This document shows, piece by piece, positions 1-64,000 of a stretch of 64,000 nucleotides of DNA (its first letter is position 1; each line of letters starts with the position of its first letter). The position numbers and the translations under genes are program-made. The DNA lies in contig CBFHKU010000005.1 in NCBI GenBank assembly GCA_965656495.1, forward strand, positions 70,853 through 134,852. Reading direction: 5' to 3'. The notes beneath the pieces were generated by a model, which did not search any database, was not told the origin of the DNA, and worked only from the letters and a program-made list of their open reading frames with translations. The stretch is from Coraliomargaritaceae bacterium. Lineage in GTDB: Bacteria > Verrucomicrobiota > Verrucomicrobiia > Opitutales > Coraliomargaritaceae.

Positions 1-501
1 TACCTTCGCGGGCAATGCTTTATTCGTGTGATCGCTGTGATTCGTAGTTCCCTCTCCTTGCGATGCCCTGAGGCCAGCCTAGCTGGCGACCGCTAATGGG
101 CGCTTATATCCACTAATGCTAAAAACAATACTATTAGTGTTTATAAGCGAAGATGAGCGGTTCCCGGCTCTGCCGGGTTCGTGGTTTCTGTGTCGTTCGT
201 GGTTTCCTTTCCCAACCTTCCTGCTCTCCTTCGCGTACCTTCGCGGGCAATGCTTTATTCGTGTGATCGCTGTGATTCGTAGTTCCCTCTCCTTGCGATG
301 CCCTGAGGCCAGCTTAGCTGGCGACCGCTAATGGGCGCTTATATCCACTAATGCTAAAAACAATACTATTAGTGTTTATAAGCGAGGATGAGCGGTTCCC
401 GGCTCTGCCGGGTTCGTGGTTTCCTTTCCCAACCTTCCTGCTCCCCTTCGCGTACCTTCGCGGGCAATGCTTTATTCGTGTGATCGCTGTGATTCGTAGT
501 T
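1..501. repeat. Tandem repeat of a ~235-bp palindrome-rich non-coding unit (units start at 1, 236, 453; cut by window edge)
   Basis: TACCTTCGCGGGCAATGC recurs at 1, 236 and 453. Unit 2 is 18 bp shorter. Each full unit holds a long imperfect hairpin (89-161) flanked by CCAGCYTAGCTGG and CCCGGCTCTGCCGGG mini-hairpins. Confidence 0.95.
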
Positions 502-630
502 TCTGCGCGTGCCTTCACGATGACTTTGTGAACCGCTCTACATTTTTTTACTTTTCTATAAGGTATTGAAATTTAGCCACATCGAATAGTTTTTCTCAGA
601 CTATTCACATTTTTATGTGACAAAAAACGC

Positions 631-692
631 TTGACTGGTGGGGCGAAATGGGGCGAAATAGGTCAAAATGGTAATAATGGGATAAAATGGGT
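631..692 (+). promoter_or_regulatory. dcw promoter with MraZ-binding direct repeats
   Basis: TTGACT (-35-like) at 631, then TGGGG/TGGGG/TAGGT/TGGTA/TGGGA/TGGGT at 639, 649, 659, 669, 678, 688 (~10-bp phasing), matching the known TGGGN MraZ operator arrangement. Confidence 0.75.
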
Positions 693-1151
693 TTAACAAA
701 AGCAGGTATGTTTGTGGGGGAATATCGCCACAATCTGGATGAAAAGGGGCGTCTAACGATCCCGTCATCCTGGCGTCCGGATCACAGTGATCCGGATGCG
801 AACCTCTTTTTGGCGCTGCCCAGTCCCGATGGTTACATCACGGTTTATCCGCCCAAGAAGATCGCTCAGTTGGAAGAATCCATTGCCCAAATAAGTCTGG
901 GGGATCGCGAGGGGCAGCAGGCGGTGGAGGAGTTGATGGCGCGTGCCCACAGTTTTAGTTGCGATAAGCAGGGGCGCATCAACCTGAATCAAAAACTGAT
1001 TGATTTTGGTGGCATCGAGAAGGGTGCGGTCCTGCTTGGGAAGCTTTCCACCTTCAGTATTTACAGCGAAGCCCGGTATACCGGCTTGCAAAACCGCGCC
1101 CCCGGCGATCCCGAGGCGCAGGCATCCGTCTTTAAACGCTTCAACCTATAA
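687..1151 (+). CDS. mraZ: Division/cell wall cluster transcriptional repressor MraZ
   Basis: [18 protein letters not shown] and DKQGRI repeats; first gene of dcw. Alternative start at 708. Confidence 0.95.
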
Positions 1152-1164
1152 ACCCAGCGACCCC

Positions 1165-1398
1165 ATGGACAACAGCCTCGAAGAAATCGCCCGTGAGAAC
1201 TTCCGCAGTTCCGGATTCATTACACGCCCCGGCAGCGAACGACGAGTCCCCTGGTCCTACGCTAGTCTTCCCCGCAGTCCATACACCCAAACCGATGCGG
1301 TCCGCGCGATTGAGGCGCGCCGGGCCCATGCCAACGAACGCGAAAATCTTCCACCCAACAAATTGCTCACCTTCCTCCATGCTTTGTTCGCTCGATGA
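1165..1398 (+). CDS. Small hypothetical protein (77 aa) between mraZ and rsmH
   Basis: ATG 13 bp after the mraZ stop; ORF fills the gap and overlaps the rsmH start by 20 bp. Confidence 0.6.
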   Translation: MDNSLEEIARENFRSSGFITRPGSERRVPWSYASLPRSPYTQTDAVRAIEARRAHANERENLPPNKLLTFLHALFAR

Positions 1399-2332
1399 AA
1401 CCCACCAAGCCGCCGCTCCGGGGCATTGCTCCGTCCTTCTGGACGCGAGTGTTGCTCTGCTCGCGCCGGCGGCGGGCGCTCGGTTTCTGGACGGAACCTT
1501 TGGTGGGGGCGGTCACACTGAAGCACTCCTGAAGGCGGCGGATGATGTGAGGGTGGTCGCCTTGGACCGCGATCCCGAGGCGGCCTTGCGGGCGGAGGCC
1601 TTAAAATCCCAATACGGCGAGCGATTTGTTTTTCACGCCATGAATTTTGGCGATCTTGGGGAATTGGAGGGGGAGCCTTTTGACGGGGTGCTCTTTGATT
1701 TTGGCTTGTCCTCCTTTCAACTGGATGACCCCGAGCGCGGTTTTTCCTTTCGGTCCGATGCGCCGGTGGACATGCGGATGAATCCGGAATCGGGTCAAAG
1801 CGCGGCGCAGTTTCTGGAAAGCGCCACCGAGGAAGCTTTGGTGGAGGCGATTCGTACCTACGGTGAAGAGAAGCGCTGGCGGCGGGTCGTGGCGGCCATC
1901 ATCGAGGCACGGGGCACCGGAAATTTGGAACGCACCCAATCGCTGGCGGCTTTGATCGGCGCGGCGGTGGGTCCCGCTCCGCGCGGGCGCAGCAAGGTGC
2001 ATCCTGCAACCCGCAGTTTTCAGGGCATTCGCATCGCGGTTAACGATGAGTTGGGTGCGATTGAACGCGCACTGCCGGCAGCCTTTGAGCGTCTGCGCGC
2101 CGGTGGTGTGCTGGTTGCGATAAGTTTTCATTCGCTCGAAGACCGCATCGTTAAACGTTTCTGCCGCCGCATGGCGGGGCGTCCCGAGCATGCCAACGAC
2201 AGCCGCACCTTGGATGAACGCGAGGAGCGTGCCCGTATGATCTCAACCCGCGCCATCGCACCGGATGCCGAGGAAATCAAACATAACCCCCGCAGCCGCA
2301 GCGCCCGTCTGCGCGCCCTCCAAAAGCTTTAA
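1379..2332 (+). CDS. rsmH: 16S rRNA m4C1402 methyltransferase RsmH (MraW)
   Basis: DGTFGGGGH, DFGLSSFQLD, ISFHSLEDRIVK, NPRSRSARLR. Start set at ATG 1379, shortly before the conserved HxSVLL. Confidence 0.95.
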   Translation: MLCSLDETHQAAAPGHCSVLLDASVALLAPAAGARFLDGTFGGGGHTEALLKAADDVRVVALDRDPEAALRAEALKSQYGERFVFHAMNFGDLGELEGEPFDGVLFDFGLSSFQLDDPERGFSFRSDAPVDMRMNPESGQSAAQFLESATEEALVEAIRTYGEEKRWRRVVAAIIEARGTGNLERTQSLAALIGAAVGPAPRGRSKVHPATRSFQGIRIAVNDELGAIERALPAAFERLRAGGVLVAISFHSLEDRIVKRFCRRMAGRPEHANDSRTLDEREERARMISTRAIAPDAEEIKHNPRSRSARLRALQKL

Positions 2333-2733
2333 TGAAACCGAACCCACAGTCCTATCCGGCGGATCCTCGTCTGCGCCCCAACTGCATCGCGATTTTATTG
2401 GGTGTGGGGCTTTTGACGGTATGTTCGGCATTCGTGTTGGTTTGGATGCAGCAGGAAATTTCCCGCACCGCCGGTCAAGCTGCCAAACTGGAGTCAAGGC
2501 TTGCTGAGCAGGTGGATAAGTTGCGCTACCTCGACGAGAAGATTTCGCGCCTGCACCAGCCGGTTGTTTTGCAGGGAAAAGTATCGGGTTCCCTGCGCCC
2601 CGCCAAGGATTTGCAAGTTGTCTGGGTTGCGGAACGCAACGGCGTGGAGGGTCGTGTTTATGCCGCGGCCGTTAGCTCTGCCGCTCCGGGCCTCGCTTTG
2701 ATGTTTGAATCCAATACCCCCAACAACCCCTAA
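2332..2733 (+). CDS. ftsL: FtsL-like cell division protein
   Basis: Position after rsmH (TAATG coupling); one TM helix followed by a coiled coil. Confidence 0.65.
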   Translation: MKPNPQSYPADPRLRPNCIAILLGVGLLTVCSAFVLVWMQQEISRTAGQAAKLESRLAEQVDKLRYLDEKISRLHQPVVLQGKVSGSLRPAKDLQVVWVAERNGVEGRVYAAAVSSAAPGLALMFESNTPNNP

Positions 2734-2737
2734 AGCC

Positions 2738-2935
2738 ATGTCCACTTTGTATGTCACCAGCGCTCATTACCGAACCCCCGCCGGTTGCCCCGGAATCGAA
2801 CCGGTTGTGAACGCCCTCAAGCAAAACCGACGCCCGCGTGAAACTGTACCCGCTACAAATCCACTTGGCCCGCCACTGCGGCCCTCTGAATCAACCCTTC
2901 GCAAAATGACCCGGCGCTTCAAGCCGGGTGCCTGA
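2738..2935 (+). CDS. Small basic Pro/Arg-rich hypothetical protein (65 aa)
   Basis: Fills the gap between ftsL (4 bp) and ftsI (6 bp). Confidence 0.45.
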   Translation: MSTLYVTSAHYRTPAGCPGIEPVVNALKQNRRPRETVPATNPLGPPLRPSESTLRKMTRRFKPGA

Positions 2936-2941
2936 TAACCA

Positions 2942-4750
2942 ATGAGCCAGGCTTTCGTATGCACCAAACGTGCGGTTTTAATCCAATCCCTGATTGCGCT
3001 GGCTTTCTGCGTCCTGCTCGGACGTCTTTTTTATCTCCATATCTGGAACCATCAGGATCTCGCCAGTAAGGCTGAAAGCAGCCGTAAGATGGTCAAGGTG
3101 GTCGAGGCCCGTCGGGGCAATATTGTCGACCAGCGCGGCAACCTGCTTGCTTCCACTCAAATGACGATTGACCTCGGGGTGGACCCGCAATCGCTACGGC
3201 CCGGTGACGTTTCGAAACTCCCGGAGTTGGCACGCCTGTTGAACAAACCGCTCGCGGAAATTGAGACTGCTTTTAACACAACGACTCGTCTCCGTTCCGA
3301 TGGCACGCCTTATCTCGTGCGTTGGATTCCACTCTACAAGGGTTTAAATCAAGAGACCGCTGCCGCAGTCGATGCCCTCGGTATCAAGGGCGTGTATGGC
3401 AATCACCGTTATGCCCGCACCTATCCCGGCGGGAAACTCGCTGCCCATGTCCTTGGTTATGTCAACAAAGCGGAGGTCGCTGCCAATGGCGTGGAGCAAG
3501 CCTTCAATTATTATTTGCGCGGGCAGGATGGCTGGGTGGAATCCGAGCGCGACGGTCGCCGCCGGGAATTGGCGCAATACCGTGACCGTGAAGTCCTCCC
3601 GCACGACGGGCTCAATCTCCAACTTTGCCTCGATCAAATGATTCAGCACATCGTGGAGCGTGAAGTGGATCGCCTTGCGGGGGAATACGATCCTGAGAGT
3701 GTCAGCATAATTGTGAGCGAGCCCACCACCGGGGCGCTGCTGGCGCTCGCCAATTACCCGAGCTACGATCTCAATGAATATTTCAACACGAAAAAATACC
3801 CGGTCGCAAACCAGCGCAACCGCGCCCTCACCGATTCCTTTGAGCCGGGTTCGACCTTTAAAGTGGTTCCCATTGCGGCGGCGCTGAACGAAGGGCTCGT
3901 GCGGCGCGGGCAGAACTTTGCAACCAACCTGACTCATTTCAATTATCGTGGCCGGAAGGTCGGCTTGCCCCGCGACGATCACATCAAACAGGACAGCCTG
4001 CAATTGAACGAGGTGCTCGTGAAGTCGAGCAACCGAGGTTCGGCACAAGTGGGAATGTTGCTCGGGGAGCAATTGCTTTATGATTACGCCGCCGCCTTTG
4101 GTTATGGTGAACTCACCGGCTGTGACCTCGTGGGGGAGGGCAGTGGTACCTTGCACCCGGTGCGCAATTGGGATGGCCTCACCATTACCCGGATGCCGAT
4201 GGGCCATGCCGTCAGCGCCACTCCGATGCAGGTGCATAGCGCCATGTCGGTCTTTGCGAATCGCGGGATATTAATGGAGCCCATGGTGGCGCGTCGGATT
4301 TACGATGCTTCCGGTGAATCGGTGGTGCAGTTTCGTCCCCGCGCAAAACGCCGGGTCGTTTCTACCGAGACCGCTGAACTGGTAGCGGAAATGCTGGCGG
4401 ATGTCGTGGAGGTGGGCACTGCCCGGCGCACCGTTCGCCTCGACGCCTATACCGCCGCAGGCAAGACCGGAACCACTCAGAAAATTGAGAACGGTCGTTA
4501 TTCACGCACGAAGCAGGTCACTTCTTTCAGCGGCTTCCTGCCTGCCAAGAACCCGCAACTCGTCATTACCGTAGTGGTCGATCACCCCAAGGTTTCCAAA
4601 GCCTCGGGCGGTAAGATTTGCGGCCCCGCCTTTAAAAACATCGCTCAGGCCTGTATTGCCTATCTGGGAATTCGTCCCGATCGCCAGGCCTCCGCTCCCC
4701 TCGCTCTCAAGCCTTTATTGCCGGATGGAAATAGCCGAATTTCAAATTAG
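2942..4750 (+). CDS. ftsI: Class B penicillin-binding protein FtsI/PBP3
   Basis: N-terminal TM, RRGNIVD, EPGSTFK (SxxK), KSSN (SxN), GKTGT. Confidence 0.95.
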   Translation: MSQAFVCTKRAVLIQSLIALAFCVLLGRLFYLHIWNHQDLASKAESSRKMVKVVEARRGNIVDQRGNLLASTQMTIDLGVDPQSLRPGDVSKLPELARLLNKPLAEIETAFNTTTRLRSDGTPYLVRWIPLYKGLNQETAAAVDALGIKGVYGNHRYARTYPGGKLAAHVLGYVNKAEVAANGVEQAFNYYLRGQDGWVESERDGRRRELAQYRDREVLPHDGLNLQLCLDQMIQHIVEREVDRLAGEYDPESVSIIVSEPTTGALLALANYPSYDLNEYFNTKKYPVANQRNRALTDSFEPGSTFKVVPIAAALNEGLVRRGQNFATNLTHFNYRGRKVGLPRDDHIKQDSLQLNEVLVKSSNRGSAQVGMLLGEQLLYDYAAAFGYGELTGCDLVGEGSGTLHPVRNWDGLTITRMPMGHAVSATPMQVHSAMSVFANRGILMEPMVARRIYDASGESVVQFRPRAKRRVVSTETAELVAEMLADVVEVGTARRTVRLDAYTAAGKTGTTQKIENGRYSRTKQVTSFSGFLPAKNPQLVITVVVDHPKVSKASGGKICGPAFKNIAQACIAYLGIRPDRQASAPLALKPLLPDGNSRISN

Positions 4751-6326
4751 TCTTTTGCTGAATCAACCCTTCGCGAAGGCGAACCTGCGCCGCAAGATGC
4801 CCGCGCTCAGGATGGAGCGCCCCCATGCTTCCAAGGGTCACCGCCTGCGTGAACTCGTCGAGTGCATGGATGCCAAACTGCCCGAGGGCAAGGCGGAGCC
4901 GGAAATTACCTGTCTCATTACCGACAGCCGTCGGGTCGTCCCGGGCGCCCTCTTTTTCGCGATCGGCGGATTGCGCACCGATGGTAATTATTTCATCGAG
5001 GAAGCGGTGGATCGCGGCGCCGTTGCAATCGTTTCCGAGAAGGATCTGGGAGGTCATCTCCCTGTTGCCTGTATCCGTGTTTCTGATACACGCAAGGCCC
5101 TCGCGCTCGCGGCGCGTCGGTTTTACGACGCCCCCGATGCGGATTTGAACATTACCGGTATCACCGGCACCAACGGAAAAACCACCGTTGCGATGCTCCT
5201 TCAGCATTTGATGGGTGGAAATAGCAAGGTGGGGATGTTGGGTACGGTTCGTTACGATCTCGGCAACCGCACTTTGCCTTCCTTCAAGACAACCCCCGAA
5301 TCGGTCGACACCTTCGCTTTGCTGGATCAAATTCGCAAAGCGGGATGCGCGGAAGTTGCGATGGAAGTGAGTTCGCATGGTCTGGAGCAAAAACGGGTTT
5401 ACGGTATGTCGGTTCAGGTCGCGGCCTTTTTGAATCTGACCCATGATCATATCGACTATCACCACAACATGGAGGCCTACTTTGATTCCAAACAACTCCT
5501 GTTTAACGGTGGAAACGGAGGCTTGCCGCAAGCGGCGGTCATCAACCTCGATTGTCCCTACGGTCAACGTTTGGCGGCATCGCTCGACCCGGCGATTGGC
5601 TGTACCACCTTCGCGATCGGGGCGACTGCTGACCTCACCGCGGAGGCATTGAAGCTCTATCCCGACCGCACCGAATTTGATTTGGTTTGGCACGGGGGGC
5701 GGACAAAAATCGTATCGCCCCTCTTGGGACGTTATAATGTGAGCAACCTCCTCGCAGCGCTGGCAATCGGGCAGGTGCGCGGATTTGAAATGGAGTGGAT
5801 GCTCGGGCGGCTGGTTGACTTTCCGTCGGTGCCCGGACGGATGGAGCGGGTTGTTTGCGGGCAGGACTTTACGGTTTTGGTGGACTACGCGCACACCGAT
5901 GATGCCCTGCAACATGCCTGCGAAATGGTCCGCGAACTGACGCCCGGTAAATCGATTTTGGTATTTGGCTGTGGCGGGGATCGCGACCGCAGCAAGCGTG
6001 CACCCATGATGGAAGCGGCGATCAAGGGAGCCGATCAAATTGTGGTGACATCCGACAATCCCCGCACTGAATCGCAGGAGCAGATATTTGACGATATGCG
6101 GACTGCCCTCGGGGCGGCAGACGCCGAGCGCGTCCAATTTATTCCCGACCGGAAGCGCGCGATTTCCACCGCGCTGGATCTTGCGGAAGCGGAGGATTGT
6201 GTTCTGGTGGCGGGGAAGGGTCATGAAAGCTATCAGGAGTTTGATGGCTCCGTTATTCCCTTTGATGATCGTCAGGTCATTCGTGAACTTTGGGACCTCA
6301 AAGCAAAGGGCGCCACGGGCAAGTGA
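4725..6326 (+). CDS. murE: UDP-MurNAc-dipeptide:meso-DAP ligase MurE
   Basis: GITGTNGKTT, MEVSSH, VDYAHT, FGCGGDRD, DNPR (DAP specificity), AGKGHE. Start uncertain. Confidence 0.95.
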   Translation: MEIAEFQISLLLNQPFAKANLRRKMPALRMERPHASKGHRLRELVECMDAKLPEGKAEPEITCLITDSRRVVPGALFFAIGGLRTDGNYFIEEAVDRGAVAIVSEKDLGGHLPVACIRVSDTRKALALAARRFYDAPDADLNITGITGTNGKTTVAMLLQHLMGGNSKVGMLGTVRYDLGNRTLPSFKTTPESVDTFALLDQIRKAGCAEVAMEVSSHGLEQKRVYGMSVQVAAFLNLTHDHIDYHHNMEAYFDSKQLLFNGGNGGLPQAAVINLDCPYGQRLAASLDPAIGCTTFAIGATADLTAEALKLYPDRTEFDLVWHGGRTKIVSPLLGRYNVSNLLAALAIGQVRGFEMEWMLGRLVDFPSVPGRMERVVCGQDFTVLVDYAHTDDALQHACEMVRELTPGKSILVFGCGGDRDRSKRAPMMEAAIKGADQIVVTSDNPRTESQEQIFDDMRTALGAADAERVQFIPDRKRAISTALDLAEAEDCVLVAGKGHESYQEFDGSVIPFDDRQVIRELWDLKAKGATGK

Positions 6327-7690
6327 TGGACTTTGATCCTGCAGAATTGGCGCGTTGGACGGGGGGTCAATGGAGTGCTCCACCCCCAGCCTCGATTGAG
6401 GGTTTACATTTTGATACCCGATTGATGCAACCCGGCGCGGGCTTTATCGCCCTCACGCATGGCAAGCGCAACGGGCATGATTTTCTGGACGCCGCCTCAG
6501 ATGGAGGGGCATCCTGCGCGATTGTGGAGCAAGTCTGCAAATCGCCTTTGCCGCAACTCGTGGTCGCGGATTGTATGAAGGCACTCGCCGATATTGCCCA
6601 GGCGCAACGCGAGCGTTTCCGCAAGCCCGTGATCGGTATAACCGGAAGCTGCGGCAAGACCTCCACCAAGAGCATCCTGCAACGCTTGTTGGGCGCGTCC
6701 CGTTGCCACGCGACTCCCGGCAACTGGAATAATCGCATCGGTGTCCCGATGACCTTGTTTGGCTTGGACTCCGAGCAACAGAATTTCGCGGTGATTGAAG
6801 CGGGTATCAGTGAGCCCGGAGAAATGAAGGCGCTCTCTGCGATGATCCAACCCGACCTCGCGATCGTAACCCATGTCGGTCCCGCCCATCTGGAAGGCCT
6901 GGGAACCATTGAGGGCGTTGCCCGCGAAAAAGCTCTGCTGATGGCGCACGCGCGGTCGGACGCGCGTCTCGTGGTACCGGAGTCGGTCTATGCCTTTCCG
7001 GAATTCAAGGCCCTCGCGTCGCGCACCTGTCTGGTGCTTGAAGGCGAGGCGCCGGCACCGGATCCCGCGCCGGCGCAGCTCGTGCGCTATCGTCGCACCG
7101 AGCAAGGTATTGCATTGTTGGAAAAGGAATACCCCTTTCCCTGTGCCAGTGCCGGGATGTGTTCCAACGCCGCCCTCGCGCTGGTGGCGGCGCAACTTCT
7201 AGAGGCCGATCTCGTTGCCGGCACCGATTCTCTCGCGACCTGGCAACCCGACCCGCGACGCGGACAATACCTTGAAAGCGGCGATCAATCTTTCTACGTG
7301 GATTGTTATAACGCCAACCCCGCTTCGATGCTGGATGCGATGCGGGCTTTTGAGGCGACGGTTCCGGTTGAGGCAGGACGCGCTTATGTTTTGGGTGCGA
7401 TGCAGGAACTCGGCACCGCGGAAGTCGCCTTGCACGAGGAACTCGGGCGCTCCCTGCGCTTGCGGCCCAAGGACAGCCTTTGGCTCGTGGGGCCTCCGCA
7501 CCTGACCGCAGCCTACGCCGCCGGAGCCGATGCCGCAGGCCTACTCCCCGAACAGGTGGTCGCTGTCGCTTCGGTCGATGCCATAAAATCCGGCATTGCT
7601 GCTTTTAAAGGAGCGGTTTTTCTAAAGGGGAGTCGCGCTTACAAACTCGAAACGCTCCTGCCCGAATCGCTCAATTTAAATTCCGAATAA
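6326..7690 (+). CDS. murF: UDP-MurNAc-tripeptide:D-Ala-D-Ala ligase MurF
   Basis: ITGSCGKTSTK, NNRIGVP, DCYNANPASM, LKGSR; TGATG overlap with murE. Confidence 0.95.
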   Translation: MDFDPAELARWTGGQWSAPPPASIEGLHFDTRLMQPGAGFIALTHGKRNGHDFLDAASDGGASCAIVEQVCKSPLPQLVVADCMKALADIAQAQRERFRKPVIGITGSCGKTSTKSILQRLLGASRCHATPGNWNNRIGVPMTLFGLDSEQQNFAVIEAGISEPGEMKALSAMIQPDLAIVTHVGPAHLEGLGTIEGVAREKALLMAHARSDARLVVPESVYAFPEFKALASRTCLVLEGEAPAPDPAPAQLVRYRRTEQGIALLEKEYPFPCASAGMCSNAALALVAAQLLEADLVAGTDSLATWQPDPRRGQYLESGDQSFYVDCYNANPASMLDAMRAFEATVPVEAGRAYVLGAMQELGTAEVALHEELGRSLRLRPKDSLWLVGPPHLTAAYAAGADAAGLLPEQVVAVASVDAIKSGIAAFKGAVFLKGSRAYKLETLLPESLNLNSE

Positions 7691-7697
7691 TCCTATC

Positions 7698-8798
7698 ATG
7701 CTAAGCTACCTCGCCGATTTTGAATCCTACTTTGGGCCCCTCCGTCTTTTCCGCTACCTGACTTTGCGCTCAGCGATGGCGGGGATGACTGCGATGGGAA
7801 TCGGTTTTATCTTGGGGCCTTGGCTTATCGCGCGTCTTCGCCTCTTGCGTGCCCGCCAGTCGATGCGAACCGAAACGGAAGTCGGGGACCTCGCGGGATT
7901 GCATGCCAATAAAGCGGAAACCCCTACGATGGGGGGATTGATGATTGCGGCCTCGGTTATTGTCAGTGCGCTGCTCTGGGCGCGTCCCAACGTTTATGTC
8001 ATTACCGCGTTGCTGGTTTATGGTGGGCTGACGGTTCTGGGTTTTGTCGATGACTACCTCAAAGTTACCCAACGCACGAGCCGTGGCTTGCCCGGTCGCT
8101 GGAAACTACTCGGGCAGGCCATCCTCACGGTGCTCGCATTGCTCATCTTGCTCAGTTTTCCCGAGTCGGCGGATAAAATGCGCGAACTGTGGGTACCCTT
8201 TCACAAGGCGATCCTGGTGGAACAGATGCCGCTCCTCTTCCTCTTGCCCTTCCTCTTTCTCATTTTGGCGGGTTCGAGTAATGCCATTAATCTCACCGAT
8301 GGAGTCGATGGACTCGCGATCGGGTGTACCGTCACGGCGGCGCTTGCCTATGCCATAATGGCGTATGCTGCGGGCAATGCCATCATGGCGGACTATCTCT
8401 TTATCAGTTTTGTGCCGGGGGCGGGTGAACTGACGGTGCTCTGTGCTGCGCTTTTGGGCGCGAGCCTCACTTTTCTTTGGTATAATTCCCATCCGGCGGA
8501 AGTCTTTATGGGCGATACCGGATCACTCGCGCTCGGTGGTCTCATCGGCATGATTGCCTTCATGGTGCACCAACCCTTAACGCTCGTGATCGTGGGCGGT
8601 ATATTTGTCTGCGAGGCCTTGTCCGTTATCCTGCAGGTAGGTTTATTTAAACTGCGCGGGAAACGTATTTTTAAAATGTCACCGATCCATCACCATTTTG
8701 AATTGGCGGGTTGGCATGAGAACAAGGTCGTGATCCGTTTCTGGATCCTCTCGTTGATTTTTGCGATGGTGGGCCTCGCAACCTTGAAACTGCGCTAA
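7698..8798 (+). CDS. mraY: Phospho-MurNAc-pentapeptide transferase MraY
   Basis: TPTMGG, DDYLK, NLTDGVDGL, FMGDTGS, PIHHHFE. Confidence 0.97.
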   Translation: MLSYLADFESYFGPLRLFRYLTLRSAMAGMTAMGIGFILGPWLIARLRLLRARQSMRTETEVGDLAGLHANKAETPTMGGLMIAASVIVSALLWARPNVYVITALLVYGGLTVLGFVDDYLKVTQRTSRGLPGRWKLLGQAILTVLALLILLSFPESADKMRELWVPFHKAILVEQMPLLFLLPFLFLILAGSSNAINLTDGVDGLAIGCTVTAALAYAIMAYAAGNAIMADYLFISFVPGAGELTVLCAALLGASLTFLWYNSHPAEVFMGDTGSLALGGLIGMIAFMVHQPLTLVIVGGIFVCEALSVILQVGLFKLRGKRIFKMSPIHHHFELAGWHENKVVIRFWILSLIFAMVGLATLKLR

Positions 8799-8799
8799 G

Positions 8800-10044
8800 A
8801 TGGGGGAACGCATTGCAATTCTTGGAATGGGCGTAAGCGGGCAGGCGGTCGCGGATTTGGCTCAAGCCCGGGGTGATACGGTGCTTACCTTTGATGAAAA
8901 TGTTGCGGCGGATCGCGCCGATTTGACCGGGGCGGATATTGCGGAAGTCGAGCGCATTGTCATCAGTCCCGGTTTGGCAGCGAACCACCCCTGGCGTCGA
9001 AGCGCCCTCGCCAGCGGCAAGCCGTTTCAGGGAGAGATTGGCTATGCCGCCGAGCGCTGGCGTGGAAAAATTTACGGAGTGACCGGAACGAACGGCAAGA
9101 CCTCGCTCACGCAGTTGTTGGCCGCCGCTCTGTGCACAAGCGGGGTGGAAGCGGTGGCCTGCGGGAATATCGGCACGCCGCTCGCCTCAATCGCCGCCAC
9201 TCCGGTGAACACCCCCGAGGCGGTCGCAGTCTGCGAACTCAGTTCCTTTCAGGCGGAGTTGAGCGAGGGGCTTCAACTGGACGCGTTGGCCTGGACCAAT
9301 TTTGCGCCCGACCACCTCGATCGCTATGGGAATCTCAAGGATTATTTCATGGCGAAGTGGAGCCTGACGACGCGACTAAAACCGGCGGCTCCTTTTGTTT
9401 GCGGGGCGGAACTGGGCGCAGTCATGGAATCATTCGGATTCAGGGCAGAAGGAAAAATGAGCGATGCTGAAGCGATGGATCCTGCGGGCTTGCCGGGAGA
9501 CTCCGTCTTTTTGCGCTCGCCCCAAAAAGCAAATCTCGCGCTTGCGCAGGCTTTATGGAAAGCACTGGATGCGGATGCTGCGGCGCTGCGCCGTGCTGCG
9601 GCGGAATTTAAAGTGCCTGCCCATCGGCTTCAAATCGTTGCAACCCTTGAGGGCGTGACCTTTTGGAATGACTCCAAGGCCACCAATTTTCACGCGGTGG
9701 GCGCGGCGCTGGACGCCATGCCGGAAGGGGCGGTGGTTTGGGTTGGGGGAGGCCGCGCCAAGGGCGAAGACCCCGCCATGCTGGTAGAAAAACTTAAGGG
9801 CCGCGTCAGCCACGCCTGTGTCTATGGTGAATGCGCACCGTCACTTTGCGACGCCCTGGAGCGTTCAGAGATTTCTTTTTACCGCGCCGCAAATTGCGAG
9901 GATGCCATTCGCGAGGGGGCGCGTCTTGCGCAGGAAGAGGCGCCCGCCCATTTACTTTTCAGTCCGGGCTTTGCCAGCTTCGATGCTTTTGCCTCGTATG
10001 CGGAGCGCGGAAAATACTTTAATTCGGTTGTTTTAAGTTTGTAG
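8800..10044 (+). CDS. murD: UDP-MurNAc-L-Ala:D-Glu ligase MurD
   Basis: VTGTNGKT, GNIG, ELSSFQ, DHLDRY, NDSKATN, SPGFASFD. Confidence 0.95.
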   Translation: MGERIAILGMGVSGQAVADLAQARGDTVLTFDENVAADRADLTGADIAEVERIVISPGLAANHPWRRSALASGKPFQGEIGYAAERWRGKIYGVTGTNGKTSLTQLLAAALCTSGVEAVACGNIGTPLASIAATPVNTPEAVAVCELSSFQAELSEGLQLDALAWTNFAPDHLDRYGNLKDYFMAKWSLTTRLKPAAPFVCGAELGAVMESFGFRAEGKMSDAEAMDPAGLPGDSVFLRSPQKANLALAQALWKALDADAAALRRAAAEFKVPAHRLQIVATLEGVTFWNDSKATNFHAVGAALDAMPEGAVVWVGGGRAKGEDPAMLVEKLKGRVSHACVYGECAPSLCDALERSEISFYRAANCEDAIREGARLAQEEAPAHLLFSPGFASFDAFASYAERGKYFNSVVLSL

Positions 10045-10099
10045 GCGCGCCTACCACAGGAATAATGAAGTCATTAACGCAAAAGTTACGCTATTTATT

Positions 10100-10996
10100 A
10101 TGAAATTATCCAAACTATTCGGAGTTGTCCTCGGCCTGCATTTAGGCCTCATCGCTATCCTGATTGTCCAGCCGGGATGTAGCTCAACGCAACCGCCCAC
10201 CCGCTACGAACAAGCTGGTGTGACCGCTTATAACAAGGCCCAGAGTCTCGATGAGGTCATCCCCGAGAACGGCGAAAACTTCGGCATCGACCCTGCCTTC
10301 AATGCAACCCCCTTCGACGACAGCCTGCGCGCTGAACCTCAACGACCCACCGAGGTGTATATGGACGCCGACCCGCAGCCGGCAGTTGTCGTTACCGGTG
10401 ACGCTTTTGATACCTATACCGTGCAGGCAGGTGACAGCATGTGGGCCATTGCGAAAAAATTCCAACTGAGCCTCCGCGACCTGCTGAATGCCAATGGTAT
10501 GGGCGAAAATGATATTTTGTCGGTTGGCCGTGAACTTCGCATTCCGGTTCAAAGCACCGTTGCTGAAGTAAGGACTGTCACCGCAGATGTGTATCAGCCC
10601 AGCGGATACAACGCCGAAACCACCAGCTACGAGGTTGTGGCGGGCGATAGTCTCAGCCGAATTGCGCAGCGCTTTGATACCAGCGTCAACGCCATCAAGG
10701 CAGCCAATAATAAGACATCCGACCTGATTCGTGTTGGCGAACAACTGCTCATTCCGGTCAGTGAGACCGCTGCCCCGCAAACTGTTGCTCCGGCAATTGC
10801 ACCCGCGGATCCGGTTCCGGCACCCGTGCAAGCACCCGTGGTAACGCCTGCTCCGGCACCGACTGAACCGGTGGTGGAGTTGAAGGAAGTGCCAAGTCAA
10901 CCGGTCATTGAACCCGCGACGGAGCAAAATATCGACACGAACGCCTTGTTTGAGGAAACGCCTGAAGTGCCGATTGTCCGCGAAGGAAACCCCTGA
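10100..10996 (+). CDS. LysM peptidoglycan-binding protein (two LysM domains, Pro/Ala-rich tail)
   Basis: N-terminal hydrophobic segment with Cys; YTVQAGDSMWAIA and YEVVAGDSLSRIA. Confidence 0.9.
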   Translation: MKLSKLFGVVLGLHLGLIAILIVQPGCSSTQPPTRYEQAGVTAYNKAQSLDEVIPENGENFGIDPAFNATPFDDSLRAEPQRPTEVYMDADPQPAVVVTGDAFDTYTVQAGDSMWAIAKKFQLSLRDLLNANGMGENDILSVGRELRIPVQSTVAEVRTVTADVYQPSGYNAETTSYEVVAGDSLSRIAQRFDTSVNAIKAANNKTSDLIRVGEQLLIPVSETAAPQTVAPAIAPADPVPAPVQAPVVTPAPAPTEPVVELKEVPSQPVIEPATEQNIDTNALFEETPEVPIVREGNP

Positions 10997-11033
10997 GGCC
11001 TTGAGCGTTTTTAATCAGACGATCCAGTAGGGC

Positions 11034-12176
11034 ATGGCACAACATTCCGCCGGACGCAGCGCACTCTTACGTTTACCGCCGGCAGGGGTGTTTATTTGCC
11101 TTGTGGTCATCACCCTGACCTTTCTGGGTCTGGTCGCGCTTTTCAGTGCGTCGCAAGCAATCCACGATGACCCCGCGGTGCTTTTGCGGAAACAGCTCAT
11201 CTGGTTGGTGATTGCAAGTTTTGCGGGCGCATTTGCGATGCTGATCAACCTGGAAGCCCTGCGTCCTTTGTCCTATATCCTTGCGGGGGGTGCGCTCCTC
11301 ACCTTGGTGGCAGTGTTGATTCCGGGAATAGGCGTGACCGTAAACGGGGCGCAACGCTGGATTGATTTTGGCCCGATGCGACTACAGGTTTCGGAAATCG
11401 GAAAACTGGGGCTGCTCTTTGCGCTCGCTCATTACCTCTCGAACAATAAGCGGTATTTGGATCAGTTTCTGCGGGGCTTTGCGATTCCCTGTGGCATCAT
11501 TGGGGTTTTTTGCGGACTGATCATCCTGGAGCCCGACTTTGGGACGACCTTCCTCTGCGGCGCGGTGGGTGGCATCTTGCTTTTTCTGGCGGGGATGCGT
11601 TTGAAATTTTTGATACCCGCGGCGGTCGCGGCACTGACGGGTTTTGCGGTGCTGGTTTACAATGATCCGGTGCGCATGGCGCGCATCACCTCGTTCCTCG
11701 ACGTGGAGGGCAACCGCAGTGACAGCGCCTACCAATTATGGCAGGGTATTCTGGCTTTTGGTGCCGGGGGCTTACAGGGGGCAGGCCTCGGCGAGGGTCG
11801 GCAACAGATGTCTTTTCTACCCGAAGCGCACACCGATTTTATTTTTTCCATCATTGGTGAGGAATTGGGATTCTTTTTTACGGCGGGGGTAGTGGTGCTG
11901 TTTATGACGCTCTTTTTTGTGGGGATCATGCAACTCAAGCGCGCGCCGGGGCTGTATCAATACCTCCTTATGATGGGGGCTTTGTTGTTCATCACCCTTC
12001 AGGCATTGATTAATATCGGGGTGGTAACGGGATGCCTGCCGACCAAGGGTATATCCCTTCCGTTCATCTCATACGGCGGTTCCAATCTGGTCTTCATGTT
12101 TGTCCTGACGGGGATCATTTTAAATGGTTTCCGAACCTGGGAATTTTCAACCCTTCAACCCAAGCGCGATTTATGA
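11034..12176 (+). CDS. ftsW: SEDS peptidoglycan polymerase FtsW
   Basis: NGAQRWI, LPEAHTDFIF, PTKGISLPFISYGGS. Confidence 0.95.
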   Translation: MAQHSAGRSALLRLPPAGVFICLVVITLTFLGLVALFSASQAIHDDPAVLLRKQLIWLVIASFAGAFAMLINLEALRPLSYILAGGALLTLVAVLIPGIGVTVNGAQRWIDFGPMRLQVSEIGKLGLLFALAHYLSNNKRYLDQFLRGFAIPCGIIGVFCGLIILEPDFGTTFLCGAVGGILLFLAGMRLKFLIPAAVAALTGFAVLVYNDPVRMARITSFLDVEGNRSDSAYQLWQGILAFGAGGLQGAGLGEGRQQMSFLPEAHTDFIFSIIGEELGFFFTAGVVVLFMTLFFVGIMQLKRAPGLYQYLLMMGALLFITLQALINIGVVTGCLPTKGISLPFISYGGSNLVFMFVLTGIILNGFRTWEFSTLQPKRDL

Positions 12177-13294
12177 GCACCATCGTCATAGCCTGCGGGG
12201 GAACCGGTGGTCACCTTGCGCCCGGTATTGCGCTTGCCGAGGCCTTAACGGAAGGCGGTCATCGTTGTTTGCTGCTGGTGAGTCAAAAGGCGGTGGATTC
12301 GGCGCTCACCCAAAAATATCAGGATCTCAGTTTTGTTGCGATTCCCGGGCAGGGGATGTCGGGTGGATGGATGCGGCGTCTGCGGGCATGTATGTCTTTG
12401 TTGCATGGCATGGTGTCGGTGCTTCGCCTGCTGCGTCGTGAGGCGCCGGAAGCGGTCTTTCTTTTTGGCGGCTTTCTATCGGCAGGGCCGGGTTTGGCGG
12501 CGCGACTGCTGGGAATACCCATCGCGATGCACGAGGCGAATTGCGCGCCGGGTCGGGTGACGCGTTTGTTTGCGCCCCATGCGAAGCGGGTTTACCTCCC
12601 GGCGGGAGTGGAATTGCAGGGCGTCGCGCCGGAATGCCTTCGGGAACTCGGTTATCCGGTTCGGCGGGAAATTGCAGTGATGTCCAAAGCAAGCGCCCGC
12701 GCGGCCCTCGGGCTTGAAAGCGGTGGTAAATTATTGCTCGTGATCGGCGGGAGTCAGGGAGCCCGTGCCTTGAATGAATGGGCGGAGAAAAATTTTGAAG
12801 CATTGGCGGAATCGGGTATATCGATTTATTGTGTGAGTGGATTAAAACAAGCGGAAGCGCAGCACCGGCAACACCCGAGCCGCGATGGCGGAAGCGGTCA
12901 TTTTACTCGGGTGGAATTTTCGGATCGCATGGGGGTGCTGTTGTCGGCAGCCGATTTGGTCGTTTCGCGGGCGGGTGCCGGAAGCCTCGCGGAACTGGCG
13001 GCCTGCGCTAGGCCGTCGATTTTAATCCCATACCCCCACGCGGCGGATGATCATCAGACTGCCAATGCCGCGGCGCACGTGCAAGCGGGCGCGGGGCGTA
13101 TGCTGCCGCAAACTGAGCTTGGGGCTTTGCTGGAGCAGGTACAGGATTTGATTTTTGACGGTGCGGAGTTGGAGCGGATGAAAGACGCGCTGCAAGGGCT
13201 CGATCCCACGAATGCCGCCGCGATGATCGCGGAGGATTTGCTGACCCTCACGGCGGGTGGGCAAAAAACAGAAGGAGGATCTGATGGAGCTTAA
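12173..13294 (+). CDS. murG: Lipid II GlcNAc transferase MurG
   Basis: GGTGGHLAPG, GGSQGA, SRAGAGS, DDHQTANA; ATGA overlap with ftsW. Confidence 0.95.
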   Translation: MSTIVIACGGTGGHLAPGIALAEALTEGGHRCLLLVSQKAVDSALTQKYQDLSFVAIPGQGMSGGWMRRLRACMSLLHGMVSVLRLLRREAPEAVFLFGGFLSAGPGLAARLLGIPIAMHEANCAPGRVTRLFAPHAKRVYLPAGVELQGVAPECLRELGYPVRREIAVMSKASARAALGLESGGKLLLVIGGSQGARALNEWAEKNFEALAESGISIYCVSGLKQAEAQHRQHPSRDGGSGHFTRVEFSDRMGVLLSAADLVVSRAGAGSLAELAACARPSILIPYPHAADDHQTANAAAHVQAGAGRMLPQTELGALLEQVQDLIFDGAELERMKDALQGLDPTNAAAMIAEDLLTLTAGGQKTEGGSDGA

Positions 13295-15512
13295 GGAGCA
13301 ACGTTATTGTTTTGCCGGAGTGGGCGGCATGGGAATGGCGCCTCTGGCAGCCTGGCTCGCAGCGGCAGGTTGTGAGGTTTGCGGGCATGACGATTACCTG
13401 CAGACGGAGGTGCGCGAAATGTTGGAGTCTGCGGGGGTGGAAGTGCGTGATTTTCTTTTTGGTGAGGAAGTTGGCAGCTTTGATGTGTTGGTATATTCCA
13501 GTGCGCTGGCGAGTGATCACCCCCTCCTGCTCGCGGCTGAGAAATCGGGACTGGAGGTCATACGGCGGGGAGAATTGCTCGCAAAGGTCTCGCAGGGTCG
13601 CCGTTTGTTGGCGGTGGTAGGCAGTCACGGAAAGACCACCACTACCGGGCTCATTGCGCATGGTTTGATCGAACACGGGATCAAGGCGGATTTTATTCTC
13701 GGTGGATTTTTTGCGAATGAAGCGCACCCGCCCTTCCGATATGGGGGTCACGAATGGTTGGTTGCGGAGGTGGATGAAAGTGACGGCACCATCGCGGCTT
13801 TCAATCCGGAGGCGACTCTGGTGCTGAATCTGGATTGGGATCATGCCGACCATTATCCGGATGAAGGTTCTCTGGAATCGGCATTCAAGGCATTGCTTGA
13901 GCGTACCCGTAGCTGCGTTTTGGCGCCGGAAGACTTGCGGGACTCCCTCTTGGTGACACCGGATCTTCATTGTCAAACCTGGTCGGTGGAGGGCAGTGGG
14001 ATGAACGCCGCCAATGCCGCCGCCGCAAAAGCTGCCTTGGAATATTTGAATGGGGGTCGCATTGAATCGGCTTCGAGGCAGGAGTTTCCCGGCATGGCGC
14101 GTCGGCAGACCTGTTTGCATCGCGATGTCCTGCTGGCGGTATACGAGGACTACGCGCATCACCCGACCGAAATCGAAGCGCTTGTGGAGCATTTGCGAAA
14201 GGTCGAACCCGGTCGCCGTTTGGTGGTGGTGTTTCAGGCGCACCGTTATTCGCGAACCCGGCAATTCAAGGACGCCTTTGCGCGGGCGCTCGGCGCGGCG
14301 GATCAGGTCTTCCTGCTCCCGATCTACGCAGCGCATGAAACGGAGCGCGCGGGAGGTGAGATGCTCAATTTCACGATGGCGTTTGGAACGACAGCGCCGA
14401 CGGTATTGACGATGAACCGTCGCGGGATGGAAAAGTTGGCGCTGGCATTGACCGAGGAACCCTTGACGCTCGCTTTTGTGGGCGCCGGTGACATCAATCA
14501 ATTTGCGGCGGCATTTGTATCGCAGGTGCGCACGGGATTTGATCCTGCCGAGGCATGGATGGATTATATGAAGCGGCGGGTTTCGGGAACCTGCACCTTG
14601 GGAACAGGGGAAGCGCTCGCGAGCAAGACCACCATGCGGGTCGGTGGTGCGGCGGCCTTTTATGCGGAGCCCGAAAACATGAGCGATTTGCGCGCATTGT
14701 TGCGGGGAGCGGAACTATTCGAGCAGCCGGTCTTTTCTCTGGGTCGGGGCTCAAATATAGTGGTTCCCGATGAAGGATTCGCGGGTCTGGTTTTACGTTT
14801 TAACCGGGGGCTCTGGCGGGAAAGCCGCATCCTGGATGACGGGCGCCTTTGGGTGGGCGCAGGAGTGCGCTTGAAGGAGGTCTGCGGGCAAGCGGCGAAA
14901 GCGGGTTTGGCGGGTTTTGAATTTCTGGAAGGGATTCCGGGTTCGGTGGGTGGCTCGCTGCGGATGAACGCCGGCGCGATGGGGAGTTGGATTTTTGATG
15001 TAGTGGAGCGGGTGCAGTTATTGGAAGCAGATGGACGGGTGCGGGATTTGCCGAAGGCGGCGTTTCATTTTGGCTACCGGAAGGTGGAGGAGATTTGCGG
15101 CGGTATTGCGCTGGGGGCGATTCTGCGCAGTCCTGAAAAAGAAAGTGGGGTGGCGATTCGCGAACGGATGGATAGTTATGCTTCGGTGCGGAAGGCGAGT
15201 CAGCCGCGTGAACCGAGCGCGGGCTGTATCTTTAAGAATCCCGAGGGGGACTACGCCGGGAAGTTAATCGACACGCATGGTTTAAAAGGTTTGCGGGTGG
15301 GTGATGCGGAGGTCTCGGAGGTGCACGGCAACTTCATTGTAAACAAGGGTGCGGCAACTGCGGCGGATATTATTGAACTGGTACGGCAGGTGCGGGCGGC
15401 GGTGTATCGCGGCTCGGGCAAGGTTTTGGAACCGGAGGTCCTGCTGCTGGGACAGGATTGGAACACGGTGCTTGGCGAACCGAACAATGGGAAAGGGGGC
15501 GAGCATGGATAG
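13284..15512 (+). CDS. murC-murB: Bifunctional MurC-MurB fusion
   Basis: N half GVGGMGM, GSHGKTTT, EVDESDG, DYAHHPTE, FQAHRYSRT (MurC). C half GRGSN, GIPGSVGG, MNAGA, PSAGCIFKNP, HGNFIVN, LEPEV (MurB). GGAGG RBS. Confidence 0.95.
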   Translation: MELKEQRYCFAGVGGMGMAPLAAWLAAAGCEVCGHDDYLQTEVREMLESAGVEVRDFLFGEEVGSFDVLVYSSALASDHPLLLAAEKSGLEVIRRGELLAKVSQGRRLLAVVGSHGKTTTTGLIAHGLIEHGIKADFILGGFFANEAHPPFRYGGHEWLVAEVDESDGTIAAFNPEATLVLNLDWDHADHYPDEGSLESAFKALLERTRSCVLAPEDLRDSLLVTPDLHCQTWSVEGSGMNAANAAAAKAALEYLNGGRIESASRQEFPGMARRQTCLHRDVLLAVYEDYAHHPTEIEALVEHLRKVEPGRRLVVVFQAHRYSRTRQFKDAFARALGAADQVFLLPIYAAHETERAGGEMLNFTMAFGTTAPTVLTMNRRGMEKLALALTEEPLTLAFVGAGDINQFAAAFVSQVRTGFDPAEAWMDYMKRRVSGTCTLGTGEALASKTTMRVGGAAAFYAEPENMSDLRALLRGAELFEQPVFSLGRGSNIVVPDEGFAGLVLRFNRGLWRESRILDDGRLWVGAGVRLKEVCGQAAKAGLAGFEFLEGIPGSVGGSLRMNAGAMGSWIFDVVERVQLLEADGRVRDLPKAAFHFGYRKVEEICGGIALGAILRSPEKESGVAIRERMDSYASVRKASQPREPSAGCIFKNPEGDYAGKLIDTHGLKGLRVGDAEVSEVHGNFIVNKGAATAADIIELVRQVRAAVYRGSGKVLEPEVLLLGQDWNTVLGEPNNGKGGEHG

Positions 15513-16449
15513 GGCTCAACCCGAGCGCATCGTGGTGCTTTACGGTGGAGTGGGCGCGGAGCGGGAGGTCTCCATGCAAAGCGGGCCGGCCCTCGCCAAG
15601 GCGCTGGAGGCGCATTATAGCGTTGAAACCCTGGTACTTGAGGCGGCGGCGTTGCCTGCCGGTCTGGACTTGCGGACGGCGGTGGTATTCCCGGCCTTGC
15701 ATGGCAGCTTTGGCGAAGACGGAACATTGCAGGCGCTTTTGGAAACGGCGGGGGTGGCTTATTGTGGCAGTGATGCCGAAGCGAGCCGTCTGTGTATGGC
15801 GAAGGACCGCGCCAAGGCGATCGCTGGGGATTTGAGAATTGCGACCCCCGAGGCGATTCATTTTGAGGGTGGCAAGAACCCCCTGGCCGACGCCGTGATC
15901 GAGACTTTGGGCAGTTCGCTTGTGGTGAAGCCCGCCAATCAGGGCAGTAGCGTGGGTTTGCATTTTGCGGAAAACCGCTCGGCATTGGGCGTGGCGCTCT
16001 CGCAGATTCACGCGGGTGAATGGTTGATCGAGCGGCGCATCCGGGGTCGCGAGCTCACGGTGGGTCTTTTGGATGGCAAGGCGATGGGGATCGTGGAGGT
16101 CATCAGCAAAAGCGGCGTTTATGACTACCGCGCCAAATACACCACCGGTGATACGGAATACCGCAGTCCCGCCTCCCTCGATAACGGTATTGCGTCTGAA
16201 ATCAAAGCGGCGGCAGAGGCACTCTTCGCGGCATGTGCTTGCCGTGATTTTGCGCGGATTGATTTTCTACTGGAAGAAGGGAAGCCGTATTTCCTGGAGG
16301 TGAACACCCTGCCGGGTTTGACGGCATCGAGTCTCTTGCCGAAAAGCGCTGCTTGTGAGGGGCTTGATTTTGAAACACTCGCAGTGGCGCTGGTTCGCGG
16401 AGGCTGCGAGCGTTATGCCACTGAAAGAATCGGGGGTGGGGCATCGTGA
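15505..16449 (+). CDS. ddl: D-alanine--D-alanine ligase
   Basis: GGVGAEREVS, LHGSFGEDG, GSSVG, YDYRAKY, LEVNTLPG. Confidence 0.96.
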   Translation: MDRAQPERIVVLYGGVGAEREVSMQSGPALAKALEAHYSVETLVLEAAALPAGLDLRTAVVFPALHGSFGEDGTLQALLETAGVAYCGSDAEASRLCMAKDRAKAIAGDLRIATPEAIHFEGGKNPLADAVIETLGSSLVVKPANQGSSVGLHFAENRSALGVALSQIHAGEWLIERRIRGRELTVGLLDGKAMGIVEVISKSGVYDYRAKYTTGDTEYRSPASLDNGIASEIKAAAEALFAACACRDFARIDFLLEEGKPYFLEVNTLPGLTASSLLPKSAACEGLDFETLAVALVRGGCERYATERIGGGAS

Positions 16450-17393
16450 AGGGTCGACGCAGAGACTGGGGGGAAAGCAGCGCGCGCGGCGATCACAGTT
16501 GGCACGCCCTACGCAAAGAAACCAACCAAACGCGCGGGGTAAAAAGCCGCACCGTTCAGCGCAGACAGGTTTTGCTATATTTGAAACGCGCCACTGTGGG
16601 TATTGTTTATCTCGCCTTGATTGGAGCTCTGGTGCTTTGGGTGGGTGCGCAGCTAAAGGAAGATGTTAAAGCCGGCGCTCTGGTTGATTCCGAGCCGCTG
16701 GCGGAGATTCGCTACAACACCAATGGAGTCCTGAGCGAAGCACGCTTGGCAGGCATCATCCAAGTCTCGGCGGGAACCCGTTTGATCGATGTCGATATTC
16801 ACGCCATAAAAGCGAAATTGGAGTCGCATAAACAGGTTGCCTCCGCAGTGGTGCAGCGGGAATTGCCGGACACCCTGCGCATTCGTTTGGTGGAGCACCA
16901 ACCGGTCATGCGCATGGTCATCGAGAGCAATACGGGGTCGAAGGAACTGCGACTGGTTTCGCGGACAGGTGAGATTTTTGAAGGCCTGGATCAGGACGCC
17001 TCAGTGATACGTGCCCTGCCTTATTTGGGGCCCTTTGTTTATCCGGATGGAACTTACAAACCCTTGCGTGGCATCGAAACCGTCACGGACTTGCTGGACA
17101 CCTGCCGTTCGAATTACCCGGAGGAATACCAGACCTGGAAGGTGGTCTCTTTGGAGCATTACCGTGGCGAAGCGGGTTTGCCGGGGGAAGTCATTGAGCT
17201 GTTGAGCAAGGAGGGGGAGGCATCGGTCCGGCTGATTTTTAGCGCGAATCTGGATTTCAGGCTTCAACTCGACCGCCTGCGTCATATTCGCGAGGTCGCG
17301 CGGGGTCTGCGCGACTCCCTCGAACGGGTGGATCTTTCTCTGAGTAATGCTGCCGCAGTGAAATTTAAAAGCGGGCGCGATAAACTTTTATAA
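16446..17393 (+). CDS. ftsQ: Cell division protein FtsQ/DivIB
   Basis: Basic N-tail, single TM, POTRA-like region (VQRELPDTLRIRLVEHQP); lies between ddl and ftsA. Confidence 0.85.
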   Translation: MKGRRRDWGESSARGDHSWHALRKETNQTRGVKSRTVQRRQVLLYLKRATVGIVYLALIGALVLWVGAQLKEDVKAGALVDSEPLAEIRYNTNGVLSEARLAGIIQVSAGTRLIDVDIHAIKAKLESHKQVASAVVQRELPDTLRIRLVEHQPVMRMVIESNTGSKELRLVSRTGEIFEGLDQDASVIRALPYLGPFVYPDGTYKPLRGIETVTDLLDTCRSNYPEEYQTWKVVSLEHYRGEAGLPGEVIELLSKEGEASVRLIFSANLDFRLQLDRLRHIREVARGLRDSLERVDLSLSNAAAVKFKSGRDKLL

Positions 17394-17493
17394 AAAATTG
17401 GGACTTGGATGAATTTTAACTCGCCCCGCAGGCCGTATTTTTGCCAGTTTTACCTATCGATGTTAACCCCAGCCAAATCTACGAATTAGTTCC

Positions 17494-18726
17494 ATGAGTC
17501 AGCCCCGAGTCGTTGCAGCAGTGGAAATCGGAACCAGTAAAATCGCAGTTTTACTGGGCAAGCTGGAGGGCAATACCAATATGGAAATTGTGGGGCACAG
17601 CCTCTCCACTTCAAAGGGGGTCAAAAAAGGCGAAATCCGCGATTTGCGCGCGGTGAGCGATTGCGTCCATTCCGCCCTCGGTTCCGCGGAGAGCAAAGCA
17701 TCGCAGCGCATTGACGAGGTTTACCTGGCTTTGAGCGGGCGTCATTTGGAGGGGAATTTTAATGTGGGCACCGCAACCGTGAGTGATGCCGCGGGCTGGG
17801 TGCGGCAGATTGATATTGATCAGGCGAAGACCGACGCCAAACGGCGCGAGTTGCCCGAAGACCGCAGTTACATTCACCATATTCAGAATCCATTTCGCCT
17901 TGATGGTAAACCGGTGGAGAGTCCCCTTGAGCAGGAGGGGCAACGCTTGGAGGTGGGCTATTGGTCGGTACACGCCGACACCGCACAGGTGCGCAATTGC
18001 CTACGCATAATCAGTGGTTACGGTATGGAGGTGAGCGATATCGTGATCTCGAGTTTGGCATCGGGGGTAATTTTGGCAGAGGAGTCCGAAAAGAATGCGG
18101 GTGTATTGGTGATTGATATCGGCGGCGGCACCACGGATTGGGTTTTGTATCGCGGTGGTTTTGTGGTGCGCACCGGTGTGATTGCGGTGGGCGGGGACCA
18201 TATTACCAATGATTTGAGTGCCGGTCTGCGGATCGGACGGAAACGCGCGGAGCAGATAAAACTTGAGAATGGTCGCGCCTATTATGAAAGCGGTGACCGC
18301 AATGAGAAGGTCTGGCTTATCGGCGACTACACGATTGGTGACAAGGAACTCCCCAAGGCGGCGGTGACTCGAATTATTGAGGCGCGGGTGAACGAGATCT
18401 TTGAAATCGTGAAGTCGGAAATCAAGCAAGCGGGCTTCTACGACCCGGCAGAAATCGCGAGCGGGGTCATTCTCACGGGCGGAACGGCGCGACTTGAGGG
18501 ACTGGATCAAATCGCGGAGCGGGTCTTGGGCTTGAGCGTTCGCTTTGCGGATTTTGATCCCGGGATTGATTCAGAACTGCGCAAGCCGGAATACACCACC
18601 GTGATTGGTTTACTGGATTATGCCTTGCAGGGGCAGGAACACACGCAAGACAAGCACACTGGCGGAGGCATTCTGGGCGGGTTGTTTGATATTCTTGGAA
18701 TTTCGCGCAGGGAGGGCGCCCTATAA
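17494..18726 (+). CDS. ftsA: Cell division protein FtsA
   Basis: EIGTSKI, IDIGGGTTD, GGDHITNDL, ILTGG. Confidence 0.95.
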   Translation: MSQPRVVAAVEIGTSKIAVLLGKLEGNTNMEIVGHSLSTSKGVKKGEIRDLRAVSDCVHSALGSAESKASQRIDEVYLALSGRHLEGNFNVGTATVSDAAGWVRQIDIDQAKTDAKRRELPEDRSYIHHIQNPFRLDGKPVESPLEQEGQRLEVGYWSVHADTAQVRNCLRIISGYGMEVSDIVISSLASGVILAEESEKNAGVLVIDIGGGTTDWVLYRGGFVVRTGVIAVGGDHITNDLSAGLRIGRKRAEQIKLENGRAYYESGDRNEKVWLIGDYTIGDKELPKAAVTRIIEARVNEIFEIVKSEIKQAGFYDPAEIASGVILTGGTARLEGLDQIAERVLGLSVRFADFDPGIDSELRKPEYTTVIGLLDYALQGQEHTQDKHTGGGILGGLFDILGISRREGAL

Positions 18727-19994
18727 TGGAGGCGATGCCGGAGAACGATTTGGGATTGGAGTCTCACTTGTCCGTCAAGGTGATCGGTCTTGGCGGGGGC
18801 GGTTCCAATGTTTTGGCGGGGATCTCGACGGAGCGATTTCCGCAAGTGGAATACGCGGTGGTCAATACCGACGCGCAGGCACTGGCGCAGTCGCCCATTT
18901 CCAAGAAAGTGCTCTTGGGGCGCAGTGTGACGCGGGGGCTCGGCGCGGGGGGAGATCCTTCCATCGGGCACAAGGCGGTAGAAACGGACCGCGCCGTTTT
19001 GGAAGACCTGATCGCAGGGGCGGATCTATTAATTCTGGTAACCGGCCTCGGGGGCGGGACCGGGACCGTCGCGGCAGCGCTCATCGCGGAATTGGCGGCG
19101 AAGACGGACGCCTTGGTATTAACTTTTGCGACGCAGCCCTTTACCTTTGAAGGGTCGCGGCGGCGGGAGGTGGCGACCTCCGGCATGGCGGAATTGCGTG
19201 GTATGCTACACGGCCTCATTCCGGTTCCAAACGATCTCTTGCTCCAGGAGACCGATGAGAGCGAAACCGCGCTCTCGGCATTCGCGGTGGCGGATGAATG
19301 GATCGGTCGGGGGATTCACTCGATTTGTGCCCTCCTCTTTGAAACCGGAATTATCAATCAGGATTTCGGAGCCTTGCGCAACCTCCTGCAGGGGCGGGGC
19401 GGTAAAACCATCTTTGCGACGGGTGCCGCCACTGGCGGGGATTACATGCAAGACGCCCTCAGTGATCTGATGGACTGCCCCTTGTTGCACACCACCGAGC
19501 GCCCCAGTCGACTCGACCGCATTCTGGTGCACCTGACTGCCGGACCGGAAATGGGGCTCTCAAAAATGCAACAAGTGATGACTCAGATCAGCGCACAGTT
19601 TGAATCCACCGAGGAGATCATCTTTGGCGCGGTGATTGATCCGGCGCGCACGGAATCGCTGGAGATTTGCCTGATCGCAAAAGTTGAACTGGAATCGACC
19701 GGAAGTGCCGCTGAGGCGGGGGGCAATCAACGCGCGCGCGAACCGATGGAAATTGAAGGCGGCCTCGGTCTGGAAACCGCGATTGGTTCGGAAAAAGAAA
19801 AGCCCGCAGTTCACGAGTCGAAACTTTTAAAGAAGAAAAAGAAGGCAGAGACTGATCAGGATGAATTCCTTTTTGTCGACCTCGAGGCGCAACGCGGATA
19901 TTTTGATCAAACCGCTAAAAACCTCTACAATAATGAGGATTTGGATGTGCCGACCTATTTGCGGCGCGGAATAAAAATTAAACTCAAAGCCTGA
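18726..19994 (+). CDS. ftsZ: Cell division protein FtsZ (divergent)
   Basis: VIGLGGGGSN, NTDAQAL, GLGAGGDP, GLGGGTGT, PFTFEG, C-terminal DLDVPTYLR. Confidence 0.93.
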   Translation: MEAMPENDLGLESHLSVKVIGLGGGGSNVLAGISTERFPQVEYAVVNTDAQALAQSPISKKVLLGRSVTRGLGAGGDPSIGHKAVETDRAVLEDLIAGADLLILVTGLGGGTGTVAAALIAELAAKTDALVLTFATQPFTFEGSRRREVATSGMAELRGMLHGLIPVPNDLLLQETDESETALSAFAVADEWIGRGIHSICALLFETGIINQDFGALRNLLQGRGGKTIFATGAATGGDYMQDALSDLMDCPLLHTTERPSRLDRILVHLTAGPEMGLSKMQQVMTQISAQFESTEEIIFGAVIDPARTESLEICLIAKVELESTGSAAEAGGNQRAREPMEIEGGLGLETAIGSEKEKPAVHESKLLKKKKKAETDQDEFLFVDLEAQRGYFDQTAKNLYNNEDLDVPTYLRRGIKIKLKA

Positions 19995-20006
19995 GCGTGA
20001 TTCTAT

Positions 20007-20232
20007 GAGCCTCTGCTGCTCCGCTACTCTGCGTTTTTTATTTTAACGCGGAGGAGCGGAGGATCAGAGGATCTGTGTTATATAATTTAACGCGGAGGAG
20101 CGGAGGATCAGAGGATCTGTGTTATATAATTTAACGCGGAGGAGCGGAGGATCAGAGGATCTGTGCTATATAATTTAACGCTGAGGAGCAGAGGAGCGGA
20201 GGCTCTGTGTTATATAATTTAACTTAGAGGAG
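20007..20232. repeat. One inverted arm plus four tandem 44-bp units of a REP-like motif
   Basis: TTTAACGCGGAGGAGCGGAGGATCAGAGGATCTGTGTTATATAA (with variants) starts at 20042, 20086, 20130, 20174, partial at 20218. 20007-20035 is an imperfect reverse complement of the GC-rich part. Confidence 0.95.
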
Positions 20233-20240
20233 GCTGACAC

Positions 20241-20402
20241 ATTCGCGTGATTGGTGTGATTGGTAGTTTCCTATAATCTGCCCTAAGGCCAGCTTAGCTG
20301 GCGACCGCTGATAGGCGCTTATTTTCGCTTATCCTTAAAACAAAAATATTAGTGTTTATAAGCGAGGATGAGCGGTTCCCGGCTCTGCCGGGTTCATGGT
20401 TT
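20241..20402. repeat. Dispersed copy of the palindromic unit seen at 1-501
   Basis: Shares GGCCAGCTTAGCTGGCGACCGCT and TATTAGTGTTTATAAGCGAGGATGAGCGGTTCCCGGCTCTGCCGGGTTC, same orientation. Confidence 0.92.
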
Positions 20403-20533
20403 TATATATTGAACCACGAATGGACACGAATGGGGAAAGGGTTAATCGTTGATGGTTGTTAGTTGGGATCAGTCTTAATCTTATTCTTACTCTCAATAAG
20501 GAGGGACGTTGAATTAAGACATAGGTTGTATCT

Positions 20534-20597
20534 CGTGGAAGCGGCAATCCTGCCGCTTTTCTTGTTGCTGGAAAGCGACATGAGTGTCGTTTCTACG
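20534..20597. repeat. REP doublet (REPIN-like)
   Basis: CGTGGAAGCGGCAATCCTGCCGCTT and inverted AAGCGACATGAGTGTCGTTTCTACG: two short hairpins with outward GT(A/G)G tetranucleotides. Confidence 0.65.
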
Positions 20598-20666
20598 CTT
20601 CCAAGGTTCAACTAACAACTTCCAACCCCATAACCACTCCGCGGCCTTGGTGCCTCGGTGGTGAAT
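20587..20666. repeat. 80-bp dispersed repeat, copy 1 (copy 2 at 36901-36980)
   Basis: Colinear, 73/80 identical by eye. Confidence 0.9.
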
Positions 20667-20762
20667 CGAACCACGAATAGGTTAGGGGTGCGATGGTGGG
20701 AAGGCGTCGTCATTGGAGTGCTTACTGCTTGCCCGCTTGGGTGTGTTCTTTATTATACTTTC

Positions 20763-21419
20763 ATGCAAGGTATATGGACCACCGGTTTTGTGATTTTCAC
20801 GGTTGTATCTTCTCTGGCGGCGGGGAGTTGGTCGGAGCTGGATTTGCCCGGCGAGTTGAGGGCGAGCAATGCCGCGCTTGAAACAAGCATTCTGGAACGC
20901 GGGCGCGGGGTTGCATTGAAGGAGGGTGATGCTTTGCCGGAATTTGCTTTGGTGAATCAGGCGGGCGCGATCGTGCGCACGAGTGATTTGCGGGGTAAGG
21001 CATTTGTCCTGAATTTCATTTTCACCCGTTGCCAAGTGGCGCAGATGTGTCCCGCCTCGACGAGTCGGATGGCGGGTCTGCAACGCGAGGCGCCCGGAAA
21101 GGGTCTCCCGGATCTTCGTTTTGTCACCATCACCTTTGATCCCGGCTATGATACGCCGGCAGTTTTGCGCAGGTATGCGAAAACTTTCGGCATCGCAGAT
21201 CACAATTTTGACCTCCTGACTTATCCGCGCGAGGGATTCATTGAAAGTCTCCTCTATCTCTTTGGGATTCTCACGCGGGAAGAAAACGACACCATCACGC
21301 ACAACAGCGTGACTTTCCTGATTGATGCCGAGGGTCGGGTTGCGCTCAAGCAACGCGGGCCCGATTGGAGCGCGGAGGAATTCATCGAAGCGGCACGCGC
21401 CCTTGCGGATGGGGCATAA
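20763..21419 (+). CDS. SCO1/SenC family copper chaperone / thioredoxin-fold protein
   Basis: LVNQAG, FIFTRCQVAQMCP, ITFDPGYDTP, conserved His (ITHN), FLIDAEG. Confidence 0.88.
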   Translation: MQGIWTTGFVIFTVVSSLAAGSWSELDLPGELRASNAALETSILERGRGVALKEGDALPEFALVNQAGAIVRTSDLRGKAFVLNFIFTRCQVAQMCPASTSRMAGLQREAPGKGLPDLRFVTITFDPGYDTPAVLRRYAKTFGIADHNFDLLTYPREGFIESLLYLFGILTREENDTITHNSVTFLIDAEGRVALKQRGPDWSAEEFIEAARALADGA

Positions 21420-21451
21420 AAAAGCGCCCCCACATTTACGTGGTGGCGCTT
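21418..21451 (-). terminator. Intrinsic terminator between convergent sco and fbaA
   Basis: AAGCGCC-C-CCAC...GTGG-T-GGCGCTT stem, with an A-run on the left that is a U-tract on the minus strand. Confidence 0.7.
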
Positions 21452-21483
21452 GAAATTGAATCAGCCTCGGTGGGCTTGAATGA

Positions 21484-22515
21484 CTAGACCGTGCCGTAAA
21501 TGGTCTTGCCGGTGGAGCATAGATCTTCGCATGCCTGTACGAGGCGTGCCGCCATGTTGGCTTCGGCTTTCTTCAGGTAGCTGCGGGGATCGTAGGTCTT
21601 TTTGTTGCCCACTTCACCGTCGATCTTGAGGACGCCCTCGATGTTTTCACCGATGTGGGTGACGATCGGTCGGGTGAAGGCGTATTGCGTGTCGGTGTCG
21701 ATGTTCATCTTGATGACACCGTAGTTGAGGGTTTCGCGGATATCGCTGAGTTCGGAACCGGAGCCCCCGTGGAAGACGAGATCCATGAAGGCTTCGTCGC
21801 CGTGTTTTTCGGTGACCGCTTTTTGGCCATCGCGCAGGATGGTGGGCTTGAGTTGAACCGCGCCGGGTTTGTAGGCACCGTGGACGTTGCCAAAGGTGGC
21901 GGCGAAGATGAAGCGGCCAATGGGCTGGAGTGCTTCGTAAACTTCGAGCATGTCCTCGGGGGTGGTGTAGAGTTTTTCGGCGGGCAGGCCGGAGGTGTCG
22001 TGCCCGTCTTCTTCACCGCCGACGCAGCCGGCTTCGACTTCGAGGATGATATTGAGCTCGGCGCATTCCTTGAGGAGGGTCTTGGAGAGCTCCAGATTTT
22101 CGTCAAGCGCTACGACCGATCCGTCAAACATGTGTGACTGGAAGAGGGGGCCTTTGCCCTCCGCGATACGTTTGCGGGAAGCCTCGAGCAGGGGCTTGAG
22201 GAAACTGTCAACCTTCTCGGGGTGGCAGTGGTCGGTGTGCAGGGCAACCAGAACGTCGTATTTCTCGGCGAGGGCGTGGGTCGCCTCCGCGAGTACCTGA
22301 GCGCCAAAGGCGGCGTCGCTGACATTGAGGCCCGAGGCAAATTGCCCGCCACCGGTAGAGACCTGAATAATGCCGTCAGACTTCGCATCGGCAAAGGCCT
22401 TGAGGGCGGCGTTGATGGTTGTGATGGAAGTGATGTTGACGGCCGGGTAGGCGTAGTTGCCCTTTTGGGCGGCGTCAATCATGGCTTCGTATTGTTTCGG
22501 CGTTGCTACTGGCAT
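21484..22515 (-). CDS. fbaA: Class II fructose-bisphosphate aldolase
   Basis: LHTDHC, SHMFDGS, GGEEDG, FGNVHGAYK, VFHGGSG, KMNIDTD, YDPR. Confidence 0.97.
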   Translation of the reverse strand: MPVATPKQYEAMIDAAQKGNYAYPAVNITSITTINAALKAFADAKSDGIIQVSTGGGQFASGLNVSDAAFGAQVLAEATHALAEKYDVLVALHTDHCHPEKVDSFLKPLLEASRKRIAEGKGPLFQSHMFDGSVVALDENLELSKTLLKECAELNIILEVEAGCVGGEEDGHDTSGLPAEKLYTTPEDMLEVYEALQPIGRFIFAATFGNVHGAYKPGAVQLKPTILRDGQKAVTEKHGDEAFMDLVFHGGSGSELSDIRETLNYGVIKMNIDTDTQYAFTRPIVTHIGENIEGVLKIDGEVGNKKTYDPRSYLKKAEANMAARLVQACEDLCSTGKTIYGTV

Positions 22516-22621
22516 GTGCTAATTCTTGTTTGTGTGAATTGATTGTAGGTGAAAATAATTGAAATCAGTTTATAGAGTGGCGGGCTGGGCTGACAAACAT
22601 TTTTAAAAGATTAGGGGACTT

Positions 22622-23170
22622 TTATTTTTCGGTAGTTGATTCCGGCGGGTTTTCGTCGCGGCCCCAGAGCCAAAGCAGGTCGCTGAGGCGGTTGAGGTAT
22701 TGGATGAGGACATCGCGGACGCTCGCGCCGGATTCGCGCAATGCGATGAGGGCACGTTCGGCGCGCCGGCAAAGGGTGCGGGCGGAATCAAAGCAAGCTT
22801 CGGCGGGGGATTCGCCGGGGTGACGCCAACCATCGAAGCTTCCCATGCGGCGCTCGATGGTGTGGATATTCTCGGTGAGGCGTTCCACCATTTCCGGTTG
22901 GATTGCCTGTGCGGCGTATTTCTCGAGGTAGCGTTCCTGATGGCTGTTTTCGCAGGCGAGTTCGCCCATGAAATGAATGAGTTCCTTTTGGATCTGCAGG
23001 AGGCTGGGCCGCACCGCATCTTGTTTGGTGAAGGCGCGGCAAAGCCCGAGGGCTGCCCCGAGTTCATCAATCTGACCGTTGGTCATGATGCGCGGGTGCG
23101 TCTTGGGAACGCGCTTGCCGAATAGGAGGGCGGTGGTGCCGTCGTCCCCGGTTTTGGTTGCGATAGACAT
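22622..23170 (-). CDS. pduO: PduO-type cob(I)alamin adenosyltransferase
   Basis: SIATKTGDDGTT, ARTLCRRAER, YLNRLSD. Confidence 0.93.
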   Translation of the reverse strand: MSIATKTGDDGTTALLFGKRVPKTHPRIMTNGQIDELGAALGLCRAFTKQDAVRPSLLQIQKELIHFMGELACENSHQERYLEKYAAQAIQPEMVERLTENIHTIERRMGSFDGWRHPGESPAEACFDSARTLCRRAERALIALRESGASVRDVLIQYLNRLSDLLWLWGRDENPPESTTEK

Positions 23171-23227
23171 CCTTCCAACAAAGCAGGTTTACCCGCTTTT
23201 TAAAGTAAAAGCGCAGGTTTCTTTGGA

Positions 23228-25417
23228 TCAGCCGACTTTTTCAAGGCTTTCCCCGGCGAGGAGGAGATCCAGGATCTCGATCGCGGAATCCGGGATGACG
23301 GTGCCGGGACCGAAGATCGCCTTCGCGCCCTTCGCTTTAAGGAAGTCGTAGTCTTGACTCGGGATGACGCCGCCGCAGACCACCATTATATCCGGACGTC
23401 CAAGCGCGTTCAATTCCGCCATCAATTCCGGCAGGAGGGTCTTGTGTCCGGCGGCGAGGGAGGACATCGCGACGACATGGCAGTCGTTTTCGACCGCTTG
23501 GCGGGCAGTTTCGGCGGGCGTTTGGAAGAGGGGGCCGATGTCGACATCGTAGCCGAGGTCGGCGTACCCGGTGGCGACCACTTTGGCGCCTCGGTCGTGA
23601 CCGTCCTGACCCATCTTGGCGATCAGGATACGCGGACGGCGGCCCTCGCGGGTTTCAAAGGTTTCTATTTTTTCTTTAATGGTATTCATCTTGGAACTGT
23701 TTCCGAATTCGCTGGCGTAGATGCCGGAAATGGAGCGGATATTGGCTTGATACCGACCAACAACCGATTCGATTGCAGTGGAGATTTCGCCAAGGGTGGC
23801 ACGTTTGGCAGCGGCCTCGACCGCAAGTTCGAGGAGATTGCCCTGACCGGAGGCTGCGGCTTCGCTGATCGCGAGGAGGGCTTTTTCAACGGCGAGGTTG
23901 TCGCGCTTCGCCTTGAGGTTTTTGAGGCGGGCGATTTGTGATTCGCGCACCGCGGAGTTGTCCACTTCGAGAATTTCAAGCGGTTCTTCTTTTTCGAGAC
24001 GGTGTTTGTTGAGCCCGACGATGGTTTCCTGGCCGGAGTCAATGCGAGCTTGCCGGCGGGCGGCGGCTTCCTCGATGCGGAGTTTTGGGATGCCCGCCTC
24101 GATTGCCTTGGTCATGCCGCCGTGTTGTTCGCACTCTTCAATGTGCGCCCAGGCTTTGTGCATGAGTTCATGGGTGAGGGACTCGACGTAATAACTGCCC
24201 GCCCAGGGGTCGATGAAGCGGGTCATTCCGGTCTCGTGCTGGATATAGAGCTGGGTATTGCGTGCGATGCGTGCCGAGAAATCGGTGGGCAGGGCGATGG
24301 CCTCGTCGAGGGCGTTGGTGTGGAGGGATTGGGTGTGTCCACAGGCGGCGGCGAAGGCCTCGATGCAGGTGCGGGTGACGTTGTTGAATGGATCCTGCTC
24401 GGTGAGCGACCAGCCGGAGGTTTGGGAGTGAGTCCGCAGCGCCAGCGACTTGGGATTTTTCGGATCGAACTGCTTGACGATTTTTGCCCAGAGGCAACGG
24501 GCGGCGCGCATCTTGGCGATTTCCATGAAGAAATCCTTCCCGATCGCCCAGAAGAAGGAGAGGCGTGGGGCGAAGGCGTCGATGTCGAGCCCGGCGTTAA
24601 TTCCGGTTCTCAGGTATTCGAGTCCATCGGCAAGGGTGTAACCCATTTCCAGGTCGGCGGTGGCACCGGCTTCCTGCATGTGGTAACCGGAGATGGAGAT
24701 GGAGTTGAACTTCGGCATCTTTTTTGAGGTATAGTCAAAGATGTCGCCAATAATGCGCATGGAGGGCTCGGGCGGGTAGATGTAGGTGTTCCTCACCATG
24801 AATTCCTTGAGGATGTCGTTTTGGATGGTGCCGGTCAGTTGCTCGTGCTTACAGCCCTGTTCGAGTCCCGCAAGAATGTAGAAGGCGAGAATCGGAATGA
24901 CGGCGCCGTTCATCGTCATCGAGACCGAGACTTTTGAAAGGTCGATTTGATCAAAGAGAATTTGCATGTCCTCAATCGAGTCGATTGCGACCCCGGCTTT
25001 CCCGACATCACTGAAGACGCGTGGATGGTCGGAGTCGTAGCCACGGTGGGTGGCGAGGTCGAAGGCGACCGAGAGCCCTTGTTGCCCGGCGGCGATGTTG
25101 CGGCGATAGAAGGCGTTGGATTCCTCGGCGGTTGAGAACCCGGCGTATTGCCGCACGGTCCAGGGCCGGAAGGCATACATGCTGGCGTAGGGGCCACGCA
25201 GATAGGGTTCGATGCCCGCGGTGAAATCGAGGTGTTCCATCCCGGCATAGTCCTTCGCGGTGTACAGTGGGCGCCGCTCAATTTGCTCAAGGGTGGGTTT
25301 GGCGATTTGCTCGGGAGTCATCCCGGTGGCGGACTCCAGTTGGGCGCGCCAGGTGGCCTCGTCGGCTCTTGGGATCGCTTCTTTGAATGGAATTTGCGTG
25401 AAGTCGGGTTTATTCAT
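23228..25417 (-). CDS. scpA: Methylmalonyl-CoA mutase, catalytic B12-binding subunit
   Basis: [40 protein letters not shown] (DxHxxG). Confidence 0.97.
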
Positions 25418-25456
25418 GGCGTTTTTGAAGCAGTTATTTGCAAATTGAATTGAGTG

Positions 25457-27592
25457 TTAGGCGATCCCAAGCTCGGCGAGATAGGCTTGGTTGACGGCGA
25501 GATGGTTGGACTTGATGTGAATGAAGTCATCCAACCCGGCGTCGCGGAAGGCTTGCTCCTGATCGCCGGGGAATCCCGCAAGCACGAGTTTGATCTCCGG
25601 ATGTACTAATTTGATGGCACGGGCGTAGTTCGTGAGATCTTCGGCGTAGTCGGCATCGTGACCGCAAATCACGACAATCGCGGCTTCGGTCTTTTCGATG
25701 GCGCTGAGGACATCGTCAGTGCTATGCAGCGGTGGTGAGGGCTCGATCTGAAACCCACCTGCCTTAAAGAAGGCGGTGGTGAATTCGCTACGAGCTTTGT
25801 GCCTTGGGAGATTGCCAAGGTTAAGGAGACCGATGATGGGCGACTTCCCACACCGGGCCTTGTAGTCGGCGACTTTGCGCAGGATGAGCTCGAAGGGTTC
25901 GGCGAGTCTTTTGTGCGGCAACGCTTCAATGGGGTGCTCGGGTTGAACCTCTGAGCGAACCGAGCGGCTGATTTCTCCGAGGGTCGCACCGGCGCGGGCT
26001 GCCTTGATGCATTCGCTAAAGACTGCGCGGTAGTCGGAGCAGGCTTTGTGTCCGAGGATTTCTGCCAGTCGCCGGATCGCTTCTGAGCTCCGCAGGGCGC
26101 GATGACGGTTGTATGTTTTGATGCGTTCAGCGAGGGCGGCTTCGGAGGTTGTTTTTTGATCGGGAGGGGGAACCTCTTGGGTACCGGGATAGAGGTTGGT
26201 ACCGACGAGGCCACGGCGGCGGTTTTGAAATTGCTTTTCTTTGAGCGAGGCTGTTTCGGCGAGGGATTGCTTGAGTGATCCCTTGCGCAGCGAGTTGAAG
26301 ATGCCGCCCTCCGCTTCGATTTCCTGAAAGCGAGTCCAGCTGCGTTCGGCAATTTTGCTGGTGAGCCATTCAACCGCCCAGGAACCGCCGGCAGGGTCGG
26401 CAACCTCGGTCAGTCCGCACTCCTCTTGAAGGATGATTTGCGAATTGCGGGCTATGCGCTGGCTGAATGGGTTGGGGGGGCGCAGGACTTCATCGAAATG
26501 CCCGACGCACATGCTATCGACCCCCGCAATCGCGGCGCTAAGTCCTTCGGTGCTGGTGCGCAGCATATTCACATAGGGGTCAATCTGTGTTTTATTGTAG
26601 AGACCGGTGCGGGCATGGAGTTTGATCTTTTGCGCCTCGTGATTCCCGCCATAGGCTTCGACAACCTGCGACCAGAGTACGCGCATCGCCCGGAATTTCG
26701 CGATCTCCATAAAAAAGTTGGAGCCAATCGTGAGGGTGAAGCGAATTTGTGGAGCGACTTCATTGATCGAAAGTCCGCGCCGCGTCATTTCATGAAGGTA
26801 GAGACTACCGCTTGCGAGCGCGGTTGCGAGTTCATCCACTGCGGAAGCTCCCGCCATATGGTAGGGCAGGGTGCTGACGCCGAGCGCCTGAAAGTGCGGC
26901 GCCTTGCGAATACAATAGTCGGCGAGGGCATATTGCTCATTAAAAAGCGCCTCCATATTGGTGGGGAGGCGGCCCAGACTCGCAAGGTCTGCCATCGGGT
27001 CAGCCGCAAAGCTGCCTTTGGCCTCTGCGGGATTATGCCCCGCCGCTTGTAACCAAGTGAAAAAAAGCGCAGCCAAGCCGAGGCCGGAGCAGCGGGTGCT
27101 CAGGTGCAGGGGAGTCTCGCTGGGATCAATACCCTTGAAAGCAGTGTCAAAGTCCTGACGGGTTGAGAGAGAGAGACCGCATAGTCCCACTTCGCCGGGA
27201 TGGGCGTCAGGTGGATCCATGCCGTTGAGGGTTGCCTGATCAAAGGTAATCCGGACGGCGTGTTGACCTCCATGGATGGCCTCATGAGCGGCGGCGTTAA
27301 ACGCCTCGGGCGAACCGACTGCGAGATCCTGCGCAATCTGCCATCCTTGCTTCGTTTTGCCGGCGATTTCGGTGCCTCGGAGGTAGCTGTCATAACCCGG
27401 CAGGGTCTGTGCCGCAGAGCAATCTTCCAAAACATCTTTCCAGAAAATAGATTCCAGTTCAATCCCCTCCGGAGTATTTTCCTTCATTAATTTATCGAAG
27501 GGTTTGCCCTTCAATAATTGCTCGGTCGCCTCGCGCCATTCGCTCGGGCTTGCCGGCTTGAATTCGTCTAGTAAACTCGGTTTTAGCTTCAT
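25457..27592 (-). CDS. mutA: Methylmalonyl-CoA mutase small (non-catalytic) subunit
   Basis: FFMEIAKFRA, DPYVNMLR, DPAGGSW; lacks DxHxxG (HKARSEF instead). Confidence 0.9.
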   Translation of the reverse strand: MKLKPSLLDEFKPASPSEWREATEQLLKGKPFDKLMKENTPEGIELESIFWKDVLEDCSAAQTLPGYDSYLRGTEIAGKTKQGWQIAQDLAVGSPEAFNAAAHEAIHGGQHAVRITFDQATLNGMDPPDAHPGEVGLCGLSLSTRQDFDTAFKGIDPSETPLHLSTRCSGLGLAALFFTWLQAAGHNPAEAKGSFAADPMADLASLGRLPTNMEALFNEQYALADYCIRKAPHFQALGVSTLPYHMAGASAVDELATALASGSLYLHEMTRRGLSINEVAPQIRFTLTIGSNFFMEIAKFRAMRVLWSQVVEAYGGNHEAQKIKLHARTGLYNKTQIDPYVNMLRTSTEGLSAAIAGVDSMCVGHFDEVLRPPNPFSQRIARNSQIILQEECGLTEVADPAGGSWAVEWLTSKIAERSWTRFQEIEAEGGIFNSLRKGSLKQSLAETASLKEKQFQNRRRGLVGTNLYPGTQEVPPPDQKTTSEAALAERIKTYNRHRALRSSEAIRRLAEILGHKACSDYRAVFSECIKAARAGATLGEISRSVRSEVQPEHPIEALPHKRLAEPFELILRKVADYKARCGKSPIIGLLNLGNLPRHKARSEFTTAFFKAGGFQIEPSPPLHSTDDVLSAIEKTEAAIVVICGHDADYAEDLTNYARAIKLVHPEIKLVLAGFPGDQEQAFRDAGLDDFIHIKSNHLAVNQAYLAELGIA

Positions 27593-27729
27593 TGGTAGTA
27601 TAATTTCTCCTGATTTGTGATAAAAAGTTATCAATTCCTCCGCCTAAGTCAATAAGTAAAATTAATACAAATTCGTATTGACTTAAGAAAAACTAATCTA
27701 AAGAATTACATCAGAAGGTAAAAAAATAC
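27593..27729. promoter_or_regulatory. AT-rich divergent promoter region with inverted repeats
   Basis: TAAGTCAATA (27645-27654) / TATTGACTTA (27676-27685) perfect inverted pair, each holding TTGACT; TGATAA-N4-TTATCA at 27618-27633. Confidence 0.6.
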
Positions 27730-28152
27730 ATGATTACAAAAATAGATCACATAGGGGTTGCAGTGCGTGACCTTGAGGTTTCAAAAAAATATTATCGGGA
27801 TGCGCTTGGTTTAAAGCTGTGTGGTGAGGAAACTGTTGAATCGCAACAGGTTAAGACTGCATTCTTCGAAGCCGGGGAAGTGCATCTGGAACTTTTGGAG
27901 GCGACCGGACCGGAAAGTCCCATTGCGAAGTTCATCGAAAAAAACGGAGAGGGGGTGCATCACATTGCATTTTATACAGATTCGATCGAAAGCCAATTAC
28001 AGGATATCGCCTCCAAAGGTTTACGATTAATTCACGAGCAACCGATCCAAGGTGCGGGCGGCAAAGCCGTCGCATTTTTACATCCCAAGTCAACACATGG
28101 GGTACTTACCGAGCTTTGCACCCAACTAAACGGAAAATCCGGAGTCCATTAA
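27730..28152 (+). CDS. mce: Methylmalonyl-CoA epimerase
   Basis: IDHIGVAV, LELLE, GEGVHHIAF, FLHPKSTHGVLTEL. Confidence 0.96.
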   Translation: MITKIDHIGVAVRDLEVSKKYYRDALGLKLCGEETVESQQVKTAFFEAGEVHLELLEATGPESPIAKFIEKNGEGVHHIAFYTDSIESQLQDIASKGLRLIHEQPIQGAGGKAVAFLHPKSTHGVLTELCTQLNGKSGVH

Positions 28153-28176
28153 ATTTCATCTACAACAGTAAAAAAC

Positions 28177-29727
28177 ATGGCAATAGAACCAAAACTTCTT
28201 GAGGAACTACACGCGCGGCGGGAAGTGGCGCGTTTGGCGGGCGGCGCCGACAAACAGGCCAAGCGCCACGAGCGCGGGCAGCTAAACGCCCGGGAACGCC
28301 TTGAAACCTTTTTTGAGCCGGACACCTTTCAGGAATTCGGGATGCACGCCCAACATTCCTGTCATCGCTTTGGTATGGAAAAGAAAAAGCTGCCGGGAGA
28401 CGGGGTGGTTTGCGGTACCGGTCTGGTGGAGGGTCGGCCTGTGGCGGCTTACGCCCACGATTTCACGGTAAGCGGTGGTTCTCTGGGGCGCATCCATGCC
28501 AAGAAGGTCTGCGACCTCATGGATTTTGCGCATGAGGCCGGCATGCCGGTGGTCGGCATCAATGACTCCGGTGGGGCGCGTATTCAGGAGGGAGTCGATT
28601 CCCTGAGCGGTTACGGGCAAGTCTTTTTCAAGAACGTGCTGCTCTCGGGCGTGGTGCCGCAGGTCGCGGTGATCGCGGGACCCTGCGCGGGCGGGGCCGC
28701 CTATTCACCGGCTCTGACCGATTTCCTCATCATGACGCGGGATCATGCCAACATGTTCATTTGCGGGCCGGACGTCATTAAAGCTGCCACTGGCGAAACC
28801 GCCGAACTCGCCCAGTTCGCCTCTGCTGACGCCCATGCAAGCATCTCAGGCAATATTCATCTGGTTGCAAATGACGATCGTCACGCCATGGAGTTGACCA
28901 CCAAGTTGCTATCCTTCTTGCCGAGCAACAACATTTCGGACCCGCCGCATCAAATGGATGATCTTGATTTGAGCGACGATCCCGAGATGAACAATCTCGT
29001 GCCGGCATCGCCCAAGGATCCCCTCGATGTCTATGCGGTGATTGACCGACTCGTGGATGCCGGAGATTTCTTTGAGATTATGCCCGACTTCGCACGGAGT
29101 CTGGTTGTTGGATTTGCCCGCATTGAGGGTGTGGTGGTCGGTGTCATCGCCAACAATCCGATGGTGAAGGCAGGCACGCTCGACATTGATAGTTCCGACA
29201 AGGGGGCACGCTTTATTCGTACCTGCAACGTGTACAACATCCCCCTTGTCACGCTGGTGGATGTACCGGGCTTTATGCCGGGATTGGCGCAGGAGCAGGG
29301 CGGTATCATTCGCCACGGAGCCAAGATGCTCTTTGCCTACGCCGCCTCAACGGTGCCGAAGGTCACCCTCATCATGCGCAAGGCATACGGTGGCGCCTAC
29401 CTCGCGATGTGTTCCGCCGACCTCGGAGCCGATATGGTCTTCGCCTGGCCCACTGCGGAAATCGCGGTGATGGGCGCGGAGGGCGCGGTACAGGTACTCT
29501 TCCGCCGCGAATTGCAGGCCGCCGACGATCCCAAGGCGCGCGCCGCCGAAATCGCGGCAGAATACCAATCCGAGTTCGCCTCACCTTATCAAGCCGCCGC
29601 CAACGCCATGATCACGGACGTGATCGAACCCTCCCGTTCCCGGGCAGCCGTAGCGCTTGCGCTTCGCAATACCCTCAGTAAACGCGATACCCGTCCGCCC
29701 AAGAAACACGGTAATATCCCTCTGTAG
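28177..29727 (+). CDS. mmdA: Methylmalonyl-CoA decarboxylase alpha subunit (carboxyltransferase)
   Basis: DSGGARIQEG, CAGGAAYSP, VDVPGF, RKAYGGA, KKHGNIPL; adjacent to the delta, gamma and beta subunit genes. Confidence 0.9.
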   Translation: MAIEPKLLEELHARREVARLAGGADKQAKRHERGQLNARERLETFFEPDTFQEFGMHAQHSCHRFGMEKKKLPGDGVVCGTGLVEGRPVAAYAHDFTVSGGSLGRIHAKKVCDLMDFAHEAGMPVVGINDSGGARIQEGVDSLSGYGQVFFKNVLLSGVVPQVAVIAGPCAGGAAYSPALTDFLIMTRDHANMFICGPDVIKAATGETAELAQFASADAHASISGNIHLVANDDRHAMELTTKLLSFLPSNNISDPPHQMDDLDLSDDPEMNNLVPASPKDPLDVYAVIDRLVDAGDFFEIMPDFARSLVVGFARIEGVVVGVIANNPMVKAGTLDIDSSDKGARFIRTCNVYNIPLVTLVDVPGFMPGLAQEQGGIIRHGAKMLFAYAASTVPKVTLIMRKAYGGAYLAMCSADLGADMVFAWPTAEIAVMGAEGAVQVLFRRELQAADDPKARAAEIAAEYQSEFASPYQAAANAMITDVIEPSRSRAAVALALRNTLSKRDTRPPKKHGNIPL

Positions 29728-29734
29728 TTAAAAT

Positions 29735-30151
29735 ATGAATACACTTTCCATTATCATCGCCTCCGCAGAAAGCGGAACAACAGGCTCGCCCGAAGTGCAG
29801 GCGGTGCCGCTCGTCGTGCTGGGATTTTTGTTCGTGATCCTGATTCTCTCCCTGCTATCGGCAGTGACCGGAACTATGGGCTTTTTATTCGCGCGACGGG
29901 CTGCCATCGCAGCCGAGGAAAAAGCGGCACGCATGGAGGCGGAAGCCGCGGCACCCACTGCAAGCCGTTCGGTGGGCCGGGAAGTGCCGACGGAGGACGA
30001 CCCCGTTATTCAGGCGGTGATCGCAGCAGCAATTCACAGCGTCATCGGCAATGGCCGGGGACGCATTGTTTCCATTCGCTCCAGTTCCGGCGGCGGTTGG
30101 GCGCAAGAAGGTCGCCGACAGATTTTCTCCTCAAGACTTGGCCGCAATTAA
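29735..30151 (+). CDS. mmdD: OadG-family decarboxylase delta subunit
   Basis: One TM, AVIAAAI, C-terminal WAQEGRRQ. Confidence 0.85.
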   Translation: MNTLSIIIASAESGTTGSPEVQAVPLVVLGFLFVILILSLLSAVTGTMGFLFARRAAIAAEEKAARMEAEAAAPTASRSVGREVPTEDDPVIQAVIAAAIHSVIGNGRGRIVSIRSSSGGGWAQEGRRQIFSSRLGRN

Positions 30152-30183
30152 AGCGGTGATCCACATTTAACAATACCATAGAT

Positions 30184-30579
30184 ATGAAACAATTACGCAT
30201 CACAGTTGAAGGTAAGACTTACGATGTTGAGGTCGAACTCCTCAATGAAAACAACGGCACGCCCGCGCCCCGTCCGGCACAGGTTGCCAGCGCCCGCGTC
30301 AATACGCCGGCACCCGCCGCACCCAAGCCCGCTGCACCCAAGCCCGCCGCTGCCGCTCCGGCAGGAGAGGGTTCGGTCGTCAGTCCGCTCGCTGCGGTGG
30401 TGGTGTCCATTGATGTCGCAGTGGGCGATCAGGTCGAGGCGGGGCAGAATGTTGCCACCCTCGAAGCCATGAAAATGAATACTCTCGTACAGGCTCCCGT
30501 CTCCGGCGTGGTCAAGTCCATCGAGGTCAACGCCGGTGAGGCGGTGGAGGAAGGTCAGACCCTTTTGGTGATCGCCTAA
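30184..30579 (+). CDS. mmdC: Biotin carrier (gamma) subunit
   Basis: ITVEGKTYDVEVE, Ala/Pro linker, EAMKM biotinylation motif. Confidence 0.93.
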   Translation: MKQLRITVEGKTYDVEVELLNENNGTPAPRPAQVASARVNTPAPAAPKPAAPKPAAAAPAGEGSVVSPLAAVVVSIDVAVGDQVEAGQNVATLEAMKMNTLVQAPVSGVVKSIEVNAGEAVEEGQTLLVIA

Positions 30580-30585
30580 AAAAGC

Positions 30586-31758
30586 ATGCTAGAGCCCATT
30601 ATCGAATTACTCGGGCACACCGGCTTCAGTGAGGTCACTTGGCAAATGTTGGCGATGTGGATCATCGTCGCCTTATTGCTCTATCTTGCGGTCTATCGCA
30701 AGTTTGAGCCCCTGCTTTTAGTGCCAATCGCCTTTGGCACGCTCTTGGCGAACCTGCCAACGGAGGGCATCATGGAGGGGCTCGAATTTGCGGGCCGGGC
30801 GGTGCCCCTGCGCGAGGACGGGTCCGGTGGCCTATTCTATTACCTCTTTCAGGGGATCCATTTGGAATTGTTCCCACCCATCATCTTCATGGGGGTGGGG
30901 GCCTTGACCGATTTCGGGCCGCTCATCGCAAACCCGCGCACCATGTTGCTGGGCGCGGCGGCGCAGTTTGGAGTCTTTGGGGTCTTTCTTGCCGCTTACG
31001 CCATGAAGGGAATCGGGGTCGCCTACAGCCTGCAGGAATGTGGCGCAATCAGCATCATCGGCGGGGCCGACGGCCCAACCTCCATCTTCCTCGCCAACAA
31101 ACTGGCACCGCATCTCCTCGGTCCGATTGCGGTAGCAGCCTATAGCTACATGGCACTCGTCCCCGTGATTCAGCCGCCTATCATGCGCGCCCTTACCAAT
31201 TCGGAGGAACGCCGCATCCGGATGCCCAAACTGCGGGAGGTTTCCCGCCTGGAAAAACTACTCTTCGCCACCGCGATCCTCATGATCGGAATATTGGTCG
31301 TCCCCGCCGCCGCGCCCCTTTTATTCATGCTCTTCTTCGGGAATTTCATGCGCGAATGCGGAGTCGTCGAACGCCTCAGCAAATCAGCCCAAAACGAGAT
31401 CATCAACATCGTCACCATTTTCCTCGGAGCGAGCGTCGGCATCACCATGCATGGTGAGGTTTTCCTAACGACGCAAACCCTCGGCATTCTCGCCCTTGGG
31501 GTCCTTGCCTTTGGCGTCGCAACCGCTTCCGGCATCATCATGGCAAAAGTCATGAACCTTTTCTCGCACCGCAAGATCAACCCCCTTATCGGCTCGGCAG
31601 GGGTGAGCGCCGTTCCTATGGCGGCGCGCGTCAGTCAGGTGGAGGGCCAACGGGCCGACCCCTCGAATTTCCTCCTCATGCACGCCATGGGGCCCAACGT
31701 TGCAGGCGTCATCGGCACCGCTTTGGTCGCAGGTTTTTTCATGACGGTCCTCGGATGA
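30586..31758 (+). CDS. mmdB: Na+-translocating decarboxylase beta subunit
   Basis: [52 protein letters not shown]. Confidence 0.95.
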
Positions 31759-31807
31759 GCATCCCACAAATTTTATTCTCAACATTAATATCCAACAATC
31801 CATAGCC

Positions 31808-33301
31808 ATGCCAACCATGACGCAAATTCCGGTCATCAGCGCGGAGGAAGCCGCTGCCATGATCCAAGATCGAAACATCATCGGCTTCAGCGGTTTCACT
31901 CCCGCAGGAGCTGCCAAGTCAATTCCAACTGCCCTCGCACGCCGTGCCGAGGCGGAACACGCCGCGGGCCGCCCCTTCAAGGTCGGTATCGTGACCGGTG
32001 CCTCCACCGGTGACTCCCTCGACGGGGAACTCTCCCGCGCCAACGCCGTCCTCTTTCGCACGCCCTACCAGAGCAACCCCCATCTGCGTAAGGCGATCAA
32101 TTCCGGGGAGGCGAATTTCTTCGATATGCACCTCTCGATGTTGCCGCAGGCCGCCCGTTACGGACACCTCGGGCATTTCAACTTCGCAGTGGTGGAAGCG
32201 GCCTCGGTCTCGGAGGACGGCGAGATCATCCTCACCACCAGCGTGGGCGCGAGCAATACCTTCTGCGAACTCGCCGATAAAATCCTCATCGAGCTGAACG
32301 AATTCCACCCGCCGGAACTCGCGGGGCTCCACGATATTTACAGCCCGCAGGATCCGCCCCGCCGCCGCGAAATCCCCATCTTCCGCGTGCGCGACCGCAT
32401 CGGTTCCCCCGCCGTGAAAGTCGATCCCGCCAAGATCGTCGGTATCGTTAAAACCAAGCTCCCCGACGAAGTGGGCGGTTTCAAACCCGCCGACCCGACC
32501 ACCCGTACCATCGGTGAAAAGGTCGCGCAATTCCTCGCGGAGGAAATCGAGTCCGGGCGGATGCCGAAATCCTTCCTGCCGGTGCAATCGGGGGTCGGCA
32601 ACATCGCCAACGCGGTCCTCGGTGCGATGGGCGCCAATCTCAGTATCCCCCCCTTTGAAATGTATTCCGAGGTCGTGCAGGACAGCGTCGTCGAGTTGAT
32701 GCGGAAGGGCGCGATCACCTACGCCTCCGCCGCATCGATCACGGTTTCCCCCGAAACCCTCAAGGGCATGTATGACGATCTGGATTTCTTCAAGGAACGC
32801 CTGGTCCTCCGCCCGCAGGAGCTCTCCAATCACCCCGAAGTCGTGCGTCGTCTCGGTATCATCACCATCAACACCGCGATCGAGGTCGATATCTTTGGCA
32901 ACGTGAACTCCACCCACGTCATGGGCAAAAACCTCATGAACGGCATCGGCGGTTCCGGTGATTTCACCCGCAACGCCTATTGCTCGATCTTCACCTGTCC
33001 CTCTACCGCGAAGGACGGCGCCGTCAGCACCATCGTGCCGGCCGTCGCGCACCTCGACCACAGCGAGCATTCCGTCAACGTCATCATTACCGAGCAAGGC
33101 ATCGCCGACCTCCGGGGCAAGGACCCCGTCCAGCGCGCTCACGAGATCATCCTCAACTGCGCCCACCCGGACTACCGCGAACCGCTCCTTCATTATATGG
33201 GCGACACCAAAAACGGGCACACCCCGCAGACCCTCTCCAAAGCCTTCGCGATGCATCAGGCCTTCCTCGAACACAAGGACATGCGCCGCGCCGAGCTCTA
33301 A
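31808..33301 (+). CDS. scpC: Succinate CoA-transferase (acetyl-CoA hydrolase/transferase family; likely propionyl-CoA:succinate)
   Basis: SGFTPAG, QSGVGNIANAV, YSEV, GNVNSTH, NGIGGSGDF, AHPDY. Confidence 0.88.
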   Translation: MPTMTQIPVISAEEAAAMIQDRNIIGFSGFTPAGAAKSIPTALARRAEAEHAAGRPFKVGIVTGASTGDSLDGELSRANAVLFRTPYQSNPHLRKAINSGEANFFDMHLSMLPQAARYGHLGHFNFAVVEAASVSEDGEIILTTSVGASNTFCELADKILIELNEFHPPELAGLHDIYSPQDPPRRREIPIFRVRDRIGSPAVKVDPAKIVGIVKTKLPDEVGGFKPADPTTRTIGEKVAQFLAEEIESGRMPKSFLPVQSGVGNIANAVLGAMGANLSIPPFEMYSEVVQDSVVELMRKGAITYASAASITVSPETLKGMYDDLDFFKERLVLRPQELSNHPEVVRRLGIITINTAIEVDIFGNVNSTHVMGKNLMNGIGGSGDFTRNAYCSIFTCPSTAKDGAVSTIVPAVAHLDHSEHSVNVIITEQGIADLRGKDPVQRAHEIILNCAHPDYREPLLHYMGDTKNGHTPQTLSKAFAMHQAFLEHKDMRRAEL

Positions 33302-33315
33302 ACCACGCCCCTCCC

Positions 33316-34287
33316 ATGCCAACGCCACGCGAGCTTGACGTCCAAGCCCTCATCGAGGGGGTCCGCGCCAATGACCGCGCCCGCCTTGCGCAGGCCATTA
33401 CCCTCGTCGAGAGCCGCGCCCCCCGTCACGCCCAGGCCGCGCACGCCCTCATGCAGGCGCTCCTCCCGCACAGCGGCGGCGCCCTCCGCCTCGGCCTCAC
33501 CGGCGTCCCCGGCGCCGGCAAGAGCACCTTTATCGAAGCCCTCGGGATACATCTCTGCAGCCTCGGCAAAAAAGTCGCGGTCCTCGCGGTCGATCCCAGC
33601 AGTTCCGTGCACGGCGGCAGCATCCTCGGCGATAAAACCCGCATGGAAACCCTCTGCCGTGAACCCAATGCCTTCATCCGACCCTCACCCTCCGGCGACA
33701 GCCCCGGCGGGGTCGCCGCCCGCACCCGCGAAGCCCTCCTCATTTGCGAAGCCGCCGGATACGATGTCATCCTCGTTGAAACCGTCGGAGTCGGGCAGGG
33801 CGAAACCGCGGTTCGCACCATGACCGATTGCTTCCTCCTCCTTCAAATCACCGGCGCCGGAGACGCCCTTCAGGGAATCAAAAAAGGCATCGTCGAACTC
33901 GCCGACCTTATCGTCATCAACAAAGCCGACGGCGACAACACCACTCCCGCCGAACTCGCCCGCGCCGAATACGAACGCCTCCTCCAAATCCTCCAACCCT
34001 TCACCCCCGGCTGGAAACCCCGCGCCGCCACCTGTTCCGCCCTCCATAAAAACGGCATCGACACCATCTGGGAACTCGTCGAGACCTTCCGCGCCGAGAC
34101 CCAACAAAGCGGCGTCTTCAAGGAACGCCGTCAGGCACAGAACCTCGACTGGTTCAACACCCGCCTCCAACAAGCCGTCATGGAAGACTTCAAACAAAAA
34201 CACGCCCAACGCCTCACCGAAACCCAAACCGCCGTCGCCCAAGGCACACTCCCCGTCGCCGTCGCACTGCAACAAATGCTGGGGTAG
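33316..34287 (+). CDS. meaB: Methylmalonyl-CoA mutase-associated GTPase MeaB
   Basis: GVPGAGKST, AVDPSS, GGSILGDKTRM, VETVGVGQ, NKAD. Confidence 0.96.
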   Translation: MPTPRELDVQALIEGVRANDRARLAQAITLVESRAPRHAQAAHALMQALLPHSGGALRLGLTGVPGAGKSTFIEALGIHLCSLGKKVAVLAVDPSSSVHGGSILGDKTRMETLCREPNAFIRPSPSGDSPGGVAARTREALLICEAAGYDVILVETVGVGQGETAVRTMTDCFLLLQITGAGDALQGIKKGIVELADLIVINKADGDNTTPAELARAEYERLLQILQPFTPGWKPRAATCSALHKNGIDTIWELVETFRAETQQSGVFKERRQAQNLDWFNTRLQQAVMEDFKQKHAQRLTETQTAVAQGTLPVAVALQQMLG

Positions 34288-34288
34288 G
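33995..34288 (+). repeat. 294-bp direct repeat, copy 1 (3' end of intact meaB)
   Basis: Matches 36509-36802 except GGCACACTC vs GGCGAACTC (2 nt). Confidence 0.97.
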
Positions 34289-34347
34289 GGGCAAAATTTT
34301 GTTCAATGGCGGCTACCGCGTTGTGATTTTGAGGGTTCGTTTCCTTC

Positions 34348-34404
34348 TGTGAAGGTCGAGGATGAGGGACGGCGAATGCCGTTACCATTATCGACTTTTT
34401 GGGC
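34348..34404 (-). mobile_element. Degenerate integron attC-like site overlapping the methyltransferase stop
   Basis: Minus strand GCCCAAA-AAGTCGATAATGGTAACGGC-ATTC-GCCGTCCCTCATCCTCGAC-CTTCACA: bulged hairpin bounded by R''-like and R'-like boxes, both core triplets altered. Confidence 0.65.
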
Positions 34405-35341
34405 TCAGCTTTTGTTTCTTTTGCCTGAGGTACATGGCCCGCTCCTCCAGAACTCTATCGATTCCTGCCATCCATTCTAAATTTCGCCCAATTACTAGCT
34501 CTGTCATCGCTGCGTGATGTGTGTTTTTCATCGCAATAGGCTTGGCTTGCAAACAATGTATTCTAGCTAGTTCTTTAACTTCTGGAGCGTTATCATACGT
34601 CATGATGAAGTCCCCTGACAATTCAGAACACACTGAAAAGAGTCTTTCGTGATCTAGCCTTGAATGAGTGTATAGACGACTGCCTGCCTTCTTGCCTCCC
34701 GCGGTGTAGGGGGGGTCGATAAAGAAAACTGCATCTTTATCCTTCTTTTTCTCTTCTAGAACTTCAAAAGCATCCCGACACTCAAACGACAAACGTGTCC
34801 GAATCAGATCAATATTCCGCATTCTTTTTGCTAGAGTGGATGGATACCATCTAGACAATATTCCCTTTCCTGCCTCTCCATTTTTAAGAAATCCAGAACC
34901 AGCAGCTAGAATTCCTCCATGAAATGTTCGATTCTTAATAATGGTCTGAAAGGCAATTTCTCGAGATGATCGTCTGCTTGAAGCGAGAGCATCAATCGCA
35001 TTCTCTTTCGTCATCTCGAAATTTAATATCCTCGATGCAAGCCACCCAGCATCTCCTCCAACTAGGGTCTCCCATACTGCAGCAATCTCTCTGTCTAGTT
35101 CTATCAGATGGGCTTCATCGACTAGGTTCTCGGAAACTGATGTTAGGGAAACAATACCTCCTCCTGCAAATGGCTCTACCAAGCGCTTTGGTTTTTGTGG
35201 CTGGCTCAAAAGCCATTCCCTTAAGCGAGGGATAAACCAAGTCTTTCCTCCAGGGTAACGAAATGGGCTCAATTGAGGAACAGAGGCCACATTCACTGCC
35301 TTTGGGAGTTCAATATCTTCACTGAATAAGAGCTTCTGCAT
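34388..35341 (-). CDS. Dam/D12-class amino-methyltransferase of a type II R-M system
   Basis: SPFRYPGGK, EPFAGGG (motif I), FIDPPY (motif IV); lower GC than flanks. Confidence 0.92.
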   Translation of the reverse strand: MQKLLFSEDIELPKAVNVASVPQLSPFRYPGGKTWFIPRLREWLLSQPQKPKRLVEPFAGGGIVSLTSVSENLVDEAHLIELDREIAAVWETLVGGDAGWLASRILNFEMTKENAIDALASSRRSSREIAFQTIIKNRTFHGGILAAGSGFLKNGEAGKGILSRWYPSTLAKRMRNIDLIRTRLSFECRDAFEVLEEKKKDKDAVFFIDPPYTAGGKKAGSRLYTHSRLDHERLFSVCSELSGDFIMTYDNAPEVKELARIHCLQAKPIAMKNTHHAAMTELVIGRNLEWMAGIDRVLEERAMYLRQKKQKLSPKSR

Positions 35342-35344
35342 ATC

Positions 35345-36223
35345 TTAGTTACCAAAGGGAGATTCGATCGACTTATTCTCTGGAGGATTCTCCAACTTCT
35401 CATCAACCTTCGATTGGAGGATCTTCAAAAACTTCTCTATTTTCCCAACTTTGGGACGTGTAATTCTATTCAGAGCATCTGAAAACTTGGTATATACGGT
35501 CTCAACTCTCTGTAGCTCAAATGACCGACCTTCACGATCTACCAAGTCATAAATTAACCATGACATGTCTGCATCTTCTTTGGGTACTTGCTCCAAATCC
35601 GGAAGTGTCTCGAAAAATGCAAGGTCTAGCGCTACCGCCATCTTTTTCTTCCATGCATTCAAGATCCCACCCTTGAATATCAACTGAGGCGCAAGGCGCT
35701 TACGAGATGATGAGAGAAAATCTGGCCTTGGGTAATTCGGCTGCTCAGTCCAGTCCATATCTGCGTTTTTGCGACAGTCTGCCATGTAGTGTGCGAATGG
35801 GTCTCGAACATTTCCAGAAATATAGACTGCTTGAATCTCAAGCGATCCAAAGTCGTAGACTTGTCCCTTCTCATCATAAGCGACTAGAACAACATCAATA
35901 TTTCCTGCGGACTTGCCGTAGTAGTCTGTAAGCCTTACTTCGGTTAGCGATGTCCATGTCGCATTTTCTCCGAAAAAGAAATCCGCAGCATCATCTGCGA
36001 TAAGCCAATTTTCTCGGAATCTTACTGGACATGTGATCACGGGTCTATTCCCATGCATAACGCTGCAAACGCCTAGAGGATTCTTAGCTTTATCTTTTGT
36101 GCAGCTTGGAACCTTATTATTGAAGGGGCATAACCGGTTTTTTCGAAAACGCTGTGCTCTCGCTGACATTTCCGTGGGGATATGCCCAAATACTTCTGCC
36201 AAGGGATGCTGAGTTTCTTTCAT
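35345..36223 (-). CDS. NotI-family type II restriction endonuclease
   Basis: N-terminal Cys4 pattern (CPF...CTK...GVCSV...TCPVRF), EVRL...GNIDVVL...LEIQAVYISG nuclease core, RPDFLSSSRKRLAPQL; 3 bp from the MTase. Confidence 0.85.
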   Translation of the reverse strand: MKETQHPLAEVFGHIPTEMSARAQRFRKNRLCPFNNKVPSCTKDKAKNPLGVCSVMHGNRPVITCPVRFRENWLIADDAADFFFGENATWTSLTEVRLTDYYGKSAGNIDVVLVAYDEKGQVYDFGSLEIQAVYISGNVRDPFAHYMADCRKNADMDWTEQPNYPRPDFLSSSRKRLAPQLIFKGGILNAWKKKMAVALDLAFFETLPDLEQVPKEDADMSWLIYDLVDREGRSFELQRVETVYTKFSDALNRITRPKVGKIEKFLKILQSKVDEKLENPPENKSIESPFGN

Positions 36224-36273
36224 TCCTACTTTATTGTGCGAGCGATTTTACGGGCTTGCGACACTTAAATTTT

Positions 36274-36339
36274 GCCCAACTTGTTAATGTGACATATAGA
36301 GGGGTAGCCTCGGAATTAATCACATCCAACTGGTAGTGA
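36274..36339 (-). mobile_element. Integron attC-like site between the truncated membrane-protein gene and the R-M pair
   Basis: Minus strand TCACTAC-CAGTTGGATGTGATTAATTCCGAGG-CTAC-CCCTCTATATGTCACATTAACAA-GTTGGGC: starts just after a TGA stop, forms a bulged hairpin, ends in canonical GTTRRRY. Confidence 0.7.
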
Positions 36340-36342
36340 TAT

Positions 36343-36510
36343 TCATTTTGTGCAGAAGGTCTCTAGTGTGGACCAAAGAAAAAGAATGCCATAAAGTGCT
36401 GCTAAAATCCAAGGAACATTTATCTCGGTATGGGTGAAAGGTAGATATTTCTCCGGATTCTTTCCTTCTCCAAGCCCTTTCCATTCATCTTTGAATAACT
36501 GGAGAGGTAA
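36343..36510 (-). pseudogene. C-terminal fragment (~55 aa) of a small membrane protein, RipA/octameric-membrane-protein-like
   Basis: LPLQLFKDEWKGLGEGKNPEKYLPFTHTEINVPWILAALYGILFLWS...*; low GC; 5' part replaced by the meaB copy. Family recognised from memory of the motif. Confidence 0.6.
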
Positions 36511-36802
36511 CCCTTCACCCCCGGCTGGAAACCCCGCGCCGCCACCTGTTCCGCCCTCCATAAAAACGGCATCGACACCATCTGGGAACTCGTCGAGACC
36601 TTCCGCGCCGAGACCCAACAAAGCGGCGTCTTCAAGGAACGCCGTCAGGCACAGAACCTCGACTGGTTCAACACCCGCCTCCAACAAGCCGTCATGGAAG
36701 ACTTCAAACAAAAACACGCCCAACGCCTCACCGAAACCCAAACCGCCGTCGCCCAAGGCGAACTCCCCGTCGCCGTCGCACTGCAACAAATGCTGGGGTA
36801 GG
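36509..36802 (+). pseudogene. meaB: Duplicated 3' fragment of meaB (294-bp direct repeat, copy 2)
   Basis: 292/294 identical to 33995-34288, including the TAG stop; no start codon context. Confidence 0.95.
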
Positions 36803-36806
36803 TTTT

Positions 36807-36900
36807 TTATTTCTTCTCTTCGAGATTAATAAACTCAAAGCGACCAACTTTTAGTAGATTTTCGCGGGCCTCATCAGCAAGTTTACTTGTCTCAGGAGTA
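36807..36900 (-). pseudogene. Possible C-terminal gene remnant convergent on the meaB copy
   Basis: Open frame ...TPETSKLADEARENLLKVGRFEFINLEEKK* in low-GC DNA, cut off upstream by repeat DNA. Confidence 0.35.
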
Positions 36901-37026
36901 TCGCTTCTACGCTTCCAAGGTTCAACTAACAACTTTCAAGCCCACAATCACTCCGTGCCCTTGGTGCCTCGGTGGTGAATGAACTGCAGGAACCACGAAT
37001 GAGGGAGAGTAAGATTAAGATTAAGA
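36901..37026. repeat. 80-bp dispersed repeat copy 2 plus (TAAGAT)n motif
   Basis: 36901-36980 matches 20587-20666; 37005-37026 is the reverse complement of 20473-20494 (21/22). Confidence 0.88.
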
Positions 37027-37032
37027 GTGAGG

Positions 37033-37611
37033 TTAATCTTTTGTGACGAGGGAGCGGACGCGGAAGAAGCGTTTGGCGCGACCTTTGCCGTAGGCGCCGG
37101 AGTCGGCGGGGGTCCAAGTGATGAGGTCTTCGCTGGATTCGAGGATGATTTCGACGGGGCCGGAGGAATCGGCGGGGATCACGACGGTATTTTTCGGGAT
37201 GACCTCGCTTTGACTTATCTCGGTGATTTTGAGAACGGTGAAGGCTTTGGATTCGCTGCCGGTATTTGCCCAGAGATGAATATCGAGCGGACCGGCAAAG
37301 GTGGGAAGGGCGGCAAGGGGAATATCATCGGCTTCGAGGGTAATAGAGAAGGGGTATGCTTCGGTGAGACCGTCCATTTGGATGTAGGCGCTTTTATGGG
37401 GCGGGGTGCCCTTGCCATCCTTCATTTCGAGTACGATCATTTCAGCGAGATAGCCTTCGGGGATGTGGATCTCGGAGAGTCCTTGGCTTTCATAGCCCGA
37501 AGCGAGGGTGAGGTAGGGCGGCAAGGTCTCGTCATCTTCCGTGCCAGTGGCAATTCCAAGCATGCCAAAGAGCATGCCCAAGAGGAGTATCGCGCTGCCT
37601 GTCCTTTTCAT
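37033..37611 (-). CDS. Secreted hypothetical protein
   Basis: Signal peptide; C-terminal ILESSEDLITWTP...KRFFRVR. Confidence 0.75.
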   Translation of the reverse strand: MKRTGSAILLLGMLFGMLGIATGTEDDETLPPYLTLASGYESQGLSEIHIPEGYLAEMIVLEMKDGKGTPPHKSAYIQMDGLTEAYPFSITLEADDIPLAALPTFAGPLDIHLWANTGSESKAFTVLKITEISQSEVIPKNTVVIPADSSGPVEIILESSEDLITWTPADSGAYGKGRAKRFFRVRSLVTKD

Positions 37612-37801
37612 TATACGGTTTTGTTACTTAGGAATTAAGTAACTTATGCGTATAAGGTAAAAAACAGATAAAAAAATACAAGAACTTAAAATGTAAAATT
37701 ACGTAACAAGCGTAATTTCTATAAACGGAAGCGCTCAAGCCGCGCTGAGGCTGCTTAGCTCGGAACTTATCGGCGGCAAAGAACTGCAGGTTGCCGAAAT
37801 G

Positions 37802-39649
37802 CTACTCGACGGTGACGGACTTGGCGAGGTTGCGGGGTTTATCGACGTCACAACCGCGCTGGAGGGCAATGTGGTAGCTGAGGAGTTGGACGGGGATGCT
37901 CATGAGGATGGGCTGGATGATTTCATGGCATTCGGGAACGCGGATGATTTCGTCCATGAGGTCCTCGGGGAGTTCGCAGTCCTGGGAGGCGACGCAGATG
38001 ACTTTTCCTTTGCGGGCTTTGACTTCCTGGATGTTGGCGAGGCTCTTTTTGAAGATTTCGCCGGAGGTGGTGAGGAAGACGCTGGGGCAGTCCTCGCTGA
38101 TGAGGGCGATGGGGCCGTGTTTCATTTCGGCGGCGGGATAGCCTTCGGCGTGGATGTAGGAAATTTCCTTGAGTTTGAGGGCGCCTTCGAGGGCGATGGG
38201 GAACATGAGCTGGCGACCGAGGAAGAGGCAATCTTCGTAATGGGCGTATTTTTTGGCAATCGCCTCGATGTGCTCGTTTTGTTTGAGGACTTCGCGCACC
38301 TGATCGGGGAGGGCTTTGAGGGCTTTGACGATTTTGGTGCCGTCGGTGAAGCTGAGGTCGCGGAGGCGGCCGAGGTAGAGGGCGACCATCGCGCAGAGCA
38401 TGATCTGTGAAGTGAAGGCCTTGGTGGAGGCGACTCCGATCTCGGGTCCGGCGTGTTGGTAGATGCCGCCGTCGGTTTCGCGTGCGATGGTGGAGCCGAC
38501 GCTGTTGTTGATGGCGAGGGTGCGGTAACCTTTGCGCTTGGCTTCGCGCAGGGCGGCGAGGGTGTCGATTGTTTCGCCGGATTGGCTGATGGCGAAGACG
38601 AGGGTATTTTTATCGAGGGGGGCGTTGCGGTAACGGAATTCGGAGGCGTATTCGACTTCGACGGGGATGCGGGCGAAGCGTTCGATGAGGTATTCGGCGA
38701 CGAGGCAGGCGTGCCAGGCAGTGCCGCAGGCGAGGAAGAGGATGCGATCGACGCCGAGGAGTTCCTGGGGGTTGAGGTTCAGGCCGCCGAATAGGGCGGT
38801 GCTGCCGTCGTCGGAGAAGCGGCCACGCATACCGTTTTCAAGGGCGGCGGGCTGCTCAAAGATTTCTTTTTCCATGAAGCTGGAAAAGTCGCCGAGTTCG
38901 GCGGCGGTGGTGTCCCAGTCGACTTGTTGAATGACGGCTTCGACGTTGGCACTGGTGGCGGTGGTGATGCTGAAGTCGTCGGGGCGGAGGTGAACCACTT
39001 CGTTGTCGTTGAGGTAAACAACGTTGGTGGTGCAGTGGGTGAGGGCGCTGACGTCGGAGGCGAGGAGGTTTTCGCCTTTGCCGAGTCCCACGATTAGGGG
39101 GGAGCCACGGCGCGCGCCGATGAGTTCGCCGGGGCAATCCTTGCAGATGACTGCGATACCAAAGGTGCCTTCTACGTGGCTGAGGCTTTTACGGACGGAT
39201 TCGAGGAAGCGGTTTTTGCCTTTGGTCTCGGGTTCCTTGGCGTAGTGATAGGCGATGAGGTTGGCGAGGGCTTCGGTATCGGTCTCGGATTGGAAGGTGT
39301 AGCCCTTCTCGAGAAGGAATTTTTTCATACCGAGGTAATTTTCGATGACCCCGTTGTGGACGATGGCAATGGTGTCGTCGCTGCTGGTATGGGGGTGGGC
39401 GTTTGCCTGAGTAACATCGCCGTGGGTGGCCCAGCGGGTATGGCTGATGCCGAGTTCCCCGCCGAGGTCTTCGCCGACGGCGGTCTCGAGTTCAACGACG
39501 CGCCCGGTGCGCCGGATGGAGTGGAGGGAACCCTCGCGCAGGGTCGCCAAGCCAGAGGAGTCATAGCCCCGGTATTCAAGACGCTTCAATCCATCGAGCA
39601 TCACGCTTGCGGCGCGATCTTTACCAATATAGCCAACTATTCCGCACAT
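37802..39649 (-). CDS. glmS: Glutamine--fructose-6-phosphate transaminase
   Basis: MCGIVG, LEYRGYDS, HTRWATHG, SQSGET, PRNLAKSVTVE. Confidence 0.98.
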   Translation of the reverse strand: MCGIVGYIGKDRAASVMLDGLKRLEYRGYDSSGLATLREGSLHSIRRTGRVVELETAVGEDLGGELGISHTRWATHGDVTQANAHPHTSSDDTIAIVHNGVIENYLGMKKFLLEKGYTFQSETDTEALANLIAYHYAKEPETKGKNRFLESVRKSLSHVEGTFGIAVICKDCPGELIGARRGSPLIVGLGKGENLLASDVSALTHCTTNVVYLNDNEVVHLRPDDFSITTATSANVEAVIQQVDWDTTAAELGDFSSFMEKEIFEQPAALENGMRGRFSDDGSTALFGGLNLNPQELLGVDRILFLACGTAWHACLVAEYLIERFARIPVEVEYASEFRYRNAPLDKNTLVFAISQSGETIDTLAALREAKRKGYRTLAINNSVGSTIARETDGGIYQHAGPEIGVASTKAFTSQIMLCAMVALYLGRLRDLSFTDGTKIVKALKALPDQVREVLKQNEHIEAIAKKYAHYEDCLFLGRQLMFPIALEGALKLKEISYIHAEGYPAAEMKHGPIALISEDCPSVFLTTSGEIFKKSLANIQEVKARKGKVICVASQDCELPEDLMDEIIRVPECHEIIQPILMSIPVQLLSYHIALQRGCDVDKPRNLAKSVTVE

Positions 39650-39720
39650 AAGGTTTTACAGAGTACACAGAACGCTTATAAATCAAGGCTATTCAACGAT
39701 CCTAAAACTTAAGTAAATCT

Positions 39721-41016
39721 ATGAAAAAGCGTCGAATTATCTGCATTATTATGGGTGGAGGACGTGGAACCCGTTTGGTTCCACTGACTAAGGAACGTTG
39801 TAAACCGGCGGTGCCGCTGGCGGGCAAGTTCCGCTTGGTGGATATTCCGATCAGCAATTGCCTGAATTCGGGCATGAACCAGATTTATGTGCTAACTCAA
39901 TTCAACACCGCCTCGCTGCACCGTCATATTCAGGAGTCCTACAAATTTGATCCTTTTTCCGGGGGCTGTGTTGATATCCTCTCAGCGGAACAGACTCAGG
40001 AGGGGGAGAGTTGGTATCAGGGAACTGCGGACGCGGTGCGCCAGAATATCCACCATTTTGGTGCGACGAATGATGGTGACCTCTACGTCATTTTATCAGG
40101 CGACCAATTATATCGGATGGATTTGCAGGCGGTTGTGGCAGAGCACGATGCCTCGGGTGCCGACGTGACGATTACGGCGAAACCGGTCAATTTATCGGAG
40201 GCCTCTTCTTTGGGATTGATGCGTATTAATGAGCAATTGGAGATCACGGAATTTGTTGAGAAGCCGGATGATCCCGCAGTGATTGAGGGTTTGAAAGTGG
40301 GGGAGAACGTGCGCGAACGGATGATGGATCCGGGCGATCAAGACTACTGCCTCGCCTCGATGGGGATCTATGTTTTTAATGCGAATACTTTAAAGGAGGC
40401 GCTGAAAACCGATACCACGGATTTCGGTAAGGAGATCATTCCCGGTTTGTTGGGCAATGTTAAGCTGCAGAGCTATGTTTTTGATGATTACTGGGAGGAC
40501 ATCGGGACGGTGAAGGCATTTTTTGAGGCGAATTTGCGACTGACGGATGCAGTGCCGCCCTTTAATTTTTTCGATGAGGAGGCGCGGATTTACACCCGGG
40601 CGCGTTATCTGCCGGCGAGCAAGATCCACGGTTCCTATATTGAGCGTGCTGTGATCGGGGATGGTTCCATTGTATCGAATGCACGATTGAATCGCTGCAC
40701 GCTGGGGGTGCGCTCGGTGGTGCGGGATGCCTCGACGCTGGAACATGTGGTGATGATGGGAGCGGATTCCTATGAATCCCTGGATGACATGGTCGAGAAT
40801 CGCGATTTGGGGCGTCCGGATATCGGGATTGGGCAGAATTGCCACATCAAGAACGCGATCATCGACAAGAATGTGCGTATCGGGAACGACGTCATTCTGG
40901 ATCCGGAAGGCTTGCCGGACAATTTTGGCGATGGGGTCGACATTGCGATCCGGGACGGCGTGCTGGTGGTCTGCAAGGATGTGGTGGTGCCCGACGGATT
41001 CGTCATGAAAGCATAG
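39721..41016 (+). CDS. glgC: Glucose-1-phosphate adenylyltransferase
   Basis: GGGRGTRL, KPAVP, WYQGTADAVRQN, SGDQLYRMD, ASMGIYVF, YWEDIGT. Confidence 0.96.
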   Translation: MKKRRIICIIMGGGRGTRLVPLTKERCKPAVPLAGKFRLVDIPISNCLNSGMNQIYVLTQFNTASLHRHIQESYKFDPFSGGCVDILSAEQTQEGESWYQGTADAVRQNIHHFGATNDGDLYVILSGDQLYRMDLQAVVAEHDASGADVTITAKPVNLSEASSLGLMRINEQLEITEFVEKPDDPAVIEGLKVGENVRERMMDPGDQDYCLASMGIYVFNANTLKEALKTDTTDFGKEIIPGLLGNVKLQSYVFDDYWEDIGTVKAFFEANLRLTDAVPPFNFFDEEARIYTRARYLPASKIHGSYIERAVIGDGSIVSNARLNRCTLGVRSVVRDASTLEHVVMMGADSYESLDDMVENRDLGRPDIGIGQNCHIKNAIIDKNVRIGNDVILDPEGLPDNFGDGVDIAIRDGVLVVCKDVVVPDGFVMKA

Positions 41017-41112
41017 ATTGCGGGACAACATATTTGCTGCCGCTAAAATTTTTACTTTGTATTTATTTAACTTAAATATATAGTTATTTGTATAGAAAGT
41101 AAAAATTAGCTT

Positions 41113-41958
41113 ATGGAAAAAATCCTGATTTGCACGGATGGTTCAGGTTATAGCATGGAGGCCTGTCACACGGGTGCTTGGTTGGCAAAAGAAACGGATG
41201 CGGTGCTGGAATTGCTCTATGTGAGCGATTTGCGGCAATTTGAAATACCGGTAATAGCGGACTTGAGCGGCAGCATCGGGGTGCAGCCCTATGATGGGAT
41301 GCTGGCGCAGATGCATGAACTGGAACGTTTGAAGTCGGATTTCATTTGGAAAGAGAGCCTTAAAATATTTGAAGCGGCGGGGCTGGCGCAGCGGGTCAGT
41401 TATCATCACGAAGTGGGGCTGCTGGTCGATTTGATTGAGCGCTATGAAGCCGAGGCGGATTTGGTTTTGTTGGGGAAGCGAGGGGAGAGTGCGCAATTTG
41501 CGAAGGAGCACATGGGCTCGATGTTGGAGCGGGTGGTGCGTGCCGCGCAGCGGCCTTGTTTGGTGACCAGTCGTAAATTCAAACCGATCGAGCGGGTCGC
41601 AGTGGCATTCGATGGCGGCGCGAGCACCCTCAAGGCGCTTGATTTTATCGCCTCGGTGGAACCCTTTCGCTCACTTGAAATACATCTCTTATCGGTGGCA
41701 GAGGGTTATCCCGAGACGCCGGCGGTACAGGCTTTGTCGAAGGCGAAGGAAATACTGGAGGGCAAAGGCCTGTCGCCGAAGTCGCAGTTATTGACGGGGG
41801 AGGTCGAATTGGCGATTGCGGATTATGTGCGGGATGCCGAGATGGATCTGCTGGTGCTGGGAGCCTATGGGCACAGTAAGATTCGCGAATTTCTCATTGG
41901 CAGCACCACCACAGAATTGCTGCGCTCCTGTCACGTTCCGGTGCTTTGCTTCCGTTGA
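41113..41958 (+). CDS. Tandem universal stress protein
   Basis: KILICTDGS, AFDGG, LGAYGHSKIREFLIGSTT. Confidence 0.92.
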   Translation: MEKILICTDGSGYSMEACHTGAWLAKETDAVLELLYVSDLRQFEIPVIADLSGSIGVQPYDGMLAQMHELERLKSDFIWKESLKIFEAAGLAQRVSYHHEVGLLVDLIERYEAEADLVLLGKRGESAQFAKEHMGSMLERVVRAAQRPCLVTSRKFKPIERVAVAFDGGASTLKALDFIASVEPFRSLEIHLLSVAEGYPETPAVQALSKAKEILEGKGLSPKSQLLTGEVELAIADYVRDAEMDLLVLGAYGHSKIREFLIGSTTTELLRSCHVPVLCFR

Positions 41959-42786
41959 TTATTTCCGGCGGGCGAGACGAATGACGAGGGCACCCGCCAG
42001 TATCAGGAAGATGGAATAGAACTGCCCGCGGCTCAAGCCGAAGAGCAGGCTGGCGTCGGGTTCACGAAAGCACTCGCCGATAATACGGAGGATCCCGTAG
42101 CCCAGAAGGAATTCGCCGCTCAATTGACCCACGGGAGGGCGTTGCTTCCAGAAGCGCCATTGGAGGTAGGCAAAGAGGAGGGCGCCTTCGAGGAGGGCTT
42201 GGTAAAGTTGGGAGGGATGGCGTGGTTCCGGCGCAAAGACGCCGCTCGCGGGGTCATAGACCGGAGGGCTGGCAGGAAAAATAACAGCCCAACTGACGTT
42301 TGTGACGCGTCCCCAAAGTTCACCGTTGATGAAATTCGCGATGCGCCCAAAGCAGAGTCCGAGGGGGGTAATGCTGGCAATTGCGTCGCTCAATTCAAAG
42401 AGGCGGTAACGTTTGCGGGCAAACCACACAAGAGCAAGGGAGACTCCCAGTATTCCGCCGTGGCTCGCCATCCCGCCTTGATCAACCCGGAAGAAAAGGA
42501 GTGGATTTGCGGCAAAGGCCGCGAAGTCGTAGAGGATGAGGTAGCCTAGACGACCGCCTACCAGGACACCTAAAATGACAGCGGTCATGAGGGTGCTGCG
42601 GTTATCGGCGTCGATAAGGAAACGTCCGCGGGCGTTGTAAAAGCGCAAGAGCCACCATGCCCCGAGAAAGCCGAGCAGGTAGGAGAGCCCGTAGTAACGA
42701 ATGCCCTCCAGTCCGAGGGGATTCTCGGGGAAGCGCAGAAGGAAGGGGCTCAAGTCATGAATCCAATACTGGGGATCACTTGCCAT
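41959..42786 (-). CDS. lgt: Prolipoprotein diacylglyceryl transferase
   Basis: IRYYGL, GGRLGY, GGMASHGG, GRIANFINGELWGR, RHPSQLY. Confidence 0.96.
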   Translation of the reverse strand: MASDPQYWIHDLSPFLLRFPENPLGLEGIRYYGLSYLLGFLGAWWLLRFYNARGRFLIDADNRSTLMTAVILGVLVGGRLGYLILYDFAAFAANPLLFFRVDQGGMASHGGILGVSLALVWFARKRYRLFELSDAIASITPLGLCFGRIANFINGELWGRVTNVSWAVIFPASPPVYDPASGVFAPEPRHPSQLYQALLEGALLFAYLQWRFWKQRPPVGQLSGEFLLGYGILRIIGECFREPDASLLFGLSRGQFYSIFLILAGALVIRLARRK

Positions 42787-42883
42787 TGTTGAAAGGTATG
42801 TGGCGCGTTGACTTTAGGGCAACACACAAGTACGGGCTATTTTCTGGCTTTGACATTCCCCGCGCATCACAAATTCTTATACC

Positions 42884-43486
42884 ATGCAGTGGAGATTATT
42901 CATGATTATGTTTTGGGTGGCGGGATTCGGCACCTTCGCCGGGCATATGACCTTGGAAGCCGCTGACTCGGTACGGGTGGCGGTGGCGGATTTGACGCAG
43001 GACGTGAACAGTATGAAGCAGGAGGTGCGCGCTCTGCGCCTCGAAGTAGAGCAATTGCGCCGCGAGAATGAAAGCCTCCGCTCCGCGCTGAATTCGACTT
43101 CCGCGCAGCAGCAGTTGGCGCAATTGGCGGCGTCGCTTCAAAACCTGCGGCAGGAATTCAAACAGGCGGACAGTGCGCAGGAGCGTGCCATCATGGCAAA
43201 GGTTAAGCGGCAGATGGAATCGCTGGCGAGCCAGATGCAGACCGCGCTGGAGAGTGTTTCCAAAGCGGTGAGCAGCCAGCCTAAAATTGCGCCGCCGGTC
43301 CGTTTTACGGAGGACTATCCACAGACCGGTGTGACCTACTCGGTGCGTTCCGGCGATACCTTGACGAAAATCGCGCGCGAACACGGCTCCACTGTTAAAG
43401 ACATTCAAAACGCCAACAAAATTGCCAACCCCGCACGGGATCTGCAGGTCGGCCAATCAATTTTCATCCCGATAGCCCAACCCTAA
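42884..43486 (+). CDS. Secreted coiled-coil protein with C-terminal LysM domain
   Basis: Signal peptide, long heptad region, YSVRSGDTLTKIA...LQVGQSIFIP. Confidence 0.88.
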   Translation: MQWRLFMIMFWVAGFGTFAGHMTLEAADSVRVAVADLTQDVNSMKQEVRALRLEVEQLRRENESLRSALNSTSAQQQLAQLAASLQNLRQEFKQADSAQERAIMAKVKRQMESLASQMQTALESVSKAVSSQPKIAPPVRFTEDYPQTGVTYSVRSGDTLTKIAREHGSTVKDIQNANKIANPARDLQVGQSIFIPIAQP

Positions 43487-44466
43487 TGTCCAGTAACAAA
43501 AGCAGACTCGGCCGCGGACTCGGCGGCCTCATCGCCGGTGCGGGAAGCGCCGCCCCTAAACCCAAAACCGCGACGCCCGCCACCAGCCCCAAAAAGGATA
43601 CTGTTGCAAAAAAGACGACCGCCGCTGCCGGCAAGCCCGCCGGTCAAAAGAATGCCGCTCCGAATGATGGGGATGGTTTCCGGGAGATTGAATTGAGCCG
43701 GATCGTTTCGAATCCGCACCAGCCGCGCCGTGAGATCAGTCAACCGCAGGTCGAGGATCTCGCTCAAAGTATTCGCTCGGAGGGTTTGATTCAACCGGTG
43801 GTGGTGCGTCCAAAGGGGAGCGGGTTTGAATTGATCGCGGGGGAGCGCCGTTTGCAGGCTTTTAAATTCCTGAAGCGCTCAAAAATTCCGGCGCGGGTGA
43901 TGGAAGTGAGCGATGCCTCCTCGGCGGCGCTTGCCTTGATTGAGAATATCCAGCGCGAGAATCTGAATCCGATAGATGAGGCTGCGGCCTATGCGAGCTT
44001 GATTCGCGACTTTGACCTCACTCAGGATGCGACCGCCAAGCGGGTAGGGAAGAGTCGGGCTGCGATTGCGAACGCCCTGCGCTTGCTGAGCTTGAGCAAT
44101 GAAATCCAAGGTTTTCTGAGCCGGCGTTTACTTTCGACGGGCCACGCCAAGGTCTTGCTGGGGGTGGAGGATGCCGCCCAGCGGAGTTTGTTGGCGCGTC
44201 GGGTCATTGAGACGGGGATGAGTGTTCGCGAGGCGGAGCAGGAGGTGCGACGTTTGAAGAACAAGAAGGGCGGGACGCAAAAACCCGGCACAAAAACCAG
44301 CACCGCCGAGGCGACTGCGATTCGCGACCTCGAGAAACGCCTGACCGAACATTTGAGCGCAAGTGTGAAGGTGCAACATGGCGCCAAGCGCGGTAAGCTC
44401 ACGATTGAATATGTGGGCAATGACGATCTTGAACGCATCCTGGAACAACTGGGTCTGAATACCTGA
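43486..44466 (+). CDS. parB: Chromosome partitioning protein ParB/Spo0J
   Basis: LGRGLGGLI, NPHQPR, IAGERR, ENIQRENL, GKSRAAIANALRLL. Confidence 0.95.
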   Translation: MSSNKSRLGRGLGGLIAGAGSAAPKPKTATPATSPKKDTVAKKTTAAAGKPAGQKNAAPNDGDGFREIELSRIVSNPHQPRREISQPQVEDLAQSIRSEGLIQPVVVRPKGSGFELIAGERRLQAFKFLKRSKIPARVMEVSDASSAALALIENIQRENLNPIDEAAAYASLIRDFDLTQDATAKRVGKSRAAIANALRLLSLSNEIQGFLSRRLLSTGHAKVLLGVEDAAQRSLLARRVIETGMSVREAEQEVRRLKNKKGGTQKPGTKTSTAEATAIRDLEKRLTEHLSASVKVQHGAKRGKLTIEYVGNDDLERILEQLGLNT

Positions 44467-44477
44467 GGATTTTTTTG

Positions 44478-44942
44478 ATGCAGTACTGGTTGATGAAATC
44501 CGAGCCGGACGTTTTTTCGCTGGACGATTTAAAAAACCGACCCGGGCAACAGGAACCCTGGGACGGAGTGCGGAATTATCAGGCACGCAATTTTATGCGA
44601 GACGCCATGCAGGTGGGGGATGCGGTGCTCTTTTATCACTCCAATACCAATCCGCCGGGCATCGTGGGGCTCGCGGAAGTCGCGACGAAGCCCTATCCAG
44701 ACCCGACCGCCTTTGATAAAAAGTCCAAGTATTATGATGCGAAGAGCGACCCGGATAATCCACGCTGGATTCTGGTGGATGTGCGGTATCGCTCGACCTT
44801 TGCGCAGATGGTGAGTCTGGAGGCGATGAAGGCGATGCCGGCATTGGCGGAGATGCGGGTCTTACAACGCGGGAACCGCCTCTCGATCACTCCAGTGACA
44901 AAGGCGGAATTTGAGGCGATTTGTCGCGCGGGCGAGGGCTAG
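44478..44942 (+). CDS. EVE domain protein
   Basis: YWLMKSEP, WDGVRNYQARN, FYHS, RLSITPV. Confidence 0.95.
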   Translation: MQYWLMKSEPDVFSLDDLKNRPGQQEPWDGVRNYQARNFMRDAMQVGDAVLFYHSNTNPPGIVGLAEVATKPYPDPTAFDKKSKYYDAKSDPDNPRWILVDVRYRSTFAQMVSLEAMKAMPALAEMRVLQRGNRLSITPVTKAEFEAICRAGEG

Positions 44943-46144
44943 GAGAGACGGTCACGGAAATCGGAATAGCCGAATTCACGGATGGTTTGGAGCCCGCTTT
45001 GTTCGCTGTAGGTGCAGATGGCGGGCAGGGGCACGCCGTTGAAGGTGCTTGTTTTGACCATGGTGTAGTGCGCCATATCGAGGAAGACGAGCCGTTGCCC
45101 GACCTGCAGGGCTTCCCGGAATCCATAATCGCCCATCACGTCGCCTGCGAGGCAGGAGAGCCCGCCGAGGCGGTAGCGGTGGGGGAAATCCGCTCCTTCC
45201 CCGGCGCCCAGGATGTTGGGGCGATAGGGCATTTCCAGGACGTCGGGCATGTGGCAGGTCGCGGAGGTGTCGAGGATGGCAAGCTGCAGGTCGCCGCTTT
45301 GATGGATGTCGAGCACGGTTGAAACAAGAACGCCGCTGTGCAGGGCGACTGCTTCGCCGGGCTCAAGGTAAACCTCCAGGGCGTGCCGTGCCTTGAAATC
45401 GCGAATGACGCGAATGGCACGTTCCAAATCGTAGCCGGGCCGGGTGAGGTGGTGACCGCCGCCAAAGTTGACCCATTTCAGGCGCGGCAACAAATCGCCG
45501 AATTTTTCCTCGAAGGCGTGCACGGTTACCTCGAGGGCATCGGCGTCCTGTTCGCAAAGGGTATGGAAGTGCAGGCCATCCAGTTCGGCGATGAGGTCGC
45601 GGTTGGCAGATTTGCAGGCGGCATCGAGCACGGCGCGGGTTGTGCCGAGGCGTGAACCGGTCAAGCCGGGGTCATAGATCGGGGTTTCGACGGTGGAGCA
45701 TTCCGGATTTACGCGCAGGCCGAGGGTGGGGCGTTTGTTCGGGAGTCGCTCTAGGGCGCGGATCAGTTGTCCGGGTGAATTAAAAATGAGGCTGTGGGCA
45801 AATGCGCTGAGGGTGTCTATATCCGAGTCTTTGTAAGCGGGGGAGTAAACGTGGATTTCCCCGCCAAAGTTTTCCTTTGCGAGGAGTGCTTCATGGAGTC
45901 CGCTGGAAGTGGTGCCGCTCAGGTAGGGGCGGAGGGTGGAAAAACTGTGGTGGCAGGCAAATCCCTTTAGGGCGAGTAAAACGGTTGCCTCCGCGCGCTT
46001 GGCGAAGTCCTGGAGGAGTTGGGCATTTTCGACGAGGCGGTCGAGGTGTACCACGTAGGCAGGCGAGGGGGTCTCGTTTGCGGGAATCGCCTGCAGGGCT
46101 GCGAGTCGCGCATCGGTAAGCGGTGGTGTCGGGTCTTGAGACAT
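44939..46144 (-). CDS. nspC: Carboxynorspermidine decarboxylase
   Basis: LLALKGF, GLRVNP, GLHFHTLCEQ, NFGGGH, LEPGEA, HMPDVLEMPY, CLAGD, HYTMVK. Confidence 0.93.
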   Translation of the reverse strand: MSQDPTPPLTDARLAALQAIPANETPSPAYVVHLDRLVENAQLLQDFAKRAEATVLLALKGFACHHSFSTLRPYLSGTTSSGLHEALLAKENFGGEIHVYSPAYKDSDIDTLSAFAHSLIFNSPGQLIRALERLPNKRPTLGLRVNPECSTVETPIYDPGLTGSRLGTTRAVLDAACKSANRDLIAELDGLHFHTLCEQDADALEVTVHAFEEKFGDLLPRLKWVNFGGGHHLTRPGYDLERAIRVIRDFKARHALEVYLEPGEAVALHSGVLVSTVLDIHQSGDLQLAILDTSATCHMPDVLEMPYRPNILGAGEGADFPHRYRLGGLSCLAGDVMGDYGFREALQVGQRLVFLDMAHYTMVKTSTFNGVPLPAICTYSEQSGLQTIREFGYSDFRDRLS

Positions 46145-46319
46145 TAAGAAATTGGGTTATGAACTGGGAAAGCCTAGCAATTAATAAGGATTTAGTGCAA
46201 GTGGGCAGGAGGTTGAATTTTAAGAAACTTAGGGTTGCCTTTCACTAAGGCTATTTTAATTTTATCGGTTTCTCAAATCTCCGGCATGTTCCGGAAGTAA
46301 CATTTGCAGCATCACTTTT

Positions 46320-46988
46320 ATGAATCAACTCAAGCTTAATGTCGTATCCCGTGAGGGTTCTGGAACCAGCGCGGCCCGCCGTGTTCGCGCCGCAGGATTT
46401 ATCCCAGCCAATGTTTCCGGACAGGGTAATGCCCGTGCTATCTCCGTTGGAAAACTGGATTACCGCAAACTCAGCCGTGAACTCGGCGAGGAGGCCTCCC
46501 TTATCGAATTGACCGATGATAAGGGTGAATCGATGCTCACTTTGATCCAGACGGTACAGCAGGATCCGATCAGCGGCGTAATCAACCACATCGACTTCCT
46601 GGAAGTGCGCCGCGGTGAGTCCTTTGTCACGCGGGTTCCCGTTCACCTCAAGAACGAGGACATCTGCGACGGCGTTAAAAACGGCGGTGGTGTGATTGAC
46701 TTCAAATCACACGATGTGGAAATTCGCTGCCGTCCGTCCAAGTTGCCGGAGCACGTGGTCGCGGACATCGAGGCTCTCGGAGTCGGCGATGCCATTCACA
46801 TCAGCGACCTGCCTGAAATTGAAGGGGTGGAATACCTCGGCAATGAAGTGCAGGTTATTGTATCTATCCAGCCGCCGACAGTGGCCGCGGTCGAGACGAC
46901 TGAGGAAGTCGTTGATCCGGCTGATGTTCCGGCGGATAATATTAAATCCGAAACACCGGAAGAAGGGGAGGCAACCGAGGGGGAATAA
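46320..46988 (+). CDS. rplY: 50S ribosomal protein L25 (CTC form)
   Basis: ARRVRAAGFIPA, HIDFLEV, GVKNGGG, acidic tail. Confidence 0.93.
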   Translation: MNQLKLNVVSREGSGTSAARRVRAAGFIPANVSGQGNARAISVGKLDYRKLSRELGEEASLIELTDDKGESMLTLIQTVQQDPISGVINHIDFLEVRRGESFVTRVPVHLKNEDICDGVKNGGGVIDFKSHDVEIRCRPSKLPEHVVADIEALGVGDAIHISDLPEIEGVEYLGNEVQVIVSIQPPTVAAVETTEEVVDPADVPADNIKSETPEEGEATEGE

Positions 46989-47054
46989 ATCCCCGGCGGT
47001 CTGCATTTTCATTTTTCGGGCGGGCTACACAGCCCCACCTTTGTTCTTTCACAC

Positions 47055-47666
47055 ATGTCCATCGCGGTAATTGCCGGTCTGGGAAATCCAGGCTCAAAAT
47101 ACCAGCACACCCGCCACAATATCGGCTTTGAGGTGATTGAAGCCCTCGCTGAACGGCTGGGAGCCAAATGGAAAGCGCAGGCTAAATTCGAGTCTGAAAT
47201 CGCGGAGACCACTCACGGCGCGCAGCGGCTCCTTTTGGTCAAGCCTCAGACTTTCATGAATAACAGTGGCCGCGCGCTTGGGGCGCTGATGCGCTACCGG
47301 CGGCTCGATCCTGCAAATTTGCTGCTGATATTTGACGACATCACCCTCGATCTGGCGCGCTGTAAGCTCAGCCTCACCGGCAGCGCGGGAGGGCACAATG
47401 GCGTCGCCGATATCCTCAGCCAACTGGGGCCCGGATTCGGGCGCTTTCGGGTCGGGGTGGGTGCGAAACCCCACAAATCGATGGATCTTGCCGATCATGT
47501 CCTCAGTCAATTTTCTACTGAGGAAAAAAAACTTTTAGCGGAACAAATGCCCACTTACGTGGCGCACCTGCTTCGCATTATTGACAGTGACTTCGACACT
47601 GCCATGAATACTATAAATCAACGCAACGCATCAGAGCATGAGCGCAACCAAAACCAAAACCTATAA
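47055..47666 (+). CDS. pth: Peptidyl-tRNA hydrolase
   Basis: GLGNPG, TRHNIGF, KPQTFMN, GGHNG. Confidence 0.96.
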   Translation: MSIAVIAGLGNPGSKYQHTRHNIGFEVIEALAERLGAKWKAQAKFESEIAETTHGAQRLLLVKPQTFMNNSGRALGALMRYRRLDPANLLLIFDDITLDLARCKLSLTGSAGGHNGVADILSQLGPGFGRFRVGVGAKPHKSMDLADHVLSQFSTEEKKLLAEQMPTYVAHLLRIIDSDFDTAMNTINQRNASEHERNQNQNL

Positions 47667-47934
47667 CATCTCTTTCATTTTTGACCTTCGCGATTCGGAA
47701 GACGACACGCAGAAAGTCATTGATGATATTCAATCCATCGCGACCAGTCTTGGCGGCGAGGTAACCGGGAGTGAAATCCTCGGCATGCGGGAGTTTGCCC
47801 GTGCGGCCGACCAGCGCTTCACTCAGGGGCATTACGTGCAAATGCAGGTCAATGCTGGCCCGGGTTTACCCGCTGAGCTCAAGGAAAAGCTGCGCCACGA
47901 CCGCCGCGTAGACCGTATTTTTGTCGAGGCCTAA
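47638..47934 (+). CDS. rpsF: 30S ribosomal protein S6
   Basis: S6 pattern (Y...FI, GG.V, G.R.FA, GHY); lies before ssb. Confidence 0.85.
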   Translation: MSATKTKTYNISFIFDLRDSEDDTQKVIDDIQSIATSLGGEVTGSEILGMREFARAADQRFTQGHYVQMQVNAGPGLPAELKEKLRHDRRVDRIFVEA

Positions 47935-47979
47935 GAACGGCCTCTTCTCTATCCGTCACCACCTCAACCCCACAACGTT

Positions 47980-48435
47980 ATGGCCTCCTTCAATAAAGTA
48001 ATCCTCATGGGCAACCTGACTCGCGACCCGGAAATGCGCGTGACTCCCAGTGGGCTTTCAATTTGTAAGCTGGGGCTGGCGGTTAATCGCAACTACACGA
48101 CCCGCGATGGCGAGCGCCGTGAGGAAACTACTTTTGTGGATATCGACGCGTTTGATAAACAGGCGGAGGTGATTGCCAAATATATGAGCAAAGGCAGTCC
48201 GATTCTGGTTGAGGGGCGCTTGAAATTCGACCAATGGGAAAGCGACGGCCAAAAACGGTCAAAGCTCTCGGTCGTGCTGGATCGCTTCGAGTTTGTCGGT
48301 GGATCCCGCGATCAAAATCAAGGCGGCGGTTACGAACAGAGTTCGCCCCCGGCCCGCGACTCGAAACCGGCTCCCAGCGCTCCAGCCGATAATGCCGGAG
48401 ATGCCAGCGCACTCGACGAAGACGTCCCCTTTTAA
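47980..48435 (+). CDS. ssb: Single-stranded DNA-binding protein
   Basis: NKVILMGNLTRDPE; C-terminal DEDVPF. Confidence 0.97.
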   Translation: MASFNKVILMGNLTRDPEMRVTPSGLSICKLGLAVNRNYTTRDGERREETTFVDIDAFDKQAEVIAKYMSKGSPILVEGRLKFDQWESDGQKRSKLSVVLDRFEFVGGSRDQNQGGGYEQSSPPARDSKPAPSAPADNAGDASALDEDVPF

Positions 48436-48489
48436 AAGCGGGACACATCAACTTTACCACAATTAACACTAGATAAATTCCAATAAATT

Positions 48490-49002
48490 ATGGCTACCAA
48501 TCAGGTACTTCTACTCAAGCCCGTTGAGGGACTCGGCGCCGAGGGCGACACCGTGACGGTTCGCTCCGGTTATGCGCGCAACTTTCTCTTGCCGCGCAAG
48601 ATTGCCCTGCCCGTCACGCAGGCCAACAAAAAACAAATGGAGGCGCTGCTCAAGGCTCGTGAAGCACGCGAGCAACAAGAACTGGAGTCCGCTCGTGAAT
48701 TGGCACAACGTATCGAAGCCATCACCATCGCAATCGCAGTCAAGACCGGTGAGGGCGGTAAAATGTTTGGTGCCGTCACTGCCAATGATTTGTTGACCCG
48801 CCTGAAGGAGGAGGGTGTGGAGCTCACAAAGAAGCAATTGCGCTTGCCGGCTCCGGTGAAGGAATTGGGTTCGCATCTTGCCAACGTCAAAATTCATGGC
48901 GATGTGGAAACTGAACTGAAGTTTGAGGTGGTTTCCGAAAACCCGATTGAGGAGTCCGCAGACGCGGCAGCGGAAGAGGAGACCCAGGAGGTCGCTGACT
49001 AA
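48490..49002 (+). CDS. rplI: 50S ribosomal protein L9
   Basis: GYARNFLLP, KMFGAVT. Confidence 0.96.
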   Translation: MATNQVLLLKPVEGLGAEGDTVTVRSGYARNFLLPRKIALPVTQANKKQMEALLKAREAREQQELESARELAQRIEAITIAIAVKTGEGGKMFGAVTANDLLTRLKEEGVELTKKQLRLPAPVKELGSHLANVKIHGDVETELKFEVVSENPIEESADAAAEEETQEVAD

Positions 49003-49031
49003 TCCGGCGACCCCATTAACATGTTCTGCTG

Positions 49032-50477
49032 ATGCCATCCGAACCCACGTCTAAACCAAGGAATCGCGGTGGTCGTGATTTTGAGGGCGGGCGTGCGGCG
49101 CTCCAGGGTGGTGATGAATCCATAACCCGTGCCCAACCGCACAGTATTGAGGCGGAGGAAGGCTTGCTGGCCGCCTGCCTGATCGATGGCGGGCGCGAGG
49201 TCTTGACGGATTGCATCGAGGCGAAAATCCAGCCGGATTTTTTCTACAAGGAAACACACAAGCTCATCTTTCAGGCGCTCATTAAACTTTATGAAGTGGG
49301 CGACCCGATTGATGAGATCTTGCTCTATGAATACCTGAAAAAGGAAGGGCTGGATGAAAGCGTCGGCGGGATAGCCACGATTTATGCCATTCAAGACCGG
49401 ATTGAGACTGCCGCGCACGCTCGCTACTTTGCCAAGATTGTTCATGAGAAATACCTGCTGCGGCGCTTGATTCGCACTTCGCGCGAGGCGATTGAGGCCT
49501 GCTATTATCAACAGGAGGATATCAGTGGCTTTATTGAAAAGATCGAGCAGGACATCCACCAGATCAGCAGCGGTCGCATAACCGAGGGAGCGGTGCCGAT
49601 TAAAAAACCGCTGGATCAAGCGGTGAATAATATCCAAGCCCTGCTGAATGGGCGTGATGACCTGGAGGGTGTGTTGTCGGGCTTCCGGGATTTGGACGGC
49701 ATGACTTATGGTTTCCACCCCGGTCAGATGATCGTGCTGGCGGCGCGGCCCTCGGTGGGTAAAACCTCGCTTGCGATGAATTTTGCAGAACATGCGGTGA
49801 TTCCGGACGGGGGCCACAAGCCCTCCGGTGTCTTGGTCTTCAGTTTGGAAATGACGGCGGCGGATTTGGCGATGCGTTTGATTTGCAGTCGGGCGCGGGT
49901 GGATCAAAAACGTATCCGGGATCGGGTGGCTTCGGCGCAGGATCAACGCGAGATTTTCCAGGCTTCAAAGGAATTGGAGACGGTGCCGTTATGGATTGAT
50001 GATGCTTCCAGTTCCTCGATTCTCGATTTGCGCGCAAAGGCGCGGCGGGTGGATAGCAAGCACCGCTTGGGTTTAATCGTGATTGATTACCTGCAGTTGG
50101 TGCGTGGGACGGATCCACGGATGCCCCGGGAGCAACAGATTGCAGAAATTTCCCGAGGGGTGAAGGGGATGGCGAAGGAATTGAATGTTCCGGTGGTGGT
50201 GCTCAGCCAATTGAATCGTGAATCGGAGCGCGAGAACCGAGATCCGCGCTTGTCGGACCTGCGTGAATCCGGATCGATTGAGCAGGATGCGGACGTGGTT
50301 ATGATCCTGCACCGCCCGAAGAAACGGGACGATGACGAGGGTGTGGATGAAGGCGGCATGGCGGGTGATGTGGAACACATCAAGTTAATCATTGCCAAAC
50401 AGCGGAATGGGCCGATAGGTGAAGTGGATCTCACTTTCATGCGGCGATACACCCGATACGAGAATTTCCAGCGCTAA
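49032..50477 (+). CDS. dnaB: Replicative DNA helicase
   Basis: [47 protein letters not shown]; no intein. Confidence 0.97.
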
Positions 50478-50507
50478 CGGTCGAATTTCACCTAATCTAT
50501 TCTTATT

Positions 50508-52862
50508 ATGTTTATCTTCAGGCTTCAAAACTATGTAGGCGTATTGCTACTTGCCTGTATGGGGTGGGTGATCACATTGCCCGCTCAATCTGAGCAAGCT
50601 GCCCTGCCGACCGTCGAGTCGATCGAAATTGAGTTTGAGGGGTTCCAATCTGTCAGTGACGGCTTTGTGATGGGTTTTGTTCAGCTGCGCGAGGGAATGG
50701 CTTACAGTTCGGTGCTCGCGGATCAGACGATTCACGCCTTGTATGCGACCAACCGGTTTGAGTTTGTTGAGATAAAGGTTGAGGACGGGGAGGGTGATGC
50801 CGTTAAGGTGATACTGCGTCTTGTTCCAAAATACACTTTAATGACAATCCGTTTTGAGGGCGCTAGTCGTTATTCTTACGACCGTCTCATGGAGAAGGCA
50901 GAGCTCACGGAGGGCGTGCCTTTGGACGAATATGCCATTGCGGCGGGTGCGCGGAAATTACAGGAATACTTTGTTGAAAAAAGTTACTCCGATTCCACGG
51001 TTGAGTACCGAATTGAAAAAGATGGGGAAAGCGGGTTCGCGACCGCGATTTTTGATATAAACCAAGCCCGTAAACTCCACATCAAATCGATCGAGTTTGA
51101 AGGCAATGCCGCAGTCAAGAGTAAGCATTTGCGTCGTGCTATGGAAATCAAGCGGCGGAACTGGATCTCCTGGCTTTCAGGTACAGGAAAGTTTATCGAG
51201 GCGGATTTCGAGGAGGACTTGGTGAATCTGCGCCAGAAGTATCTGGACGAGGGTTTTCTGGATGTGGAAATCAATGCTGACTCGGTCCGTTTTGATTATC
51301 CTCGGAAGAAGAAAATGACGATTACAATCCCAATCGTTGAAGGCGCCCCCTACTTTTTGGGTAATTTCTCGGTTGAGGGTTTAACGGTCTTTACGGAGGC
51401 GGAAGTGATGCGCATGGTGCGTCTCAATGCGGGCGACCGGTTTTCTCCCAGCATGGTCGATGCGGCTGCCGATGCGATTCAGGAATACTACACCTCGCGC
51501 GGCTATTTGAATACCTACGTGCGTGCGGAACGCATTTCGACAATGGAGAACCGCACCATCGATATAATTTTCCGGGTTCAGGAAAGTGAGAAATTTTACG
51601 TGGAATCCATCAATATTGAAGGCAACACCAAGACCAAGACCCGGGTGATCGTGCGGGAGTTGGCCTTGCGCCCGGCGGATGTCTTTGACCTCACCCGCAT
51701 GAAGACCAGTGAGCGCCGCCTGCAAAATACCCGTTTCTTCCAAGAGGTGCGATTGAATCCGGAAACTACCAATGTCCCGGGGCGCAAGGACTTGAATGTG
51801 ACGGTCAGTGAAGGGCACACCGGAAACCTGAGTTTCGGGATGGGCTTTGGTTCGGTGGAGAGTGCTCAGGTTTTCTTTGAGACGCGTCAGGGCAACTTCG
51901 ACCTGTTCAACCCTTCAAGTGGATTCCAAGGTGATGGACAGAAGTTCCGCCTGCGTTTCTCAATTGGTAATCGCAGTAATCAAGCCCTCTTGACTTTCGA
52001 GGAACCCTGGTTGTTTGAGCAGCGTCTTGCCTTTGGAGTGGAGTTGTTCCGGACAGAATCCGACTACCAAAGTAGTGACTATAATGAATTGCGCACTGGT
52101 TTTGAACTGTATTTCCGCCGTCGTCTCTTTGAATTGGTGGAGGGGCGCTTGTCTTACCGCCTCGAATTCGTCGATATTTTTGATGTAGCGGGCGATGGGG
52201 TTGACCCGAATGACAACGTGGCGGACGTCTTTCAGGCGGCGGAGGGCGAATCCACCGTGTCCAAGTTGGGGCTGACCTTCTTGCGTGACTCGCGTGATTC
52301 GGTGCTATTCACGCGGCGCGGCAACCGTACCACCCTTGAGACCGAACTCGCGGGACTGGGGGGCGATGTCAATTACCTGAAATTTGAGGGGCGCACCGCG
52401 CATTTCATCCCCACCTTTGAGACGCTGGAGCAAACCCTGTCGATTCTGGGTCGTCTGGGAACGGCGCTACCTTATGGTAATAGCGATACGATTCCGTTTT
52501 ATGACCGGTTCTATCTGGGTGGCCCGGAAACCTTGCGCGGTTTCGAATACCGCGATGTCGGGCCGCGCGATGAGGACGACCCCAGCGAGCCCGTTGGCGG
52601 TAACACCTACGGAATGCTTTCGTTTGAGTATGGTTTTCGGCTTGCGGAACCCTTTGGTATCGTTGCTTTCTATGATATGGGTTTTGTAAATAGTGAGGAT
52701 TTTGATTTCAATTTTTCAGATTATGCTTCTAACTGGGGAGTTGGAGCGAGAATTATGCTCATGGGTTCACCGCTCAAGCTGGATCTCGGTTTTCCAATGA
52801 ACGACCCAGCGGGTGACGCCGATGGCACACAATTTAATTTTTCATTTGGCACGCGCTTTTAA
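50508..52862 (+). CDS. bamA: Outer membrane protein assembly factor BamA
   Basis: POTRA repeats (GNTKTK), FYLGG...LRGF, C-terminal FSFGTRF. Confidence 0.95.
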
Positions 52863-52910
52863 CTCTACTATCTATTCAATTAATAAACCTCAGATTATAT
52901 AAAGATTATC

Positions 52911-53519
52911 ATGAAAAAAACAATAGTACTCGCTCTGGTAACGCTCATGGCGGCCGGTTTTAGTTACGCACAGGAAGCAAGCCGCGTTGGCACGGTCAAT
53001 ATGGAGCGCCTAATGAATGACTACGTGGACTACCAAAGTGCGGTGAAACGCGTGGAAGGTGCCGCCCAAACTGCTCAAGAAGAAGTGGATGCTTTTAAAG
53101 CCAAGTTAGGCTTGGACGCGGTTGAGGCAAAAGTTCAGGAGCTCCAGCAAACCGCTCAAAATCCTGCAACGGCAGACATCGCTCGTCAAAATGCCGAGAG
53201 CGAAGCTCAAAAACTGATCAATGAAAATCAGGATAAAATCCAGCAACTGAACGCTTACGGCACACAACTCCAGCAGCAAAACCAGCAAAACCGAAACCGC
53301 ATCCTCAATCCTTTCCAGTTGAAAATGCGTGAGGCCATCATTGAAGTGGCGAAAGACAAGGGTTTTGATTTGGTCGTACCCATTGCACCGCAGAAGGTCA
53401 CTGTTCCCGTCGATGAAGAAACCACTGAGGAATATAACGTCTTCATGGGGAATATCCTGTATGCCTCTGATAGCATTGAGATCACCGATTCGGTCATCGC
53501 AGTGCTCAACGCAGAGTAA
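52911..53519 (+). CDS. skp: OmpH/Skp periplasmic chaperone
   Basis: Signal peptide, VGTVNMER, coiled coil, VAKDKGFDLV, EITDSVI; lies between bamA and lpxD. Confidence 0.88.
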   Translation: MKKTIVLALVTLMAAGFSYAQEASRVGTVNMERLMNDYVDYQSAVKRVEGAAQTAQEEVDAFKAKLGLDAVEAKVQELQQTAQNPATADIARQNAESEAQKLINENQDKIQQLNAYGTQLQQQNQQNRNRILNPFQLKMREAIIEVAKDKGFDLVVPIAPQKVTVPVDEETTEEYNVFMGNILYASDSIEITDSVIAVLNAE

Positions 53520-53536
53520 CACAGATGCGTTTTTCT

Positions 53537-53569
53537 AAAACCCTGTTCTCGCCAAGAACAGGGTTTTTT
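53537..53569 (+). terminator. Intrinsic terminator after skp
   Basis: AAAACCCTGTTCT-CGCCA-AGAACAGGGTTTT followed by further Ts. Confidence 0.85.
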
Positions 53570-53585
53570 CTTTTAAAGACTCACC

Positions 53586-54626
53586 ATGCTTAGTTATTCC
53601 ATCGAACGTATTCTCGAGATAGTCGGGAAAGATGCCATGACAGTTGGCACTTACGACGGTGAGATCAATGGTATTGCATCACTCGCGGATGGCGATGCGG
53701 GGGATTTGTCTTTTTTGGGTAATGCGAAATACCGTAGTCAGGTGGCGGATTGCGGGGCCTCGGTACTGCTTTTGCCCAAGGACTATGAGGGTCAACCCAG
53801 GGACGCGCAGCTTTTCATCCTGCTGGAGAACCCCAGTTACGCCCTCGCTTTGATTTGCCGCGACATCGAAAACAATCTTTATCCCCGCCCTCCGGCTGGC
53901 ATCCATCCGACCGCGCATGTGGAGGATTCCGCAGTCGTGGATCCAAGCGCGAGCATTGGTGCATTTTGCTATGTTGCGGCAGGTGCTCAAATCGGGGCAC
54001 AGGCTGTTTTGGAAAACCATGTTTCGATCGGTCGCGAAGCGCGAATCGGGAAGGAATGTCATTTGTTTCCGCAGGTCACCGTAGCGGATCGATGCATCAT
54101 CGGTGAACGCAACCGCCTCCTCGCGGGCTGTGTGATCGGTGCGGATGGCTACGGTTATGCTCCGGTGGAGGGGCAGCACCAGCGTATACCGCAAATTGGG
54201 AATGTCGTCACTGAAGCGGATGTAGATATCGGAGCTAACAGTACGATTGATCGGGCACGTTTTGGAACCACTCGAATCGGGGCCGGCACTAAAATCGATA
54301 ATCTGGTACAGGTGGCGCACAATGTCACGGTGGGGAAGCATTGCCTCCTCGTTGCCCAATGTGGAGTCAGTGGGAGCACCGTCTTGGGTGACCGCGTCAT
54401 TCTCGCGGGGCAATCCGGCGTAACCGGGCATGTTAATATTGGTGATGGAACTTTGCTTTATGCGAAATCCGGCGCGATGCGTTCCACCGAACCCAACGAG
54501 AAAATTTCGGGCACGCATGGCCAGAATGCCAACCTAATGAATCGCATCTATGTGCTACAGCGAAAATTGCCGGAGCTCTTCAAAAGGTTTGAAGCGCTGG
54601 AAAAATTTGTAGAATCTCAAAAATAA
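53586..54626 (+). CDS. lpxD: UDP-3-O-acylglucosamine N-acyltransferase LpxD
   Basis: LSFLGNAKY, hexapeptide repeats, IGADGYGY, KIDNLVQVAHN. Confidence 0.96.
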   Translation: MLSYSIERILEIVGKDAMTVGTYDGEINGIASLADGDAGDLSFLGNAKYRSQVADCGASVLLLPKDYEGQPRDAQLFILLENPSYALALICRDIENNLYPRPPAGIHPTAHVEDSAVVDPSASIGAFCYVAAGAQIGAQAVLENHVSIGREARIGKECHLFPQVTVADRCIIGERNRLLAGCVIGADGYGYAPVEGQHQRIPQIGNVVTEADVDIGANSTIDRARFGTTRIGAGTKIDNLVQVAHNVTVGKHCLLVAQCGVSGSTVLGDRVILAGQSGVTGHVNIGDGTLLYAKSGAMRSTEPNEKISGTHGQNANLMNRIYVLQRKLPELFKRFEALEKFVESQK

Positions 54627-54648
54627 TCACCACCATAAACCAAACTCT

Positions 54649-55593
54649 ATGAATTCACTCAAGATTTTCACCGGCAACTCGAATCCCGCCCTCGCAAAAA
54701 AAATATGTGATTATTTAGGTACCAGCTTGGGCGCCGCCACAGTAGAGAGTTTCCCGGATGGAGAGAGTTTTGTGCGGATTGATGAGAATATACGCGGGGC
54801 GGACGTCTTTATCATACAGTCCACCTGCAATCCTGCGAACCAGCATCTGATGGAACTCTTCATCATGATTGATGCCGCCCGCCGCGCCTCGGCAAAACGC
54901 ATCACGGCAGTGATTCCATTTTACGGCTACGCGCGGCAGGATCGCAAAGACCAACCACGGGTTCCGATTACCTCAAAACTGGTGGCCAATCTACTGGTGT
55001 CTGCCGGTGCCAACCGCATCCTGACGATTGACCTACACGCCCAGCAAATTCAGGGCTTCTTTGATATCCCGGTTGATCATCTTTACGCTTCCCCAGTGCT
55101 CTTCCAATATTTGAAAGACCTGGATCGCGACAACCTCACGCTCTTCTCGCCGGATGTGGGTGGAATGAAGATGGCCTCGGCCTATGCCAATCTCCTGAAG
55201 GTTCCGCTTGGGTTCATTGCCAAGCGCCGCACCGATGCCGAAACAGTGGAAGCAGTTTCTTTGGTGGGCGAAACGGAAGGTCGCGACATTTTATTGATCG
55301 ATGATATGACCGAAACTGCGGGTACGCTTTGTGCCGCCGCCGAGCTTTTGAAAAAGAACGGCGCCCGAAGTGTCATGGCAGCGGTCAGTCATGGAGTGCT
55401 GAATGAACGCGGCTATGAGCGCATCGGCAAGGGCTTGCTCAATCAGTTGATCACCACCGATTCAACCCCGATCGAGCAGCGCGATGACTTACCGATCACC
55501 GTCCTGAGCGTGGCGGAATTACTGGGAGAGGGTATCAACCGGATTCACAGCAATTCCAGTGTGACCGGCCTCTTTGATGTGAAGGGTTTTTAA
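54649..55593 (+). CDS. prs: Ribose-phosphate pyrophosphokinase
   Basis: FPDGE, YGYARQDRK, DLHAQQIQGFF, SPDVGG, IDDMTETAGT. Confidence 0.97.
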   Translation: MNSLKIFTGNSNPALAKKICDYLGTSLGAATVESFPDGESFVRIDENIRGADVFIIQSTCNPANQHLMELFIMIDAARRASAKRITAVIPFYGYARQDRKDQPRVPITSKLVANLLVSAGANRILTIDLHAQQIQGFFDIPVDHLYASPVLFQYLKDLDRDNLTLFSPDVGGMKMASAYANLLKVPLGFIAKRRTDAETVEAVSLVGETEGRDILLIDDMTETAGTLCAAAELLKKNGARSVMAAVSHGVLNERGYERIGKGLLNQLITTDSTPIEQRDDLPITVLSVAELLGEGINRIHSNSSVTGLFDVKGF

Positions 55594-55648
55594 TGGTTTG
55601 AAGAAGCAAGTTGCGGAACTTGCAATTTTTCAATTTGTCCTTAACTGA

Positions 55649-57118
55649 ATGAATAAAATTATGCGTCTATTAATCACATTATTATTGGCCGCAGCGATCA
55701 TGGTGGTCGCGCTCTGTGGCTCTGAGAATCCCCAACTGAACATTATTCCGGATGATCAGCCCGTTGCGGCGACGGAGGAAATCACAGTGGTTTCCTACGC
55801 TGATGTGCTGGAACGTGCGACTCCCTCGGTAGTGGCGGTTTACACGACCCGTCTGGAAACGGTGCGCAGCAGTCCTTTCTTTGGCCCCCGTGGCATGGAG
55901 GATATCTTTCGTCAGTTTGGAATGCCGGTACCCGATTCCGGTGGCACGCAGGAACGTGAGAGCACCGGGGTTGGTTCCGGGGTTATTATTTCAAAGGATG
56001 GTTATATTGTGACGAATCGCCATGTGGTCGCGGCGGAGCGGGGTCAAAAGATTGATGAAATCCGAGTCCGCTTGGCGGATGATCGCGAATTTACGGCGGA
56101 GTTGATCGGGGAAGACGCCAAGACCGATGTTGCGGTGCTTCGTATTGAGTCGGATGTCGATTTGCCTGCGATTCAAATCGCCAACAGCGACCTCCTGCGG
56201 GTGGGCGATGTAGTCTTTGCGATTGGCAACCCCCTCGAAGTGGGGCTCACCGCCACCAAGGGAATTGTCTCCGCCACCGGTCGCGATTCCCTCGATATCC
56301 TCGGTAAGGGGAGCTATGAAAATTTCATCCAAACCGATGCATCGATCAATATGGGTAATTCCGGCGGTGCCTTGATTGACGCTTGGGGTCGCTTGATCGG
56401 AATCAACACCGCGATTTTATCACGTTCGGGCGGCAGCATTGGCATCGGCCTCGCGATTCCCTCGAACCTCGCGATTGGTGTAGCACACAAACTGGTCAAT
56501 AGCGGCGAGGTGCAGCGCGGCTTACTTGGAATCATGCCGGGCGATTTGAATCAGAAACTCGCGGAATCCTTTGGTCTGGAATCAACCAAGGGTGCCATTG
56601 TTAATGAAGTGTATGAAGATACTCCCGCCGAGCGGGGCGGCCTAAAGCATGGCGATGTCATCATTGAAATTGACGGCGCTCCAATCGAATCGGCACGCCA
56701 ATTGCGATTGACGGTCTCACAAATGGCACCGGGTCGTGAGGTACAGGTAAAGGTGATTCGCGATGGCGAGGCCATGACCTTTCCCATTACGCTGGGTGAC
56801 TTGAACGGCACTGCTTCGAGCGGCAAGGCTGGCGCAAAGGAATTGCACGGGCTTGATTTGGAACCGGTCGATGATGAGCTACGGGAATCCGCCTCGATTC
56901 CGGACCGGATTCAAGGTCTATACGTGAAGTCCTTGGGTGCCCGTTCGCCCTTTGCAGACGTCCTGCGCCAGGGTGTGGTCATCATTGAGGCGAATGGGGT
57001 GCGGGTTAAAACCATCGAGGACTTTATGGAAAACCTACGGGTGGGCATCAACCGTCTCTACGTTTGGTATCGTGGCAGCTTTGTTCACGTCGGCGTTCGC
57101 CTTAATGAAGAGGACTAA
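55649..57118 (+). CDS. degP: Do/DegP-family serine protease with PDZ domains
   Basis: GSGVII, TNRHVV, TDVAVL, QTDASINMGNSGG. Confidence 0.92.
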   Translation: MNKIMRLLITLLLAAAIMVVALCGSENPQLNIIPDDQPVAATEEITVVSYADVLERATPSVVAVYTTRLETVRSSPFFGPRGMEDIFRQFGMPVPDSGGTQERESTGVGSGVIISKDGYIVTNRHVVAAERGQKIDEIRVRLADDREFTAELIGEDAKTDVAVLRIESDVDLPAIQIANSDLLRVGDVVFAIGNPLEVGLTATKGIVSATGRDSLDILGKGSYENFIQTDASINMGNSGGALIDAWGRLIGINTAILSRSGGSIGIGLAIPSNLAIGVAHKLVNSGEVQRGLLGIMPGDLNQKLAESFGLESTKGAIVNEVYEDTPAERGGLKHGDVIIEIDGAPIESARQLRLTVSQMAPGREVQVKVIRDGEAMTFPITLGDLNGTASSGKAGAKELHGLDLEPVDDELRESASIPDRIQGLYVKSLGARSPFADVLRQGVVIIEANGVRVKTIEDFMENLRVGINRLYVWYRGSFVHVGVRLNEED

Positions 57119-57127
57119 AGTCTTCGC

Positions 57128-58216
57128 CTAGGCCGCACCCACGCTTTGCCATAGCGCTTCTATCACGGCGGTTTCGACCCCCTCGGTCGTTACCGCCTCA
57201 CCCACTGCCTGAAGGCTTACAAACCGCAGGGAACCGCTGCGGTTTTTCTTGTCTCGTTGCATGGCGGCAAGGAGGGCGCTGGTCTTGAGTGGTGATTTCA
57301 GGTGCACCGGCAAGGCATGCGTCTCCAGTAGCTGAATCACGCGCTCGACCCAGGACGCCTCAAGCTGACCCAATTCTACGGACAGGCGCGTCGCGAGTAC
57401 CAGACCGATGGCGACCGCTTCCCCGTGCAGGTAATCGCCATAACCGGCGGCGTTTTCAATAGCGTGGGCAAAGGTATGACCGAGGTTCAGGAGGGCACGA
57501 CCCCCGCTCGCGGCGGTTTCGGTTTCGTCGTCGATCACGATTTGGGCCTTCAGTTCGCAGCAGCGTCGGATGATGGCGGGCAGTGCCTCTGATTGAGGGC
57601 TCAGTGCGCCCAGCGTTTCCAATTCATCGAAGAAGGCGCGGTCCGCCAAGAGACCGTATTTAATGACCTCTGCCATACCTGCCGCAAATTCCCGTGCGGG
57701 CAGGCTTCCCAGAAGTTCGGTATCAACAAAGACGGCCTTCGGTTGCCAGAACGCCCCCACCAGGTTTTTGCCCTCGGCCAGGTTGATGCCGGTTTTTCCG
57801 CCTACCGAACTGTCCACCATTGCGAGCAGGCTCGTAGGGATTTGGTAGAAATCAATCCCGCGCAGATAGCTGGCGGCAACAAATCCCGCGAGGTCGCCGA
57901 TCACGCCCCCGCCAAAGGCGAAGACGACGCTGTCGCGGTTGCGATTACCCTGTGCGAGAAAGCTCAGCGCAGTGGCGTAGGGCTCGACGGACTTCGTGTT
58001 CTCACCAGCGGGAAGGCTCAGGATTTCATCTTGGGTGAAGCCTGCCGCTTTCAAGTAATCGGCGCGGCTCGCGAGGAGGTTCGCATCGCAGAGGACGCAA
58101 ACGGCGCGCTGGGCTTGTCTTAATTCCGAGAGGGTCGCGCTGAGCGCCTTTGAACTGTCAGTGAAATGGATGGGGTAGGCGCGGTCGCCGAGGGCTACGG
58201 TTAGGGCTTCATTCAT
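57128..58216 (-). CDS. aroB: 3-dehydroquinate synthase
   Basis: GGGVIGD, MVDSSVGGKTG, LNLGHTFAHAIE, HGEAV. Confidence 0.96.
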   Translation of the reverse strand: MNEALTVALGDRAYPIHFTDSSKALSATLSELRQAQRAVCVLCDANLLASRADYLKAAGFTQDEILSLPAGENTKSVEPYATALSFLAQGNRNRDSVVFAFGGGVIGDLAGFVAASYLRGIDFYQIPTSLLAMVDSSVGGKTGINLAEGKNLVGAFWQPKAVFVDTELLGSLPAREFAAGMAEVIKYGLLADRAFFDELETLGALSPQSEALPAIIRRCCELKAQIVIDDETETAASGGRALLNLGHTFAHAIENAAGYGDYLHGEAVAIGLVLATRLSVELGQLEASWVERVIQLLETHALPVHLKSPLKTSALLAAMQRDKKNRSGSLRFVSLQAVGEAVTTEGVETAVIEALWQSVGAA

Positions 58217-59147
58217 GACTGGCTACGGGTTCTTCGAGGCCAAAGATGGCATCGGTATAGTTTTTGATTGAAAAGGGCTGGAGGTCGTCGGCTTGCTCAC
58301 CGAGTCCGACAAAGAAGATGGGGAGCTTCAGGGCGCGATAAATACCCACGAGGGCGCCACCGCGGCTGGTGCCGTCCAACTTTGTAATGATGAGCCCCGT
58401 TAGCGGAAAGCTTTCATTGAATACTTTCGCCTGTTCGATGGAATTGGTGCCGAGGCTACCGTCCACCACAAGCCAACTGTGGTGCGGGGCTTCCGGATCC
58501 TGTTTGCGAATGACGCGGTTGAACTTCTCCAATTCCTTCATGAGGTTACCCTTGGTGTGGAGGCGTCCGGCGGTATCGAGAATGAGAGGGTTGCGGGCGC
58601 GGCTTTGGGCGGCGGCGTAGGCGTCATAAGCCACTGCGGCGGCGTCGGCGCCGTGTTGGCTGGCGACGAGCTCGATCTTGAGTTTCTCCGACCAATATTT
58701 GATTTGCTCGTTGGCAGCGGCGCGAAAGGTGTCGCAGGCTCCCAGGAGCGGTTGGTAACCCTCCTGTTGGTAGCGGTGGCCCAATTTGGCGGCGGTGGTG
58801 GTTTTGCCGGAACCATTGACCCCCACGAGGGCGATGACCTCCGGTTGATGCGCGCCCAGATTTACCGAGCCTTCTGCGCCCTCAAGCACCCGACTGAGCA
58901 CCTCCGCTCCAATGCGGGCCGCCGATTCGCTGCGGAGTTCCTTGTCGGATTGATAGGCGGCTTGAATCGCGCCCATGATTTCCTCGACCGTTTCGACTCC
59001 GAAATCGGCGGTGTAGAGGGTTTCTTCGAGGGAATCGAGGGCTTCCGCGTCCATGCGCGGACCGGAAAAAACGCGCTCAAAGGCTTTGTGAAAAGTGGGG
59101 GTGTGCTTCTTGAACCCTTCCTTGAATTTTTTGAAACGGCTGAGCAT
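58209..59147 (-). CDS. ftsY: SRP receptor FtsY (NG domain only)
   Basis: GVNGSGKTTT, DTFRAAA, DTAGR, TKLDG. Confidence 0.96.
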   Translation of the reverse strand: MLSRFKKFKEGFKKHTPTFHKAFERVFSGPRMDAEALDSLEETLYTADFGVETVEEIMGAIQAAYQSDKELRSESAARIGAEVLSRVLEGAEGSVNLGAHQPEVIALVGVNGSGKTTTAAKLGHRYQQEGYQPLLGACDTFRAAANEQIKYWSEKLKIELVASQHGADAAAVAYDAYAAAQSRARNPLILDTAGRLHTKGNLMKELEKFNRVIRKQDPEAPHHSWLVVDGSLGTNSIEQAKVFNESFPLTGLIITKLDGTSRGGALVGIYRALKLPIFFVGLGEQADDLQPFSIKNYTDAIFGLEEPVASHE

Positions 59148-59156
59148 GGCTGGGGA

Positions 59157-59618
59157 CTAATCGGCTGCTTTGCGCAAGGGGCGGTCGATCTTGTTCTTCA
59201 TGCGATCGAGGAGGCCGTTGATGAAGCGCTTGGAATCGGGGTTTGAGAAATCCTTACCGAGGTCAATGGCTTCATTGATGGTGACGATGGGGGGGATGTC
59301 GCTGCGGTGCAGGAGTTCATAAATCGCGAGGCGCAGAATGGAGAGGTCGACTTTGGCAATGCGCTTGAAATCCCAGTTTTCAGCGAGTTCGACGATCTCC
59401 TGATCCAAGGCATCAATGACCCGAATGACGCCGTGGATTAATTCTTCGGCAAAGGCGTAGTAGTCGCGTTTATGATCGCGATCCTCGAGGAAAGTCGCGA
59501 CCGCGTCGTTCAATTCCTCGGGTTTGTTGAGTTCCCATTGGTAAAGGAATTGAATGGTGGCGATGCGATTTTCGCGGCGCTGCGAGGGTTTTTTTACGGT
59601 TGGTTCGTTGTTTTCCAT
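59157..59618 (-). CDS. nusB: Transcription antitermination factor NusB
   Basis: RRENR...QFLYQ, DLSILRLA, INEAIDL, FINGLLD. Confidence 0.95.
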   Translation of the reverse strand: MENNEPTVKKPSQRRENRIATIQFLYQWELNKPEELNDAVATFLEDRDHKRDYYAFAEELIHGVIRVIDALDQEIVELAENWDFKRIAKVDLSILRLAIYELLHRSDIPPIVTINEAIDLGKDFSNPDSKRFINGLLDRMKNKIDRPLRKAAD

Positions 59619-60073
59619 ATGGATTTAAGGTGTGCCATTTCGAGGGCCGCTTTGGCGAATTCGCGGCCCCGGTTCAGGGAACCCCGGCAGCGCGCCTCGG
59701 CCTGTTCCGGATTTTCGACTACGAGGATGCCGTTGATGACCGGAACCCCGGTTTGAATGCTGATTTGATGGAGGGACGCAGCGGTGCTTTCTCCGATGAG
59801 GTGATGGTGTTGGGTATCGCCCGCGAGCACAAGGCCAAGCGCGATGACGGCATCGTATTTGCCGGAGCTCGCGAGGAGGTTCGCGGCGTAGGGCAATTCA
59901 TTGGAACCCGGGACACGGATGATCTCCGGCTCGGGGGCCTTGAACTCGGCGAGGGTAAGGGTGGCGTTTTGAAGGAGCGACGCGACCAGGTTTTCGTTAA
60001 AGCGCGCTGCAGCGATGCCGACATGCAGGTCATGTCCTTCAATGGATAGCTCACTTGGGTGGTGCTGGCTCAT
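59594..60073 (-). CDS. ribH: 6,7-dimethyl-8-ribityllumazine synthase
   Basis: ARFN, VPGSNELP, YDAVIALG, GDTQH. Confidence 0.93.
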   Translation of the reverse strand: MSQHHPSELSIEGHDLHVGIAAARFNENLVASLLQNATLTLAEFKAPEPEIIRVPGSNELPYAANLLASSGKYDAVIALGLVLAGDTQHHHLIGESTAASLHQISIQTGVPVINGILVVENPEQAEARCRGSLNRGREFAKAALEMAHLKSIWKTTNQP

Positions 60074-60173
60074 ACTGCAACCATACAGGTCAGAAGCGTT
60101 GCCAATGGCAAGAGCGGGTTTTAGGTGGATTCCGTTATCGACCTGCGGCAGGAGATCGCACAAACCTTTAAAT

Positions 60174-61289
60174 ATGTTCAAACTAGGGGCAAAAAGCGGT
60201 GATGCGCGGTGCGGGATCTTATCCACCCGGCACGGGGAGATTCAGACTCCGATTTTCATGCCGGTCGGTACGCAGGCGACGGTGAAGGGCGTGACCCCGG
60301 AGCAATTGGAAGCGATCGATGCGCAGATCATTTTGGGAAACACCTATCATTTGAACCTGCGCCCGGGCTCGGGTTTGGTGCAGGAAATGGGCGGGCTGCA
60401 TCGTTTTATGGGCTGGAATAAACCTATCCTTACTGACAGTGGCGGCTTTCAGGTATTCAGCCTCTCCGAATTGCGCAAGGTGCGGGAAGACGGCATCGAA
60501 TTCCGTTCGCATCTGGATGGCGCACCGCTTTTTCTGGGGCCGGAATCCTGTTATCGGATTCAGGCGGAACTGGGGACCGATATTGCGATGGTGCTGGATG
60601 AATGCCCGCCCTTTCCCTGTGAACGGGACGCCTGCGCCGCGGCGGTCAAACGAACCGTTCGTTGGGCGGGGGAATTTTTAGAGCATGCGCGCCGCGATGG
60701 TTTTCTCGAGCGCGGGCATCATGTCTTTGGGATCATCCAGGGTTCGACTTTCGACGACTTGCGACAGGAGTGCGGCACCGCGCTCGCCGGGATGGATTTC
60801 CCAGGTTACGCGGTGGGGGGCGTCAGTGTCGGTGAGCCGGAGGAGGAAATGTTGCGGCAGGTGTCAATTTGCGCACCGGTTATGCCGCTGGACAGGCCGC
60901 GCTATGTCATGGGGGTGGGCACGCCGCCCCAGTTATTGAAAATGATCGGGATGGGGATGGATATGTTTGATTGCGTGATGCCGACGCGCTTGGCGCGCCA
61001 TGCGAATGTCTTCACACCCAACGGCCTGATCAATCTCAAGAACGAGCGTTTTAAGCATGACGCCGCCCCCATCATGGAGGCGAACAATTATACCTGTCGC
61101 CATTTCAGCCGCGCCTATCTGCGCCACTTGATTATGGCAAAGGAACTCCTCGCATCCACTTTGCTATCCATCCACAACCTGCATTTCTACCTCGATTTAA
61201 TGGCGCAGGCGCGGGCACACATTGAGGCGGGGGATTACGGGCAATGGAGCGCTGCGTGGATCGCGCGTTACGAAGCGGGCGAAGCGTAA
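60174..61289 (+). CDS. tgt: tRNA-guanine transglycosylase
   Basis: TPIFMPVGT, GNTYHL, TDSGGFQ, GIIQG, DMFDCV. Confidence 0.96.
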   Translation: MFKLGAKSGDARCGILSTRHGEIQTPIFMPVGTQATVKGVTPEQLEAIDAQIILGNTYHLNLRPGSGLVQEMGGLHRFMGWNKPILTDSGGFQVFSLSELRKVREDGIEFRSHLDGAPLFLGPESCYRIQAELGTDIAMVLDECPPFPCERDACAAAVKRTVRWAGEFLEHARRDGFLERGHHVFGIIQGSTFDDLRQECGTALAGMDFPGYAVGGVSVGEPEEEMLRQVSICAPVMPLDRPRYVMGVGTPPQLLKMIGMGMDMFDCVMPTRLARHANVFTPNGLINLKNERFKHDAAPIMEANNYTCRHFSRAYLRHLIMAKELLASTLLSIHNLHFYLDLMAQARAHIEAGDYGQWSAAWIARYEAGEA

Positions 61290-61290
61290 T

Positions 61291-61911
61291 TCAGGGCAGG
61301 ACGAAATCGGTTTCGTGCTGCAGCCAGTTGCAAATCGATTCGGTGAGGGCAATGGCGGTTTTAATTTTGTCCTCGCTCGCCTCCTCGGGGGTGGGTTGAT
61401 TGAGCAGTTCTGTTGCGGGGGTTTTGAGACCAGCGGCAAGTTGCGGCCACCAGGATTCGCGGACGGGGTAGCCCTCGGCCTGTAGAAGACGGTAGAGACT
61501 TTTGAGGTGTACGATTTCCGGATAGGGGCGCTCGGCGAAGGCATCGAGGCTTTGCTCGGTCAGTTGAAAGAGGAGGGGATAGTCGCCCATGAGGGGAGCG
61601 TTACGGGCAATGAGCTTCACGAATTCCGAGGCGCAACGGAGGGTGCGGTAAGAAGTCCCGAGTTGGCTGCGGCGATGGAGGGTGCGGTAATCGCGCACAA
61701 AGCGGGTGTTTCCGTTGCGGGCGGTTTCGAGTTCGATCTCGGCGGTATCGAAGAGGTCGGGGGCGTTCTTGAGGGGGTTCTTTTTGGAGGCGCGTTTCAA
61801 GCACATGAAGCAACCGGACTCTGCGGAGAGCGCAGTGATTTTCTGATAGGATTCCCCGGAGGGGGCGAGGCTTAGGACGAGGGCCTGTTCGCTGGCGGCG
61901 GGTTGGCTCAC
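61291..61911 (-). CDS. recO: RecO-like DNA repair protein
   Basis: N-terminal OB-like region (VL...GE, DLF) plus helical domain (KSLYRLLQAEGYP); weak motif support. Confidence 0.55.
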   Translation of the reverse strand: MSQPAASEQALVLSLAPSGESYQKITALSAESGCFMCLKRASKKNPLKNAPDLFDTAEIELETARNGNTRFVRDYRTLHRRSQLGTSYRTLRCASEFVKLIARNAPLMGDYPLLFQLTEQSLDAFAERPYPEIVHLKSLYRLLQAEGYPVRESWWPQLAAGLKTPATELLNQPTPEEASEDKIKTAIALTESICNWLQHETDFVLP

Positions 61912-62588
61912 TGGGGTGCTTCGGCGGCGGGCGGGTTGTTGATGGTGACGGCTTCGCCGATGTTGTGCTGTGGCACGACTGCGCCGCCGGAGATGATGAG
62001 TTTCATGCCCTCGGCGATGCTCATATCGAGGCGGGTGACATCCTCTTGTGGGAGCATGAGCAGAAAACCGCTGGTGGGGTTGGGCGTGGTGGGGACGAAG
62101 ACGTTGACGATTTCCTCCCCGGTTACGGATTGGGTTTCCCCCCGCGCCTTACTGGTCAGGAAGCCAAGGACATAGGATTTCTTGCGGGGGTATTCGAGCA
62201 GCACCACCTCCTGAAAGACCGCTTTCTTTTGTTGACTGAAGGTGTCGACGATTTGCTTAACGGTGCGATAAACGGTGTTGATGAAAGGCAGGTTGTCCAG
62301 AATGCGTTCAAAACTGCCGAGAATCATACGCCCAAGCACAAGGCGAGAACCATAACCAAAGAGGGTGATCAACAGGAGCACGACGAAAATTGAGAGCACC
62401 TCGAGTCCAAACTGCACGACCGGCATATCCCGCCATTCGGGATCGAGGTAGAAGAAAAAGAAATTACTCGCAGGGGTTCCGACTCGGTCGAGGAGGACAT
62501 TAATAACTACAATCGTCACGCTCAGGGGCAGAATGACAATAACCCCTGTCAGGAATGCGTTTCGTAGTGAACGGAGGATAGCTTTCAT
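61908..62588 (-). CDS. DUF502 family membrane protein
   Basis: LTGVIVILP, VLLEYPR, VFVPTTPNPTSGF, KLIISGG. Confidence 0.92.
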   Translation of the reverse strand: MKAILRSLRNAFLTGVIVILPLSVTIVVINVLLDRVGTPASNFFFFYLDPEWRDMPVVQFGLEVLSIFVVLLLITLFGYGSRLVLGRMILGSFERILDNLPFINTVYRTVKQIVDTFSQQKKAVFQEVVLLEYPRKKSYVLGFLTSKARGETQSVTGEEIVNVFVPTTPNPTSGFLLMLPQEDVTRLDMSIAEGMKLIISGGAVVPQHNIGEAVTINNPPAAEAPQ

Positions 62589-62698
62589 TAGATGGTTTAT
62601 AGAAAAGTTGGTATGAAGGCCTCGCAACTGTAATCGAATGAACTTTCAGTTCCTTATTGGAGTTGTGAAAGGCGTTTACGATTAGGGCTTGCCGAAAC

Positions 62699-64000
62699 TT
62701 GTATCGAAATTTAAATTTAATAATTATCGGAAAAGCACTAAATAAAATAGCTATAAATTATAAGAATATAATATACTGTTGTGGTGAAAGTGCGACAGCT
62801 AGATTGCTTGGCAAGCAATTGGAGGCCACTGAAGGGGAACCGTATAAAGTCCATTTTGTAACCGAGATAAAGGCTTTGCAGGAGTTGGACATAGCGAGTG
62901 ATTGTGATGCCCTCTTGGTGGATTACATCTCTTTTAGTAATGAATTTGAATCTATTCTTGGGTGGTTGAAGCGTGAGAAAGTCAGGCCCGCGATTCTGGG
63001 GATCTTTCAAAGGCAGGAGGATTTGAGTGATGCTGCGGACTTTGTAAGTGCCCTCGATGAATTTGTATTGCTGGATTCAATGCGCTCTGCTGAGTGCTTG
63101 CTGCGAATCGCGCGCACCATTGAACGCTGCGAGCGGGAGCGGGCTCTCGTGATGGACCAAAACCTCTTGCAGTCGTTACTGGAGAGCATTCCTGATGCGG
63201 TCTATTTTAAGGATGATAAAAGTCGGTTTATGCGGGTCAGCAAGGCTATGCTTCTGAAGTATGGCAAAGATTTTGAAAGTATTCGTGGAATGACGGACTT
63301 TGATCTCTTTACCGATGAACACGCGCGACCGGCATACGAAGATGAAATGGAAATCATGCGAACCGGTAAGGCTATTGTGGGGAAGCTTGAAAAAGAAACT
63401 TTGAAGAGTGGAAAAGTGAAATGGGTGAATACCACAAAGGTGCCCTTGAGTGACGAGCGCGGGCGGATCATTGGCACCCTGGGAATTTCTAGGGATATAA
63501 GTGATTTACAGGAAGCGCAGGAGAATCTACGGGCAGAACGCAACCTCTTTCGTTCTATCCTCAATAACCTCCCGGACCGCATTTATGTCAAAGATTTGCA
63601 AGGGCAGTATTTGCGGGCAAATCCATCGCAGATTCAGTTTTTAGGGGCGCCTAGCGAAAAGGCTGTTATTGGAACCACCATGTTTGATCACCTGAAGGAT
63701 GAAGCCTCACGCCGCGCCTTTGCGATTGAGGCACAAATCATCCGTGAAATTAAACCGCTTCTAAATAAAGAGTACTCGCATCTGAAAAGAAATGGTGAGT
63801 CGGTCTGGTACCTGACGAGCAAGGTGCCCTTCTTTGATGAAGCAGGTGAACTGGTCGGGACGATCGGGATTTCACGCGACATTACTTTTCAGAAACAAAC
63901 AGAACTGCGATTGCGCGAGGCGATTCAAACCCTCGAGGAAACGAAGTTGCAGATGATTGAAGTCGAGAAATTCAATACCATTGGGCGCATGGCAGCGGGG
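62699..64000 (+). CDS. PAS-domain sensor histidine kinase, 5' part (runs off window; start uncertain)
   Basis: Frame appears open from 62669 to the end: degenerate receiver-like N-terminus, two PAS-PAC units (IPDAVYFKD...TKVPL...GISRDI; LPDRIYVKD...SKVPF...GISRDIT), then EKFNTIGRMAAG leading into an H-box. Absent from the ORF track because it has no stop. Confidence 0.85.
   Translation, partial: MYRNLNLIIIGKALNKIAINYKNIIYCCGESATARLLGKQLEATEGEPYKVHFVTEIKALQELDIASDCDALLVDYISFSNEFESILGWLKREKVRPAILGIFQRQEDLSDAADFVSALDEFVLLDSMRSAECLLRIARTIERCERERALVMDQNLLQSLLESIPDAVYFKDDKSRFMRVSKAMLLKYGKDFESIRGMTDFDLFTDEHARPAYEDEMEIMRTGKAIVGKLEKETLKSGKVKWVNTTKVPLSDERGRIIGTLGISRDISDLQEAQENLRAERNLFRSILNNLPDRIYVKDLQGQYLRANPSQIQFLGAPSEKAVIGTTMFDHLKDEASRRAFAIEAQIIREIKPLLNKEYSHLKRNGESVWYLTSKVPFFDEAGELVGTIGISRDITFQKQTELRLREAIQTLEETKLQMIEVEKFNTIGRMAAG

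Follow-up and report, generated by a model that had tools for sequence, protein, structure and literature searches.

A restriction-modification pair behind meaB, enclosed by a 294-bp duplication of the gene tail, was likely inserted by host homologous recombination in a Coraliomargaritaceae bacterium

A predicted type II restriction-modification (R-M) pair has been inserted directly behind meaB in a Coraliomargaritaceae bacterium, where it is enclosed by a 294-bp duplication of the meaB tail and accompanied by no integrase. It is likely, with a probability of roughly 60%, that the pair entered by homologous recombination of the host and spreads in the same way, and the process is probably specific neither to R-M cargo nor to meaB. 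The window, by which we mean the whole stretch of DNA analyzed, is 64,000 nucleotides long (contig CBFHKU010000005.1, positions 70,853 to 134,852) and contains the following features.

33316..34287, plus strand: meaB, methylmalonyl-CoA mutase-associated GTPase, 323 aa, intact (Pfam MeaB, E 1e-106; NCBIfam PRK09435)
33995..34288, plus strand: repeat copy 1, the final 293 bp of meaB with the stop codon, plus 1 nt; Thr codon allele, as in G006
34388..35341, minus strand: D12-class (Dam-like) DNA methyltransferase, 317 aa (Pfam PF02086 MethyltransfD12, E 5e-14)
35345..36223, minus strand: NotI-family restriction endonuclease homologue, 292 aa, frame intact (Pfam PF12183, E 9e-61)
36343..36510, minus strand: 8xMP (PF24838) membrane-protein gene, 3′ remnant of 55 codons, cut at the cargo-to-tail joint
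36509..36516: putative microhomology at the joint, deduced at the protein level; the first 8 nt of the repeat, which on the minus strand read E-G-L
36509..36802, plus strand: repeat copy 2, the stranded meaB tail; Glu codon allele, as in G001, G004 and G005

A repeat search of the window returned one two-copy family of 294 nt with 99% identity and a spacing of 2514, and in a self-BLAST of the whole genome the segment is a two-copy repeat with an E value of 1e-149, far beyond chance. The observation in the earlier note that the meaB tail recurs 2514 bp downstream with 2 mismatches (33995-34288 versus 36509-36802) is confirmed, with the refinement that the repeat comprises 293 bp of meaB and ends 1 nt past the stop codon, because meaB itself ends at 34287. 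The gene matches the PRK09435 equivalog with 464 bits against a cut-off of 329. The two mismatches are adjacent, at 34246-34247, and set a Thr codon in the gene copy against a Glu codon in the stranded copy, a pair of alleles that is polymorphic within the genus. This polymorphism, together with the presence of the same joint on a tail of sister-species type, indicates that recombination refreshes the repeat copies, and it is unsafe to conclude from their near-identity, as was done earlier, that the event was recent.

The 2,220 bp enclosed by the copies correspond to the earlier description of a low-GC cargo, convergent to meaB, with an R-M pair and a truncated membrane-protein gene: the GC content is 0.442 against 0.645 for meaB, and all of the cargo genes lie on the minus strand. 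The methyltransferase has an intact motif I (residue 56) and DPPY (209), and matches the PADLOC models MTase_II and PD-Lambda-5_B (E 9e-40). Assignment to PD-lambda-5 was rejected because components A and B are both needed and the endonuclease matches the REase_II model only; against PDB sequences the endonuclease found no match at E 0.1. The methyltransferase adjoins a NotI-family endonuclease in 151 of 160 related loci, with pair and order conserved. With reading frames and motifs intact, the cargo is predicted to be a type II R-M pair. Palindrome avoidance (lowest for CCGCGG, 0.41, and CGGCCG, 0.44) was considered as well and cannot be tied to a rare, recently moved enzyme.

The novel cargo-to-tail joint lies at 36508/36509 and cuts through the 8xMP gene. 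What is left of this gene matches only profile positions 91-135 of 136, which is the 3′ third of a gene whose full-length relatives encode 152-155 aa, and we read a 148-aa open reading frame at 36343-36789 as a spurious fusion of meaB antisense with the remnant. A search of 401 genomes of the order did not turn up the donor gene, the only 8xMP match being in the genome of the window (G000); an 8xMP fragment occurs in 0 of 160 R-M loci of the same family, and the literature on 8xMP yielded nothing relevant. The closest full-length 8xMP protein (78% identical) has E-G-L at the place of the joint, and E-G-L-compatible 8-mers are found at 6 of about 965 places on the meaB antisense strand, the joint among them. 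This would correspond to about 8 nt of microhomology, as read from one homologue, two others showing E-K-L and E-Q-L.

Our model starts from a lineage in which the R-M pair would have lain just behind meaB. A fragment with one end within meaB and the other within the 8xMP gene would have had these ends joined at the microhomology, forming either a circle or the junction of a tandem duplication, and this closure would have created the joint and beheaded the 8xMP gene. A single RecA crossover in the tail would then introduce tail and cargo into a recipient, where meaB would stay whole and be followed by the cargo directly after its stop codon, then by a second tail, and beyond that by the recipient's own downstream DNA. 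With the joint in place, the two homology arms are both within meaB, so that transfer could proceed whatever lies downstream; the module could enter any strain or sister species and pick up the recipient's tail allele, which would account for the observed sharing of the joint. Loss, for which sequencing depth indicates single-tail alleles, may occur when the two copies recombine with each other or when an empty allele replaces the module. Post-segregational killing is established for type II R-M systems, and the pair would in this way oppose its own loss. The evidence assembled here supports the earlier proposal of an integrase-free, recombination-based entry that keeps meaB whole.

The meaB duplication has counterparts elsewhere in the genome. 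Scanning for other gene 3′ duplications, as the earlier note had suggested, revealed about ten more sites: of 25 low-copy direct-repeat pairs in the genome, 10 show the gene-tail geometry where 2.5 are expected (binomial p 8e-5). The 3′ edge falls 0-2 nt past the stop codon at 5 of the 10 listed sites (null, 8 in 2,000,000), and the 5′ edges are spread over 31-293 nt upstream of it and show no shared motif by eye. At three of the ten, the repeat ends 7-23 nt before the stop codon and the C-terminus is changed, so that homology ending at the stop codon cannot account for all of the sites. Precise single-copy empty sites are present at the DUF445 gene in 5/5 congeners, at parA in 3/5 and at the ACT-domain gene in G006. 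The stranded copy of the DUF445 gene carries the C-terminus conserved in all five congeners; at the menF-like, lepA and FmdB-like sites, the gene copy, and not the stranded copy, agrees with the flank seen in the relatives. Two of the eight extra sites were uninformative in the five congeners, the isomerase (target gene unmatched) and trpA (contigs end or diverge). The density is about 6 sites per Mb here and none in 0.74 Mb of a congener, by a crude gene caller that missed meaB itself and included the leuB site. The geometry was found in 0 of 2 repeat pairs of G002 (37 windows) and in 4 of 5 of G012 (20 windows), of which three consist of paralogous surface-protein arrays and one belongs to a nucleotidyltransferase/TA island, and for this reason the four were not counted as the same phenomenon.

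The cargo at these sites bears on a restriction-driven origin, in which the chromosome would be cleaved by the endonuclease itself and 294 bp of target duplicated on either side of the arriving genes by repair synthesis. The meaB cargo is an R-M pair, the class of insertions to which the locus belongs was defined on R-M systems, and its authors suggest double-strand breakage as a common cause (PMC2853133); at the DUF445 site, both edges look illegitimate. However, most of the similar duplications in this genome enclose no restriction enzyme, the cargo being Clp-protease-like, RND efflux, AAA/DUF4143, PIN, Lamassu plus GmrSD, or unknown. The repeat copies often differ in the manner of alleles and not of fresh copies, as seen for the Thr/Glu pair and for the gammaproteobacterial MAG L160, in which the same R-M family sits behind a 154-bp duplication of the parC tail that is 90% identical. 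A direct repeat of at least 25 bp surrounds only 7 of 59 well-flanked loci of the R-M family, and the four closest named loci have no enclosing repeat. We regard a restriction-driven origin as unlikely.

It is also improbable that the locus is the remnant of an integrase-driven element that replaces the 3′ end of its target gene, of the type of e14 at icd, with the integrase since deleted or acting in trans. The e14 element encodes an integrase. A C-terminal piece of the target gene, icdC, remains at the distal end of the element (PMC13626634), and long tail duplications can therefore come from integrase elements; the size of the repeat, described earlier as far longer than an att core, does not alone exclude such an origin and, at 294 bp, falls within the range published for the class. 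The genome does have two non-Xer-looking tyrosine recombinases, beside tmRNA and tRNA-Ser. Against this stands the window itself, which, as the earlier note had it, contains no integrase, nor a remnant of one: the tyrosine-recombinase family PF00589 has four matches in the genome and none on the meaB contig, and tblastn of the four proteins against the window gave only noise (E 0.2-0.9). No open reading frame inspected between 28 and 42 kb resembled a transposase. There is neither an integrase in or beside the element nor a recurrent target with a fixed core; the ten target genes are unrelated, share no core by eye and have widely scattered 5′ edges, and the joint cuts through a gene. The exact meaB-tail motif occurs in no stretch of metagenome contigs and in no viral contig, a result that carries no weight, since closely related records may be absent from the collections scanned. 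An integron cassette was examined separately, and an attC regular expression (RYYYAAC...GTTRRRY) found no core pair on either strand of 33901-37100.

The lack of target reuse speaks against an integrase as well. The meaB tail is matched in 156 genomes of the order, three of them with two matches (for one of these, G230, the position of the second was not among the matches listed), and a stranded tail beside the gene is seen only in G000. Judged from these genomes, meaB does not serve as a dedicated dock in the order at large, and the docking site proposed earlier is not borne out. The expectation of different cargo in relatives was realized, with a KAP NTPase behind meaB in the sister genome G006 (96% identical) and a sulfatase in G001 and G005, but an exact empty meaB site was present in no genome, and the right flank (36803-37032) was not found in six congeners. 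The competence genes comEC and dprA match in 6/7 and 7/7 genomes of the genus; they also match in 10/14 and 11/14 control genomes, respectively, and so do not show natural transformation.

Sequencing runs from natural populations bear on the idea of a fossil scar, left when two versions of a variable locus recombined unequally on a single occasion, and since then subject to loss only, without further mobility. The meaB tail duplication is confined to this lineage, and the low cargo depth in most runs could reflect nothing but loss. The joint, however, is found in runs of four studies: the X11 contig extends from the cargo 47 nt into the tail, and contigs of X3, X5 and X17 end 30 nt into the tail, which equals the unitig overlap. 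In X17, the cargo has 14 differences in 2,161 nt relative to the window (99.4% identity) and the flank is G006-type; the same tail/8xMP chimera is encoded on a 3,010-bp ENA contig (protein P0001), there carrying the sister-type substitutions of G006 in its tail. The same joint on a sister-species-type tail, which differs from the window tail at 9/294 positions, requires transfer after the joint had formed, and a mere scar is quite improbable.

Contig depth, a rough measure, is 29.9 for the flank, 30.3 for the cargo and 60.5 for the repeat in X3, which may be the source of the window DNA. The corresponding depths in X5 are 10.9, 6.5 and 17.9 (17.4 expected for the repeat), which implies some chromosomes with one tail and no cargo and fits a mix of filled and single-tail chromosomes. 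An X13 contig skips exactly 2514 nt, possibly an assembler path through the repeat, since low-depth cargo pieces are found in the same run. The repeat depth in X17 (39.5) falls short of the 54.8 expected, which counts against the model, and cargo parts without cover in X8, X13, X17 and X20 are not taken as absence. Of the dynamics proposed earlier, amplification finds no support, as cargo depth never exceeds flank depth in seven runs; a single-tail allele is indicated by the X5 depths and the X13 skip, though by no genome with the exact empty site. Short-read graphs cannot separate an integrated copy from a circle plus an empty site, and no contig of the examined runs spans the whole stretch, but an assembly artefact from collapsed strains (the refutation envisaged earlier) or a chromosome with an empty site accompanied by a free circle of 2514 bp is very improbable, given that X3 and X5 both show each of the four junctions as a contig end, that X3 has cargo at flank depth and the repeat at twice that depth, and that the joint recurs outside this assembly, in runs of other studies and on a sister-species-type contig.

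Entry and spread by host recombination is the reading that we prefer, and what the analysis adds is a set of gene-tail duplications around mostly non-R-M cargo, with empty sites in congeners and a readable joint. Nuclease-free cargo, empty sites, the joint and the population alleles together point to plain recombination. More tentatively, and at somewhat less than even odds, long target duplication may be a general, cargo-blind and integrase-free mode of gene flow, in which a tail-jointed accessory block would be a portable cassette with its arms inside a core gene, able to cross species borders at about 96% identity, to stack behind earlier cargo and to supply much of the defence flux in lineages like the present one. 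This genome provides a test case, with some ten sites, mostly nuclease-free cargo, and populations that contain filled, empty and alternative alleles. If the process is general, part of the movement of defence genes escapes island finders that rely on integrases.

Taken by itself, the locus is a clean but unremarkable representative of a class described between 2000 and 2010. The earlier note was right that the class is known from Helicobacter; it has been published beyond Helicobacter too, so the locus is not new. R-M insertion with long target duplication was reportedly described by Nobusato et al. in 2000. In the survey by Furuta, Abe and Kobayashi (2010), the listed repeats are 24-423 bp long, a range that includes 294 bp, they often lie over a start or stop codon, and the target remains intact; the class is defined by R and M genes, a length <20 kb, unique direct repeats >30 bp and no mobility gene, and the mechanism is left open, with R-M-made breaks and a virus-like cycle hypothesized and release and infection unshown (PMC2853133). 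The meaB insert carries R and M homologues (PF12183 and PF02086; REase_II and MTase_II) within its 2,220 bp, between two copies only of its repeat and on a contig devoid of PF00589; a single-copy empty site is lacking in the six congeners and indicated by the X5 and X13 data. It differs from their class in belonging to a marine lineage outside their list, in having, within a single genome, about ten sites where the same scar encloses cargo other than R-M genes, and in population data that show joints common to sister lineages. We found no generalization of the class to non-R-M cargo in the literature covered, most subscription papers aside.

Several other systems resemble the meaB locus in part. 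NotI-family and D12 methyltransferase type II R-M pairs share gene pair and order. The 'unconventional circularizable structures', compared by name only, likewise have cargo between long direct repeats. The H47 genomic island of E. coli also carries cargo between long direct repeats without a recombinase of its own and is excised by host functions; its repeats are imperfect and 144-148 bp long, and its excision is RecA-independent (PMC5426353). At icd, the defence-type cargo of e14 is bordered on one side by the whole gene and on the other by a stranded copy of the gene's 3′ end, and recombination between the copies gives a hybrid gene end, as it would here, but e14 is a 15-kb prophage (PMC13626634) and the window has no integrase. 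A mechanistic precedent is the E. coli case in which linear DNA with one homologous arm is recircularized and integrated by a single crossover, which gave duplications of 109-950 bp in 56/60 clones by PCR. That case was a laboratory conjugation with an engineered plasmid, and HFIR proper, whose joints typically have 3-10 bp of microhomology, gives deletions and not duplications; the circularization nevertheless leaves, as at meaB, one fixed edge at the end of homology and one variable edge at an illegitimate joint (PMC3240628).

The direct repeat of 294 nt at meaB comprises the final 293 nt of the gene (33316-34287) and one further base, with copies at 33995-34288 and 36509-36802, and is found nowhere else in the genome. 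The copies differ only at two adjacent positions (34246-34247), so the tail duplication described in the earlier note, with its two mismatches and its spacing of 2514 nt, is borne out by the repeat comparison. The DNA enclosed by the two copies (2,220 bp, 44% GC) carries three genes, all on the minus strand:

34388-35341, minus strand, D12-class methyltransferase gene
35345-36223, minus strand, NotI-family endonuclease gene
36343-36510, minus strand, final 55 codons of an 8xMP (PF24838) membrane-protein gene

Just right of the second, stranded tail, 36893-37007 belongs to a multicopy intergenic repeat family of the genome. Between that tail and glmS, 37033-37611 encodes a predicted secreted protein of 192 aa, which is kept in the sister genome (G006) and in G001 and has no match in Pfam, NCBIfam or PADLOC.

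Part of the stretch is present in 20 of the 24 runs listed, from six studies. Seven runs, short-read contigs throughout, were examined in detail, with contig depth as a rough measure. In run X3, possibly the source of the window's assembly, depths of 29.9 (flank), 30.3 (cargo) and 60.5 (repeat) match the prediction for one integrated copy and argue against an assembly artefact as the explanation of the structure. In run X5 one contig, of depth 17.9, coincides exactly with the 294-nt repeat, and because the flank stands at 10.9 and the cargo at 6.5, the population fits a mixture of filled and single-tail chromosomes. One contig of run X13 omits exactly 2514 nt, but the same run has low-depth cargo, so an assembler path is possible; a contig of run X11 leaves the cargo and continues for 47 nt in the meaB tail. 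With short-read contigs as data, a free circle beside the chromosome is a further rival to integration. Cargo depth never exceeded flank depth in the seven runs, and the amplification envisaged in the earlier note was not borne out.

Different cargo after meaB does occur in relatives, as had been anticipated: the sister genome, with a 96% identical meaB, has another low-GC block with a KAP NTPase, and G001 and G005 have a sulfatase. In runs X17 and X20 the sequence past the meaB stop is of the G006 type. Among 100 further genomes of the family, two have the R-M pair. The proposal of a docking site at meaB fared less well. Since the stranded tail is seen only in the genome carrying the window, among the 156 with a match (401 genomes of the order searched), meaB is not a dedicated dock across the order.

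The joint between cargo and tail (36508/36509) is common to lineages whose tails differ at nine of 294 positions, because run X17 and P0001, a protein from a separate ENA contig, both carry it with G006-type tails. The X17 cargo has 14 differences in 2,161 nt from the window and joins the tail at the same place, after which the tail bears G006-type bases. P0001 is the same tail/8xMP chimera with G006-type substitutions, and its tail stops where X17 forks. The X17 repeat depth of 39.5, against 54.8 expected, speaks against a tidy picture. The stranded tail of this sister-type lineage apparently ends after 248 bp, at window 34242/34243, and the sequence past it was not found in the window's genome or the fetched loci. 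Full-length 8xMP relatives have 152-155 aa. The closest (78%) has the same E-G-L that is read in the repeat-encoded part of the chimera, whereas two other homologues have another residue in the middle. Because of this agreement, and because 8-mers compatible with E-G-L occur at only six places in the meaB antisense strand, the joint among them, closure at a microhomology of about 8 nt is suggested. Donor DNA with an intact 8xMP gene was not found among the 401 genomes of the order.

The earlier note had called for a scan for further duplications of core-gene tails, and these exist. Self-comparison of the genome carrying the window (G000; contigs C1, C2 and so on) gave 38 low-copy direct-repeat pairs, and a windowed test found the geometry of gene end, cargo and stranded gene end in 10 of 25 pairs, against 2.5 expected. 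The duplicated targets include chorismate-binding (menF-like), parA, trpA, ACT-domain, sugar isomerase and DUF445 genes; the cargo is of Lamassu + GmrSD + HipA, Clp-protease-like, RND efflux, AAA/DUF4143, PIN, lectin-domain or unknown kind, with a complete R-M pair enclosed at meaB only. Examples are:

C7:9459-18975 (L235), chorismate-binding gene, 74-bp tail duplication round 9.4 kb
C8:8272-9446 (L241), DUF445 site, DUF445 C-terminus altered by the insertion
C4:89816-90973 (L239), 5' end and promoter of lepA, 197-bp duplication round a lectin-domain surface-protein gene
C1:344441-351279 (L237), ACT-domain gene, 32-bp tail duplication, then a whole RND efflux operon
C3:59609-62992 (L320), repeated 5' gene starts with small cargo in between; the gene is presumably glucose-1-phosphate thymidylyltransferase-like

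L235 holds a complete Lamassu (LmuA, LmuC, LmuB), GmrSD/HEC-05, a type IIG/PglX fragment and HipA, and stacked cargo is suggested there because low-GC genes continue beyond the stranded tail. L239 has this scar too, there at the start of the gene. Islets without an integrase after tRNA-Gly and tRNA-Leu and beside tRNA-Pro (C1:169115-173820, C6:84738-85399, C2:196773-198451) show incomplete duplications, with cargo of toxin-antitoxin-like or AAA type.

Eight duplication sites were compared with five congeners, and two gave no information. Precise single-copy empty sites were found for DUF445 (5/5 congeners), parA (3/5) and the ACT gene (G006); the insert is absent at the menF-like site in G002, at lepA in G003 and G005 and at the FmdB-like site in G002 and G005. 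The stranded copy is the resident original at three sites (DUF445, parA and the ACT gene), and at L241 it retains the end conserved in all five congeners. At the menF-like, lepA and FmdB-like sites relatives agree with the flank of the gene copy, which is consistent with stacked cargo. Congener G002 has no gene-tail pair in 740 kb. Of the ten listed sites, five have their 3' repeat edge 0-2 nt past the stop and seven have it at 0-11 nt (8 and 55 in 2,000,000, respectively, in the null under the analysis's admission rule), while the 5' edge lies 31-293 nt upstream, with no common motif by eye across the ten. In three of them the repeat stops before the stop codon, altering the C-terminus.

The structure, the common joint, the varied cargo, the empty sites at sibling loci and the edge polarity are observations. 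We infer that a tail-plus-cargo fragment, its ends joined illegitimately, came in through one crossover; allele replacement after a joint made by tandem duplication would give the same product. Once the joint had formed, both homology arms would lie inside meaB; this would explain why transfer does not depend on what lies downstream and why a host-type tail follows the joint. This cargo-blind reading, with both recombination arms in one gene, is the part that merits further work. In an E. coli experiment, illegitimate closure and single-crossover entry gave duplications of 109-950 bp (PMC3240628). Both comEC and dprA are present, but they are too widespread to prove natural transformation. Restriction-made breaks and a fossil scar are rival explanations of the locus. 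A third, the remnant of an integrase element, meets the absence of integrase already claimed from the sequence: the genome, which is 99% complete at 2.06 Mb in 31 contigs, gave four tyrosine-recombinase matches, none on the window's contig, and as queries they found nothing in the window.

Among 160 loci of the R-M family (80 metagenome and 80 genome, some of identical DNA), the endonuclease is accompanied by the methyltransferase in 151. Direct repeats of 25 bp or more enclose seven of the 59 loci having more than 4 kb on both sides. No repeat encloses the pair in its closest named loci (MAGs of Opitutales and Puniceicoccaceae, 81-89%), where it stands by itself, flanked by unrelated core genes. 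The pair thus moves by several routes, with long duplication a minority. One of the seven, L160 from a gammaproteobacterial MAG, has a 154-bp, 90%-identical parC tail duplication (6873-9956) round the same R-M family and an IrrE/CapP-like peptidase, and the stop is kept in both tails, like two alleles.

At the meaB locus the tests for an integrase element, with no tyrosine-recombinase match on the contig, for an integron cassette and for PD-lambda-5 were negative. Published R-M insertions with long target duplication have listed repeats of 24-423 bp that often span the stop codon, and the meaB locus shows the published features save for an empty genome (PMC2853133). The meaB duplication is real and belongs to this already known class.

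Follow-up and report, generated by a model that had tools for sequence, protein, structure and literature searches.

Evidence for a restriction-modification gene pair as an integron cassette stranded between duplicated meaB ends in a genome without intI

Comparative evidence supports the view that a restriction-modification (R-M) gene pair of a Coraliomargaritaceae bacterium is an integron cassette with decayed attC sites, stranded between duplicated meaB ends in a genome without the integrase gene intI. We favour, with moderate confidence, an insertion with long target duplication, by homology-facilitated illegitimate recombination behind meaB, followed by decay of the attC sites. The window below is the whole stretch of DNA that was analysed, 64,000 nt of the forward strand (GCA_965656495.1, CBFHKU010000005.1:70,853-134,852), and all positions refer to it.

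The restriction-modification insert

The insert measures 2,220 bp, has a GC content of 0.442 and is bracketed as a whole by a direct repeat of 294 bp (33995-34288 / 36509-36802, 99.3% identical), the two copies of the meaB 3' end present in the genome. The host gene meaB (methylmalonyl-CoA mutase GTPase, 33325..34287, plus strand; PF03308, E 1e-106; GC 0.646) is intact and appears to be the insertion target. Copy 1 (33995..34288, plus strand) lies within this working gene and consists of its last 293 bases and one further base, and copy 2 (36509..36802, plus strand) is a displaced, non-coding meaB 3' end. According to the ORF list and a Pfam scan, the insert contains nothing but the R-M pair and two stubs of cassettes, and no mobility gene was found inside it.

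Both R-M genes are intact and lie on the minus strand, namely a NotI-family restriction endonuclease of 292 aa (35345..36223; PF12183, E 9e-61) and a DNA methyltransferase (MTase) of 317 aa (34388..35341; PF02086, E 5e-14). Judged by sequence, the pair is a Type II R-M system with catalytic motifs in both partners. The MTase contains EPFAGGG (residue 56) and DPPY (209) and has PADLOC matches to PD-Lambda-5_B (E 9e-40) and MTase_II (E 5e-30); an alignment of the endonuclease, from which L088 was dropped, exhibits four invariant Cys (32, 41, 53, 65) together with D110/E129/Q131. In 76 of 80 homologous loci, which were kept from 248, the endonuclease gene is followed by that of the MTase. Codon comparisons show purifying selection on both genes, with a dN of 0.055-0.084 and a dS of 1.0-1.6 for the endonuclease and a dN of 0.076-0.095 and a dS above 1.9 for the MTase. 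Sequence comparison with solved structures gave no match for the endonuclease and one distant match for the MTase (7M6B, E 1.4e-6). Palindrome avoidance across the genome made no single recognition site stand out, and a promoter scan of the R-M region returned three sites for 3.4 expected, none upstream of the R-M genes.

Cassette limits and decayed attC sites

The R-M cassette extends from crossover to crossover over 1,926 bp (34354..36279, minus strand), as delimited by its self-complementary ends and by the limits of homology with L027 and L028. The original prediction had described two bulged hairpins here, and their coordinates and motifs were all recovered on rechecking. Site 1 (36274..36339, minus strand, 66 bp) is part of the preceding cassette, begins three bases past the stop of a membrane-protein gene and ends with GTTGGGC. 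Site 2 (34348..34404, minus strand, 57 bp) is the R-M cassette's own site, starts with GCCCAAA and overlaps the MTase stop at 34390-34388. As proposed, the cassette start TTGGGC, behind the crossover G, complements GCCCAA exactly (6/6 bases); such complementarity of a cassette start to its own R'' box is also seen between many neighbouring sites adjoining intI.

The homologous loci bear out the proposed cassette origin of the R-M pair, since the limits of homology coincide with the attC boxes. Indeed, similarity to the closest loci, L027 and L028, begins at 36273, right behind GTTGGGC, and stops at 34395-34399, inside GCCCAA. In two of 81 homologous loci, L027 (57.6/23 bits) and L030 (55.7/39.6 bits), strong attC matches flank the gene pair on both sides. 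The order in the window is that of an integron cassette, ORFs followed by attC, with a weak site 2 that has strong counterparts in L027 and L030.

On alignment, the two sites of the window belong, in decayed form, to the attC family that adjoins intI in relatives. In a nearest-neighbour test, none of 300 shuffles reached the score of either site; among 1320 control windows, three reached that of site 1, whose nearest family member is L126:4447-4515, and none that of site 2. A covariance model built on 52 of 68 attC candidates from relatives returned site 2 as the best match of the 64 kb, at its exact coordinates and with a weak score (12.1 bits, E 0.11), whereas site 1 had no match at E<=10 in this window. 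The check suggested at the outset, made here with our own family model, gave a weak match for site 2 and missed site 1. An nhmmer profile of the family attC sites, scanned over the genome, matched neither window site at E<10. As for the hairpins themselves, folding energy lends modest support to site 2 (z -2.10 and -2.63, equalled by 8 and 5 of 200 shuffles), but site 1 folds no better than shuffles (z -0.47 and -0.93, equalled by 55 and 33 of 200); folding energy was dropped as proof of attC because site 1 matches shuffles.

Three of the four core triplets were correctly reported as altered, site 1 reading TAC/GTT and site 2 AAA/CTT. The normal base at these three near-invariant positions occurs in 82, 79 and 82 of 82 intI-adjacent model matches, a sample with 31 members outside the training set and still biased toward the model; it was used in place of the training set, whose 52/52 invariance was partly created by the selection filter. 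Since the altered bases are near-invariant in these matches, loss of excision is likely. The decay, as it can be read from the sites, is general and not directed at the triplets, and 4 of the 11 model pairs are broken in site 2. Triplet-specific inactivation was rejected, as L-box pairs are also broken and 9 of 12 other model matches in the genome have normal triplets. The features of a functional attC, namely core triplets that are intact and an L box that is paired, are not found here, so that we are dealing with a former cassette and not a mobile one.

The array slice and its junctions

The prediction of a slice of a cassette array, made of the end of a first cassette, the full R-M cassette and about 60 bp of a third, agrees with the contents of the insert, which has an 8xMP gene reduced to its last third at one end and a 65-bp stub at the other. 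Its proposed IntI-independent route is likewise supported, both insert ends lying inside neighbouring cassettes and not at attC crossovers; the 294-bp duplication would supply this route, for which none had been named. The "membrane gene" is indeed present, yet only as the startless last third of the 8xMP membrane-protein gene of cassette 1 (36343..36508, minus strand; PF24838 positions 91-135 of 136), of which an intact homologue is known (P0002, 152 aa, 78%). The opposite stub (34289..34353, minus strand; 65 bp counted from the crossover and 59 bp past the attC box) is truncated at the meaB stop and would be the beginning of a third cassette. By eye, it looks like a cassette start that adjoins intI in L130, except that the start codon has been lost.

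At the right junction, P0002 reads EEGLPLQ and the window EGLPLQ, and we infer a microhomology of about 8 bp (36509..36516, minus strand), where the E-G-L codons fit both the 8xMP gene and antisense meaB. It is deduced from the 78% protein homologue because a search with P0002 found no 8xMP donor array in 100 family genomes; in metagenome contigs, 8xMP occurs at at least two distant loci, which were uninformative.

Beyond copy 2, a 90-bp low-GC piece recognized from sequence (36803..36892, minus strand) abuts a cut REP-like repeat of about 110 bp (36893..37000, no strand assigned), which is dispersed in the genome (C5:150802, C5:91431, C4:139037, C4:139315 and others) and is probably a bystander. 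A REP transposase was rejected as the agent, since Y1 transposases number two in G000 and none in the six congeners, yet the unit is present in the sister background too. The 90-bp piece resembles the end of another foreign gene. The bin 36664-36847 had zero depth in runs X11 and X17.

Host lineage and sister-species background

The R-M pair lies outside any integron, as originally stated. The best TIGR02249 match of this genome, at 80.8 bits, stayed below the intI cut-off of 265, and no intI was found in six congeners, so that none was found in seven of seven genomes of the genus; intI is present in 40 of 101 genomes of the family. The locus has no intI and attI beside an array, as a complete integron would, and shares with CALINs the lack of a nearby intI; of the at least two model-detected sites that define a CALIN, our own family model gave one weak match and one miss. 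Among the seven genomes of the genus, comEC is found in six and dprA in seven, which is no proof of competence because 10 of 14 control genomes have both.

When the insert was searched for in five congeners, only the meaB repeat matched, and the meaB loci of G006 and G005 have a single repeat copy each. In G006, meaB is followed by other cargo and a contig break; attC remnants suspected by eye in this cargo gave no model match at E<=1. G005 and G001 have a different downstream gene, and no clean empty meaB site with both flanks was found among the relatives. The two bases that differ between the repeat copies are in the G006 state in copy 1 and in the G005/G001 state in copy 2, a pattern that fits two alleles.

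The insert was present in all four runs examined, from four studies. In samples with sister-species-type host genes, the unit is 99.4% identical and these genes 96.6%, which points to a recent transfer of the unit to the sister species. Thus, 14/2161 letters differ in the insert and 42/1224 in the host flanks of X17, and 11/1990 and 42/1241, respectively, in X11. Similarly, protein P0001 has the same fusion and the G006 residue at 4/4 discriminating sites. X4 and X5 contain mixed host types, and their contigs extend 30 letters into each repeat copy, one below the bridging rule; the right junction is bridged only in X11 (47 letters), and no long-range contig links the R-M genes to the sister-species chromosome. 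In X4, X11 and X17, the insert is covered at about one third of the depth of meaB, a ratio that gives no share of cells.

Mechanism of insertion and alternatives

As its homologues show, the R-M pair, an ordinary Type II system, became an integron cassette in a relative that carries intI. A slice of a ready-made three-cassette array may then have entered the intI-less lineage and been joined behind meaB without integrase. The incoming DNA, meaB followed by the array, would have undergone homologous recombination at meaB, and its far end would have been linked to the recipient's meaB, 294 bp inside the gene, through a short microhomology. This would leave the working meaB intact, move the recipient's own gene end downstream as copy 2 and cut the 8xMP gene. 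Both attC sites decayed in a lineage that had no integrase to act on them, and the R-M genes remained under purifying selection. Because meaB homology lies on both sides of the unit, ordinary recombination could add it to relatives with a similar meaB, their downstream DNA being kept, and could also loop it out again. R-M addiction would oppose its loss.

Fifteen gene-end duplications of 32-294 bp, at unrelated genes, were examined in the genome, hand-picked from 29 repeat pairs and two more by their overlap with a called gene end. Thirteen are at 3' ends and two at 5' ends; nine of the thirteen stop at most 11 bases from the stop codon, and one of the fifteen encloses another attC array. Contiguous empty sites exist in congeners for parA (G005), DUF445 (G006, G005, G001), lepA and fmdB (both G005). 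The spare copy of lepA shows six differences, including a stop and two amino-acid changes, that is, plain decay with no sign of a second allele. The observed spread of -28 to +58 bases calls for no stop-codon-seeking mechanism, since the requirement that the host gene survive would produce it as well.

Against this background, an integron integrase acting off target, at an attG or another secondary site, is an unlikely author of the right junction or of the placement of the array, followed by trimming deletions. It could have used a GTT triplet of the antisense meaB strand on which the right junction also falls, and intI is common in the family. Insertion of cassettes at attG with imprecise excision (10.1101/2022.09.11.507474) and secondary-site rearrangements by integrase (PMC10127599) have been reported, and in L026 the same cassette begins four bases past a host stop codon, with no bracketing repeat found there. 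However, the incoming side of the junction is mid-gene and not a cassette start, cassette insertion makes no 294-bp target duplication, and no intI was found in the seven genomes of the genus. Moreover, the integrase triplet stands at 7 of 32 duplication junctions where about eight are expected by chance, and an integrase signature at these junctions was therefore discarded. An earlier IntI step may have taken place in the donor lineage.

It is still less probable that the restriction enzyme itself drove the insertion, by a double-strand break at the target repaired with duplication. Double-strand breakage was suggested as the common cause by Furuta 2010 (PMC2853133), and direct repeats of 30-154 bp bracket 4 of 53 homologous R-M loci (those of the 80 with at least 1 kb of flank each). 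Other duplications of this genome enclose cargo (Clp protease-like, PIN, DUF4143 ATPase) in which the genes checked include no restriction enzyme, so that a nuclease in the cargo seems unneeded.

Prophage e14 targets the icd 3' end and carries a replacement end. An integrase-bearing island that targeted the meaB 3' end in this manner and later lost its integrase by deletion would account for the exact restoration of the meaB end, the different cargo at the same point in the sister species G006 and the two duplications seen by eye at tRNA ends. We consider such a remnant quite improbable, as the genome has only three tyrosine-recombinase loci, none in the window, and fifteen unrelated targets with repeats of 32-294 bp would require many integrases; furthermore, the repeat ends short of the stop codon in four of thirteen cases, and trpA receives a new tail from the insert. 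Finally, a mixed-strain assembly artefact or a chance likeness to attC, compatible with the mixed host types of X4 and X5 and the weak scores of the window sites, is very improbable: contigs of other studies and an independent protein record again show the insert and its right junction, and homologues have strong attC matches at the same positions.

Implications for orphan cassettes

The origin of attC clusters in integrase-less genomes has been called surprising (PMC4889954). Both ingredients of the favoured insertion, the cassette and the duplicated gene end, are known, and their combination may explain some orphan cassette arrays; our literature search found no report of it, most subscription journals and bioRxiv supplements being outside its scope. 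More tentatively, and with less than even confidence, we suggest that integron cassettes have a second, integrase-free life in which the spare gene-end copy serves as a homology arm for additive transfer to relatives. If so, gene ends would be stacking points for cassette-derived defence genes in intI-less lineages, attC clusters in genomes without intI would have one concrete origin, and there would be comparative evidence for transfer as a step in the life cycle that has been proposed for repeat-flanked R-M systems. If this were general, integron cassette pools would supply defence genes to lineages that never carried an integron, and attC searches would undercount such genes because the sites decay. 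Seen in two sister backgrounds, this small natural unit lends itself to tests of the origin of attC clusters as well as of the release and entry of R-M systems.

Comparison with known systems

The pair has the same families in the same order as Type II R-M systems made of a PF12183 endonuclease and a PF02086 D12-class MTase. With CALINs and SALINs (PMC4889954; 10.1101/2022.09.11.507474), the locus has in common two attC-derived sites, co-oriented cassette-like genes and no intI nearby or elsewhere in the genome. It differs in that the two sites have decayed, each end of the array is cut within a cassette, and long stretches of a duplicated host gene end flank it. The origin of CALINs in intI-less genomes is listed as open in this literature; duplication-flanked transfer is absent from the four origins listed in the passage concerned, of which rearrangement (iv) is closest.

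The repeat-flanked R-M systems of Furuta 2010 (PMC2853133) similarly have R and M genes, an insert below 20 kb without mobility gene inside and a duplication above 30 bp; as required there, the duplication here is present only twice in the genome. Their duplications reach about 420 bp, and Nobusato 2000, as cited in the same paper, also deals with insertion with long target duplication. In contrast, the cargo here is an integron-array slice, the word "integron" being absent from that paper, and many duplications of this genome are without R-M genes. Release and re-infection of repeat-flanked R-M systems are described there as without experimental evidence; the evidence of between-species transfer presented here is comparative, not experimental.

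The displacement of 3' ends in T6SS, Rhs and CDI loci (PMC5361080) also combines one homologous anchor with one illegitimate joint, and likewise pushes the old 3' end downstream and stacks cargo. In those loci, an effector gene is the anchor and exchanges its 3' end for a new one, whereas here the anchor is a housekeeping gene whose end is restored, with cargo directed toward the host gene.

A cassette outside any integron

The restriction-modification (R-M) pair consists of a NotI-family endonuclease (35345–36223; PF12183) and a D12-class methyltransferase (34388–35341; PF02086), which follows the endonuclease in 76 of the 80 loci compared, out of 248 with endonuclease relatives. Among the same 80, the nearest homologs of the pair are Opitutales and Puniceicoccaceae records. 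The sequencing runs containing the DNA are marine or aquatic, and the host is presumably a marine Opitutales-type verrucomicrobium (genome of 2.06 Mb in 31 contigs, 99.36% complete). The window spans positions 70853–134852 of contig C5. The original prediction described the pair as an integron cassette stranded outside any integron, and all its motifs and coordinates are present in the sequence. The best score against the integron integrase (intI) profile TIGR02249 in this genome is indeed 80.8 bits for a cut-off of 265, and none of six congeners has a match, whereas 40 of 101 family genomes exceed the cut-off. The genome nonetheless harbors 11 strong attC matches, and triplets are normal in 9 of the 12 matches listed. 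Among 150 candidates scored per genome, two congeners (G006 and G003) have one such match each and the four others none.

To remain independent of the R-M loci, the attC covariance model was built from 20 stretches around family intI genes, with 52 of the 68 candidates gathered there. Pairing is conserved in 93% of the cells of its 11 pairs, and its covariation score (0.73) was reached by none of 500 shuffles. The cassette ancestry of the pair is established by sequence comparison: DNA similarity to two homologous loci, L027 and L028, spans 36273 to 34395–34399, the predicted cassette ends, and strong matches lie at both ends of the pair in 2 of 81 loci (L027 and L030; weak in L103), a lower bound since the model derives from one family.

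In the window itself, the cassette's own site (site 2, 34404–34348, minus strand) is the best model match (12.1 bits, E 0.11), exact in position yet near short chance matches of 11 bits, and folds modestly (z −2.1/−2.6). The upstream site (site 1, 36339–36274) is unmatched and does not stand out as a hairpin (z −0.5/−0.9), and of the membrane-protein gene preceding it (8xMP, PF24838) just the last third is present. When compared with their nearest family member, both sites outscored 300 of 300 shuffles, and the score was reached in 0 of 1320 control windows for site 2 and 3 of 1320 for site 1. We are therefore highly confident that site 2 is a decayed attC, and fairly confident of the same for site 1.

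Decay of the attC sites

In all 82 model matches beside intI, of which 31 had no part in training, the first A of R'' and the G of R' are conserved; the C of R'' is conserved in 79. The middle triplet base alone varies often (ATC in 22, GAT in 29), and one report gives the conserved motif as 5'-GNT-3' with a lax middle base (PMC10127599). The three triplet changes of the window fall exactly on the conserved A, C and G positions, in agreement with the proposal of disabled sites, and excision has likely been lost. Decay is not confined to the triplets but general, since site 2 also has three broken L-box pairs. The R-M genes are under purifying selection relative to the homologous loci L026–L028 (endonuclease, dN 0.055–0.084 and dS 1.0–1.6; methyltransferase, dN 0.076–0.095 and dS above 1.9), while the attC sites decayed. 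A promoter scan returned no promoter-like site upstream of the R-M genes.

In arrays beside intI (L121–L140), about one third of the attC sites carry ATC/GAT instead of AAC/GTT, a variant that would move with its cassette because each cassette start complements its own R'' box. A recurring motif immediately precedes several attC sites in L027 (3860–3950) and in arrays L122 and L126; it resembles the terminus of a group II intron that has inserted into attC.

Insertion behind meaB

A 294-bp direct repeat of the meaB 3' end (copy 1, 33995–34288; copy 2, 36509–36802) flanks the 2,220-bp insert on both sides; GC content is 0.442 in the insert and 0.646 in meaB. The left end of the insert interrupts a third cassette about 60 bp past its start and the right end interrupts the 8xMP gene; with the duplication, these ends inside cassettes support the predicted IntI-independent route. 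The intact 8xMP homolog P0002 reads EEGLPLQ and the window EGLPLQ where the antisense meaB copy enters the 8xMP fragment, so that about 8 bp may have been common to donor and target. Two neighboring bases distinguish the meaB copies: copy 1 has the state of G006 (sister-species type) and copy 2 that of congeners G005 and G001. These two bases would tentatively fit copy 1 as donor allele and copy 2 as displaced recipient allele. The antisense copy is open in frame with the 8xMP fragment (36343–36789, minus strand), forming a 148-aa chimeric ORF that is recorded as a protein in databases (P0001, P0005) and probably not expressed.

Homology-facilitated illegitimate recombination is the most likely mechanism by analogy. 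The insert would have entered through one homologous and one microhomology joint and later spread by recombination through both meaB copies. Cells suffer when they lose an R-M pair, which would favor retention. An off-target integrase step is unlikely; integrase triplets occur at 7 of 32 duplication junctions in this genome, the chance expectation. Insertion driven by a nuclease seems somewhat less probable again. That the insert is the remnant of an island is slightly more doubtful still.

Other duplicated gene ends

The genome contains 29 two-copy direct-repeat pairs. We examined 15 pairs overlapping a gene end (13 from these 29 and two others), 13 at 3' ends and two at 5' ends, of 32–294 bp; the genes include parA, trpA, lepA, rlmN, msrA and a chorismate-binding enzyme gene. 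Contiguous empty sites were found in congeners for four of six loci searched (parA, fmdB-like, lepA, DUF445), the far flank being non-contiguous for trpA and the chorismate-binding gene. One attC array (C1, 310–316 kb) is enclosed by a gene-end repeat pair, a second (C1, 169–173 kb) by a pair of 30 bp that, as judged by eye, sits where a tRNA ends, and a third (C7, 19000–21230) adjoins the displaced chorismate-binding gene end, its last site abutting the displaced copy. A 9.4-kb low-GC island (C7, 9459–18975) lies between the copies of that gene end, next to the array. Elsewhere, 4 of 53 homologous R-M loci are also repeat-flanked.

The trpA duplication (C1, 197300–198916) ends short of the stop codon, and an inserted PIN-domain module provides a new six-residue tail. 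A 212-bp copy of a gene 5' end (C3, 59609–59820 and 62132–62343) has 33 of 38 differences silent, which points to a diverged working allele or paralog rather than decay. In L026 (3930–5860; host gene miaA-like by eye) and L028 (3930–5880), the R-M cassette lies a few bases after a host stop codon with decayed attC, and no flanking repeat was found at either; one R-M cassette thus appears to have settled in parallel in three genomes. Two Y1 transposases stand amid REP-like repeat clusters (C9, 69024–69299; C15, 9382–9630), with none in six congeners.

Probable spread between species

The insert was found in all four runs examined, from four studies and none marked as the source; an artefact is thus very improbable. 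In run X4 it forms a single contig without differing letters, extending 30 letters into each repeat copy, and in X11 a contig bridges the right junction. The host positions listed for X17 and X11 are all of another type, with 42 differences per ~1,230 letters (compare 96.3% for G006), and the insert differs at 14/2161 and 11/1990 positions, respectively. X4 and X17 also contain the G006 allele, with a KAP NTPase gene after the meaB stop. P0001 has the same 8xMP/antisense-meaB fusion and carries the G006 residue at all four of the discriminating sites; its spare copy is shorter. At the sequence level, the unit is present in two host backgrounds. As the insert is near-identical, the host flanks diverged and the P0001 fusion carries G006 residues, a recent transfer of the unit between two species is probable, and the spare meaB copy probably matches its resident host. 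The competence genes comEC and dprA occur in 6/7 and 7/7 genomes of the genus, and both are common in control genomes too.

The unit exists in more than one variant, as loose ends in X11 include a diverged form of the third-cassette stub (window 34289–34347). Behind meaB in G006 (L217, 1–2100), a low-GC gene and the KAP NTPase are accompanied by attC-like remnants seen by eye and unconfirmed by the covariance model.

Comparison with known systems

Precedents exist separately for orphan cassette arrays, for R-M cassettes and for insertion with long target duplication. No publication linking cassette arrays with target duplication was found in a search that most subscription journals lay beyond. 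The locus contributes a genome-wide count of duplications, a tie to several attC arrays and a sign of interspecies transfer. The meaB structure shows three of the features by which one report recognizes insertion with long target duplication (PMC2853133): R and M genes in an insert below 20 kb, a duplication longer than 30 bp and the absence of mobility genes. As for a further feature, an empty site in a relative, the G006 and G005 loci carry a single repeat copy, but other cargo follows in G006 and a different gene downstream in G005 and G001. Another report proposes homology-facilitated illegitimate recombination to explain how 3' gene ends were displaced at T6SS and Rhs loci (PMC5361080).
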